The notes beneath the pieces are model-generated. The model saw only the letters and a program-made list of their open reading frames with translations. It searched no databases and was not told the DNA's origin. A stretch of 64,000 bases of DNA from Plasmodiophora brassicae (taxonomy: Eukaryota), in NCBI GenBank assembly GCA_036867785.1, contig CP145412.1:434001-498000 (forward strand), read 5' to 3'. Positions 1-64,000 of this stretch are shown in pieces. Both the position numbers and the translations under genes were made by a program. The number at the start of each line of letters is the position of its first letter. Position 1 is the first letter of the stretch.

Positions 1-298
1 CGACCTCCTGTCGGTGTCGCTGACGATCGCCTGGGGCGCTCTATTGCCACGGGTATGGCTGCGTTGACGATTAGCACGAGAGCAATGATCAGCAAGACGT
101 AGACGCCGGTGCCGCTCATGACCAGAGAGACGCAGAGGAGCGCGCGCGTCACCCGCCTCCGCAATCCGCCGGTGCCGCGCCCACACACGGCACCGCACCG
201 CCGCGACACTGACTTTGCTTTCTCTGCCCAACCCCGAGCCTACCTGTACATATCTATTCGATTTGGAGGTCGCACAACTTACCGACCAGTTGCCTGTC

Positions 299-1900
299 TT
301 ATTGTGCGGCACCCGGGCGAACGGCACGGCTCGCCACCTCACGTTCGTACATGGCCCGCCACCGACCCGATTCCCGTTCGCGCTCTTTCAACGCCTTCTT
401 GGTCGATGCGACCTGCTTGACCAGGCGCTGCCAGCGCTCCCTGTCGACGCTGTCGTTGCCGTTCCCGTTCTCCGCGTCGTCCTCCAGGGTGTTGCCCATC
501 TGCAGGGCACGTTTGGCACGCTGCACAAGCCGAACCGTCAGTACATGTCGGCTTCCGTTATCGTCCCGTAGACGGCGCGTGCTACCTCGGCGGTCTCGGC
601 GCGTGACCTTAACGCTTTGACATCGTCGCGCAGTTCGCCAATTGTTCGTGCATCCTCAACATGTCGTAGGAGCAGAGTCCTCGATTCTTCCTGCAGACGG
701 CCTACCTCGGCTCGTAGGTCCTCGACCAGTGCGCCCGCTTCATCGGCTTCTTTCTCCAGGGCCGCACAGTGCTCCAGGCTGTGCAACAGGTGTTAGCAGT
801 GCCACCGCTGTCGCATTACTAGACAGAAGATACGACCTTGCGCTGAGCTCTGCCTTGTGCGAGTCGTGCTCGACGCGTAGCCGATCAATGGTCGCCAGTG
901 CAGACTGGAGCCTGGCCTCGACAGCTTCCCGCTCGTCGTGCTCTCGGGAGCATGCTGCACGGGCTCGTTCCCCCGCCTCCGTCTCCTGGTCGCGCTGCTG
1001 GCGCAGGTCGTCTAGGTCCTGCTGAAGCTCCAGCAGGTTCTGTTCGGCACGGGACGCGCGCATGGCATCGCCCGCTAGACAGTGAGCCTCCGCGCGTGCC
1101 GCCTCCACTTCCGCGTTCAGCTCGTCGATGACGATCTCCTGGCGGCGCACCCTGCATCCCAGGTTGTCGGCAATGTCCTGGCAGCGCCGTACAATATCTT
1201 GGATGGCCGCTTCGCACTGCTTCCCGCGATCGGCCTCCCGGGCAAGCGCGACCATGCCCGCCTGCACGTCCTCGCTGACGGCGCTCATGGCCCTGTTCTG
1301 CTGTTCCTGCCGGGCTTGCATGTCGTCGACCTGCATGACGAAATGGTGCATACGGGTCAGCGCCTCAGAAGGGTCCACGGCGGTCGACGCGGACGCCCGG
1401 TTGCGCTGTGCCTGACGCGTCAACGTCGCAATGACGCGTTCCATCTCCTGGATCTGATGTCTGGCGGCATCCACGTCGGCCGTCGAGGAGCGTACGCGAG
1501 CTTCGGCCTGTTCCGCTCTGTGTATGGCATCCTGCAGGGTGGACCCCGATCCAGCATCGCCTGCCGCGCAAGTCGCCAGCAGGATCTCGTCCAGGGCATC
1601 GTTCCTGTACCGCTGCAGCTGCAGCTGGCTGCTGAGATCCGACACGCGCGCATCGGCGTCACACAGCAGCCGTGCATGCATGGCCGTCATATGCGCGATG
1701 TGATCCTGCACGTCGACACGTTCTGCGCCGGCATACGACGCCAGGTCCGCATACCGGCGCTGCCACGACGCGATGGTCGCCTCCAGACGACACGTGTCAG
1801 CATCGCGTGCATGAGCGTCCTCGACTGCCCCGGTGTGGACCCGATCGATCATGGATCGTGCTCGCAGCATGTGGTCGATGTCGTCGCATGCCGCCGCCAT
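299..1900 (-). CDS. Coiled-coil protein of unknown function (multi-exon; 3' end uncertain)
   Basis: ORFs 740..2026, 538..786 and 299..526 are all E/Q/R/A/L-rich heptad-like sequence joined by plausible GT-AG introns. Likely start is MAAACDD at 1900. Confidence 0.6.
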
Positions 1901-2208
1901 GACAGGACAGGGGCGGGTGCCGTCAGATCGAGCCGCATGAAACGATGGCGGTTGCCCCCTGCCTCCGGCGTCAACCAAAAAAATCCATCGTCCTGCAATC
2001 GCACGCTGCCTCTTATTTTGGGGCACCTCTCAGAGTCTGTCCCCTAGGCGCCAGCAGGCCCAGAACACACCGAACACCCCGCCAGTGCAGATATTTTACA
2101 GTCGGTCTGGCTCTGCGACAACACGATTCTTTGTGGCGCCCTGCCCAAGTCTACGCTTCAGCTGGCGGAGCTGTTGATCAACAACGCTATTGCGCGAGCA
2201 CCGACCGG

Positions 2209-4029
2209 ATGACGACGATGACGCCGTTTCCGATCCCGCTGATGCTGATGCTGGCTTGGACAGTGTCCAGCCAGACGTTGCCGCTGACGTCCGTGTCGGC
2301 GGGCGAGGACGATGGGACGATGTCGACGTTCCAGGTTGTAACTCCGGGCGTGTACGCTGTTAGTGCGCCGAATCACGATTCGTATGTTCGGTTCACGATG
2401 CCGACCGGTTGCTACAACCTGGCGGCATACAAGTACATGCGCCTGCGAGCCTGGGCGTCTCCCGGGACGCAGTTTACCATTGACCTAAAGCAAGGGTTCC
2501 CTGACTGTCGTCTGGACCTATGGCCTTACGCGTTCGCGGCTGGATCTGCACTGGCCTCGCATTACACAGCGAACGGCGCCTTCGACGGCAGCGCTGGCGG
2601 ACAGATTGTCTACGTCCCGTTGGCCGATTTCCAAATCGACCTCGCCCAGGTCTGCCAAGTCTTCGTATCGAGCTTCTACACGCTGCCCGTCCAGGGGCCC
2701 GTTACATCAGCGCGCTTCGGCGACATTGAGTTCACTAATGATCCACCTGCATCACCGATGCCCGCAGCCTTAGTGCAGAACCCGACGGCGACCAGCTGTG
2801 ACGAACCGTACACCTTCGCCGTCACCTTCGACAACCAGTACAGTGGCAATCGTAAGACTTATCCGCTGCTGTTTCGTCATCGATAGGGACGCCGCTAATT
2901 CCACATGTGCCCTGCAGTGATGAAGATCCTGGACGACCTGGCCAGCGTTAACGCTAAATGCACCATCTTCCAGGTCAGCTTGTGCCGGCGTCATGGTTCG
3001 CGTAGCCGCCACTAACTGATCTGGGCAGATTGGCGGCGAACTCGTCGAGAACGATCTGGCCATGAAGAGAGCCCTGGCCGAGGGCCATCAAGTCGCCGCT
3101 CATACGTGGACTCACCCGGTACGGTTGGCGCACCTACGCGCCTGCTGGCCTGTCTGCTGTGTCTGACGATAGCACAGGATTTGCTGGAGCTGGATGAGGC
3201 CAGCATTCGCAGAGAGATGCTACTAACGGATGACGCGCTCGTGCAACGCCTAGGCGTGCGTACCCGTTGGTTCCGACCCCCATTCGGGCACCAGGATCCT
3301 CGGGTACGTGCCATCCTGGACAGTATGGGATACGTCAGCATCAACTGGGACATCGACTCAACAGGTCGGTTCGACAGCGCGTTGCACCCAGTCGGCCAGT
3401 AGTGAACCGACATTATGTTTCTGTGTTAGATTACTTCAACCAGAACAACGGAGAGCTGGTCTGGTCCCGAATCAAGGCCCGCCTGGACCACATGGATCCG
3501 GCGCGCGCTGGAGGTTAATTGATGGCAGTCGAGTCATCCTGTAGCGCGCGTGTCTGATGTTGGCTATGCCCCTCGTACAGCCATCTTGTTGCTGCACAAT
3601 GATATCGAAGCGTCTGCGAATCTGGTGATTCGTACTGTCGAATACGCCCGATCTAAAGGGTTCACCAAGTTCGTTACTGTCGAGGAGTGCATGCGGGGCA
3701 AGCACAACTCCTACCTGGGCCTGAATCCATCGCCAACGCCAGCACAGGTCCCGGCGGCAACACCTGCAGTGATCCGGGCGCCCGCCCCTGGACCTACGCC
3801 ACCTAGCGCTGCGATGCCGCCGTACCTATCACCGAAACCCTCGACTGCAACATTGGCAGGGGATGCCAGTACTGCTGCCAATCAGCCCGGCAATCCGTAT
3901 TACAAGCCCAGGCAGCAGCCCATGCAGTCCGACACGGCCGTCAGTGGAAGCCCGGAGCGACTCGCTTTGATCGGGACTGCCTTGATCGGCGCCGTCGCTT
4001 TCATTGTTATGGCCCGCCTGCAGATGTAA
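2209..4029 (+). CDS. Secreted/anchored polysaccharide (chitin) deacetylase-like protein, CE4/NodB, with N-terminal putative carbohydrate-binding domain (multi-exon)
   Basis: Signal peptide (PLMLMLAWTVSS). CE4 motifs TFDN (motif 1 variant), HTWTH, FRPPFG, WDIDS and ILLLHN. Pro/Ala-rich linker and hydrophobic C-terminus. Confidence 0.8.
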
Positions 4030-5139
4030 TTCGGGATACCTAACGTGTACTTACCGTAATACACTCGTACAATGGAGCAAACACGTTAACTCGTTGGAGT
4101 CACGACGTCAACAGGATCACGCGTGCTGTCTAAGGGTGTCAGTTGCCCGAAGCGACGACGACGTCCTCGGCGTGTGCCAATACATGCAATTTCGTACATT
4201 CATGCAGGTGAATGGGCACCAAGCCAATGGGTTGGTGCCCTCCTGGCAGGATCGGGCCGGCTGTTTTGGCGTACTGGTAGGAACGCGCTATCTGGTTTGC
4301 TGTGGTCGCCTTGTGGCTTGTACCCCGCATGTGGAGCGAAAAGTTCAGATGAGCGGCTTTGTAGTGTGTAGATCGGGCGCCTCCTGAATGGTCTGATCAG
4401 TTTAGGACAGCAGCTGCTGTGCGACGTACCTGTACGTACTCAGGTCACGCCCCGGTCGTCCGGCCCAATGCAGTCGGCGACGGAGCGGCACCGCTGCTAT
4501 GTAGGTAGCGACACCCGCCTATCGAAGCTGAAAAAGGACAATCGCACGACCAGCTCGATTGACGGCGACGATGATATGACACGGCCGTTGCTGTGCAAAT
4601 CGAGGTCGGTGTCGACGGCTGCCGCAACCTATATCAGCGACAAGTCGGCAATCAGCACGATTAATGAAGGAATCCCCTCCCGCTTCGCTCTGATATTAAC
4701 ATCGCGCCAAGTAACGACTCATACGATATCTCGGGTCGTACTACGTACCTTGGCGATTGAACGCGAGTCTATTCGGACGGCTCCGGTCTATTTTTACTGG
4801 TGAGGCCGGTGGATGCGGGTTCCGACCAGTGCCGCAGGATGAAAGACAAATATCATGGCCTTCAAGTTATAATATAACTTTGCTGATATACGTCGTGTAA
4901 AGTAAGTATTGCAAATAGGTACGTGGCGAGCGCCCGTGGCTGAAGGTGTACATAGGTAGTCCTTGGGCCAATAGCGCCGTAGCGCGTCACCGGCCGATCA
5001 TTTGCGCCAGTTGCCTTTCGGGTGCGGGTTTTGCGTGTTTTTGGACGGGGCGGAGCGCCGCCGACGTATCTGCGTGTCGCGTAGCGTGTGACCGGCGAAT
5101 CAGAGGGGATCGCGACCGGCATACGCCCGCATATCCGCC

Positions 5140-7595
5140 ATGTCCTCGCTGGACAACCTCATACCCGTTATCAACAAGCTTCAAGATGTGTTCAGCGCAA
5201 CAGGTAGCACGCCTATCGACCTGCCTCAGATTGTCGTCATCGGATCGCAATCATCCGGCAAATCGTCCGTCCTGGAGAACATCGTCGGTCGGGATTTCCT
5301 TCCGCGCGGGTCAGGCATCGTCACCAGGCGCCCATTAATCTTGCAGCTGGTTTGTCATCTCCTCGGCCGTCTCCATGCACTTGCCGATGACGACCCTGTG
5401 CGCAGGTGAACACGTCACTCGATCTGAAACTGAGCGGCAAGGACGATGAAAGCGGGTACGTGCCGGGGCAATACGTTGTTGAACATGGGTACCAAACATG
5501 GCATTTTCGCAGACAGGAATGGGGTGAGTTTCTACACAAAAGGGACAAGAAATTCACGAGCTTCGAGGATATTCGCGCCGAGATCGTTGCCGAAACGGAC
5601 CGTCTGACGGGTACTAATAAGGGCATATCCGACAAGGCCATCAATTTGAAAGTCTATTCGCCGCGTTTCTTGAACCTTACCCTGGTCGATTTGCCCGGTA
5701 TCACGAAGGTTCCCGTTGGCGATCAGCCCAGCGATATCGAGAACCAGATCAAAGGCATGATCATGCGGTTTGTTTCGAACCCGCGCGCTATCATTCTTGC
5801 CGTCACTGCAGCCAACACTGATCTGGCTAACTCGGACGCACTGAAATTGGCCAGAGAGGTCCTATTCGTTACCCGTCGTTTCCGGCTGACGCTCTAACAA
5901 TCCCATAGGTTGATCCCGAGTGCAACCGAACGATCGGCGTTATCACTAAGATTGACCTGATGGATCGCGGGACGAATGCTCTCGATGTCCTGCTTGGAAA
6001 AGTCATCCCCTTGAAACTGGGTTTCATTGGTGTTATCAATCGGAGCCAGGAGGACATCAACAACAACACGAGCATCAATGCGGCGCTAACGGCAGAAATG
6101 CAGTTCTTCCAGAAACACCCTGCCTATCGCGCCATTGCAAGTCGCCTGGGCACTTCGTATTTGACCAAGACTCTGAACAGCATCCTCATAAATCATATCC
6201 GGGAGAGCCTGCCGGAGCTGCGGCACAAGATTCACACTATGCTACAGGAAGTGCAGGCGGAGCTGCAGTCGTATGGGGAACCTATCTACCAGACCAATTC
6301 TGGACAAGGTGCGTATTACTGTTTCGTTCAGTATGCGCGCGATACTGAAAGGCCATGTAGGCGCCCTGCTACTTAACCTGTTATCCAAGTTTAGCAACGC
6401 CTATGTTGATGCGATTGACGGGAAGAGCGGAGACGTGTCTGTATCGGAACTGTACGGCGGCGCAAGGATATCCTACATATTCCATCACTCGTTCGACCGC
6501 GGCCTGAAATCTATTCATCCGTTTGACGGCCTAGATGATGCCGACATCCGCACCGCTATCCGCAATGCCACTGGCCCTCGTCCGTCCCTGTTCGTTCCTG
6601 AAGTTCGTCCAGGTGCTCGTCGTGTCCCTTGAAACGCTCTAATTTCTCTGTAGGTTTCGTTTGAACTGCTCGTGAAACGTCAGATCGCCCGCCTGGAAGA
6701 CCCGTCTCTACAGTGCGTTGATCTAGCGTTCCGGGAACTGCTTCGAGTTTCCGAACAGTGCGAGGCAGCGACTCCCGAACTCGTACGCTTTGTGACGTTG
6801 CGAGAGCGCATACAACAAGTCGTTCATGAACTGTTGAGGCGCTGTCTGAAACCGACGAAGGACATGATCAGGTAGTCGTGTCGGAATCCACCGTCAGACT
6901 GTATTGTCTTACTAGTGTGTGTGTGTCAGGAATCTCGTGGCGTGCGAGCTGTCGTACATTAATACGAATCACCCTGACTTTATCGGCGGAAGCCAAGCTG
7001 TCGCCGAGACGATGGAGCTCATACAGAAGGCAAAAGCATCGGAGCGCGATGGTTCTCAGGCATCGGCATCGCGGCCGGAGCCGAAACCGAAACAGCCTGG
7101 GAATGACGCCGCTGCTGGAGGCATGTTCAGCTTCTTCCGAAAGGATAGCGGTGCTAGTAAGCCTAGCGGGGCACCTGGCGTTGAATCCCTTGACGAGGTG
7201 CCACGATCGATACCGGCAAGTGACACGCCGACTGATCGCGAGCATATTGAAACCCAAATCATCAAGTCGCTGATATCGTCATACTTTTCTATTGTTCGCG
7301 TCAACATTCAGGTGTGTGCTACTTGCTCGTCTGTCGGTATCTAATGCTGAAGGCTGACGGTACGGTTCAGGATGTTGTTCCCAAGTCGATCATGTGCTTC
7401 TTGGTTCGTCGTTCGCAATCGGAGCTGCAATCGGAGCTGGTCAGTATTCTCTACAAAGAGGAGCTATTCAGCGAGCTGCTCGAGGAGAATCCGGACGTTG
7501 CACAGAAGCGAGAAGCCTGCACGGAACTGCTGACCGTGTTGCGTCGTGCAGTCGAGATCATCAACGAGGTCCGCGATTTCAATGTCCACAAATGA
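5140..7595 (+). CDS. Dynamin-related GTPase (Dnm1/Drp1/Vps1-like), multi-exon
   Basis: [46 protein letters not shown] and TKID motifs, middle domain (ELYGGARI), and GED ([13 protein letters not shown]). Confidence 0.95.
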
Positions 7596-7711
7596 TATTG
7601 TACCCCCATCAATGCAGTAGCCAATACAATTGCACACAAACCGTGTCTTCGTAACTACGTATAGTAGTGCGGATTGAGCAGTTTCGAACATTGATAATAC
7701 AAAGAACATGT

Positions 7712-8394
7712 TTAGTAGTGGCTGAGCATGTTGCGGCCAGCTGCGAACGTGATGCTGCTGGCGTAGATAAGAATCGTCTGAAGCACTGTAACACGACATC
7801 GGTAAGAAGGTTCGTCCGCAGTCTGGGCTTGGACCTACAGATAGAAACACCCTGAAGGCGGCGACATACGTATCAGCAACGACAGAGCGACGGAACAGAC
7901 GCATCAAACCGACCGGCCAGCTATCGACATTAGCATTGTCGGGTCCGGAGTACTTGTTGACGAGAATCACCACAGCGAATACGAGAGACCCAGTAAACTG
8001 TACACAGACGAACAGCAAGCAGTCAGGAGGGGCGCCTTTGGATACGATAATGACCATTTGATATCAGTGAGGACTCACGATGGCCACCGACACCAGGAAC
8101 CAGAACCTGGCCTGCGATACCTCCGGGCCGCCAAACACGTTGCCCCTTAAGGACTCCCAGTCGATGCCGATCATAATGCTGTGCCGTCAGCACTCAGGCC
8201 CAGACGGCATACAGGCAAATGGCATCTCACATGGCGGCGAATGTGACCAATATGCCAGGCAACGTGTAGTACCAGAGAATCGGGGCGCCAATGCGCGCCG
8301 CGTACGACGCGCCGTCAATGAAGAGCCACCAGGCGAGGCCGCAGAGGGCACCGGCGCCCATGCAGACGGCCTGGATCTTGGCCCCACTGGACAT
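7712..8394 (-). CDS. Vps68/TMEM50 (UPF0220) family membrane protein, multi-exon
   Basis: Spliced translation MSSGAKIQAVCMGAGALCGLAWWLFIDGA...LPGIL...ARFWFL...ILIYASSITFAAGRNMLSHY*. The WWxFID motif and four hydrophobic segments are typical of the family. Confidence 0.7.
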
Positions 8395-8580
8395 CACTTT
8401 GTCGTACCGTGACCGTCCGACAGCAACTTGCGCCCCCTCAGTTGCCGAATGTATTTATGATGGGTCGGGCCCCCACTCACACTTGCCAAGTGGTGATTTT
8501 TTGCATTGTCCCGGTTCCGAATAGGTACGTATTCCGAAGGTTTCGCTCCTCGACCATCTCAGCCGGCATGCCTTTGCCGC

Positions 8581-9649
8581 CTACAGGATCAGGTTTACGC
8601 GCATGTCAATGTCGGTCTCGATTAGAGCCTGTGCGTCCGTGGTGAATCGGTCAGTGCGCGGGCCTACACAGCCGTCAAGCGAAGAGCACGGCGACCTCAC
8701 GGAACTCGCGAAACGCGATCGTGCCCGAATTCTCCGGGTCGCATTCCTCCAGAATCTTGTCGACGATCTGTTCCACTAGGCCGTCCTTACCGATGCCGTC
8801 AACGACGGCTCTCAGAGTTGTCAGCAGGTCCATCCGCGACACGACGCCATCCCCGTCGGCGTCGTAGACCTTGTACAGAACTGGCGCAGATGCGGATAGT
8901 AAGCGTTTAGCCCGGCAGAACCCGGCGCAGGCCGTTACATCGGATCTTGTGGTCTCTTGGTGTGCCCCTGCTGAACACGGCCAACGTCTGTGCGAAGTCC
9001 TGCGCCCGCCGTCGTCAGTTGGCGGTAATGGCCACAGGACGATTCCGTTGCAGGTTGGACCTGGAACGTCATGCGACTGGATTTCATCCCGGCCCGGAAC
9101 ACCTCTGCCATGCGGTCCCGGAACGGGCACAGCTGGAACTCGCCCATCTTCATCATCTGGCTCAGCGTGATGTACCCCCGACGTCGGGTGTCCATACGCA
9201 GGTACCGAGCGCACAGGCGCCGAAGGTATTTGTCGTCAACTGCGATGCGGGCAGGGCCCGTGTCAGAGACAGCACACACACGCGGCAGTGCTGGACAGCA
9301 GCGCCGTACACGGTGATATCATCTTCAGCTCCTCAATCTCGACCTCACTGAGACCCGCTCGACTCAGGTCGGCTTCCTTACTCGGCCGCCACCATCGGCA
9401 TCGCAGCACATTCGTCCAGGCGGGCAGCGTCGTCGAAGTACCCTCCCCTTCATCGGATGAGTATTGCGCATGCCGATCACCGGTCAGCCCTCCCTCATCG
9501 CTGTCATCGTCATCGCTATCCTCCTTCAGGTCCTTGTCAACGCCGCCTCGCCTGGTCTCTCCCTTCGAACGGATGGTGACGACCGCATCTAGCGGGGCCA
9601 CCTGACTGGTCGACGCTCGCTCGCCCGGTCGCGACGATGATGGATTCAT
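8581..9649 (-). CDS. EF-hand calcium-binding protein, calcineurin-B/CHP-like, with acidic N-terminal extension
   Basis: LSEVEIEELK..Y.RMDTRRRGYI, YKVYDADGDGVVSRMDL and ECDPENSGTIAFREF motifs. Last exon ALIETDIDMRVNLIL* ends at 8581. Confidence 0.8.
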
Positions 9650-10084
9650 GGGTCCTCTCTATAAACGCAGAGACTGTGTATCGATCCCTGTACGTCATCA
9701 CGCAGTCACAAGCAGGGCTTGGAATCGCGCCTGCGTCGCAGACGAACAACGTCGGTGATCGCACCATTATGTCTGCCAGGCGGTCAAGTAAATGGCGAAC
9801 AACGTCTTGCGGCCTGCCACTACTGTACTGCTGACGCGAACACCGCCCGCCACCCTGCCGCAGATACAACGTGTTTCCGGGAGGCAGCAGCACTACCTAC
9901 ATACCTCATGTAGATATAGTGCAGCCCGGCATTCTATAAATAAGCGGGGCGCTGCCAGAACCGGGGCAGAGCAGACTGCCCCGGCGCCGCGCAACGTTAC
10001 GCGGGGTGTGTGCGCCCAGTCCAGGGCCCCGCCGGCCAGATCACAAAATCCCACGCCCAGATTTGCGTCGGCGCTCGAGGGTCG

Positions 10085-10116
10085 CACACAGACGCACACG
10101 CGCGCGCACACAGACG

Positions 10117-10150
<34 letters not shown>
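10085..10150. repeat. Imperfect (CA)n/(CG)n microsatellite upstream of coronin
   Basis: cacacagacgcacacgcgcgcgcacac...cacacacacacacacaca visible directly. Confidence 0.85.
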
Positions 10151-10234
10151 GGCAGACGCAACACAGCCGCGCACACGCATCCCATCAGGCGTGCAGGACC
10201 GGACGGGCAGATACGCGCGCCTGATTCGCCAGCC

Positions 10235-11705
<1,471 letters not shown>

Positions 11706-11804
11706 TGGTGCGCCCTCACATACCGCCCGACCCGTCGGCATTCGGATCGGCCCCCCCGACCCCTGGGAATACAATTGTCAGAGACGAACGACCCGCCGCT
11801 GCGC

Positions 11805-11826
11805 TGTGTGTGTGTGTGTGTGTGTG
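11805..11826. repeat. (TG)n microsatellite
   Basis: tgtgtgtgtgtgtgtgtgtgtg visible directly. Confidence 0.9.
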
Positions 11827-11948
11827 CCTTCATCCGCTGCCAATCCCAGGCGCCCCTCCCTGTACGTATTTCGTGGTCGGACACTGGACCGGCGTCGAGT
11901 GCGCCCAATACAATCCATCAAGGCGGTGCGCGGCGCATTCAGGGATCG

Positions 11949-13318
11949 ATGGACGACGAGCCCGAGGCGCCCTGGCCACAATGGTCGTCCTTCTACGACG
12001 ACCGGCGGCAGATCGCCGTCGGCAACGACGATGTACGGGGGCGGGCGGTGGGCCTGGGCGCTGCCTGTGGACGGGTGGACCGACAGTGTGTGTGTCCGCC
12101 CACAGGTGTTCGTGGCGTACACGGCGGGCGATGTGACGGCCCCGGACGCCGTCGTCTTCGTGCTGCTGCACGGCGCCGGGCACTCGGCGATGGCCTGGGC
12201 GCAGGTCGCCGCCGCCGTCAAGTCGCAGCATCCCGTCGTGGCGTTCGACTACAGGGGCCATGGTCGGGCACCGCGCGCCTCCCCCCGCTGCTCATTGCGC
12301 TCGCCGCCGCTGACCGACGTACGATGCCTCCGCGCAGGTGACACCAAGTGCAAGGATGAACGCGACCTGGTCAGGCATGCGCGTCGACCCGCCTGTCGCA
12401 GCGTTTGCCCACACGTGGCCGTCGTTTGTTGCAGTCCGCCGACCGGCTCGTCGATGACGCCATTGCCGTGATCCAGGCGACCGTCCGTCCCGACGCCTGC
12501 ATCGTGCTGGCCGGTCAGCAGCGCCCTCCTCGACGCAGCTGTGCCAGCGCTTACCATTGTCGGTGTCCGGCAGGGCACAGCCTGGGCGGCGCCCTGGCTA
12601 TTCGCATTGCATCGCAGACCGACCGTGTTCGCGTCAGCGGCGTCGCCGTCGTCGACGTTGTCGAGGGTGAGCGCCCGTCGGCCCGCCGCCCGCTCTCCGT
12701 TGCTGAGTGTGTGTGCCGGCGCCAACGTGTCGCAGGGACAGCGTTGCCCGCCCTGCGATACATGCGGGGGATCCTGCAACGACGCCCGCAGTACTTCAAG
12801 ACGTTGCAGGAGGCGGTCCGGTACGCTGTCCACAGCGGGGCGCTGGCCACGACCGAGGCGGCGCGCGTCTCGATACCCTCGCAGCTGACGTACAGGCAGG
12901 ACACGGGCGCGTGGCACTGGCGCACGAACCTGCTGGCCAGCGAGCCGCACTGGCAGGCCTGGTTCCAGGGCCTGACGCCGCTCCTGCTGGGCCTGCACGA
13001 CTGCGCCCGCCTGCTCGTCCTGGCCGCCGCCGACCGCATGGACAAGTAGGTCGTCGTCGTCGTCGTCGTCGTCGTCGTACCGGGCACGACACGCCGGCCC
13101 TGATCTGGACAGCGCGCCCGCTGACCCGCCCGCCCCCCCGCAGGGACATCCTGATCGCGCAGATGCAGGGCAGGCTGCAGGTGGAGATCATCGCGGGCGG
13201 GCACTCGATCCAGGAGGACTCCTGGCAGCAGCTGGCCCGCGTCCTGGTCCAGTTCGCCGCGCGCAACCGGTTCGTCGAGATGCGCGCCCTGAACGACCGC
13301 CACCGGCATCGCCCATAG
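11949..13318 (+). CDS. PPME1: Protein phosphatase methylesterase 1 (alpha/beta hydrolase), multi-exon
   Basis: LLHGAGHSAMAW, DYRGHG, GHSLGG nucleophile, VVDVVEGTA, ARVSIPSQL, LIAQMQGRLQ, GHSIQED. Confidence 0.93.
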
Positions 13319-13554
13319 ACTATCCCCCTACATGTACACGCGCGGGGCACCCTCTGGCCACCGTCACCCCTTGTGTCACACGACTGGCGCGACATGACGA
13401 CGACGCCAGCGTTGCGTATGCAGGCAGCCTTGTTCGTAGAGGGGATCGTCCGCCGGTCCAGGTGTGATCCAGGTCGAGGAGAGAGAGCGGCGGGGGCCAG
13501 TCCGTGGGCGCTCGTGGGTGCTGCGGGCGCGACCACAACACCACGCCCGACGCC

Positions 13555-14161
13555 ATGCTGCGACGCGCCCTGGCCCGCATCGCCCAGCACCGCCGCCTCG
13601 TTCGATGTGCCACTACCGGCGGCGGCATGCACCGACGTCGACGGCATCGCCGCCACCAGGGCCTGACCATCATCGGCGGCGACGACGACGACGACGACGA
13701 CGATGATGTTGCTGCGAGGCGTACGCGACGGGAACGCGCCCATGTCGACGCGTTCCAGGCGGCGCCGTCGGTGGAGGCGGCGATCCGGGCGCTGGACGCG
13801 AACGTCGACGAGGGCAGCGCCTGGTCCATCTTCGAACGCGTGATCCACAGCCCGCGTCTGACGCCGACGCCGCCCTTCTTCGCCAGCATGATGCGCTTCT
13901 GCTGCCGGCGCATGCCTCGTAAGGCGCCCGTCGTCATGAGCACGGCCGGCGCCCTGGGCCTGGCGGGCGACAACGACGACCTGTTCGCCACGTTCCTGTC
14001 GGCGTGTGCCAGGGCGTCGCCGGCGCTGGTCGAACCCGCCCTGGACCTGTACGGGCGGTGGGGCCCGCGCACGCCCCACACGATCGGGGCGCTGGCCGAC
14101 CTGTGCCAGCGGGCCGGGCGCCCCGACCTGGCCCTGCCCGTCCTGGGCGACGCCCTGGACA

Positions 14162-14231
<70 letters not shown>

Positions 14232-16071
14232 CGTGCCCGTCAGCGACGCCCTGCTGGCCACGTTCGCCTCGTGCTGCGCCCGGGCGGGCAGCGGCCCGGG
14301 CGCCGACGCCGCCCAGCGCCTGCTGGATCGTGTACGCGCGCGCCGGATCGTCGTCGCCCGGCGCCCGTTCGCCGACCTGTGCCGCGCCCTGCTCGCCCAG
14401 GGCCGCCTCGACGCCGCCCTGTCCTGCGTGTCGCTCATGGGCGACCGGGGCCTGGCGCCCGGCGCCGCCCTCCACAACCTGCTGCTCGAGCACGTCGTCC
14501 GCGCCGGCCGCCTGCCCCATGCCATGCGCCTGCTGGACAGCATGACCCGGGCCGGCGTTGTCGTCCAGGCGCCCGCCCTGTGCGCCCTGATCGGCGCCGT
14601 CCAGGCCGACGGCGCCCTCGACGCCCTGGACGCGTACGCGGCCGGGCAGGCGCCGGTCGCCGTCAGCGAACCGGTCGGCAGGGCCCTGGTGGCGGCGTAC
14701 GACGCGGCCGGGCGCCTGCGCGACGCCGAGCGCGCCTTCCGCGCGTACCGGGCGCGCGCCCTGTCGCCGCCCGGCCCCGCCCTGTACGCCGCCATGATCG
14801 GCGCGTACCATCGGCACGGGCGCCACCGGGACGCCGTCGACCTGTTCGACCGGGCCGCCGACCTGCACGACGTCGCCGACGACGACCATCTGCGGGCGCT
14901 CATGGTGCGCGTCTACGCCGACGCCGACCGGCCGCGCCAGGCCCTGCGCCTGCTCGACCACCAGCTGGGCGGCGCGTCCTCGTCGTCGTCGGTGGACCCG
15001 TCGACCCTGGCGGCGCTGGTCTCGTCCTGCGGGCGCGCCTCGCTGCTGTCGACGGTCGTGGCGCTGCGGGCGCTGGCCGCCGACCGCCGCCTGCTGACCG
15101 CCGACCGCGTCCTGGGCGCGTTCATCGCCGCGTACGCCGCCTGCGGGCGCCTGCCGGCCGCCGTCGACCTGTTCGAGGCGTCGTCGTCGCCCGGCGCCCC
15201 CCACGCCCTGACCGCCATGCTCCTGGCGTACGGCCAGGTCGGCCAGGTCGACCGCGCCCTGGCCCTGTACCGGGCGACGACGACGACGACGATCGCGGCC
15301 GGCGCCTCGCTGGGCGTCCTGCGTGCCCTGCTGACGGCCTGCAGCCACGTCGGCGACCTGCAGGCCGCCGACGACCTCGTCGACGCGTTCCCGGGCGGCG
15401 GCGCCGCACCCTTCCTGCTGGACCCGATCGTCGCCCGGCACCGCGTCGACCTGTACGGCCGCGTCGGCGACCTGGACCGCGCCGAGGACGTCGCCATGGC
15501 CGTCTACAACGACGCCGTGGCGGGCGACGACGACGACGACGACGAGGTGCGGGTCGGCGCCGCCATCACGCCACCGTTCGTGGCGCTGGTGCGCGCGTGC
15601 CGGGCGCACGGCGACGTCGACCGGGCCGAGCGCCTGCTTGCCATGGTCGGCGGCGCCGGCCTCGACCCGGCGGTCCTGTGCGACCTGCGGGCGGCCGCCG
15701 CACCCGACGGTGGGCCGGGCCCGACCATCCTCGTCCTCGACGACCGGTCGCTGCGGTTCCAGCACGACGACGACAACGCGTTTGCCGCCGATGGGCGCCT
15801 GCGGGACGCGCACGCCGACCTCGTGGGCGTGGGGGCGGCGGCGGCGCACAGCGAGACGCTGGCGCTGGCGTACGCGGTGTCGACGACGACGACGACGACG
15901 GGGGCGGACCCGATCTGCGCCACCAAGGTCGGCCCGGGCGCCATGTGCCGAGCGTGCCACGATGTCGCCGGGCGCGTGTCGGCCGCCTACCACCGGGACG
16001 TCTACGTCCGCGACGACGTCCGGCACCACCATTTCCGCCATGGGTCCTGCTCCTGCGGCGACTACTGGTGA
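13555..16071 (+). CDS. Pentatricopeptide-repeat protein with C-terminal DYW deaminase domain; putative mitochondrial presequence; intronless
   Basis: Arg-rich N-terminus without acidic residues (MLRRALARIAQHRRLVRC). PPR motifs such as LYAAMIGAYHRHGRHRDAVDLF and ALLTACSHVGD. C-terminus HSETLALAY...CRACH...VYVRDDVRHHHFRHGSCSCGDYW*. Confidence 0.92.
14164..14229 (+). repeat. (GAC)22 coding trinucleotide repeat (poly-Asp) in the PPR-DYW gene
   Basis: 22 uninterrupted GAC units, in frame. Confidence 0.95.
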
Positions 16072-16123
16072 TTGGTACACGCAGCGGTGCGTGTGTGTGC
16101 ATGTGCGTGTGCGTGTGCGTGTA

Positions 16124-17166
16124 TCAGGGGCAATCCTGCAGCGGGACGCTCGCGCCGCCGCCCTTCGTCGTCGAACCCGTGTCGTCGTCGAGGTCGACGT
16201 CGGGGAGAGGGGCGCCGGTGACGCCCCCCAGGGTGACCAGGCGCCTCTTGACGTGGTACGTCATGACGAGGATGGCGACGGCGCTGCCGACGAGCGAGGC
16301 GATGGTGGGCGCCATCTCCGCCGACCGCCAGTTGACGTTGCCCTTCTCGATCCGGCGCAGGAACAGGGCCAGGTTCTCGATGTGCGTCCCCACCCAGACC
16401 ATGAAGATCAGCTTCACCTGTACGAGGGGTGCCCCCGCCCGGTCAGATACAGGCCCGGTTGTGCGGGCGGACGGGCGGCCCGACCCTGGAGCAGCAGGTG
16501 GCGGCGAAGAACTCCCAGTGCCTGGCGTCGGACATGCTGAGCAGGGCGTTCGTGATGCCGAACGGCGTGTAGCACAGCTGGACGAGGAGGACCGACTGGA
16601 ACCCGTGCTGCTTGAACGTGTGCTCCAGGGCGACCATGTGCCTAGCCAGGCAGCCGAACCGGGCGCGCAACGCCGACGGCGACACGCGCCCCTGCCCGAT
16701 CAGCCAGCGCATGACGACCCAGGTCAGCTCGGAGCCGACCACCAGGCCCAGCCAGCCCAGCGGAAACGCCCACCACCCGTACAGGTACGCGGCCGCGAAC
16801 GTGAAGAACCTATAGAACACGCACGCGCGAGCGACACACAATCAGGCCACAAACAGGAACGGCGGGACAAGGGCGGCGGTGTGGCGTACGGGGCCGCCAC
16901 GGCGAACGGCGTCGCGTTGACGATGAACGTGGCGAACACGACGAGCAGGGTCGCCGGGCTGTTCCGGTCGACGCGGTCGCAGACCTATACAGGGGGTCGA
17001 ATCCGTCAGCCCAGGGGGGGTTCAGCGCGCCGATGCAAGCCAGGCGAGGGGCGCGCACATAGACGAGGGCGTCGATCGCGCACGGGAGCACGAACTTGAG
17101 CGCGACGGCGACGGCGACGATCGCCGCGACGATCAGCAGGCGCCTGGTCAGCAGTGCGACCCTCAT
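16124..17166 (-). CDS. TVP38/TMEM64 (SNARE-associated Golgi, DedA/VTT domain) membrane protein, multi-exon
   Basis: FTFAAAYLYGWWAFPLGWLGLVVGS...GFQSVLLVQLCYTPFGITNALLSMSD..WEFFAATC matches the VTT domain pattern. Confidence 0.8.
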
Positions 17167-17668
17167 CGATGACGCGTACGACGATCGATTACCACGGATG
17201 GGTTTGACGGTCGACGACGCCCGTGGGCAGCTCGGCGGCGGCGCACCCGCACAGGTCCTCTCCCGCAGTGCCGCATCCCGCCCGCCGCCGCACGACCCGG
17301 GACTGGGAGGGACCACGACCAGGACCACCGGCCTATCGCTCGTTCACCAGCGCAGCGGAGATGCGGTTGCCGCGAGGCGTCCACCCAACAGGCTGGCGTG
17401 CAGGCCTATTGTCCAGGCTATGCACAAGTTCGCCCACAACGGAGGTTCTCCGCGAATCGGTAGGCAGCTGCGACGACCCCAGATCCGTCGTGGCGTGTCC
17501 GAACGTGATGGGTCACCCCAAAGCACGCCTACCCGTCGCACACTGAACACGCCCGTTGAACAGTATAGTTGACGATCACATGGCGTTCGAGACGGGGCCG
17601 CGCAAACATGCCCTTCGCTGGATGGGCTCGGCCAGGTGACGATGCTCGATGGGAGCGACCACATGCTG

Positions 17669-20251
17669 TTATGTATCAAGCAGCTGCGACGCTGCGTAGA
17701 GGAACGTCTGCAGGGACACACGGCCGGTATCGTCGTCGGCGCATTCCTGTAGCGTACGGACGAACTGGGAACATGTGTCCCGGGACAGCTCTCCTGTGCA
17801 ACACAATGTCTGTGAGTCGCGCCGTCCCAAGGACCCCCAGTGCAATCGACCTACGGAATGCAGGCGATCCAAACACAACAGCCTCGAGTTCATCCACAGA
17901 CACGGAACCCGATCGGGAGGTATCCACGCGGAAGAAATCGTCACCCAGGTGCTGCCCTGCATCGGTTCCTGGGGCGCACTCTGTAAGCAGCGGCAGCACA
18001 CGGCGATAGGTTGACGGTCACCAGACCTTGCGTCGCCGCCGGGGCACCCATCGTCGACAGGAACGTCATGCCGGCCTGGTACTGGCGAATGCGGCGCTGC
18101 TGATCCCAGCGCAGTTCATCGCCCATTAACGCGATGACGGCAGGCAATGCCTCACGAGCCGCACTGGTGTTCAAGAACGCCAAGCGCGTCCGCCGCGCCA
18201 TGACGTCAACCACGGTCAACGCGTGCTCGTTGCGAACAGAGTACAGGACTTCGGCGCGAATGAAGGCGTACCCCGGGGCTAATCGTTTGGCGAGGTCGGG
18301 ATCCTAAGCAGTTGGTGGTGACGAATCAGATGGGACATTGCAGAACTGGCGCGGCACGCGTACCATCTTGCACATGGCCGCAATCTCCAGGGCGCGAGCA
18401 CCGTAAGAGTGCGCTAGGTGGGCGCCGACATCATCGGGCAGGCTACCTGACCCCCTGCGTCAGCCGTACATTCGTGGCATCGGAACCGACGCACAATCGA
18501 TGGACCTTGCTGGCTGACGGCCGCTGCGGTCTCGTGCGTCCAGCCTTGTGTACCAATGAGCGGCATACCGTATGTGATGCATGGGACCCCAGGTGCGATG
18601 CGATCGACAACGTCTTGTGCCATCGCTCGGTACGTTGTCCATTTGCCACCGGCGATTGTTATCAGTCCGGATACGGGGTCGACGTCGATGACGTGATCCC
18701 GGGACACGCCCTGCGTCCCACCGACAACCCCGGATGTCGGTTTGGCAAGCGGCCGAATCCCCGCCCAGGCCGACGCGACGTCGTCCCGCCCAACGGGAGC
18801 GCAGAGGATTTGCGACACTTCATCCAGTATCCAGTCGACCTCTGCATGGCTGTACGTTTACCGTCGATCGTGCGCTGACATGTACGACGGTCGTACCTTT
18901 CTCGTGGGCTGTCGGCAAGTCGACGACACCTGACGCCGCGTCCGTCGTCCCGGCAATGGTCGAGCCTTCCCACGGAAGAAGGAACAAGACGCGGCCGTCT
19001 GGCGAGCAAGTCAGCACATCGATGAATCACATGGGCGCCTCCGGATCACTCGCCTGAAGTTTTCGGGATTAACAGCCCCATGTCGGCCGGTGAACAGCTG
19101 TCCGGCAGAGTTACGTGAACACCGACGCTGGGACAGATCATTGGGGCGACGCTCGGCGAATCCAGTTTCCGGATGGCATCGGAGAAGGGGCCGGTCGCAT
19201 TCACGATTGTCTTGAGCACGCGGACCACGGGTCAGTCGGTCCAAGAGCAAACGGAAAAGCAACAATCACAGCGGACCTTGGCGCTAATGTCCCAGACATC
19301 ACCCGATTCCGCATCACGAACGGTTGCCCCCGTTACTTTCCCGCTGGCGTCCTTGAGCAGCGCTGTAACGCAGGTGTGATTGAGGACATCGGCGCCCCGG
19401 TCGATGGCGGTCAGCGCGATCGCTAGATTCATCCGAGCATCGTCGTGCAACCCATCGTAGTAGACGACGGCGCACTTCAGCCCGTCCCGGTTCAGCATTG
19501 GGAATGCCGTCAACGCCTGCTCCCTCGTCATGAAATAACTGCTCTTCAGCGCGCCACTCTTACCCGCCACCAGGTCGTACACTTTCATGCCTAGAGACGC
19601 GCAGTGCCCTTGAGCAACCGATGGCGATCGACCATGACGCCCTACCGATGTAGTAGTACGGGGCAGTGAACAGGACCAGGGGGAACCTGTCGTAGTTCGG
19701 GACGATCGTCGGCAGGGCGCGGACCAGGTGAGGTGCGATCGTCATGAGATGGCGACGCTCCCGAAGCCTGCATCGAAATTGCAGAGGCGTACGACAAGAC
19801 GCACAGGCGGGGGGCGGGCGTACGCTTCGTGCACAAGATGAAGCTGGGAATAGTCCAGCTGGGTGACTGCCTTCTCCAGGTATCGTACGCCGCCGTGGAT
19901 GAGCTTGGAGCTTCGCGAGCTGGTCCCCGATGCGAAATCGTCACGCTCAACCAGGCATACCGACAGGCCCCGCGTCACGGCATCGAGCGCGATCCCGGCG
20001 CCCGTCGCCCTGCGCGCCCCCGGTCAGCTGCAGACGCAGGCCATGAGGGGCGGGGCGCAACCTGACCCTCCGCCAATCACCAGCACGTCGTACTGTTTCG
20101 CGCGCGTGCGCTGCACCATCTCGCCCCGTGACGGCGACCGACGACGATGGTCGGGGGCGGCCTCGGACGACACCATTGCCGATGGTGACCCCACGACGAC
20201 GACGGCGGCCCCGACGGCGGCACCTGCCAGGGCACGCCGCGCTCGCCACAT
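17669..20251 (-). CDS. GPD2: Mitochondrial FAD-dependent glycerol-3-phosphate dehydrogenase with C-terminal EF-hand, multi-exon
   Basis: [85 protein letters not shown]-hand [12 protein letters not shown]. Confidence 0.95.
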
Positions 20252-20575
20252 GTCACGCGGCCGACCCCGCTGTTCACCGGATTCGTTGGCCGCGCGCCCG
20301 AACAGAACCAATGTTGAAAAACGTCGACTGGCCCAGCGGAGGGCGCGGCGACAGCACACCCCCCCCCCCCCCCCCCGGTCCAAAACAGCGCGCGCATTAT
20401 CACGGCACGTCAATACAGGATCGTTCGCCCCGCCCTGGTGGGTAGCGATCCGTTCGACGGTCTGGCGCGGCGCGATGCCTTCGTTGTCGGCAACCGCGCG
20501 GGAAGGGCCCAGCGTCAATGAAAACCCCGCGTCGAGCACTTGCTAGTTTACTGACTGGGTACAGCATGGCAGGGA

Positions 20576-21573
20576 TCAGCGTTGCCGGTTCTGGTCGGAC
20601 TGGCGCTGAAGCGCAGACAGGAGCGCATCGACACCGACATCCTGGTCCGCAGGCAGACCGAGCTGCTGGAGCAGGGCCTGACCCTGGCCGCTGTTGATCG
20701 CTGCCGTTAGACGATTCAGCGTCTGCTGCAGCTGTGGGCTGCGAAGTTGCTGTTCCAGGGCCTCGCGGGAGCGTTGCCCCTCGGGGAGGTCGGGCAGGAC
20801 AGCGGCGACCAGGTCGGGATGGCGCTGAAGCAACGGGATGACGTGATCGGGGTTCAGAACGGCACCCAGCGACTGAACCGGTGCGGGCCGCTGAGGCACC
20901 GCTGTTGCCCCTGGCGCTTGCACCTGTCCGGTCAGCATGGCCAGCAACTGGTTCTGATCGAGGGTGCCAGGTGCAGGGCGGGCGCCACCCGTCAAGGGCG
21001 TTCGCCCCGACAGGTACCCATTCATCTGTTCGATTAACGATGCGTCGTGGTCTGCCTTCGGCTCCTGTAGCCAATACAAACGACGGCGCGAACGGTCACC
21101 GGCGAACTCCACCATCAGAACGCGCCCTGTATCCAGGACGTCCATTAGTAACAGTTGAGCAATGTCACAGTTAAAATACCGTCGGTGCATTCGGGGATTA
21201 ACTCGACAGTGGCTTCGTTCGGCAGCACGATGTAATCCTCCTATACGTCAAATATTCAACGATGTGCCCAGTAGTAGGGCAGCCGCGGAAACACCCTGCA
21301 TACCTGGACTTCACCAGATGGGCGCAGTTGCCACTGGACATGCAGCAGACCGTCACGCTCTGAACCGGCAACGTCAGCGGATATTGTTGGGCGAACGCAC
21401 ATCCACTGACCGAGGAACACAAGTTTGCCCTTGCGTGCATCGGCGGTCACCGCTGTGCCAGACTGGCTCAAGGTGCCGGCACGGCACGACATGAGCCCGT
21501 CAGACGCAGCAGCACCGCCAGCGGCACTGCCCGCCTGACTTGTCAACCCGGCCAGCAATCGCTCGAGGTCCAT
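20576..21573 (-). CDS. RPN13: Proteasome ubiquitin receptor Rpn13/ADRM1, multi-exon
   Basis: Pru domain (CRAG...VTADARKGKL...DGLLHVQW; GRV...RRLYWLQEP) and C-terminal DEUBAD domain (LRSPQLQQTL). Confidence 0.9.
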
Positions 21574-21774
21574 CGCGACCCCGCCTGGCCGTTCCGAAAA
21601 TGCGACCGCCGACAGCGACGACAACAAAAACGACCGCTGACATTAATTTTGTAAAAAAATGACCACAGCGAACGTCGACACGCCGGCGGCATGGGGGGCC
21701 TGACCTACTGGCGACACTGGATTGGAGAGGATTGTATTGGGCGAGAATATTGTCGCAGCCAGACGACAGGCCGG

Positions 21775-23201
21775 TCAGTCCTTGTCGAAACCCGACCATT
21801 GCTGGTCGTCTATCGATGTCGCTGGCGGGAGTTCGAGAACGTCGTCACTGAAGTTGGTCGTATCGAACGGATCGACCAGACGCGGCTTGTATGGCGCTGA
21901 CATGACGCATGCTGACAGAGCTTCCCAGTTGAAGCCGACAAAGTTTGTCGAATGGTTTGTCACAAACCATTCATGGGACTTGATCCCGTTAAGACCTATG
22001 GAGACATACAATCAGTTAGGCCTGCGTTGCACGGTCTAGCCAGACGATCTTACTCAGGCGCTCCTCAGGGTTGTGCCTCAGAAGACCTCGGACAAGGTCG
22101 TATGCGCCGGGTGGAAGGCTCCGTGGCACCTGGATCTCATCTTCCGCGGTGGTCAGGATTTTGCGAAAGACTGCCATCTTCCACTCGTTGGCGTCTGCGT
22201 AGTCTCGCCCGTCGGTGCGAAACGGTGACCCGGACTCGAACAGGTCGCATATGAATATGCCGAGCGACCACCAATCCGCTGCACCCGTATATCCGTCTCG
22301 CGGCGCCGACAAGCCCAGACTAGGGAAGTCGCGGTGAGTCGCAATGACCTGATAGCAGAAAAAGGTCATGTGAGGAACGCATGGGTCGCAACGGCGGGCA
22401 AGGCGGATACCTCTGGAGCACAGAATTCAGTTGTCCCTTGGAACACCCTGGCGTTAACCCCCGGCTGCCAGGTTGTGGAAGTCGCCCAGTCGACGAGTCG
22501 TACGTACCCGTTTTCGTCGAGAACCACGTTTTCGGGTAATACGCTGCAATGAATGGCCCCCTTTCGATGAATGTCTTCCAGGATTAGCGCTATCGACGCC
22601 ACATAGAACTTGAGCATTTCCTCTGTGGGCTTCGTGCCTCGGGTCTGAATTGGATTTCCAGGCATCAGGATACGTGAACAGCAGTACATGAACAAAAATA
22701 TGTACAATTGTAAACAGGTCGCCACCAGGAACATACTCCATCACGATGTACGCGTAATTGTCATCGTGCATCGCACAGTACGCCTCAACCACCCCGGGTG
22801 TGTCTCGTACAACGTCCAGCAGAGCGTCACGTTCGAGCCGGGCACGGAGGGACATTTTCTGTTTGGAATACTACACAGAGCAGCGAGGTCAGCAGTCCGA
22901 CATTACCGATGCCTACTCGAGCCTGCGTACTTTCTTCATCGCGTACGGACGCTTGTTCGTCTTGTGCTTCACCAGGTAGACCATGGTTTTGTCCTTGGTG
23001 CCACCGATGGCTTTGATTAGTTCGAAATCATCCACCTTGCACGGCTTGGGCGGCGGCTCGCCCCGCGACGCAGCGACGGCCTGCACATGGACAGTCAGCC
23101 GTGATCCATGCCAGCCGGCACCATGCGGGTTGCCTTACGAGCACGGCCACGAAGACGGCAATGACGGCAAAGGCGTAGTTGATGTTGGATCCGGCTAACA
23201 T
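21775..23201 (-). CDS. AGC-like protein kinase fold with N-terminal signal peptide; probable pseudokinase, multi-exon
   Basis: DDFELIKAIG, YAMK, YIVMEYVPGGDLF, GTTEFCAPE, DWWSLG and AGC C-tail (APYKP..DPFDTTNF). Catalytic loop reads IHCSVLPEN and DFG reads DWA. Confidence 0.85.
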
Positions 23202-23450
23202 CGCGTCCCGTCGTGAATCACAAATGACGATGCCGTCCGCCCAGAAGATTCCTACAGGCGGAGGCCGCCTGGTTGGTGCTTCACGCAACTACCGTACAGT
23301 CGGCGAGGGGTCCCGAAAATAAGACCGCGTGGTATACGCGGGGCACGCGATCTTAAAATATACATACATGAGGGCTGCTGCTCCGCTGGATGACTTTCTT
23401 GTACCCAGAGCACGCTGGAAGACGCCTGCGCGCGCCCGTCATAGACCAGA

Positions 23451-25463
23451 TCACCAGAAATCCCCGCATGAGCATTGCCCCTGATGGAAATAGTGATGAC
23501 GGCTCGAGTCGCGCACGTAGACGTCCCGGTCGTAGATGCTGGACGCTGCTTTGATAGCAACGTGGCAATCAGGGCAGACGCGTACGGTCTTAGCTAGGCG
23601 GATCTGGCCGCTGCCCGGGACGTTGTTCAGCGCGTACGCCAACGCAATGATCTCGCTGTGCAGAAACACGGACTGGCTGGACGGCGCGCCGGCCAGTACC
23701 GCCGGGTTCGTGTACCCGACGGCCATCAGGCGCTGGACCAGGTCGGCGTGTTGGTCGACCAGAACCTCGTCACCGTGAAACCGCTCGTCATTTGAAAAGT
23801 AGTACGAGCAACAGGTTGCCTGCTGCACCGATGTTCGCCCTGGATCGATGAGCAGCCCCTGGCGTTCCATGTCCAGTCGCAGGCGCCTGTACTCGTCGAC
23901 GTTCCCTGCAGTGGCGTGCATGTGCAGCAGCCAAACATAGGCAGACGCTAAGGAATGCGCAGGGACATGGGGCAGCTGGCGAATCGTGGAAAGCGCACGC
24001 TCCGCTCTAGGTAGGTCGTTGTGCGTACGACATCCCGCCAGCACATACGACCAGGACATGACGGAAGTCATCGTCGATGACGCCGATGACCTGACGGCCG
24101 CTTCCTCGGCGTCGTCCAACTTGCCGGCATTGGCGTACAGATCGGCTAGCGTCGACCCAGACAGGTCGTCGGGCAACGAGATGTTCCAACGACGGGCAAA
24201 GTCGGACTGGAGGTCGGCAGCGCGCGCAACGTTGCCCGTCTGGCAGCACCCGACGAGGAGAGCGCTCAGCGTCCTGGACGTTGGCACCAGACGCGCTTCC
24301 GTCGTCAGCTTCTCGAACGTGGTCCGCGCTTGCTCGACTCTGGAGTGGTGCCCATACGCAGCGATCATCGAGTTGACCACGGGGACCGACGGCGTACGAC
24401 CCGCGAACACGCGCTCGCCCGCGTCGATATCGCCGCAACGGTCGTAGGCGCAGATCAGGGCGCCGACAACGATATCATTCTGCAGCATATCGTCATCATG
24501 GGCGTACCGGTGGAGGGTCTGGACCAGGGCGATCTCGAAGCAACGGCCGCAGGATGCGATCAGCTCGGTCAGCACAGGCGCAGTCACTGCGATGCCCCGT
24601 TCCTTCATCGCGGTGAACAACGCGAACGCCTTGAACACGCGATTCGCTCTCGTCAGCGCGGACAGAACGTGCGTGTAGATCGGCATCGATACAGGTATGC
24701 CTTGCGATTCCAGGCGGTCCAGCGCGTTGACGGCGAGATCGAATCGCTGATGAACGAGCAGGGCCTTCACCAAATTCGCCAACGACGCCTGGTTGCCGTG
24801 CAGCGGTATCCGATTCGACTGCACCATGTGCAGCAGGCGTTGAGCGACGACGGCGCCCGATCGGTGCCCAGTGCTTTCGGCACAGAGGGCGGCGAACAGG
24901 GACAGCAGCCGATCGCTGAACTCGACGTTGCGGTTGACGGCTTCGTCGACGAGGAACAGCGCCGCCGTGGGGTTGTTCGCGATCCTGCACAGGTTCGCGA
25001 CGCCAAAGATAACGTTGTGGGATCGCGGGCCGCACGTCGCGAACCGGTTGAGCGCGTCCCGCATGAGCGCCTGCGGCGCACGCTGACACGCAGCGATGAA
25101 CGTGCAGAACAGCTGGTCGCAGATGGCGACCCCATGCTCGACCGCCCTGTCCAGCACGTCCGGCGCCTTCTCGGGAGCATGCCGCCTACAGAACGACATC
25201 ATGGCCTGGAAGAATCGGACGTTGGCCCGTAGGCCGGTGTTGATCGCCGTCTGGAACACGTGCCAGGCGCGATCCGCGTCGGTGACTTGCTGGAACACGA
25301 GGACGGCACGGACGGCAGTAGGACGACGGCAGAATTCCGCATAGGCCAGGCAGGGCTTCACTGACGCCGACGTCGTCGCTGCATGGCCACCCGCCGACGA
25401 CGTCGCTGCCGTCGTCAGCGCACCATGGCAACGCGCGACAACGGCTGCAGCCCAACGACGCAT
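23451..25463 (-). CDS. Pentatricopeptide-repeat protein with E/E+ and DYW-type (DFW) deaminase domain; putative mitochondrial presequence; intronless
   Basis: PPR motifs (VGALICAYDRCGDIDAGERVF, VNSMIAAYGHH), E-like WSYVLAGCRTH, PG box DPGRTSV, and HSEIIALAY...KTVRVCPDCH...VRDSSRHHYFHQGQCSCGDFW*. Confidence 0.93.
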   Translation of the reverse strand: MRRWAAAVVARCHGALTTAATSSAGGHAATTSASVKPCLAYAEFCRRPTAVRAVLVFQQVTDADRAWHVFQTAINTGLRANVRFFQAMMSFCRRHAPEKAPDVLDRAVEHGVAICDQLFCTFIAACQRAPQALMRDALNRFATCGPRSHNVIFGVANLCRIANNPTAALFLVDEAVNRNVEFSDRLLSLFAALCAESTGHRSGAVVAQRLLHMVQSNRIPLHGNQASLANLVKALLVHQRFDLAVNALDRLESQGIPVSMPIYTHVLSALTRANRVFKAFALFTAMKERGIAVTAPVLTELIASCGRCFEIALVQTLHRYAHDDDMLQNDIVVGALICAYDRCGDIDAGERVFAGRTPSVPVVNSMIAAYGHHSRVEQARTTFEKLTTEARLVPTSRTLSALLVGCCQTGNVARAADLQSDFARRWNISLPDDLSGSTLADLYANAGKLDDAEEAAVRSSASSTMTSVMSWSYVLAGCRTHNDLPRAERALSTIRQLPHVPAHSLASAYVWLLHMHATAGNVDEYRRLRLDMERQGLLIDPGRTSVQQATCCSYYFSNDERFHGDEVLVDQHADLVQRLMAVGYTNPAVLAGAPSSQSVFLHSEIIALAYALNNVPGSGQIRLAKTVRVCPDCHVAIKAASSIYDRDVYVRDSSRHHYFHQGQCSCGDFW

Positions 25464-26034
25464 TCCGAGTTGTGACCTGTGCCCACGCCAGGGGTGCAAC
25501 GGCATCGGCGAGCCCGCTGCACTGCGCCGCAAGTTGGTCCGCCTCGCCGCGGCTCTACGACCCGCTGACCGCGTCATCACTGCACAGCTCACACGCTCAG
25601 GGTGCTGCTGAAACGCAGGGCGAAGGGAAACACACACGCATTGCCATGCGCACGCTGTATGTATGAGCTCGAAGTGTATCCGCGATCTGAAACGCCGAAG
25701 AGCTGTGCGCTAACCATGGTTTCTGGAGCACGGCGACCGCCGGGGTTGCCTGTGAACCCAAATTGGTTCGCCAGTTGCTGCTTTTGCGGATCAGCAACGC
25801 CCTCTGGACGCAACGAAGCGTCGGCGATGCGAACGAGGGCTGAGGCCGTGTACGTCAAAAATAGGTACGGTAGGCCAACTGCGAGTGCGGAATGCCGACG
25901 CGGTCCGTACCTGCTCGATGCTGTCTCATGGCTGCCTGCAGCCGCGGCGAGCAGTTCTATTTTCAGAACGAGGGCCCCTGATCTGTGATCACTGGTGTTC
26001 CGACCGGCGTCCTCGTCCTCGCTGGGCTGGAGGC

Positions 26035-27045
26035 ATGGCCGAGATGGTCAACGTGCGGGTGGCATCTGGCGGTACGGTAACGCCGCGGCCGGTCAAGTGG
26101 TACCGTCGCCCGATGGGCCTTGCGGTGCTGGTCGTTCTTGCTGTCGCTGTTTCGCTATTGTTCTACGTCCTCCTGTCACCGCGCCCAGGGAACGCCTACC
26201 TTCGGTTCTCCAGGAGGTCGCCGGGCAAGTTTGATGTGCTCCTCCCCGACAAGGATCCTATCACGGTCCACGTAACCACCGAACCGAAACATGCCTATTT
26301 GAAGTTCTTGCTTCCTGATACCAAAGATGGTCCCGATGTCTGGTTCCGAGTTGGGGATCGCGAACTCGTGGAATCGCTCCCGTTTCGCGTTAACCTTCAG
26401 TCCGGTCGCGCCCAGATGTCCGGCAAGATTGATGAAGGCACCCGTGATGAGGGCTTTGTGAATGTTTTCGTGATGGACCGCGCCGACAGGGAACTGAACA
26501 CCTGGCAGATCAAGCACGCGATACAGAGCAATGAACATCTGGCTTTCGTATTCCGATCGCTATCCTATGTTCTATCCGACCCAGACAAGCATCGCGCTCT
26601 GTTCTCGTCGTCCTGGTCGAAATCTCCCTCGCTGCCCAAGGCGCTCACGTTCACAACGTACTGGTTCTCTGCCGGTGGTACCGTTCGCGACGCGTCCGGA
26701 AACAACGTGGCGCATGTTGAGAAGCGGGACGACGAGCTGCGACTTATATCCAACGTCGACGGCCGCCCCCGCGCTCTCTTGAAGCGCTCAAGCGTCGGTG
26801 ACGTCTTTGCCTACCGAGACTCCGGCAACCTCGGGGCGCCGCTCTTCTTTGTCAACCTGAAACGAATGTCTGATATATCGGCGGTGCCGTGGTGGTGGTG
26901 GTGCACCGTGACCAAACCGAAAGGGGCCGTCGTCTGGGAGGCGGACGTGCGGAGCGTGCTCCAATCGAAGCATGTCCCGGACATCGCCGCCGTCCCTCGC
27001 GACCTGGCCGTCCTCATCAAAGCGATCCTTCACACGCCCTTCTGA
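26035..27045 (+). CDS. Hypothetical single-pass (type II) membrane protein, intronless
   Basis: Long ORF with a basic segment followed by TM GLAVLVVLAVAVSLLFYVLL. Natural composition; no family recognised. Confidence 0.65.
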   Translation: MAEMVNVRVASGGTVTPRPVKWYRRPMGLAVLVVLAVAVSLLFYVLLSPRPGNAYLRFSRRSPGKFDVLLPDKDPITVHVTTEPKHAYLKFLLPDTKDGPDVWFRVGDRELVESLPFRVNLQSGRAQMSGKIDEGTRDEGFVNVFVMDRADRELNTWQIKHAIQSNEHLAFVFRSLSYVLSDPDKHRALFSSSWSKSPSLPKALTFTTYWFSAGGTVRDASGNNVAHVEKRDDELRLISNVDGRPRALLKRSSVGDVFAYRDSGNLGAPLFFVNLKRMSDISAVPWWWWCTVTKPKGAVVWEADVRSVLQSKHVPDIAAVPRDLAVLIKAILHTPF

Positions 27046-27351
27046 CCCGGTGACCCCCAAATACACTTGTCATATCGTCGTCCCAGGTACAGCGCGTCGC
27101 AGTGTCCATCGGAGCAGGTCCCGGTCGGCGCGGACCGCTGTGCCGGAATTAGGCGTGGTGGACACGGAGAATCGCGTCATTCCTGTCCGCAGCGTCGACG
27201 TTACCGGGTGCACGCACGCGTTGGGGGATGGTGCACTGCCCGTAGGGGTGCGACGACAGATCGTGCGTGACTGGGCGCGCGGGACTGCCCCGTCACACAC
27301 ACAGAGGCAGCCGCCGTACGTAGATTATCGCTCGCCTCCCCCGCCCCCGGC

Positions 27352-29127
27352 ATGGGTCGTCGATCCCGGGCCGTCGAGCTCGTCCTCGGCAATGTCATCG
27401 AGCATGCCGTGTCGGATCCGGCGGGCGCCACCGTGCCCAGCGCCCCTGACAAGGCGACGGCCGCGTCGGGGCGGGACATTATCGTGCATGAGGCGCGCGT
27501 CCCCCGGAGCGAGCACAGCAGCGCGATGCCGACCATTGATGATTCGCACCCGCAGTTCGACACGTCGCGGGCGCTCATGCACGGCATCGCGCATTCGTTC
27601 ATATCGGAACCGCCGGTCGCCGAGGCGAATGCCATCGACCAGGAACTGTCGTTTGGCAGCGAACGCGCATCGTCTGTCCACGAATCCAGTATCAGCCTGG
27701 GACGCATGCCGTCGTTCAATTCGTTCCGGCCGGATGCGGACGGGAGGATTACGCTGGATCATTTCCGTCAGGCCGTTACGCAACGACACGAAGTATGCTG
27801 TGGTCGTGGCGCATGCGCTGGATACCGCTCTGACTGTCGACCAGGTCCGCTATCGATCGTCGAACCTACAGTCCAGGCCAGACGACGTGGACGATAAGAC
27901 GTCGCCAGCGCCGGCAAAGCCCGTCAAGTCAATCCGGTTCGGATTTAAGACTTACGTATGAGGTTTCCGCCCCTGGAATTCCCAGCACCGTGTTCTCATT
28001 GTGGCAACGTTGTCGGGCAGGCGGGGGAGGTGTTCGCAGCGCTTCGTGCGACGCTGGGCATAGCGACGTCGTCGTACGTGAGGTCGCTAGCGGGGGGCGA
28101 AGCGTTCCACGATTTTGTGTCCAATTCACAATCGGGAGCGTTCTTCTTCTTCACGACCGACGGCAAGTACATCATCAAGACCATGACGCATAACGAGTCG
28201 CTTTGGTTCCGGGATTTCCTGCCCGACTACTTCCAGCATCTGCGGGACAATCCCAGATCCTTGCTCGTACGGGTCGTCGGCCTGTACAGGTTGAAGTTTA
28301 ACGGTACCAGTCTGCGTTTCGTGTGTGGTTCATGCATTCAACAGCATTGACCGGTGCTCCCGCTTCGGCAGGTGGGCGTCACAACCTTCATTTCTACGTC
28401 ATGCAGAACGTATTCGACAAGGATGCGTCGATCCCAATCCATGCCAGGTACGACCTGAAGGGGTCGACATTGGGCAGAGCTGCGAAATCCGGCGAAACTG
28501 TACTGAAAGACCTGGATTTCGAACAGCAACATGTCGTGCTACGGTGATTGAGTCGTTTGTGTCGGTCTCAACAACGAGCCTTAACGCGGTCTCTGCACTA
28601 CAGACTCGGCGGCAACCGATCTGCATTCCTTGCCCAGCTGCAGGTAGATGCCAATTTCCTCAGCCACGTTTCCCAGATGGATTATAGCCTGCTTCTGGGT
28701 GTTTACCACCGAGATCTCGACGAGACCAACCCGTCCGACGAAGAGGTCCGTATCATGACATTGCGCGTTTTAACGAGAGCCTGATCTGCCCGCAGCTGCT
28801 TGCCAGGCTGCATTACACGGCTGAAGAAGCAGCGTCGCCGCCAGAGTTCGACTTTCGTGGCATTATATCTCGCGATGCGGCAGGGCGGATAACCGAGGTG
28901 TACTTTGTTGGGATCATCGACTACCTTCAAAAGTACAACTGGAAGAAGAAAACAGGCATGTGCGCGTATATCCCTTCGACGTTTTCATTGCGGCTGACGG
29001 TCCGTGGGCTGCTGCAGAGCATTTCTTCAAAGGGTTACGCTTCGACCGAAATAGCATTTCAGCCGTCAGCCCTCCCGACTACGCGAAACGGTTTATGTCC
29101 TTCATTGCGAAGCATGTTGTCGAGTAG
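27352..29127 (+). CDS. Phosphatidylinositol-phosphate kinase (PIP5K family), multi-exon
   Basis: FKTY, SQSGAFFFFTTDGKYIIKT, YDLKGS, KDLDF, MDYSLLLG, GIIDYLQKY, ISAVSPPDYAKRF. Confidence 0.93.
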
Positions 29128-29408
29128 GGAGCGTGCCGCGCTGGACATGATCTACCTTGTTCATATATTTATTCCGTACTGACTGTACGAGCTCGTATCT
29201 ATACACATACACTCCACAACAACAGTCTGATGCGCCGGCGCCAAGCAACGTGCAAGAATAATCTACCTATACGGCGTTCGCCAAACCTGTTGCGTAATCC
29301 ACAGTTCCGTTCCGGATGTAACAGAGCTTTGGAGGACGACTGACAGAACAATCCGAGTGCACAACATCGTGGAAACGATGTATTGTCTTGCAGATGGGTC
29401 ACACGAGC

Positions 29409-30686
29409 TCACCTGGAGCGCTTGTGGATGAGGTTCAGCGCACACTGAAACGCGACAGGTGGGACAATGCTCTTGTTGGCCTCGATCAAGTCGGCGATTC
29501 GCGCGTGCGAGTCAACCTCGTATTCCGCGAATAGCGCAGGCAAGCCGAGGTCATTGTAGACCTTCTTCACTCGAGCGATCGACTCTTTGTCGTCCACGCC
29601 GAGATTCGTTTCAATGATCTGGCGCTGGCTTGGCGAACATCTTTCCAAAGCATTAACGAGCAGCCACGTGCACTTGTGGTCCTGGATGTCGGTCCCGATT
29701 TTCCCGATCACTTCCGGATCACCAAAGCAGTCGAGGAAATCATCCTGCGCCTGAAACTTCTCGCCCAGCATCATCGAGATCTCTTCAGCAACGCGCAATT
29801 GCTCGGGAGCATCAAATCCTGATAGGATCATGCTGCACGCAATTGGCACATAGAACGAGTAGTACGACGTCTTGTACTTGACAATCTTGTTGAGCGTATC
29901 CCTGGAGAACCGTTTCAATACATCAGGACCTTTGGCGCCCTGTGGCTGCGATAGCAAATCCATCAGCTGCCCAATCTCTGTCTGGAACGTCGTGTCCCGG
30001 AACAGGTCCATGAAGGTGACGTACTGATCACGATCTGCCGCGAACTCCGCCTGTATGCGGATCATAGCTTAGCGACAAGAGCCTGTCCAGGCTGGGCGTA
30101 TCCATACCTTGATGAGCCAGAAGACAAACGATTCCAAGATGAGTGCGTCATTGACAGCATCCATCTTGACGTCGTCCCTCTTGTACCAGCAGGGCTGGTC
30201 ACGACGCGTAACAGATCCGTCCATGACGTCATCAGCCACGAGGAATGACGCTTGCAGGATCTCAATACACCACCCAAGGATAATGGCTGGGCCCGGCACA
30301 AACGGAATCCCGCGATACGCGCACAGGTCTCTGGTGTTGGCGACCAGGACAATCGCGCGATTGCACTTCCCACCCAGGATGGTGTACCGCGACATGGCGC
30401 GCAGGCGCTCCACAAACGACGACTGGATTTTGAAATCACCCGCGATATGCGCTAGGAACGCTTCGAGGATCGGGTCGAACGCGCCCGCGAACGCCGAACT
30501 CAACTCGGATGGGGCCGACCAATCCACACCGGGCGCGAACAACTGCTCACGTGACGACAACGCCTTCGTCGTCACTGTTCGAACGGCCTTCGGGCGCCGC
30601 CGCAGCGCCATGATCGCCCAGGCGACGGCCGCCCCCGACAGGGCGCTGCTCGCCGCCAGCATCGCCGTGCACCCACCGACTCGCAT
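29409..30686 (-). CDS. FDPS: Farnesyl (or bifunctional farnesyl/geranylgeranyl) diphosphate synthase
   Basis: GGKCNR, FARM (LVADDVMD..TRR.QPCWY), KTSYYSF, SARM (FQAQDDFLD), GKIGTDIQDHKCTW, terminal IHKRSR*. Confidence 0.93.
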
Positions 30687-31018
30687 CCCAAAAACAAAAT
30701 GAGGTCGAGCTGCAGCAACCTGGACTCAAGCGCCGGCGGATCCTGTCAAACCTGTCATGCGACTCGGGAGAGAACTGGCGCAAAAACCCGCCTATAATGA
30801 CCGGCGCCCGCTGGCTCTGTATGTAGGACACGCGCGTCGCGCACTCTGCAACGGGCAGTGCGGGCCGGAAATAGGGTTGCCTGTGACTCCGACTGACGGC
30901 ACGCTCTGGGTGCTTCTGGAGCTGCCACCAATCGAATATTCTGGAAAATGGATGCGGGTAACCTGGTGAGCCGCCCGTCGCCTGTGGGCGGTCATTTGGC
31001 CGCGAGCGACCTCGAAAC

Positions 31019-31693
31019 ATGAGCGACGTTAAGTTCAGGTTGATGAACCCGACCTCCCCTCGGCACCTGCATGTTGGCAAGGCGATTCAGTTCGGATGGG
31101 AAATGTTCAGGCCTCACGCGCTCCCGCTGATGTTGTGGGCCTTGTCCGTCGTTGCGCTCAACGTCGTCAGCGACCTGATTGCGAGGGCGATCTCGACGTC
31201 CGTGGCCCCTTGGACCAACTGGGCGATCTCGCTTCTGTACCTGCCAATTTATCTCGGACCGTTCCTGTTCGCGTCTACTTGGCGTCACTCTGGGGAATCG
31301 CCAAACGCTCGCGTCTTGTTCTGGACCCCGTTTCGGTTTTGGCTCCCGCTGGTCGCAATTCACGTCCTAACGTCGATTGCCACAGCCATCGGCTTCTTCC
31401 TCCTCATTTTGCCCGGTGTCTACTTGCTGCTGACACTAGCGTTCAGCGCTGCAGTCTACCTGGAATACCATCACGACGGCATCGTCATTGTGGACAGCCT
31501 TGTTATCTCTCGAAAAAACGCCCATATGGTGTTCTGCCAAGTGTTCCTCCTTGGAATCGCATCCGTTGGTATATTGGTTCTTGGCGCGATCTGCTTCGGC
31601 GTCGGTCTACTGGCTGCCATTCCTGTCGTGGCCCTGGCCTGGGCCGATGCATTCGATCAAGTGATCGGTTTTAACCTGGCCAACAGCACATAG
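31019..31693 (+). CDS. Multi-pass membrane protein resembling bacterial DUF975-like integral membrane proteins; intronless
   Basis: About 5-6 hydrophobic segments; GFFLLILPGVY...DSLVISR...LGAICFGVGLLAAIP pattern. Family assignment is from recall only. Confidence 0.6.
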   Translation: MSDVKFRLMNPTSPRHLHVGKAIQFGWEMFRPHALPLMLWALSVVALNVVSDLIARAISTSVAPWTNWAISLLYLPIYLGPFLFASTWRHSGESPNARVLFWTPFRFWLPLVAIHVLTSIATAIGFFLLILPGVYLLLTLAFSAAVYLEYHHDGIVIVDSLVISRKNAHMVFCQVFLLGIASVGILVLGAICFGVGLLAAIPVVALAWADAFDQVIGFNLANST

Positions 31694-32462
31694 GTCGTTT
31701 GGAGAGCAGGCCCAACATTACAAATAATGATATGGAGTGTAAACACTCCTTTCCGATGAAGAGGCGGTTGCCTAGCGATAGCGTTGTGAAGCGCATGCAC
31801 GTGTAGGTTATGTAATGCCGTGCCCGGTAGACTTCCAGAGGGGAGTCCCGTCAGTCGCGGAGTTTTTCTGACCGCAGAGAGCTTCGGTGGCTGCGTGCGG
31901 GCGGAAACGTGGTGCTGGCAAAGGGCAAACTGGCCCGCCTTCCGGTGCGGCATGTGTCCGCATTGCTGGGCCATTGCAGCGATTGTTACCATCGTTTCAA
32001 TCGCGTGCGCAAATGCGGTCCACTCGGTAGAAAAGTTGCATAACGTCTTCCCTTTGCAGATGTCGATGCAGTAACGATGCCGCCTCGTGTTGTCAACTTC
32101 TGTTGTGCTAATCAACTAGCTGTTAGGGACGGCATGCGTCGTGCGCGTTCAGATTTTGTGAATAACGAAGAGCTCGCACGTCTCCTCGCTCTACTTGATC
32201 CCATACTGAGGTTTCACGAGTCGGTTCCGTTGGACTTTGCTGATCGCTGACATGCCGATCAAGGTCGCCGGGTTCGACAATGGCGAATGGGTCGTTTGCT
32301 TCGACAATGATGAATGGCTCGAATTTCTATGAAAGTATTGGCTACTCTTGGCTTGCGGCGGATCGCCCGCATTCCTCGCACCCTATGTCGTATCAGTATG
32401 ACTAATCATTGTGATGGTACGTCTCTATTGATGCGTCGCTAACATGTTTCCTATCCAATCAG

Positions 32463-33803
32463 GTCGTTCGTCTCGTCGCCGGCGCCGCACTCTATGTCTC
32501 AACCGTATGCAACGTTCGTGATCCAGTTGTCCTGTAAGGTGCGTTGCTGACATACTCCCTGCAGCACGAGAAGGCGTAGTCTAGGTGATGCATCGTTCGT
32601 CACGCCGCGGCCGTGCACTACGCCTCAACCGTGTGCAACGTTCGTGACCCAGTTGCCCTGTAATGGTACGCTGCTGACATTCTCCATGCAGCACGACATG
32701 GCGTAATCCAGTTGAAGAATGGACGGACTCGTGGGTCCGCAATTTGAGTCGGCCTGTGCGATACGCCGGTCGAGGCACTGTATCCAGTCGCTACGCCGAT
32801 CAAGCCACTGTAAGTGTGGCTGCTCGCACGCGGTATGCAAGGTGCTAAGATTTCAACAGGTGGTCACTCGGGTGCTGTCGGCCCTGCTGTTGGGTGCTGC
32901 ATCCACAAGCAAACTTGCAGGCCGTTAGTTCATGCGCCCGTTTGCGTCGAAAAGGAATTGACGATTCCATGTTCTTCAGGTGTGCGTTCACGTGTGTCTT
33001 CGGGCAGGTCGTTGCTGCCCAAAGCGTCTTCACGCGCGTTATCACTAGCTCGAGAACCAGAACCAGCACGGGCATCGTGGCGGGCACTGGGTGCCGGTGT
33101 TCTCCTGTCGACGGCATCAGTGTTCGCCGGACGGTCGGCAGGCCGGTACCTGTACAAGCGGCTCGCTACGACGAAACGTGTACGGAACGAAGCTGATGTG
33201 CTTGTCCCTGCTGAAGCGAATGCTGCGGGAGACTCCTCGCCACCCAATCCGCCCTTCGGTCAGAACTCGACGTTAACCATCTCCATTGTTTGCGTTTCTG
33301 TGGTTATCGTTGTTGTCGCCGTTACGTCCGTAATCGTCGCTGTTCGATGCCGTTCCCTGCGGCGCATACGGATGGCGAGAAAGTATGCTGAGCAAGCCCA
33401 GCAGATGGCCGTCGATATCTTCGAGAGGCGTCCTACGGATACTGGACAGGATCCTAGTCCGGCGAACCCACACCGGATGGAGAGCAACAGGCCAGCACCG
33501 CTGGAGTTCATTGGCGATGTCCACATGCAGCCCGTGGCGCTGTTCGACACAACAGGCGGGCAATCGGTAACAACGGCTGTCGATCGACGTACCGCGCCTC
33601 CAGCGAACCGGTATCGTCACTTCACGTTGGACACGCCGTCATCAGCACCGATCTGCCGTCCAGAAACCTGGGATACGACCCCGTACTCTTTCCTGGATAC
33701 GGAGATGCCACCCAGTGATCACAAGCACAGACACCGGTCAAGAAGAAACCTGTCACCGCCATTGTCTCGCGCTCGGCATTCGTCGTTCTCAGACTCGTCC
33801 TGA
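32463..33803 (+). CDS. Hypothetical membrane protein (multi-exon; 5' start unresolved)
   Basis: ORF 32814..33803 has TM ISIVCVSVVIVVVAVTSVIVAV followed by a basic stop-transfer and a disordered tail. Short upstream exons splice in frame. Confidence 0.5.
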
Positions 33804-33973
33804 CCCTGGCCTGGTCTACCCATATGTAGAAACGCCCCACCTATCAGTATAGTTCAACGCTATTTATGCTCTACTTCTATTGCTCAGTCTCGAGACACGT
33901 TATGAATCGTGTGCCGGTGTGTATTCAGAGTAGTACCCTACTGGGCGAGTTTCTGCGCGACTGCAATCTGCGA

Positions 33974-34566
33974 TCACGCGGCCTTTCCGCGACCGATGAC
34001 ACCACCAGCGACCCGTCCGCCAGCATTGCCCGTCGTCTTCGACAGCTGATGGCTCGTCTTGCCCAGGTCGTCAGCGACTACGACAACGCTCGCCTGATTA
34101 GACATCCGGTTTACGAGCAGGCAATGCGCGTTGATACTTTCGTGAATGATGAATGCGCGTCCGATGACGGAATTGTCGCCAATGAGGGTGACCATCGAAT
34201 CCGTGATGGAGACAGTGGCGACGCCGTCCTCGTTGGCGACGATGTTGCCGAGGTCGCCGAAATGGCGTTCGCTGGCAGTCGGCGCACCATGTGCCATCTT
34301 CATCGGGTTGAAGTGCCCACCCGTCGACGAACACCCTTGCGACAGGTCACCGAATTCGTGAATGTGGAAGCCCTAGAGCACCCAACGCTCGACGTCACAC
34401 TTCCCAAGGCACATCGATCATCGCAACGAAGTACATGTTTTCCCGCGTCCAATCCTTTGATCGTCCCCGCGATCTTGGTGGGTCCTCCAGCTTCGTCTTG
34501 CGACAGCGTCACCGACCCGGACACGCCATCACCGCGAAATACGCACACACCGGTCAGGACGCCCAT
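33974..34566 (-). CDS. SOD1: Cu/Zn superoxide dismutase, 3 exons
   Basis: [14 protein letters not shown]...GGHFNP, HGAP...[28 protein letters not shown]. Confidence 0.96.
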
Positions 34567-34702
34567 GTGCTTGGTATTCGTCTCCGACGACACGTCCCCC
34601 GAACGAACCAGTGAGATACTTCTGGATTGCACGTACGGTGGAGATATATGGTCAGAACCCAGAATGTTGTTCGCGTGCCCGTCTGCCATAGTCAGAATAA
34701 CC

Positions 34703-35984
34703 ATGCGAGCGATGATCTGGATGACTATTCTAGTGCTGGCAAGCAGAGTACATGCCCAGGACCAGGAGCGACAGCCAGAGCAGGGACCATCATCTCAACC
34801 GATGTCACAAGGGAGGCTCCCCCTGGTTCTGCTGATGTTATGCTCCGCTGTCGCTGCCACATGTCGGACGGGCGCCCTACCGTTTCCCTTGTCGTAGACC
34901 TTTAAACCCGTCGCTGTGTAGGGGCAATCATGAACATCCGAGCCAAGATTAGTTTACGTCTGGCGCAGAAGGCGATGGACCAGGCAGGTCTCGACAACAT
35001 GAAAGAATTGGTCGAAGACGAAGTAGGCGCCTCGATCATTGAACTACAACAGAGAAACGATACGTCCGACAAAGTCGTCATCGAGGCGGGCGAACCTGCG
35101 CGTGCCAACGACCGCCATTTTGTTGTCGTCCCTGAACCCATCTGTAAGTTGCACACTCTGGGCACGCTTGATCCTGCATTAACTATATCGGCGTCATTTA
35201 GACAAGTCTGCCGGCGACCAGTAGTCAGCCTTACCTAGGTAGTAGTGCAACTAATAGAACGGTGGATCTAATACAACGGTGGATCGATTGCGTGGCTAAG
35301 TGGAAGGCACACGAGCACAAACAGGTCCGGATTGCCGGTCCGCACGACAGGCGGGGCCCCAAATCGAGAAAAGACCGCCACGGGGTTACGGACTGCGCGA
35401 TACTCCGTGGCGCGGATACCACGACCGCGTCGCGCCCGTCGGCCGTCACAACGAACAAAGCGGCGATTTGCCTGGCGTCAATGCCGTCGCCACCGCGTCC
35501 CACAAGGCCGTCCAATCTGTCCGCTGCTCTGAGTCGTCCTATTGCGCCCGCGCAGCGACGGTTGATCCGGGAGTCGGCCAGGCATTTATCGGTGTCAGTT
35601 CCATCTTCCCAGTACTGCGTGCCGTCGCCACCCGCGTCGAGGCCGACGCAGCCGAAGGAGTCGCCGCCCCATTTGAGAATCCCTGAGACGCAGCGCCGGT
35701 CTCCGAGCGGCTCCTTTCGGCCACGTTCGCTTACGAATTGCTGTTCGGTACCTGACGTCATCGAACCCGTCGATCTTTACGACACGCGAGATCCGACGAC
35801 ACCGAGTGACGTGCGACACCATCACGTCCACAACGTCACCGACGACACGTCATCAACCATATATGCCCAGCTGCGTAATTATTCAGCGATGACGCCGACG
35901 GCGTTGCAATCACCGTCCGACACGGCGTTCGTGTTCGACTTCGAGCCGTTAGTCGTCGCCGTCGAGGAGATGCAATCCCGGTAG
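34703..35984 (+). CDS. Hypothetical signal-peptide/membrane protein (multi-exon)
   Basis: MRAMIWMTILVLASRVHA signal-like start, a second hydrophobic segment, and downstream ORFs 34930..35238 and 35262..35984 with a Ser/Pro-rich tail. Confidence 0.5.
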
Positions 35985-36637
35985 CAGGCAAAGACATGTA
36001 CCACCTCCACCGGACACATGTCGCCCCCGCCTACATTGTTCTAGCTGATTCCTGCACTATTACGCGTCTCTGCCGTGCCTCTGTGCATATCATAAACCCG
36101 GACGATAATGCTTCAGTCCCTGTCCAATCTGTTCACTGTAAAAATGAAATATATACAAATTATTGCTATCTTAACAAGCGCTCATGCTGCGTGTTTGTCT
36201 GTTGTACTCGTTCCGCTGATCTGTTATCGGTAGTGTTAGGGTGTCTCCTGTGTCGCCGGGCTGTGAAACGGACGCGCCTTGAAGGCGGAACACTCTTAGG
36301 CATCTTTGTGGGGACATTCTGCCACGATCGCTGCAAGCGATCTGAAACTTCCCGAAACGTCGCTTGGACTGGATCAGAGATTGTACAGTCGTTTTCGCTA
36401 GGTGTACAAACGAAGAGCGCTGACATGCCGCATTAAGGTGAAGCTGCGCTGCACCAGGTAACTGCCGCGCCCAGTCCATGTGCAGCGGACGGGCAGAAGT
36501 ACGTATTTACATAGACCTGCCGGTAGGTAATAACGGTCACCTGCCAGTCTGCCACATACCGTCGGTAGGTACATACCTGCGGGCGGACTGCGCGAGCGTT
36601 GCCGAGCTTGGCGGAGCGGCGCATCTCTGATGGGCAC

Positions 36638-37357
36638 ATGGTGCGCCCAGCGAAACGGTCCGCTGATTTCTTCACGCTCCAGGCTGTCAAGCATGGGTAC
36701 CCGTGCCGGTCCGTGTATAAGCTGTCCGAGATCGACGAGCGGTACAAAATTCTACGACCAGGGATGAAGGTTTTAGACCTGGGCGCGTCTCCAGGTACGC
36801 GATGATGACGAACAGCAGTTATGTCTGCGCCTTACTATTGTTATTTCGTGTTCGGTCAGGATCATGGTTCAAGTACGCCTGCGGGCGGGTAGGCGGCAAG
36901 GGTGCAGTCCTTGCCCTCGATGTCCAGGCGCTCGACCGGGCTGTGCAAGTCCCGACACATGGCAAATTTCTCCTAGAGGATGTTTTCAAGTGGACACCGC
37001 CTGGTCGGCTTCATGGAGCATTCGATCTTGTTCTCAGGTGCGGCCGTATAGTATCTGTGCCGTTCACAAGTGCGTTGCTAACCGTTAACCTTCCCCAGTG
37101 ACATGGCCCCATCGTCATCCGGGGTTCACGATCTCGATTGGGGTGCCGCTCATGACCTGAACGTGCGAACCCTAGAGCTGGCTCGCACGTTACTCCGGCC
37201 GACAGGCGTCGTCCTACTGAAAACGTTTCGTGGCACGTACTTGGAGGAATTTCAGACGACCGTCAAGAAATATTTCCACGACAGCCGCCTTATCAAACCA
37301 AAGTGCTCCCGAACCGAGAGCGCTGAGATCTTCGCACTATTAACCTGCAAACAATAA
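36638..37357 (+). CDS. MRM2: FtsJ/RlmE/MRM2-type rRNA 2'-O-methyltransferase, 3 exons
   Basis: GYPCRSVYKLSEID, VLDLGASPGSW, DLVLSDMAP, LLKTF and KPKCSRTESAE give the K-D-K-E tetrad. Confidence 0.9.
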
Positions 37358-37674
37358 TAATCCAGTCGACTGTCGAGTGCAACGCTCACCGCCAGTCTCG
37401 AAATGAGCCCCGCGTAAACGCAGACGTCGTCCTCTGGCCCAGGGCTGCAGCCAGGCCCGCACGGCAGGTGCGCCGCCTTGGACTGCACTGTGCAGCAGCT
37501 GTCGGGCGCTGGTCCCCACAGTGTTGTATACGCGTAACGTGGCTTGGTCGGGTGTGTGGATTTTTGGCGAGACCACAGTGGTGGGGCAGAGTTGCTATTT
37601 GCAGGCTCTGTCTGACTGGCCATCCTTGTCGCCGGTATCTCCACGCGTAATAGCGCCGGCGGACGACCTTGACG

Positions 37675-40600
37675 ATGGGCGTCACCGTCACCGTCGACAG
37701 GGCACCGCCGCCGAATCGCTTCCTGGGCGATTTTGTGCCCGAGGCGCCCGATGGCGCGTCTCCGCTTGTGCGTCATGCGCTGGCGCAACTGTCCCGGCCT
37801 CGCACCCGGGTCGTTGTTGATACCGCGGGTACCAAGTATGTGGCTTGCGCCGTCCCTGAACCCGACCGCGTCGTGCACACGATTGACGAAGGGTCGGAGA
37901 CCAACGCTCAGGCGGCATCACCCCAGCCCCGTTTAGGTATTGACGCTCACAATTCCCCAACGCTGTTCGCTGATCAGCCTTTTTGTTAGCGCAAGCCAAG
38001 TCCAGACCTGGTCTTGCTGATATATTCAGTACCCCTCCAAGAGCCACATTATCGGTTGACAATGTGCGATCTTCAGGCGCTCCTGTTGCATTGGCAAACT
38101 CTGATCGTCTTTCACAGGGATCGATATCGCTTCGCGAGCGCCGCGCTATGGCGACCTCAGTAGGATCCCCGGTTTCAGTCGATGGTACTGCATCATGATG
38201 TCTCTTGAACGTTCTGTCTGACCGCTCGAACGGTTCAGAGAGTGAAGGGTCCGCTCCTGCGGACGTCGATGGCCTGACGATTGACATCAAGGAGGCGGAG
38301 CTCGACCCGGAAGAGCTTCGTCGCCCAGACCTGTATGAGCCGATGGAACTGGATCAGGCTCTTCGACCAGGGCAGACCGTTAGTCAAAAGGTCTGCCTTA
38401 AAGCTACCGGCGGCCATGATATCGAAATGACGAATGTCGATATTGGCAGCTGACGAAGGGGTCGGTTCTGTGGCGATACGAACCGGACTGGGAATACGGA
38501 ACGCCTTTGGAACAAAGCGAATGCTGCAGAGAGAGCGTTCCCACATGGGACAGCACGGAGTCGTTTAGCCAAATGCTATGCATTGTCCAGCGTTTGACAA
38601 TCTGCAATTGCGAGCTGGAACCGTTCTTTTGCACATTGGCAGTTTACGATCTTCGTCCCAAAGGTGGAAAGCTATCCGAGAACTTTCATTTCGATCTCAA
38701 TCCCGAGCAGGTCCGTCGATGACGCTTGGACAGCCTCACTGTTTGCTGACATGTGTAAGGTTTTGACGTCGGGACTGTCTGTCTGGCGTTTCGCCGCTGA
38801 CGAAATAACGCTGACCCGCAACGCTCTGTTCCGCATTCCTGATCGCCATCCGCTTGTTGTCCTTGTCCTTCGTATTGAGCGCGTCTTGCAAGGCGATCCC
38901 GAAGAAGCATTCGCTCCGTACCTCAAGGATCGCAACGTACGTGGTATACAGTTGCATTCAGTTGTGTGCTAACTGCCATTATAGAAAGGAGTGCTCGATC
39001 TCGACAAGATCGGCAAAAACATTCGCACCACGATCAACCGATTGTCTGACTACAGACAAAGTTTCGGTGTTGCCATCCTGCCAATATTCAACGAGACAGG
39101 CGACCTCATTTACGAGACTCCGACGTTCATTACGCAGCGGATTTTCATCGAGAAACAGGTACGCGCCACCTACATGCGTACGCGCCACTGCCCCAACACG
39201 TACGTCGACCGCAGGCGTCAGATGAGGCCACGTTCCTGGACCAGCTGCGGGAATATTACTCCCTACTTTCAGACACTAGCACGAATGTGAAGAAGAAGGT
39301 CGGGGTTGACGTGCCACGTATACATTATGCACCCTGAATGGCGCTGCTCAGATCGTGCCTAGCTCCGAGTTCTGTGTGGAGCTTTACCTGCTTGATACTG
39401 CACTGCCTCCTAATCGAGTCGACCCATCGTTGATACCCCTGAAGCCACCCAGTGAGGTTTGGGACCATCCGATCAAAGGTCGTGGAATTCGGGCGTCTTC
39501 TTCGCCCGTAGTATTTAGCGGCCACCTACAGGTTCTGTTCGCGAGATTGAGTTCTTGCCTTTACCGACTGACTCCACGACATCGCCTTACGACCACTTTG
39601 TCAATTCGCTTTACGTGTATCCCCTCAGCGTCCAGTTTCAGGTAGCGTAATGCTGGGAGACACGAAACACTCTGGTATTCTCGACTAAGAACAATCTACA
39701 TAGAAATACCGGAACATTGCATGTAAGGTTGAACTGCGCCTGTCCGATGTGGCCCTCGATACGGATGGCGTCAAGACCTTCTTCGGAAAGTCATCACAGG
39801 TCGGACTGGGTTCCTTGCTTGATAGTCTGGCAAGGCATGAACGTTGGTGTTTAGTCTGCTTTCTGCACGTCGATGCTCACGCAGGTTGCTTACCACAACC
39901 GAACGCCGTCGATGCTAGACGAAATGAAAATCATGCTACCTTTGTCAATGACCGAATCAGTTCATCTTTTCTTCACTTTCTACCACATTTCCTGCCAGAA
40001 GAAAATGTTTACTGGACCTTGGCTCGCCGATGCTGTAACTGGGTCTAACTGACTCCTGTTCCTCGTAGTGGGAAGTCAACTGAAGAGGTTATCGGATACT
40101 CCATATTTCCGATATTCAAGAACAACATGATTGCACCTGATGGTGTACGTACGGCATACTGCAAGGGGTTTCCTCATTTTGAAACTTGCTCTAGGTGTAT
40201 TCCCTAGCGATTGCGGCACGACTTCCTGATCACTATATGAGCAAGTTTGAAGCACGAGCAGAAAACGCCAATACTCACTTCCGGATGCAGACGGCCGAAT
40301 GCTTTCAGGTGGGATACGTGCCCTGCAAAACTTTACGCCTGAAGCGTACCTGACAAAGCCTCAGATACGCGTCCGTTCCATATCGTGTTTGTTCTGCTCG
40401 GATCCCTGCCTCAACTCGTTCATGACCGCGCTTCCAACTGATGCAACGTTATCTGCGTTACCTGATGACCAGCAGGCTTCACTCGCAGTTAACGTTTCGG
40501 TGGACTACATGCGCAATGTTGATCGTTCTGTCGCAGTGCGATTCCTGCCTGTGATTCTCAATTTCCTGTTCAGCATGATGGCGAGGTCGCAGAACCGTCA

Positions 40601-43600
40601 GGTTCAAAGCTGTTGTTTTTCCAGCGCCGACCTTGTTGTCCAGCATGCACACGCCCATGTTGACGGTGGATCGTTTCGGTCGCCGATTGTATCTGCGTAC
40701 GTCGAACATTGGCTGACCGATGAGGGCTGTGACGACCTCGGAATCGTCCTGGTCGATATGCTTCATTTGGCTCTGGTGTCTCTTGACGAGGACGAATCTG
40801 ATGCCAAACGCCAAATCGTCATGAGAAACGTCTGGTTCTGGCTGGACTGCATCAACAAGTGTTGCATGCTGGCGCATGCGCGGGGGCAACTTCAGATCGA
40901 CCGTTTACAGACCGCGCTGAGCGAGATGCTGGAGAAGATGGCCATCCGGGTTTTGGCACATAAGTCTGCTCTGGGAGTTTCTGCATTGAAAGCGGCCAAC
41001 TCCTGCATTGCCTTGTTTCTGGTTGACCTTCTCAACGTACTGGACAGCAACATCGTACGTTGCGCGAAACCGTCTGTAAAATTTCTAATCGTGAGCCCAA
41101 TCCAGGTCTTTTCTCTTACTGTTCACTATTTTGAAGCCATCGATGTCAAGGATTCCGTCATCCTTGACTTCAAGGTTCGCATAACCTTGTGCTGTATAAA
41201 ACACTCAGGTGGAAAACCTGACTGCTCGTTTCAGATGCGATTCGCTGAGATCATTTTCGATTCTCTCAAGTTCCTAAACGCAACTGGTATTTATCATCAG
41301 AGGATGGCATTTGTGTCCCAGCTGACGACAATAATTTGTGCCCATTTATTCAGGCCTGTCGTCTACCGACGGACTGAACATTCAGTGTGACGAAAACGTC
41401 ATCCGCAACTTGACCTTGGCTTTTCCTCTGCAAGCCATGTTCATAAGGTGATAGGTTCGCGTATTTTACCCCCGTTACGGCAAAGTCCTAACCGGCGTCG
41501 TGTATGCCTGTAGGTTCATTGACCAGCATCTCAACTTCGGAGAAATCACTGTTCGCGCATCACTTTTGAAATCGCTGAGAAGGGTCTGCATCAAACTTGA
41601 CCGTGACTCGTCGCTCCAAGGACACCAGCGTGGCCTTCTGGTTGCATCATTTCTGCCGCTCGTGCAGTGCTTCGCCGATCAGTCTCCTGTAATTTCATCG
41701 CTCCCTGTCAAGCAACAGCGTGATGTCCTTGCTGTGACATGTTGGATTCTTGGTCTAACCGACATTTCTTATCTCGAGCAGTGGTTGGTGCTATATTGCT
41801 TTGTTTGCCCCAGTTGGTTCTAAGATAGTCGTAGGGTTGCACACGAAGACAGCGACATCTTGGCATCCGTTTTCCGCCTCCTCTCATTAGGTCTTCAGGT
41901 GTTCGACTACGTTGGGATCGAGTCCCGCACGAAACAGGTTTGCTAGCACCCGTTCTGCTGATTGCCTGCCTAACCTGTCCGCTGTGCTTAGACGGAATTC
42001 GACTCCATCCTGTCTCCAGAGACGGCGGCCAATTTGTTTGGCATTGACTCTGCAGAAGCGGGAACCGATATGAAAGCCAGTATTGAAGCACTGATGAACA
42101 ATCTTCGACGGGGAGGTGCTGCCCAGGTTTGTTCGAATGCTGGTCCTGCTGCTATCTCGCTGATGTGGGCTGTTCAGCTGACTGGGAGCTCTTCATCTGG
42201 AGGTAGCGTCAAGCTTAGTCTGCGGCAAAAGCGTGCACAAGCTCAGATGACGGGCTCGATACGTCATACCAACAAGATGACTGCGAACAGGGACTCGAAT
42301 TATGTCGAGACTGTCCGAGGAGTCGACGTAACGATGGCGGCCGATTAGACGATGCCCCAGCATTGACGTTTCTGTTCAGGGCGCCGACTTCCTGAAACGT
42401 ATATGTGGTCTCGAAGCAGCATTGAACGCGGAAATTGGCACGGTCTGCACACGGTTCGTTGCAGTCTCCGTAGCGAATCGATGGCCAGGTCGGGCACTGT
42501 CTCCAAGTGTCACCCAAACAAGATACTGACTGCGCGTACCATAGATGAAGCGGGTCAGTATTCAACGGTGACCACCGATGGGTCAACTGGATTCTGCATC
42601 CACCTTATTCAACTGGTGAGCTCTACGATCGGTTGCGAGCAACCTGTGTCGATATGGCTCCCGATATACCCCATCATTCGACACCTGCTGTATGCATATG
42701 GGCCCGTCCTGCTCAGATCGGACCACTTCCAAATGAAGGGTCCGATTACTGAGCTGTGCAGACGGATCCTGGGGCACTGCACGTCCACCAATATCCAGAT
42801 CAGGTTGGTTAACCCCTCTGGGCCGGCTGTCATCTAGCTAATGCGACTTTGCCACAGGAGTTACGCGGCGTCCATCTTGTACTGGCTGGCCTGTGCTGAC
42901 TTGGCGGCAAACAATTCGCTTGACGGCTTCCAGAATGCCCTCACCTCTTCACTGTCGAACATGGTCTCTATTATGTCTGCTGTCTCGGCGTGCAGGTTGG
43001 TTGAACAGCCTGTTGCCACAAAACGTCACTGACAGGAGTGTAAGGCTGGACCAGTCGTTCAGGTCAGTTCCTGCGTCTGCTGTTCCCGGCCTGCAGCGCG
43101 TCATGGAGCGAGCACTCAAGATCCTGAAAGACACTAGGGAAATCGCCCGTCAGGAGAAATTCTGCAGTGCTGGCCAGTGTGATTTGAGTCTCTACGAGGA
43201 CCTACTCGTGTCGATGGCTCACGCCTACACTCATATCCCGCCGTTACGAATCCAGTGGCTGCAGCGTCTGGCAGATCACCTGAACACGTCGGGGAAATAT
43301 GCCGAAGCCGCCCAGGCCACGCTGCAGGTCGCCGATCTTGTGATGCAGCAGTATCGGGAATCGTTGAAAGCAGAACAGCAGGAATCGCCCAAGGTATGTA
43401 TCTCTGCGTCGGCTGTTTCGGTATTCGCTCTGAACGCGGACCTGCAGATCGTCGAGTCGCCTCTCCTTGAGGTCAGGAATCCGGTGCTGATGTCGCTGGA
43501 CCTACCTGACTGTGACCGCCCGTCAAGCAAGACCCGGTCCATTGATCTGCGAACCGTTCGAAGCGATATCGGTAACTGTCTCCTCTGCTGGCGTAACGCG

Positions 43601-44919
43601 AAAGCCTGCTGTGGATGACTGACGCGCGGGTTGCGATACAGATGGGGTTAACCTGTACGACCGCATGTGTCGACTGTTGAAGACTGCCGCGAACGCTCTC
43701 GACCGGGCACAGCTGTACGAACGCTGTAATCAGGTGTATAACGTCCTCGTTCCGCTCTACGAGAGGCACGCCGACTACCCCCAAATCGGCAAAGCGCATC
43801 TGCATTTACACACTGTGTTCGACCAGCTCGTGAAAGCGGTAATACTGCTGCCAACGAGACGCAGCATCGGTGTGTCTGACCTTTCTCAATGTGTAGGATG
43901 CGTCGGAAAGCCGGCTGCTGGGGTCGTACTACCGAGTTGGGTTCTACGGTGCCGTCTTCGGCGATGCACTGGACGGTCGGCAATTCATCTACAAGATGCC
44001 CAAGATCACGCGACTGCCCGAGGTGGTCGATTACATCAAGGGGACGTACGGGCGTCAGCTGCGTCAGACGGTTCGCATCTGGCCGGACAGCGGCCTCGTC
44101 GACCGGTCGAAGATTGCTCCGCACGAGGCTGTCGTGCAAGTCACGTACGTCACTCCGTTCTTCGATGGGTCGACGGACGGCCTGGATCGATCCTCGTTCA
44201 TCGGCCGCCACACGAACCTGACCCATTTCATGTTCTCCACGCCATTCACGGCTGGTGTCGGTTCACTGCATGCGACTGACGTCACCAAGCAGCAGAAGCG
44301 GAATACGATCCTTCGCGTTGCCGAACCGTTCCCTTCGCTGACAACCAGGCAACTCGTAGCTGGGGTCGAACAGCGAATCCTGTCGCCCGTCGAGTCCTCC
44401 ACTGAAAACGTCGCGTCTCGCATCGTCAAACTGCGGGAGGCGATCCAAGACAAGTCCAGCGCCGACAAGAAGGTGCTGACCAGCCTGCTGCAAGGGTCCG
44501 TTATGCTGCAGGTTCATGGCGGAACCAAGGAGATCGCGCTGGCGTTCTTCGGGGAAGGGAGCGACTTTGCCCAGGCGCCGCACACAGAGCAGGAGCTGGC
44601 GGAACTCGACGTCCTTCGCCAGACCATCGTCGACTTTATCGACGTGTGCGAACAGGGCATCGACTTCTACCACAACCTGATCGTGGACGAGGAAGCCGCT
44701 CTGGCAAAGCAGTCCAGTAGCCCTGCGAGCGCGGCGTCGTCGTCGGCGTCGACGAGCGCCGCCGCCGACATCAACAACGATCGCATCCTGCACACCGAGT
44801 TCGACAAGCATCTTCGTAAGCTGCGGGCAGAAATCATGCCCGTCCTGAAGGTGAACAAGAAGCCCAACGGCAGCAAGCAGCGCGGTGTACGGTTTCACGG
44901 CGCCCCTGACCCGGAATGA
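37675..44919 (+). CDS. DOCK-family Rho/Rac/Cdc42 GEF (DOCK-C/D, zizimin-like), many exons
   Basis: LEPFFCTLAVYD..KLSENFHFDLN, a DHR-1-like region (LYVYP..; HLFFTFYHISC), and DHR-2 (GSYYRVGFYG..FIYK, QVTYVTPFF, FMFSTPFT, LQGSVMLQVHGG). Confidence 0.92.
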
Positions 44920-45072
44920 ACGCCCGGCCCCGTATCGCGTCGACTGCTTCATATACTATTCCACATTTGAACTGGACCCATGGCATACGTTACGCATTGC
45001 ACCACGACTGACATGCCGGTGATGTCCCCAGAAGGATCGACAGGATAGGATTATGTGTTAGCAGAGCGCGCC

Positions 45073-46675
45073 TCAGCTGAATTCCTTGACCAGCTCGCGA
45101 CCGATCAGCATGCGACGGATTTCGCTCGTCCCCGCCCCAATCTCGTACAGTTTCGCATCTCGTAGTAATCGGCCCGTCGCGAACTCGTTCATGTAGCCGT
45201 TCCCGCCCAGAGCCTGGATGGCGTCAAGGGCGACGCGCGTTGCGCTTTCCGCCGTGAACAGAATGACGGACGCGCAATCGACACGCGAGATGTCGTCCCG
45301 GTCAGCAGCGCGCGCGGCGCTGTACGACATCGCCCTGCAAGCGCATAGCGACGAGTACATGTCCGCCAACTTGCCTTGCATTAGCTGTGCACCACCGTCA
45401 GGCCAGCGTGTTGGTGCCCCCGTGCAGTGAACCTGACCAGCAACGAACCTGAAACGTTCCGATCTTCCTGCCGAACTGTTCGCGCTCGCACACGTATGGT
45501 ATAACCACGTCCATGGCGGCTTGCATCAACCTGTCGAGTCGCAAATCATTCAACCGAAATAAACCGGAACGGGGATAGAGTGCCGAGCGAACCCCAACGG
45601 CCCCCCAGAGAGCACCAGGCGTTCGTAGTCCAGGCCACTCATGAGCACTTCGACGCCTCGGTTGAGTTCCCCCAGAACGTTCTCGGATGGGACGAAGCAG
45701 TTCTCGAACACGAGTTCGCACGTGTTCGAGCCGCGCATACCCAGCTTGTCGAGTTTCGGCGACGTCGAGAACCCGTCCATACCCTGAGCGGCATGCGCTG
45801 GTGAGCGACGGCCCAACGAGCGCAAGGGTGCCGACGTCAAGAACCTTCTCGATCAGGAAAGCGGTGATGCCCCTGGAGCCCGCCTTCGGATCCGTCTTGA
45901 CATAGACGATCACGACGTCGGCGTCCGGGCCATTCGTGATCCACATCTTGCTGCCGTTGATGACGTAGCCACCGTCTGTCGCCTTGGCATTCGTCGTCAT
46001 CGAGACGACGTCCGATCCGGACCCTGCAGAGCAGGCCGCACGCTTAGGGCGACCGAGACCGATCCGCACCGATTCCCACACCACGAACCTGCTTCTGACA
46101 TAGCGAGGGCCCCGACGTGCTCGCCAGCAATCAGCTTTGGCACTGCGGGTGCCGGTCAGGTCGCGTGTCGGCGCCAGCAAAGGCGCGCACGTTACAGTAT
46201 TTCGACTTCTGCTCGGCGGATCCCCATCGGACGAGCTGGTTGACGTTCAGGTTCGAGTGCGCCGCGTACGACAGTCCAACGGATCCGGACGCGCGGCTGA
46301 TTTCCTCCATCACGAGAACGTGTTCCAGGTACCCCAGACCGAGGCCGCCGTATTCCTGCCACCGGGCAACGTCAGACACGCGCGCCGAACGTTGCCCACA
46401 CTGGGCTCACGAGTACTGGCCTCGGGCGCGGTCACTCCCAGAAGGCCGAACTCGCCCATCTTCTTCCACATATCGCCCGGGAACTGGTTATCGCGGTCCA
46501 CCTGTGCGGCGCGCGGCCCCAGCTCAGCGGCGCAGAACTGCTCGACGCCGCCCCGCAGCTGCTCCTGGGCGTCGGTGAACCCGGCGATCGCCCGCCCCAG
46601 GTACGTGCTCGCCGACCGCCGACGCCAGGCCGCTGCCAGGGCGCGCCCGCCTCGCACCGACCCTGTCAGCACCAT
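45073..46675 (-). CDS. IVD: Isovaleryl-CoA dehydrogenase, mitochondrial, multi-exon
   Basis: [84 protein letters not shown]. Confidence 0.96.
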
Positions 46676-46990
46676 CTTCGCGCCCGACCGACACCGCCGC
46701 TCGTCCCAAAATGACGCGCTCCTCCTGTCCTGGCCTCCTGGGGGCGTCGTCCCGCACACTGACTCAAGCAGTCCCCCATTGCTATTATTATTACTGCCAC
46801 GACTCAGGAGGTCTATAAGTGTCGTTTTTCGCACTGCCCCCACCGTCCACCGGCGCCCACCGCCCTTCGGCAGGAACGCCCAAAACGCGACCGATGAAGA
46901 GAAGGGTGCCGCTGCGGTTCTGCAGACTGGTCGTGACTGGTCCAGTGTAATGCGTCACCCGGGATGGTGTAGGTCAAACGCGCTGCCTGC

Positions 46991-47506
46991 CTAGTCGGTA
47001 TGGCCCGGGCGTGGTGAGGCGTCGAAGGAGAAACGTTTCGGGGACGGCGGGGGCGGGTCGCCGAGGAAGTACGAGCGGGCGATGTTGACGGCGAACGAGA
47101 AGGCCAGGAGGGGGAGGGCGATGGCGAACAGCCAGAGGAGGAGGATCTGGACGGCGACGAACCCGAACAGGAACGCGAATGGCGCCAGCATGACCAGGAG
47201 GGACAGGCAGGACAGGAAGGCGGCGGTTCGGTGCGTCGACAGGAAGCGCGCGAATCGGTCGTGCGACGCGGGCGCCGGCCGGCGGCTCGGCGACGACGTC
47301 GGCGTTGTACGGGGCTGCCGAAGGAGCGCCTCGGTCACCAGCTGCGATCGCTGACGGGCGCGCTGGACCACCTCATGGTCGACGTCGTCAAGGGAACGCT
47401 CGCGGGCCCCGACACGTTCCGGCGTCGGGCTCGTCGCCTGCGACGACGCGGGGCGACCGCCCCCGACCGCATCGCCGTCGAGATCGTCGGGCCCAGGAGG
47501 CGGCAT
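46991..47506 (-). CDS. Small protein with one long hydrophobic hairpin (lipid-droplet/ER-like topology)
   Basis: Polar N-terminus followed by about 45 consecutive uncharged residues (AAFLSCLSLLVMLAPFAFLFGFVAVQILLLWLFAIALPLLAFSFAVNIA). Confidence 0.6.
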   Translation of the reverse strand: MPPPGPDDLDGDAVGGGRPASSQATSPTPERVGARERSLDDVDHEVVQRARQRSQLVTEALLRQPRTTPTSSPSRRPAPASHDRFARFLSTHRTAAFLSCLSLLVMLAPFAFLFGFVAVQILLLWLFAIALPLLAFSFAVNIARSYFLGDPPPPSPKRFSFDASPRPGHTD

Positions 47507-47704
47507 TGTGGACGCAACTGGCAGCGAACGGGGGAGGCTCCGCCCACCCTGCACCAGCCCGGGCAACCAAGTGAACCAACCACCACGAGCACCCAATCAT
47601 CGACGTGCACACACGAAAACGCGAATCGTGTAGTATGAAGCAGAAGAACGCGTACAGTAGATAACGGTTCTGCGGGTGGAGGAGTGCAGGGTGGCCCAAG
47701 CCCA

Positions 47705-50132
47705 TCAGCCGAGCGACAGCAGGCCCTTGTCGGGGAACGCGTGGACGAACACGAGCGACAGGATCGCCATGAGCTTCATGACGATGTTCAGCGCCGGGCC
47801 CGACGTGTCCTTCAGCGGGTCGCCGATCGTGTCGCCAATGACGGCGGCCTTGTGCGCGTCGGATCCCTTGGGGTGGCCCTCCAGGTTGCCCTTCTCGATG
47901 TACTTCTTGGCATTGTCCCACGCGCCACCAGTGTTCGACGCCGAAATCGCCAACTGCACCGACGACACGAGCGATCCGGCCAGGACGCCGGCCAGCGCAC
48001 GAGGACCGAACAGGAACCCGACGACAAGCGGGGTGAGCATGACGAGAGCGGCCGGAGCAACCATCTCCGACAACGAGGCATCAGTCGACACGCGGATGCA
48101 TTTCCTGTAGTCGGGGCGCGATTCGCCAGTCAGGATGCCGGCGTCCTCACGGAACTGGCGGCGAACTTCTTCCACCATTGACAGCGCCGCCTTGCCCACA
48201 GACTTCATCGTCATCGCCGAGAACCAGTACGGGATCATAGCGCCCAGCAGAAGCCCGGCGAACTCCATCGGGTCCAGCAGGTTGACAACGGGCTTCACGG
48301 CACCGTCGGATTTGAACACGGGCGCCTGGGAGACGAACGCGCCGAACAAGGCCAGGGAGACGAGCGCGGCAGAACCGATCGCGAAACCCTTACCAATGGC
48401 GGCGGTCGTGTTGCCGGCCGCATCGAGGATATCGGTCGTGTCGCGAACGGAGTGGTCCATGTGCGCCATTTCAGCAATGCCACCAGCATTGTCCGCAATA
48501 GGACCGTAGGCATCAATGGCCAGCCCGCAGGACATCGTCGACAGGATACCAAGAGCACCAACGGCAATGCCGTACATGCCACAGAGGCTGTGGTTGACGT
48601 AGATCGTGCAGCACAAGCACAGCGCCGGAATGATGACGCTCTTGTAACCAAGGGCCAGACCGTAGATGACGTTCGTCGCCGCACCTGCAAGTGCCTCGTA
48701 AGAGCAGGATATGGTCGACATTGCAAGCATGCGTACCAGACTTGCAGGACTCTGCGACTTCGCGAACCGGTCGGTAGGAGTTGGACGTGTAGTACTCGGT
48801 GACGAGACCGATGAACAGGCCGGACCACAAGCCGGTGCAGATGGCGACGGCGACGGAGTACCAGTGGACGACCTTGGAGGAGTCAGTCTCGAACTTCATC
48901 GTGCTCGGCAGCAGCGACACGGCCAGCAGGAACACAACGAACGTCTGGAGGATCGTCGTGCCCCACAGCTGAATCTTCAGCGCGGTCTCAACGTCTCGGT
49001 CGTACTGAATGCGGCGGAAGAAGGCAATGTGGGCAATGACGAGCGAAACAACCATGCCGGTCGCCACGACCAGAACCGGGAACAGCATGATGGCCCACGA
49101 GAGAGGCGTGTCCGTCGTCAACGTCGTCGTCAGGACCATGGCGGCGCAAGTAGCCTCAGCGAAACTGCCGAACAGATCGGCACCCATACCGGCAATGTCA
49201 CCGACATTGTCGCCGACGTTGTCAGCGATGACAGCTGGGTTGCGCGGATCGTCCTCAGGGATGCCAGCCTCGACCTTGCCGACCAGGTCAGCGCCGACAT
49301 CAGCAGCCTTCGTGTAGATACCGCCACCAACACGCCCGAACATGGCAATTGAGCTGCCGCCGAGGCCGTACCTGAAGGAGTGCATTGGATCAGCAACCGA
49401 CACGCACCGGCTGAACGACAGCGGTTACCCAGCAGCGACTTCGAACATCTTTTTCGCCTGCTCCGGGTCGTCCTGAAACGCGTAGTGCGCGTTCAGCAGC
49501 AAGAGGAGGCCGCCAAGAACCATGACACCAAGAGCGACGAGGGACTGTCCCATGACCGACCCCGCTTTGAACGCCGTTACGAATCCAGAGTGCAGACTCT
49601 CAGCGCACTTGATGGCCGTGCGCCCATTGGCGTAGACAGCGATGGCCATGCCAACGAACCCGGACAGGATCGACGTCACGGCGCCAATCACAAAGCTGAT
49701 CATGGCCAGGAAACCATCAATCCATTGGTTGTTCGGCGACGTCCCAACAAGAAGGACAATCAGAGCGGAGAACAGGCTGCAGCCACACCATTAGCCGTCA
49801 GCATCAATGTCACACGACGAACGCAGAGCTCATACACGATGAAGACGGCCATGTAAGTGTACTCGCGGAACAGGAACGAGTACGCGCCTTCGCTGATTGC
49901 ATCAACGATGGTGACAATCTCCTTTTAAAAACGGCAGAACGACAAATGGGTACAGACGGCAAGCATGGCGGTGCGGGCGACCAACCTCCGACGTCTTCGA
50001 GTTGAGGTTGTGGTCCTTGGCCGGGTCGATCTCGATGCGGCGCACGTGCATGTAGAACGTGAGGGCGGCGCCGAACCCGAGGATAGGGCATGCGATCAGC
50101 AGGGCCGCGGCGCCGATATCCGCAGCCAACAT
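47705..50132 (-). CDS. Membrane H+-translocating pyrophosphatase (V-PPase, K+-dependent type), multi-exon
   Basis: [50 protein letters not shown] (Ala at the K+-dependence position), [14 protein letters not shown]. Confidence 0.97.
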
Positions 50133-50538
50133 GGCGAGGTACGTCCACGAGACCGCGTCGCCGCCACCACCACCGACCGGATTCACAAAATGACGGGCGC
50201 CGTCGCGCACGGTACGCTGAGCGATCCACCGGCACAGCGCAGAATCCGTCCGCGGACTGCGCAGCGGAGTTTGTCCGCGGCCCTGAGAGTCAGAGGCCAG
50301 CGCCAAAACGCGCGCCGCGACGGCGCGGGCCAAGGGGGGCCTGGCAAATGGGTTCACCCCCTCCCCAAACGGCATCCCACCACGGCCCACGCTCATGCCG
50401 CCCCCGTGAGGCGCTGGCCGGGAAGCCTGTGCTTTCGGACGACGAAATTCCGTTGCGCATCCCAAAGAGTTCCCGACGTGAACGGTTTATTTCCACCTGG
50501 CCAGTTGTCGTGCTGTAACGCCATTCTTCCATTTACCG

Positions 50539-51612
50539 TTAGCCTTCGAAACCCGCAACACTGAAAAGGCCAAGGCTGCGATGGCGTCGATCAGGTCCGA
50601 GTCTGTAAACGATACGATACGGGCGCACGCACCTGAAGAAGACGATGCTGAGGCCGATGAAGACACCGGCGCTCGCCACACTGTCTTTCGGGTCCAGCAT
50701 CCGCGCCTGCGGCAGTAGGCCACGAACCGAAAGGGTGACGAGCATCCCGGCGATGGCGCCGTAGGTTAATCCCAGAGCGAGTGCATCAGGAGCCGCGGAC
50801 TGGAATGCCAGATACCCAATGACTGCACCGAGAGGCGTAGCCAGGCCCGCCACAAGCCCATGCACAAGGCAGCGCCACGGTTGAGTCGGGAACGCCACGA
50901 ACGCAGGGCCACCGACGGATAATCCTTCCGGAAACCTGACAACCACTCCAGGTCATGTTCCTGGACAACGGCGCCCCTCGACGTCGACTTACACGTGAAC
51001 GAGCAGGATGATGCCGATAACGGCGCCGTGTTCCAGGTTGCTGGTTGCTGTGATGTAGAAGGCAAGGCCTTCCGGAATATGATGCAAGGTCATGGCCAGC
51101 AGGGACATCCACGACACGCGGGACGCTTTGCGCCGAGCGGCCTCGCGATCGCACCCACATCCGCTGTCCGGCTCACAGGCGCAAACCACTTCGGCACGAT
51201 GGCAAGGGCAGACGAAATCCGGCACCAGCGCCTTCAACGCCGTCTCCATGATCAGGAACGCGGCAACGCCCATGAAGAAGCTGGCGAATGCGGTCAGGAT
51301 CGCGTAGGACTTCCCGACCGACTCGACCGACGACCAGGCCGTAACCGCGTTCGGCAGGACATCGGCCAGGCTGCCGAATATCAGCGCGCCTGCCGCCGTC
51401 GCATAGACGAACGCGAAGAACCGGTCGGAAAGAACCGGCGATTTCGGGTCGTGCAGAGCGGCGGGCCCTGATGGCGACAGCTTGCGCTTGACCAGATCGG
51501 TCAGCAACGGCGCCGCGGCCCCCGCGACAGTCGCCGCCGTCGCTGCGAACGACAACCCGATCGCCGTTGCTGGCGACGCAGGCGACCCGGCCGTGGCTAG
51601 TTCATCCGACAT
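50539..51612 (-). CDS. ZIP family (ZupT/ZIP11-like) metal transporter, multi-exon
   Basis: Multiple TM segments; TLHHIPEGLA and VHVFPEGLSVG motifs; GAIAGMLV..S...LLP. Confidence 0.85.
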
Positions 51613-51748
51613 ACTCGCCAGCGAGTAGGCTAGTGCTCTGTATTCCTCACAGCTGCTGGGCACATGGCGCGTACGTCCGTCACAGCGGCGGTCTTGGAGA
51701 AGGCTGCCACCAACTACGAGGCCGCCACTTTAGTGCTCTGTGTCCGTT

Positions 51749-53221
51749 TCAGCGCGGTGCCACCATTGGGGAGCGGCTCGCGCGCTTGCCGCGGTCGCGC
51801 GGCCGGAACTCCTGAATGTGACAAAGGGAGATTCCTGAGCGGCTGACGCTAGTGAGGGTCCAGAAGACGGTCCAGCCGGTCGGCTCCCACAGCCATATTG
51901 TTGCACCTATGGGTAGAATACAAATCGTGAATATCATGCAGAGGGCGCACCGGGTCGTCCATCGTGATATACGGGCGACAAAGGCCAGCATATCCGGGTC
52001 GACGCCGCCGACGACGCGGCTTGCGTCCTTGCGGAACAACCTGGCCTGCTGGAAGAAGTACACGGCAATGATGGCGTATACAACCATCAGTATCAACGTA
52101 TACGCTTCCAGAAAGAACTGTGCTGCGATTCGATACCCGATCACGATCCCTAGGACGGTGTCTGCCACGGCCGGCAGGGCAACCAGCGTCCACATCATTG
52201 TACTCAAAAGTCGCTGATGTCGGCCTGCGAATCTTTCAAGCGGCGAAGGAGGTTTGCCGCACGCGAACAGCTTGTCGCGGCACCTGCCCCAGAAAATGGC
52301 AGACAGAAGTGTGCAGGAGCAACTGACCCCAGACAGCTGCGATTGAAGCACACATAATGCCAGGTAGTCGAAGTTGAGGGCCGCGCCGAAATCCGACGCC
52401 GAATTAACGCACAGCACCATCGTTGCCGCCGATTCAACCAAGAGCGCCGTCTGTGGGATGCTCCAGCGCAGCACGACCCGGCCTAACGGGCCGCACAGAG
52501 ATCGTGAACGATTACGCATTGTAACCGGCGTGGCGTGGTCAGGTTCGCTGATGGCAAAGCAGATGTGACGGTACAGGTAGAAGACAGCCAGGACGGAGCA
52601 GGTGCCGTAGTATATAGCGGGAAGGACTTGAACGAACACGATGTACCACCAGGACGCGATCACGTCCAACCAGACATTGTAATCCGGGGTCACCTCGATA
52701 ACAACCGAGGCAGCATTCGAATCCGATACGGTGCGTGTGAGGACGTTGGCCATGTCGCTGTCCAAATGGAAACGCACGAACAGCATGCCCCCCGGGTGCC
52801 GCCTCCTCCCGTAGACGTCGTCCATCAGTATACCGCCGTAGGTCGGAACAGGTGAGGCATCGATCGTCGCGACGACCGTGGCGTTAGTGGCTCTGAACAT
52901 GTCGTACATTAAACTGGGCGAGCAGACCCCATTCGGGTTGCCGAGAAGCACGGCGCGACCATTCATCAGGGATGCTTGTCGGGCAATGGCGCCTGCATCG
53001 CACGGGTCGTCGTTGAACCAGACGAGCTGGGACCGCGTGCGCCCCAACCCAGCGTCGTCATACTGTGGGCCAATATACATGTCCCAGGTCGGGCAATAGG
53101 TTGGGGGCAACGCGACCAGTTGCGGCGGGCCCTCCACGAAGACCAGCTTCCCTCGGCAACGTGACGTCACCCAGGCCAACAATAAGAGAACCCATTGGCA
53201 CCATAGCCGGACCGTCGTCAT
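51749..53221 (-). CDS. Signal peptide + PA-like ectodomain + about 7 TM receptor-like protein; intronless
   Basis: Signal peptide, Cys-containing ectodomain (DDPCD...GRAVLL...CSP), then about seven hydrophobic helices. GPCR-like topology is inferred. Confidence 0.7.
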   Translation of the reverse strand: MTTVRLWCQWVLLLLAWVTSRCRGKLVFVEGPPQLVALPPTYCPTWDMYIGPQYDDAGLGRTRSQLVWFNDDPCDAGAIARQASLMNGRAVLLGNPNGVCSPSLMYDMFRATNATVVATIDASPVPTYGGILMDDVYGRRRHPGGMLFVRFHLDSDMANVLTRTVSDSNAASVVIEVTPDYNVWLDVIASWWYIVFVQVLPAIYYGTCSVLAVFYLYRHICFAISEPDHATPVTMRNRSRSLCGPLGRVVLRWSIPQTALLVESAATMVLCVNSASDFGAALNFDYLALCVLQSQLSGVSCSCTLLSAIFWGRCRDKLFACGKPPSPLERFAGRHQRLLSTMMWTLVALPAVADTVLGIVIGYRIAAQFFLEAYTLILMVVYAIIAVYFFQQARLFRKDASRVVGGVDPDMLAFVARISRWTTRCALCMIFTICILPIGATIWLWEPTGWTVFWTLTSVSRSGISLCHIQEFRPRDRGKRASRSPMVAPR

Positions 53222-53387
53222 GGTCGGGCGACCCGAGATTCCTTAGTACGACCGACAGTACCACTGTCCTGGTACGCCTTATGGACGGGATGCGAGTGCA
53301 GCTCCCGGAATGCGCCATACAGCACGGCACCGGTACCTGTCAGTGCTGCAGATATAGTGCAGGCCCAGGTGCAGTTTCGCCGTGTTA

Positions 53388-54041
53388 TCAGACACGTGCT
53401 GGTCGGCCCGCGTTCCCAGTATTATTGGCCCCTGTGGTCTGACGCGGCGCCGGCCGCACCGGCGTGTCGGTGCTGGCCATTGGCCTGACCTTGCTTCTCG
53501 GTCGGAACTCTTGGACATGGCAGAACGAGATGCCAGCGCATTCCACGTTGCCAAGTGTCCAGAACACTGTCCAGCCTGTCCGCACCTAGAGCCATATCGT
53601 CGCACCGATAGGCAGGCGAACGTTGATTGTGAGGCACATGAATCCAGCGCCGCGCATCGTCCACCGCAATATGCGAACGACAAAGGCAACAAAATTCGGG
53701 TCGAAACCCTAGGCCGCCTCGCCGATTACTTTGCGAAACGACATGGCCTGCTGGAAGACGTATATGGCGATCACGACGTATATGATCATAAGTATGAGCA
53801 TTTACACCTCCAGGAAGAACAGCTGCGCGACTCGCTCGCCAACAAGCACGCTTAACGTTGTGTCCGTTATAACGTGCAGTACGGCAGTCGTCCATAGCAT
53901 CGCGTTCCACAACCCCTTGTGCTGGTGCGTTACCAGCTGAGCCAGACCCTTCACGAACGTTAGCGTGCCCCGGCAACCGGAAGACCCACATCCCGCTGCG
54001 AGGACAAGGCAAGGCAGCCGTCCACATCGGGTCATTCGCAT
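53388..54041 (-). pseudogene. Internally deleted, disrupted paralog of the adjacent 7TM gene
   Basis: CRGTLTFVKGLAQLV matches CRGKLVFVEGPPQLV; HKGLWNAMLWT..DTTLSVLVGERVAQLFFLEV* matches HQRLLSTMMWT..DTVLGIVIGYRIAAQFFLEAY; TGWTVFWTL...GISFCHVQEFRPR matches TGWTVFWTL...GISLCHIQEFRPR. Contains an in-frame stop and a large deletion. Confidence 0.85.
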
Positions 54042-54279
54042 GCTTAAACGGTCTGTTCGCTGATCCGATAGAGCACTTCTCAGGGGAGTTCCCATTGTTT
54101 GTCTGATTTGACGACAGGCAACGAAAATAGGCCCACGCGCTATTTCCGGCTGGCCACCCGTCGCTGTCGGCGACTCGGCGTCAGTGCCAGCTTGCGGCTG
54201 ACCGCTGCGGAAAACGGGCCCCCAAATTCATACGGCGATATTACTTGCGTGAAGGGCTGCTGCATTGCATTGGGGGATC

Positions 54280-55008
54280 ATGTCGCGCACGTTGCCGCCG
54301 CTGCCGTACGCCATGGACGCGCTGGAGCCGCACATCTCGGCCGAGACGCTCGATTTCCACTACAACAAGCACCATGCGTCGTACCTGAACAAGCTGAACA
54401 CGCTGACCAAGGGCGGGGAGCACGAGGACGTCTCCGTTGGCGACCTCGTTCGCAAGGGGCAGAAGACGCTGCCGGCTTCGATCTACAACAACGCCGCGCA
54501 GGTCTGGAACCACACGTTCTACTGGATGTCGCTGGCGCCGACGTCGACACCGACGGAGCCGTCGTCTCGCCTGATGTCGATGATCGACAACAGCTTCGGG
54601 TCGATGGACGACTTCCAGCGCAAGTTCTCTGAGATTGCTGCCGGGCACTTCGGGTCCGGTTGGGCATGGCTCGTCCAGAATTCCGATGGGATGCTCGAGA
54701 TCAAGGATACACATGACGCTGTCTCCATCTGGTCCGGTATGTTCTGCTGCCCGTGTCGACACTACTGCAAGTGATGTGGATAATATTTTCTCCAGATTCG
54801 ATGCTGACCCCGGTGTTGGCCTGCGATGTCTGGGAGCATGCCTACTACATCGACTACCGCAACGACCGCGCCAAGTACATTGACTGTAAGGATTGATCAT
54901 CCATCTGGGTCTAAGACGCGTTGCCCTAACGATCTCTTTGAAACAGCGTGGTGGAAGCTGGTCAACTGGAAATTTGCGGAGGAGAATATCAAGTTCCCGA
55001 AGATGTGA
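54280..55008 (+). CDS. sodB: Fe/Mn superoxide dismutase, Fe-type signature, 3 exons
   Basis: [35 protein letters not shown] (the AAQ is Fe-type), [21 protein letters not shown]. Confidence 0.95.
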
Positions 55009-55228
55009 AGATCGGCACGGGACCATTCATCAGCGATAATGATTGCATACATCGACTTTTTTAGTTCTGGTTCGACGTCCATTGCGTACATACCGATAAT
55101 AGGGAAAGGCGTCGCTTGGAAGTGTCTGTCTGCTTATGTTGTCTCCAAATGAAACCGGCGCTGGGTCGACACGTTACGAATCCACAGTAGCACGCCGTGA
55201 TGCATTGTCGTTCAGTGCTCGACGCGTT

Positions 55229-55514
55229 TTATTTCTTACGGTCGGCATCAGGCTTACTATTCTCCTCGATCCAAACATCGAGCCGCGCCTTGATCAGGTC
55301 GAACGTGCGGCGCACATTGGGGATGGAATCAAACCTGTAAGCCGCCCAGCTTCAGACCAGCGCAACCCGTATCGGTGTCGCATGCCACCCTACGTCTGTT
55401 CAAGGTAGATCCCGGTCACGACTATGAACCCACCGAGCACGGTCAGATGTATATACAGCCATGAGAGCGTCCACCGTCCCTACCTCCAGCACAGAACACG
55501 AATATGCGCCCCAT
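55229..55514 (-). CDS. STMP1: 54-aa STMP1/DUF4535-like short transmembrane mitochondrial protein (exons 55514-55484, 55421-55394, 55334-55229)
   Basis: Two GT-AG introns (62 and 59 nt) give MGRIFVFCAGVVTGIYLEQTFDSIPNVRRTFDLIKARLDVWIEENSKPDADRKK*. The GxxxGxYxxQ...PN pattern is that of STMP1. Confidence 0.8.
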
Positions 55515-56026
55515 TCAGCTGCGCCGTGATCCGTCAGCACCAGCCTGCCAACGGCGACGCTGGGAGATCAGGCGTTGTGCGGCGGACATGTGTGACGCGA
55601 AGCGCATCGCAATTCGCAGGCGCGCACCATTCGTCCACGCCGCGTCCGATCCCCTCAAATGCAGCTCCGCCGCCTACATTTCGTGTTGCCAGCACGCGCT
55701 GGTGGTCCTCATGAATTTCGACGAGTCGTGCACGCGCTAACCTGACGCCATTCATGAAGAATGGTGTTTGTCGGCGCCGTTCAACGTTCCAAGGGTTTTG
55801 GACCTCATCGTCTCCATTCATTGAAGAGGTCTAGCACATCATACTGCGGATACCGGAGAATGTACTGTTGCCATGAAAGCGACTGGGTTCCGTACGTGCA
55901 GTGCTTGACGACATCATTCTTGGTCGTGTATTATTAGGGCGCCCCGCCATATATGTGCGCGGCGATTGCCGTCACGGAGTCCGCAGCGTACGCAGGGGCT
56001 GGCCGTGAACTCGGAATTGCATCGCC

Positions 56027-56989
56027 ATGGGTTTCGTCAAGGTTGTCAAGAGCAAGGCGTACTACAAGCGGTTCCAGGTCAAGTACCGCCGCCGTCGCGA
56101 GGCGAAGACCGACTACTACGCGCGTCAGCGTCTTGTCACGCAGGACAAGAACAAGTACTCGACGCCCAAGTACCGATTCGTTGTCCGCATCACCAACCGC
56201 GATGTTATCTGCCAGATCTTCGCTGCCGACCTCACCCACGACAAGTGCCTGATGAGCGCTTACTCCCACGAACTGTCGCGGTATGGTCTCCCGGTTAAGG
56301 GCAACACGAACTACGCGACCGCCTACGCCACTGGCCTTCTGCTGGCCCGTCGTGTCAACCAGAAGTACGGCCTGAACTACGAAGGTGTCGTCGAGGCCAC
56401 CGGTGAACCCTTCACGGTTGAGCCTCACGATGATGATGAGGGCGCCAAGAAGCCGTTCAAGGCGCTGCTGGACGTCGGTCTGGCGCGAACCACAACCGGT
56501 GCGCGTATCTTCGGCGCTCTGAAGGGCGCCGTCGACGGCGGCCTGAACATTCCTCACTCCGAGAAGCGCTTCCCCGGCTCCAGCAAGGGCGAGGAAGGCT
56601 GGGAGTACGACCCGGAGCTCCACAAGAAGCTGATCTTCGGTAGCCACGTCGCCGAGTACATGAAGCTTCTCGAGGAGGGCGACGACGCCGAAGCCTACCA
56701 GAAGCAGTTCTCCGCGTTCATCAAGGCCGGCGTGAAGGCGGGCACCATCGAGTCGATGTACAAGAAGATGCACGCCGCCATCCGCAAGGACCCGTTCGTC
56801 AAGCGTGGCGCGCTCGAGCTCGGCAAGTACAAGACGCGGAAGGCAGCGAAGAAGGCTGCGCCGGCGGACCAGAAGACGAAGTCGTACAAGAAGATCCGCA
56901 TGTCGGCGAAGGAGCGCCACAACCGCGTCTGCCAGGTTCTCGAGAAGAAGGGTGTCGAGAAGACCGTAATCCCGATGAGCCACGTCTAG
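56027..56989 (+). CDS. RPL5: 60S ribosomal protein L5 (uL18), intronless
   Basis: [55 protein letters not shown]. Confidence 0.99.
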
Positions 56990-57086
56990 CCTGCGCGCTT
57001 CTAAATTCCGCTGTTTCTTGCACACCCAACTCCTTCGCGCTACATAGATCGATCCATAGACTGTAGTACTCTTCATTAAATCGGCC

Positions 57087-59599
57087 ATGGCCGACCTGGA
57101 GATTGTCGTCAGGCTGCGCAAGCAGGCGCATTTCACGTTGAAGAAACTGTCCAAAGTCCTGCATCGCACTGGCCCTGCCCGAGCAGGATGATACTGACGA
57201 GGTCGGCGTGGGGCAGGTGTTCCTGAGCTCGACGATCGATGAGGTGCCGCAGTCGCAGATCATCGGCATGCTGGAGCGGGCCAGCGACCTGATGCAGTCC
57301 GGGCACCTGGACATCAACGCCAGCATCAGCCCGGGCACCGGCAGCACGCTGCTGCACATGGCCGTGTTTCATTCGAAACCCGACGTCGTCGCCTGGCTGC
57401 TCGACCACGGCGCCAACGTCAACGCTGTCACCATCCAAGGCAACACTCCCGTAGGTCGCGACGCCCGCCCGGAAGCTATGTCATACGACGGTTCGTCACC
57501 AGTGTTGTTGCGCGTGCTTAGGTGCATTTTGGATGCGAACGCATCGACAAGGAGTTCGGCAAAGAGATCGTCAGGTACTGAGCGCGTTCCCTATTGGGAG
57601 GACACCGTGATGCTGACCTACTGGCAGCCTGCTGATGCGACGCGGGGCAGACGTTCACCAGGCGAACATGGAGATGCAGACGCCGCTGGACCGGGCGACA
57701 GCGTTGAATCATCGCAACTTTGTGGAATCGTTGCTGGTGGCGCAGTCGGCGCCATCACCGGCACCATTGGCGCAACCGGAAACGAACCCGCCAGTGGTCG
57801 TTGTGACGGCGCCGCCATCGGAAACGGGACCTCGCGACCCGGCCAAGGTCGAGGCGGCCAAAGCCGTGCTGGCTCAGCTGCACGCGTTGTTCGTCGAGGG
57901 TAACCCGTCGGCGACAGACGAAGCCACGCTGGCCGCATTGCTAGACGCCAGTCGGGTCCTGATCACGCAGCGATACCTGGACCTGGACGCCACGTTCGGC
58001 GACAATGACATGACCATGCTGCACGTTGCCAGCAAGCAGGGCAACAGTTCAGCGGTTGCAATGTTGCTTTCGGCTGGAGCGAACCCCAATGCTGTCAACC
58101 TGAAAGGGAACACCGCGTTGCACTTTGCGGCCATGAACAGCGATGGCGGGCGGGCCAGTCGCGATCTGATGACCGCCCTGGTGGTCGCTGGTGCCGACCA
58201 GTCCATCAGGTACGAAGAGCGCCATTTGTCCTGCCGTCTTACGCATCGATACTCCAGGAACTATCTCGAGGGAAAGACAGCTGCTGAGAACGCGGCGTCG
58301 GACGACGTGCGCAAGTTCCTGTCGGAGGTGGCCGTCGCAGGACCGCCGTCGGTCGGTATCATCAGCGACCTGAAAGCCAGTCAAGACCAGACCCTGCGGC
58401 ACAAACTCGAGCAGGCTCTCAAGACGGACACCGCCGTCGGATCGTTGGCCACCGAGGAGCTGGACGCGCTTACCAAACAGTCGACCGCCACGCACAGTGC
58501 CGTTGCTGACGAGCGGAAAAGGTACAACGTCCTGGACCTCGTTTGGTGGGCATTCGCTGACGAACAGCGCCCTTTTAGATCGAACTCGTCGTTCCTGAGT
58601 AAACTGCAGAAAGGGAGGCAGGCGGCGACGGCGCCTCGCACGAAACTGGATCCGTCGATCGCCGCGCTGATCGGATCACTGCATGAGATGACCGCTGCAG
58701 AAGATGCGCGACTGGGCCGCGTGCAGGCCACGCAGCAGCAGGCGCAGTCGTCCGCTGCCGACTACCTCCTGGCTCGCCTGACTGCCCAAACGCAGATGCC
58801 GCGCGTCGAGATCGGCGACGAACTCAACGCGCTCACCGTCAACGCTGCTGCTGTGGACACGGCTCGGGCACACTCTCGGGCGCGCTCCACCGAGAACTTC
58901 ATGCTGAAATTGCAACGCGGCAAAGGGTTCGCGGACGTCGCCTCGCAGGTGAACGCCCTGGAATCGGCAGAGCGATCCAGGCAGCAGGCTGTGAAAGCCG
59001 GGCGTGACCGTGCCGACGACGATCTGGCGAAGAAGCTGGCGGAAATGAGGACGAAGAGGCAGGCGAACGACGGCGAGTCTGGGGGACCGGCCCGACTGGG
59101 CGCGTCCAGGGTACGCCCGGCCATAACGCCGGAGATATCGCGCGACCTGAACGCAACGTTCCATTTCCTGGATCGGCAAGGTCGAGGCGCTCTTCCAGTC
59201 GAGGTCGTCCACGAGTTCCACCAACGGCTGCACCTGTGCTGTGACCTACCGTTACACGTGGCGCGCGACGCCCTGAAGGACACTGGCGCCATCACGACCG
59301 CCAACTTCCAGACCGTCCTGACCCGACTGCATGAGCGATGCCAGCGCGACCAAGCGTTCCACTGGGACTTCCGCCTACTAGACACGGATCGCGACGGCGG
59401 TCTGTCGCTGTCAGAAGCGCGCACGCTGCTGATGTCGTCGCCGTCGACCACGCTGGCCGGGCGCGCCGGCGCCAGCACGACCTCCATCAAGGCGTCGACG
59501 GCAACCCTGCACTCGTTCCTGGTGAAACGCCCAGACCCGACATCCAGCAGCACGTGGGCATCGCGAACGGATCTCTACGCCACCATCGTCCTCAAGTAG
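57087..59599 (+). CDS. Ankyrin-repeat protein with coiled-coil middle and C-terminal EF-hands (multi-exon; may extend further 3')
   Basis: TLLHMAVFH..WLLDHGANVNA, MLHVASKQG..LLSAGANPNA..GNTALHFA; EF-like FHFLDRQGRG and FRLLDTDRDGGLSLSE. Confidence 0.8.
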
Positions 59600-60474
59600 G
59601 GTGCAGCCTCGAATAATATTGCGCAGCCTTAACCGCCATTCGGCATCGTGCCCAGTGCGAACGCCCGTGCCGTACCGTGAACGGTGAACCGTGAACCGTA
59701 CCAAAGCGATCGGCACAGATCTGTGACGCGCGCGTGTCGCGGAGCGCTCGACAGACGTTGTGTGCGAAGCGAGCGGCGACGTTGACGCCGTTCGCGTCAG
59801 GTGCGAAACGCGACCGCCATCATCATCGTTAGGGTCGCCATCCGACAGTCGATGCGCTCTGGAATCGCACGGTTCCTGTTCTTCATCAAGGGCGCTCTTT
59901 CCTGACATCGCCTACATGGTGCGCCTGTCATCGTTCGCTGTGTACTCGAAAGTGTCCCGTGAGTTTCAGAAAAGGCATAGCCCGCCGCCATCCCCTGCCG
60001 CCGATCGCCCGATGATGATGACGACGGCGACGACGCGTCCCGAGATAATCGTTGTCGCTGTCGACCCGAAAGCCCCGTCGCCGATGCCCACCCAGGTCAG
60101 TGGCCTGTCTGCCGTCCATGCTGTCTAGAACGACGGCAGCAGGGCCATCTCGACGCGTACCTTCTATTATGACTACCCGTAAATCGTTTGTGTAAGACGG
60201 ACCAGAATCGGCTATCTTCTAACCTGCCGTTGATAATTGCTCACGACCCGCTGCTCGACTGAACAATCAGTTCTTGATATATTACCTTGTTGTGTATTCT
60301 GCATGCGACCGCCTGCCCGGGGTATAGGTGGTGGAATGCGATGAATGGCCGACAACAGCTGCCGCATTACGCCACGCGCCCAGGTGCGTGCATGACAAGG
60401 TGTTGGTCGTTGAATCATGCACTGTTGGACAGCGCAAACCAATCCACGACAGGTAAGTGAACCACCTACGAAGG

Positions 60475-61461
60475 ATGATCAACGCGCGATTCGTCACCAG
60501 CGTCATCACGCTGATGCTTGCCACGACAGCAACAGCGTTCGATGGGGCCCGCGCGTTCTCGTCGTGTGGCCCAGACAGACTGCTCGTTGCTCTGACGTTC
60601 GACGACGGCCCATTTACGAGTAAAGGCGGGACGGATCGTATCCTGCAACAACTTCAAGACCTGGGCATTCCGGCAACATTCTTCATTACCCCTGCCGCCA
60701 TGGGCGACGACGATCTTGAGCTGGGCAAACGCTGCGAGCTGATCAGGAGGCAGGTCGCCGCAGAACACTCGGTCCAGATGCACAGCTGGGAGCATAAGAT
60801 GGTCACGCCGGACACGCCGAACGATGCCATCCTGGAGGACATTGCACGTGTCGGCGGGTTCCTGCACAAGTGTGGAGCGAATCCGAGCCAGTATCGGCCC
60901 CCGTATGGCGTCCTCACTGACCACCAGGCCGACATCGTAGGGCAGGCCGGTTTGATCGTCGCCATGTGGAACGTGTCGCCAGATGACACGGAATCCGATT
61001 CGCTGACGTCGCAGCAGTTTCTGAACCGGGTCATGGATACGTTCAACAACGACGTCGGGCTGGGCAACAGCGCCATCGTCCTGCTGCACGACCAATTGTT
61101 CGCCCAAGACGACTTCGCCGATTTCCTGCCCATGGTCTACAGTCAGTTCACATCCATGGGGTACGAATTCGTCACCACCGACGAGTGCTACCGCCGTTGC
61201 GATAGCCCGATCTGCACGGGCGCGGGCGGCCCGCCCGGCGATCCCGGCGTCTTCGACCCGAAATTCTACAATGGCAGCACCACCACTGCCGCCGGCACCC
61301 GCCCGGTCAACGAGACGCCTGGCTTGTCCGCCCCGCCCCTGTTGCCGCCTTCGTCCGCCCTACCCATATCGCCGGCCTCGTCCGCCCAACCCCTACTGCC
61401 ACCCTACCTGACGTCCGTTGCCCTGATCGCACTCACCGTGTTGTTTATATATCCCCAATGA
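60475..61461 (+). CDS. Secreted, probably GPI-anchored chitin/polysaccharide deacetylase (CE4), intronless
   Basis: Signal peptide; motifs LTFDDGP, HSWEH, YRPPYG, WNVSPDD and IVLLHD; Ser/Pro linker and hydrophobic C-terminus. Confidence 0.92.
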   Translation: MINARFVTSVITLMLATTATAFDGARAFSSCGPDRLLVALTFDDGPFTSKGGTDRILQQLQDLGIPATFFITPAAMGDDDLELGKRCELIRRQVAAEHSVQMHSWEHKMVTPDTPNDAILEDIARVGGFLHKCGANPSQYRPPYGVLTDHQADIVGQAGLIVAMWNVSPDDTESDSLTSQQFLNRVMDTFNNDVGLGNSAIVLLHDQLFAQDDFADFLPMVYSQFTSMGYEFVTTDECYRRCDSPICTGAGGPPGDPGVFDPKFYNGSTTTAAGTRPVNETPGLSAPPLLPPSSALPISPASSAQPLLPPYLTSVALIALTVLFIYPQ

Positions 61462-61658
61462 GCTATACGCATTCAGCAGCAGCCGTGCAGCTGATCGGTG
61501 CTGCTGCATCGGATCGGGGCTTGCGTGTTGCAGTTGCACCCACTCGAGGGCTCTGTGTGTAGTTCGCAGTTCGTGTGTGACGGGAGTGGTACCCAGGAAT
61601 AGTCACAAAAGGATATTGTCCTGCTCGGCGCTAGCAGGGAGCAGCAACCTTGCCCCAG

Positions 61659-62134
61659 TGTTAACCATCTGCGGCTTACATAGGGGGGAAGCCGTAAACA
61701 GGAGTGCCAGGAGGTTCTATGCGGTCTACAGCGCATGGTGGCATTGGTGCGTGCGCATCCAGCGAAGCACAAAGCCCGCACAACATCACATCGACACGAT
61801 TATCAAAGAGGCACCGGTCTGGCCTCTTGCAATGCCGGACGCTGATCTCCCAGCACCAGACCAACAACTTCCGACATGACCTGTCATCTTATAGCCAGGT
61901 TGACTTGGGCGCCACAGTTCAAGTGATGATCTGTGTCTGTGCTAACGCCGCCGCTGCCCACTACGGGGGCGGTCGGTCGCAAGAGTCGGCGCCTGGTGAT
62001 ATAACGAACTGATGTATTTGGACAGGATCGTCACAGCAAGGGCCGCTGCGGGGTCGAGTACGGTCATGATCATGTGACCGGGTGGCAGCAGCATCTGAGC
62101 AGCATCATCTGAGTACTGGTACTCTGGATGAACA
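61659..62134 (-). repeat. Putative 3' LTR of the retrotransposon (distal boundary uncertain)
   Basis: On the minus strand the pol stop is followed by a purine tract (GGGGAG) and then TGTT starting at 62134. A complementary AACA terminus is possible at 61659-61662. Confidence 0.45.
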
Positions 62135-62143
62135 CTCCCCGTG

Positions 62144-64000
62144 TTAGAAATCTGCTAACAGTCGTGAGCAGAGCGGGTCTCCTTCGGCTTGTCGTTCGAG
62201 GAAGGCCCTGACGATATCAGGAACATCGGCCGCCATGACCGAGTAAGGTTCCCATGAATTGTCGGTGGCATCGAATCCGATCCAGTTGATCAGTAGTTCA
62301 GTGTCACCTGACGTAGAGTTGACTCGAATGTCCTCGACTGCGTTGACTTGGTAAGCCACGCCGGTGAGCGCGATGTTGTGCTTCAGGGAAGAGGTGACAT
62401 TCAAGTGCGCATCTGCATAGAACATTAAGCGCTGGGCGTGTACATCTGAGATACGATCAGTCAAGAGATCTCGAACTCGATACACCCAGTCGTTGATGGT
62501 GTCGATAATCTGGGCAGGTCCAGTCCAGTTGTACTCGGACTTGGAGTGCTTGCCATGGTTGGCCACGAGAACATAGTCGCCCGTCGTGAAGTTGATCTCG
62601 CGAACATTGCGTCGGCGACGCCGGGCGCGTTGCTTGAGATCACGTAGATGGGTGCGTGTACGTGCCACTGCTTTGTGCATGTCCTCGAGAGAATCGATAA
62701 GTTCCGTCGTCATTTCCTTGAGACGGTCAGGGGTCAACGGTACGTCGATAACCGCGTCGATGCGTTTGTTGAAGATAATCGAGATAGGTGTCGAGGGTGG
62801 CAAACCCGTAAACATCGTGACAGGCGCGTAGCCCACACTTGATCGAACAGTGTGATTTACCGTCATGTTGATCAGCGGAAGGACATACGGCCAATCCTGG
62901 AATGGAAGATTTAGCTCGGAGAGGAGGGACTTCAGCAGAAAGAGAAGCCGCTTGTTGACAACCTCAACCGTGCCGTTCGCCCAAGGTGTGTAGGCAGTTG
63001 TGAAATGATGGTTGCAGTGTAACCGGCTATTAAGCTCGGCGATAACCGCGTTTTTGAAGTGTGTGCCGCGGTCAGAGACATGTTGGAAAACAATGCCGAA
63101 ACGTTTGAACCAATCCAGAAGAGATTCGGCGACAACGCTGTGATCCGCGAATTGACAAGGAATTAACTCGACGAATGCCGTGGCGTCGTCCTTCAGAACC
63201 AGAACATAACGAAGTTGATGAGAATCGCCTGGACGAGGTTTGGATAAGAACAGAAAGTCATAGTGGATGACCTTATTGGGCTTGTCCGCATGCATAGCCG
63301 TGCCAAAAGGTCGGGGAATCATCGAATCTTTGTTGCGTAGGCAGTGTAAGCATTTGTCCACAAATGCACGAACAAAGGAATCCAGATCAGGCCACCAGAA
63401 GAGTTGTGCGATGCTCGAAATAGTCGATGCAGCAGGTTGATGACCAGACAGTCCCATATGTGAAATCACTGCGATGCGTAGCTGCAGTGCATGTGATGGT
63501 ACCCAGAGTTGATTGTCTGGAGTACGCCAGCCAGATTCCGGGCTAAGGTGGAGAGACATGTCCCCTTCGAGTTGGAGAATATCGGAAACGGCAGATAGGT
63601 CGTGTTGGCGAATGTAGTCGGTCTGAGCGTTACTAATCTCGTCGACAGACGGCCAGATAAACTCATCGGTCATCTTGTAATCGTCGAAGTCAAGATTAAT
63701 TGCCATATGACGAATAGAACGGAACGATGGAGGGGAAAATGAGGAGAGTGGTTGCAGGGCGACGCCCCACCGCGTGGCGAGGTCGGCCCAAACGTTGTCC
63801 TCCCCAGCAATGTGCTCAATGTGAAAATCTAGGTCGATAATCTGAAGTCGCCAGCGCTCCAAGCGATCGCCGGTCGTCCGACTAATTCGTGCAACCGAGG
63901 CTGGGTTCAGAATGAAAACCAAATTACGGTGGTCTGTGAAGATTCGAAGTGCCAGCTTTGACATAGAGATGAAGTGTCTGAGGCGATAGCAGCCTTCAAT
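62144..64000 (-). mobile_element. Ty3/Gypsy chromovirus-like LTR retrotransposon pol (RNase H end, integrase, chromodomain); truncated by window edge
   Basis: FTDHRNL..RLERW..HIAGEDNVWADLATR (RNase H), H..GH..CxxC zinc finger, D,D(35)E (IHYDF, SDRGTHF, NGTVE), WTGP module, chromodomain LLINWIGF...SWEP. Confidence 0.96.

Follow-up and report, generated by a model that had tools for sequence, protein, structure and literature searches.

Two paralogous genes of Plasmodiophora brassicae predicted to encode plant-type PPR-DYW RNA cytidine deaminases, with a putative role in mitochondrial C-to-U editing

To our knowledge, organellar C-to-U RNA editing has no known catalysts other than PPR-DYW proteins, and Plasmodiophora brassicae is a rhizarian parasite that is not known to have plastids. 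Two genes in a 64-kb stretch of DNA (hereafter the window, meaning the whole stretch analysed) resemble such editing factors, and the question is whether they belong to the parasite, what they encode and what they could do there. A first-pass annotation had placed two intronless PPR arrays on opposite strands about 7 kb apart. This description holds, the genes (ORF A and ORF B, Table 1) being convergent with their 3' ends 7.4 kb apart. They are intronless in the sense that one uninterrupted frame per gene covers everything that matches the paralogues, N-terminal module and final residue included. In DNA of 77% GC the length of these frames counts for little, because other frames there stay open for more than 1000 codons. 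The two proteins align collinearly from end to end at 31% identity and are therefore paralogues; a six-frame scan of the 64 kb with purpose-built profiles of the DYW domain and of the N-terminal module recovered these two copies only.

Table 1. Coordinates of the PPR-DYW genes, their main parts and a neighbouring gene within the window
Feature	Position	Strand	Basis
ORF A, PPR-DYW gene, 838 aa from first ATG (stop included)	13555..16071	+	ORF list, Pfam, paralogue collinearity
(GAC)24 microsatellite inside ORF A	14158..14230	+	Tandem Repeats Finder
ORF A DYW catalytic core: HSE, CRACH, HHHF..G.CSCGDYW	15880..16068 (approximate, from P0001 residues about 793-855)	+	Translation, hmmalign
FAD-dependent glycerol-3-phosphate dehydrogenase (G3PDH) gene, multi-exon; context, outside the PPR-DYW system	17900..20250 (approximate limits)	-	Exon-like ORF pieces
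ORF B, PPR-DYW gene, 708 aa from first ATG (stop included)	23451..25577	-	ORF list, Pfam
ORF B E1-E2-DYW part, last 210 residues; PG box, HSE, CPDCH, CSCGDFW	23454..24083	-	Pfam (87.1 bits), AF2, Foldseek
ORF B family-specific N-terminal module, 205 residues	24738..25352	-	phmmer against paralogues

The neighbourhood identifies the host. Both PPR-DYW ORFs are flanked by intron-bearing housekeeping genes, and the genes between them have several exons each. One of these intervening genes encodes G3PDH; the product of its exon at 19274-19588 matches a named P. brassicae protein at 100% identity and that of Spongospora subterranea at 52%. Because of this exact match we assign the window, from its sequence, to the nuclear DNA of P. 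brassicae (the clubroot pathogen; Phytomyxea, Rhizaria) and not to plant contamination.

ORF B starts with an Arg-rich stretch, which is followed by an N-terminal module (P0002 residues 96-300) and about two apparent PLS triplets; E1 and E2 come next, and the DYW domain at the C-terminus ends in GDFW. It is already present in NCBI/UniRef as a 670-aa model. The first-pass annotation had ended the gene at 25463. This position is the in-frame Met 39, which is also the start of the public model (P0208), but the first ATG lies at 25577. Pfam matches were obtained for PPR (PF01535, 55.4 bits, cut-off 25), PPR_2 (55.8 bits, cut-off 30) and DYW_deaminase (PF14432, 84.9 bits, E 3.4e-24, cut-off 24; profile positions 22-93 of 93), while E_motif (PF20431) scored 13.7 bits, below its cut-off of 27.3, and the only match in the N-terminal module was a sub-threshold PPR_long (21.7 bits, cut-off 27). 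The translation reads HSE...CPDCH...HHYFHQGQCSCGDFW; HxE and CxxC(H) are kept in the profile alignment, the H..F..G.CxC.D[YF]W tail is present, and the DFW ending is shared with the named plant matches P0010-P0012. Residues 321-728 align without large gaps (169 bits) to residues 208-612 of 9kfx, an RNA-bound synthetic PLS-type PPR-DYW protein, the alignment spanning P-L-S, P2-L2-S2, E1, E2, the PG box and the DYW end. The PG-box region also aligns to a purpose-built 150-column DYW profile. By plant standards, about two PLS triplets beyond the N-terminal module are few for site-specific recognition.

ORF A has the same general layout: an Arg-rich N-terminus and the family N-terminal module precede an apparently PLS-type PPR array, after which come E1, a shortened E2 and a DYW domain with GDYW at its end; a GTG at 13504 lies upstream of the first ATG at 13555. 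Its Pfam scores were 65 bits for PPR (PF01535, cut-off 25), 47.9 bits for PPR_2 (cut-off 30) and 58.9 bits for DYW_deaminase (PF14432, E 4.4e-16, cut-off 24; profile positions 24-93 of 93). E_motif (PF20431) was not found in ORF A, and its PG-box region did not align to the 150-column profile. The translation reads HSE...CRACH...HHHFRHGSCSCGDYW, with the HxE and CxxC(H) zinc site kept in the hmmalign profile alignment and the H..F..G.CxC.DYW tail present. The gene carries two microsatellite inserts: (GAC)24 adds a poly-Asp stretch to the N-terminal module, opposite a 22-residue gap in ORF B in the A/B alignment, and there is a poly-Thr insert as well. The nearest relative, P0048, is collinear with ORF A at 34% identity and also has the shortened E2; the P0048 cluster includes a protein named for P. 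brassicae. ORF A has a shorter linker before HSE, too. Among the proteins compared, none exceeded 34% identity to ORF A, and the exact sequence is absent from a collection of 15 billion proteins. ORF A seems to have gone unannotated.

The C-termini of both proteins were modelled with AF2 and compared with known structures by Foldseek. The ORF B model of the E1-E2-DYW part (pLDDT 91.2, pTM 0.82) matched 9kfx with E 7e-15 and a TM by query of 0.83, and the DYW domain of OTP86 (7o4e/7o4f) with a TM by target of 0.77-0.80 (0.77-0.78 for 7o4f, with an rmsd of 1.9). For ORF A (pLDDT 82.3) the values against the OTP86 domain were E about 1e-6 and TM by target 0.66-0.73. The best matches of both models were 9kfx, 7o4e/7o4f and DYW1 (7w86), all with a Foldseek probability of 1.00, and the models thus predict a deaminase fold in both C-termini. 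The complete zinc-deaminase signatures noted at first pass are borne out by the Pfam DYW_deaminase matches and by HxE, CxxCH and CSCGD[YF]W in both proteins, and the Arg-rich N-termini by composition: the first 40 residues of A and the first 50-60 of B each contain 12 Arg but neither Asp nor Glu, which is presequence-like as far as composition goes. The two genes are thus predicted to encode plant-type PPR-DYW RNA cytidine deaminases with their catalytic residues intact. The available text of a recent survey (PMC13386178) names a DYW:KP variant. Proteins of the KP type have altered PG-box and C-terminal signatures and have been proposed to carry out U-to-C editing in hornworts, lycophytes and ferns; both window proteins have canonical HSE and D[YF]W ends.

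Two members in one window had been taken as a hint of a larger family. We defined the family by a conserved N-terminal module, which precedes the PLS array and is some 200 residues long. A phmmer search with the ORF B module (residues 96-300) matched 67 of the 156 proteins compared, 65 of which meet the family rule; it scored ORF A at 71.4 bits, and a module profile gave 280 bits for ORF B and 192 bits for ORF A in the six-frame scan. The module has a mean pairwise identity of 42% across 47 paralogue representatives, and outside the family it was matched, weakly, by one of 90 other proteins (P0155, 19.1 bits). The paralogues are 32-45% identical to ORF B, and 21 of the 22 family clusters looked up contain a protein named for P. 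brassicae. The hint was therefore sound, and together with the identity of the host these counts point to a lineage-specific PPR-DYW family of dozens of paralogues in this non-plant eukaryote, as had been proposed. Not all members look active. HxE and/or CxxC is missing from 19 of 41 family DYW domains in the hmmalign table (both window genes are intact), compared with three degenerate domains among 80 other, non-family matches, and therefore part of the family cannot deaminate alone. A complete DYW domain is lacking in 23 of 64 family representatives, whereas in the clusters named for P. brassicae all catalytic and zinc residues are kept in 14 of 19 DYW domains.

The likeliest, though presumed, role of these proteins is C-to-U editing of mitochondrial RNA. 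We give a probability of roughly 0.6 to the reading that the two are nuclear, paralogous, plant-type PLS-class PPR-E-DYW genes whose products edit mitochondrial transcripts in the following way, in which import, RNA targets, deaminase activity and edited sites are what we infer. The Arg-rich presequence would direct the import of each protein into the mitochondrion, where its PPR array would read a short RNA sequence just upstream of the target cytidine, and the C-terminal DYW zinc deaminase would convert this C to U, with HxE and CxxC at the catalytic zinc and the H...CxC tail at a second zinc. The prediction is that edited sites occur in P. brassicae mitochondrial RNA, and the paradinid and Diplonema systems described below serve as precedents.

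A different use of the same architecture would be mitochondrial RNA processing (splicing, cleavage or stabilisation), with PPR binding but no editing, and a family expansion that tracks mitochondrial introns and not editing sites. In the available text of the mitochondrial genome paper (PMC6823432), P. brassicae mtDNA has 54 introns compared with five in Spongospora, and exon borders are hard to define; transcriptome data were mapped, no editing is reported in that text, and "RNA editing" appears there in a reference title only. No report of editing in P. brassicae was found in the searchable literature, and the eroded or incomplete DYW domains of many paralogues fit such a role. We nevertheless consider it unlikely, since every catalytic and zinc residue is kept in both window genes and in most domains of the P. 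brassicae-named clusters, a conservation that would be difficult to account for if no member of the family were an active deaminase; moreover, processing and editing roles are compatible with each other. ORF A could also be a decaying, non-functional copy held open by the rarity of stops in 77% GC DNA, leaving ORF B alone at work. No other member is as divergent; its E2 and linker are shortened, it carries two microsatellite inserts, scores below ORF B in its DYW domain (58.9 vs 84.9 bits) and is missing from the large protein collection as an exact sequence, and other frames across it also run for more than 1000 codons without a stop. This is quite improbable given that it retains HSE, CxxCH and HHHF..G.CSCGDYW, that its homology runs collinearly, with no frameshift, through the N-terminal module and on to the very C-terminus, that its model folds as a DYW domain, and that its GC at the three codon positions (0.80/0.53/0.95) shows a strong periodicity, uniform over the whole gene.

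Could the proteins instead act in, or come from, the plant host? Export as effectors that alter RNA editing in host organelles is suggested circumstantially by the parasite's life inside host cells and by night-time expression shifts of host PLS-class PPR genes in clubroot (available text of PMC13247141), but it is very improbable: the N-termini are Arg-rich, without acidic residues and, by eye, without an obvious hydrophobic signal-peptide core, and the family resembles an ordinary housekeeping organellar one. Contaminating host DNA, or a recent transfer from an angiosperm host, would fit the resemblance in domain content to land-plant editing factors and the fact that the best named full-length matches outside the family are from land plants (Selaginella, Cryptomeria, Nymphaea, Silene, Pyrus). 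We find this scarcely credible. Plant proteins share no more than 25-31% overall identity with them, the family possesses an N-terminal module of its own, and a careful maximum-likelihood tree of DYW domains, as the first-pass annotation had suggested, separated all 41 family rows, ORF A and ORF B included, from 43 others, the six named land plants among them, with a branch support of 100/99. Contamination and recent plant transfer are contradicted by this split and by the identity of the G3PDH exon. The tree (84 rows, 154 columns) has no root and includes no DYW sequence from a named protist, and an older transfer from some plant lineage may lie behind the family. Whether the scattered PPR-DYW proteins outside land plants reflect an ancient origin or repeated transfer from plants is debated. 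Since phytomyxids are obligate parasites that live within plant cells, the DYW family of the clubroot pathogen, which is large, monophyletic and clearly non-angiosperm, usefully informs this debate.

Mitochondrial editing thus being the preferred reading, we hold a more specific version of it tentatively, at somewhat less than even odds. Under this version, P. brassicae would practise many-site, plant-type mitochondrial editing through a lineage-specific family of dozens built on a new N-terminal module, in which intact members deaminate and the roughly 45% of dead members recognise sites and borrow a deaminase in trans. Plant E-class PPR proteins borrow theirs from DYW1/DYW2-type partners. 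If true, Phytomyxea would gain its first editing system and Rhizaria a second editing lineage, with a far larger factor family; the mitochondrial gene annotation of the parasite would change, and part of the trouble in annotating its intron-rich mitochondrial genes may be explained.

The first-pass annotation overstated the novelty of the find, which is modest. Public P. brassicae proteomes already carry many automatically annotated "DYW domain-containing protein" entries (NCBI/UniProt), which represent the same family in the same organism and include ORF B, although they are database names only and the exact ORF A sequence, seemingly the exception, is not among them. For Rhizaria, the available text of the 2026 survey (PMC13386178) gives a count of 31 DYW domains, and editing in paradinids is on record. 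No searchable paper describes PPR-DYW proteins of phytomyxids.

Compared with the PLS-class PPR-E-DYW editors of land plants, the P. brassicae proteins appear to have the same P-L-S, P2-L2-S2, E1, E2 and PG-box elements, and they have the same HxE and CxxCH zinc site and H..F..G.CSC.D[YF]W tail, intronless genes in a multi-gene family, and a predicted fold that superposes on OTP86 DYW and 9kfx. They differ in their low overall identity, in the N-terminal module, which is common to the paralogues and missing from the plant matches, in the short variable array and sub-threshold E motif of ORF B, and in the degeneration of nearly half of the family DYW domains. Among protists, Naegleria and Acrasis (Heterolobosea) reportedly have PPR-DYW proteins together with mitochondrial C-to-U editing. 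Compared by description, the protist editors of Heterolobosea, paradinids and Diplonema likewise have non-plant nuclear PPR-DYW genes with presequences and HxE/CxxC, but editing is documented there, whereas for P. brassicae the searchable literature gave no report of it. According to the available texts, C-to-U mitochondrial editing in the rhizarian paradinids (Ascetosporea) occurs together with one to three PPR-DYW sequences (PMC11946409), and Diplonema needs a single PPR-DYW protein, PPRD1, for editing (bioRxiv 10.64898/2026.09.04.749523), whereas the P. brassicae family comprises dozens.

Two paralogous PPR-DYW deaminase genes, candidates for organellar C-to-U editing, had been proposed by the first-pass annotation, and both were found in place as uninterrupted reading frames (ORF A and ORF B). 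The reading of their products as PPR-DYW deaminases was right. Pfam PPR scored 65 bits for A and 55.4 bits for B (cut-off 25), DYW_deaminase scored 58.9 bits (E 4.4e-16) and 84.9 bits (E 3.4e-24), respectively (cut-off 24), and the translated C-termini read HSE...CRACH...HHHFRHGSCSCGDYW in A and HSE...CPDCH...HHYFHQGQCSCGDFW in B. The proposed paralogy was borne out by 31% identity between two proteins collinear along their full length, as were the Arg-rich N-termini, each of which has 12 Arg but neither Asp nor Glu among its first 40 residues (B is acid-free to residue 60). The two ORFs are convergent, their 3' ends separated by 7.4 kb. A GTG in frame with ORF A lies at 13504, upstream of the first ATG, and the end coordinate given in the first-pass annotation, 25463, falls on Met 39 in the frame of ORF B, where the 670-aa public model P0208 begins too. 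A six-frame scan with custom profiles of the DYW domain and of the N-terminal module described below gave no third copy in the 64-kb window.

Features of the two PPR-DYW genes and of the genes lying between them
Feature	Position (nt)	Strand	Remarks
ORF A, PPR-DYW gene	13555 (first ATG)-16071	+	838 aa, uninterrupted
N-terminal module of A (~200 residues)	13750-14420	+	approximate
FAD-dependent glycerol-3-phosphate dehydrogenase	~17.9-20.2 kb	-	exon-like pieces, intron-bearing
Proteasome Rpn13 homologue	20576-21190	-	exon-like pieces; Pfam RPN13_C 68.8 bits
Protein kinase	~22.0-23.1 kb	-	ORF translations by eye only
ORF B, PPR-DYW gene	25577 (first ATG)-23451	-	708 aa, uninterrupted
N-terminal module of B (~200 residues)	24738-25352	-	approximate

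Both PPR-DYW genes are surrounded by ordinary intron-bearing parasite genes, the dehydrogenase, Rpn13 and kinase genes between them (17900-23150, minus strand) all carrying introns. Because the dehydrogenase exon at 19274-19588 (105 aa) is 100% identical to a named P. brassicae glycerol-3-phosphate dehydrogenase, the window must be nuclear DNA of P. brassicae or of a near-identical strain; identity of the same exon to a Spongospora subterranea protein was 52%. The GC-rich, (TG)n-bearing sequence had first suggested kinetoplastid DNA and a connection with the tRNA-Trp deaminase of trypanosomes, an idea dropped in view of the Plasmodiophora matches. Elsewhere in the window, the stretch immediately upstream of ORF A (11800-13320, +) holds exon-like pieces that resemble an alpha/beta-hydrolase by eye and carry the motifs HGAGHS and GHSLGG. 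At 57635-59599 (+), a 654-aa ORF encodes ankyrin repeats (Pfam Ank 42.3 bits) with a weak EF-hand match. Another ORF, of 606 aa at 62144-63964 (-), runs past the window end; it combines a chromodomain with an integrase core and an integrase zinc-binding domain and is the 3' portion of pol from a retrotransposon of the Ty3/gypsy type (chromovirus-like).

A comparison of the DYW domains with those of plants, which had also been proposed, set the P. brassicae family apart from six named land plants. The unrooted maximum likelihood tree (IQ-TREE, LG+C20+F+G4, 84 rows, 154 columns) did not include P0003 (a database protein almost the same as B), proteins whose DYW domain is incomplete or missing, or 37 of the 80 non-family domains; its non-family rows are all the named ones plus every second of the remainder, with no named protist DYW among them. 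One branch parts all 41 family rows from the 43 others (ultrafast bootstrap 100, with the bootstrap not fully settled at a correlation of 0.942; SH-aLRT 99), in agreement with a quick tree, and the land plants (two Selaginella sequences, Cryptomeria, Nymphaea, Silene and Pyrus) fall on the non-family side. This split, together with the identical dehydrogenase exon, rules out plant contamination or a recent transfer from an angiosperm host. The unrooted tree fits either an ancient origin or a transfer from plants long ago.

The presence of two members in 64 kb had been taken as a hint of a larger family. With B as query, HMMER was run exhaustively over 1.84 billion cluster representatives; of 7607 matches at E ≤ 0.001, 590 reached E ≤ 1e-30, and the top 150 were examined. 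Membership was defined by the common N-terminal module ahead of the PPR array (phmmer with B residues 96-300, >60 bits, match start before residue 260). This query matched 67 of the 156 proteins compared and 65 satisfied the rule; in P0061, outside those 65, the module is present further into the protein. Among the matches listed, the module-bearing proteins were 32-43% identical to B, and those ranked below them 24-31%, over B residues ~290-728 only. A protein named as P. brassicae in NCBI or UniProt, mostly as "DYW domain-containing protein", was found in 21 of the 22 family clusters checked. As the representatives are less than 50% identical to one another, at least 21 distinct paralogues must exist in P. 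brassicae alone, a figure resting on protein collections and not on a whole-genome copy count, and the hint was thus well founded. The exception among the 22 clusters, P0051, comes from environmental sources only, and P0063, outside those 22, is likewise unnamed. Both proteins have the N-terminal module together with an intact DYW domain and are known from environmental assemblies only. In the tree they are basal within the family and fall outside its core clade of 39 members (support 99/84); other, unsampled relatives of P. brassicae may be their source.

The N-terminal module is conserved among the paralogues to the same degree as the catalytic core, with a mean pairwise identity of 42% (47 representatives) versus 46% for the part of the DYW domain from HxE to the end. 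In Pfam it matched PPR_long only, below threshold (21.7 bits), and outside the family a single protein out of 90, P0155, matched it by phmmer, weakly (19.1 bits).

Residues 321-728 of B align with residues 208-612 of a crystallised synthetic PLS-type PPR-DYW protein (9kfx; 169 bits), a span that corresponds, in terms of the synthetic design, to one P-L-S triplet, P2-L2-S2, E1, E2, the PG box and the entire DYW domain. On this alignment, B is a short member composed of a putative presequence, the N-terminal module, about two PLS triplets and E1-E2-DYW. The middle part, ~250 to 800 residues long among the paralogues, is ~140 residues longer in A than in B. Both the E2 of A and its linker from PG box to HSE are reduced in length, as they are in its nearest relative P0048 (sister of A in the quick tree, SH-aLRT 94). 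Pfam E_motif scored 13.7 bits in B, under the cut-off of 27.3, and was absent in A. BLAST self-comparison gave no internal repeat matches; an offset scan gave a self-similarity period of 35 residues and, varying between paralogues, higher periods of ~101, 137 and 173 residues, and no one repeat unit emerged. AF2 models of the last 210 residues of B and the last 200 of A, from alignments of 51-54 sequences each, reached pLDDT 91.2 and pTM 0.82 for B and 82.3 and 0.67 for A. The best structural matches of both were 9kfx, the OTP86 DYW domain (7o4e/7o4f) and DYW1 (7w86): the B model matched 9kfx with E 7e-15 (TM by query 0.83) and 7o4f with TM by target 0.77-0.78 (rmsd 1.9), and the A model matched OTP86 with E ~1e-6 (TM by target 0.66-0.73). 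Bacterial cytidine-deaminase domains came next, far weaker. The ESM Atlas neighbours were Streptophyta DYW clusters only, which we count as a lead and no more.

HxE and CxxC are intact in both A and B. When complete DYW domains were aligned to a profile, with the near-duplicate P0003 and B counted once, both motifs were kept in 22 of 41 family domains, versus 77 of 80 outside the family (three altered); for domains from P. brassicae-named clusters the figures were 14 of 19 intact and five altered. The 19 altered family domains lack the H or E in 16 cases and a Cys of CxxC in seven, and all of them (P0004, P0009, P0014, P0015, P0020 and 14 further representatives) retain the CSC.DYW tail. Loss of these residues with the tail kept suggests that the family has catalytically dead members, which may work beside an active partner.

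ORF A could be non-functional, lying as it does in a block of 70-78% GC (12000-16000) that spans it and the gene upstream. Since this block keeps other reading frames open for more than 1000 codons, an open frame alone is little evidence for a gene. In-frame trinucleotide runs in ORF A, (GAC)24 and (CGA)n among them, translate into poly-Asp and poly-Thr, and the GC-rich region is bordered by (TG)11 (11805-11826) on one side and a GTGCGT repeat (16087-16122) on the other. A non-functional ORF nevertheless seems quite improbable to us, as GC at codon positions 1, 2 and 3 is 0.80, 0.53 and 0.95 uniformly gene-wide, the protein is collinear with its paralogues right to the last residue, every catalytic residue is present and the DYW domain is predicted to fold in the AF2 model. 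The exact sequence of A is absent from a collection of 15 billion proteins, and its closest relative among the proteins compared is at most 34% identical; B is in the collection, with its 670-aa model in NCBI and UniRef. ORF A is probably unannotated, though an annotated model with another start or repeat length would also fit.

Judging from sequence, the likeliest role of A and B would be to convert C to U at specific sites in the mitochondrial transcripts of P. brassicae, to which we give a probability of about 60%. The main alternative is an RNA-processing role other than editing, tied to the many mitochondrial introns. The mitochondrial genome, of 114.7 kb, has 54 introns, difficult exon borders and TGA as a Trp codon (PMC6823432); we regard this alternative as unlikely. 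Transcriptome data served the annotation of that genome, and the part of the paper available to us contains no editing analysis (PMC6823432). An editing role in mitochondria would have parallels: in paradinids, from which one to three PPR-DYW sequences are reported, mitochondrial RNA undergoes both C-to-U and A-to-I editing (PMC11946409), and in Diplonema a single PPR-DYW protein is needed for editing (bioRxiv 10.64898/2026.09.04.749523).

In the literature on Plasmodiophora or Phytomyxea DYW or pentatricopeptide proteins, screened largely by title and abstract opening, we found no description of P. brassicae PPR-DYW genes. Two P. brassicae "pentatricopeptide repeat-containing" genes are differentially expressed (PMC8298192), and the PPR genes treated in PMC13247141 are those of the host. 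A count of 31 DYW domains in Rhizaria, which may or may not include the present family, accompanies an argument for several DYW transfers from plants (PMC13386178). B and its paralogues, at least, are already present in public proteomes under automatic names, and C-to-U editing is known in Rhizaria, where it was unreported before the paradinid work according to PMC11946409. New relative to these records are how large the family is, the conservation of its N-terminal module, the frequency of degenerate active sites and ORF A itself, extremely GC-rich (GC3 95%) and apparently unannotated. The plant editing factors among the matches differ in lacking the N-terminal module typical of the P. brassicae family.
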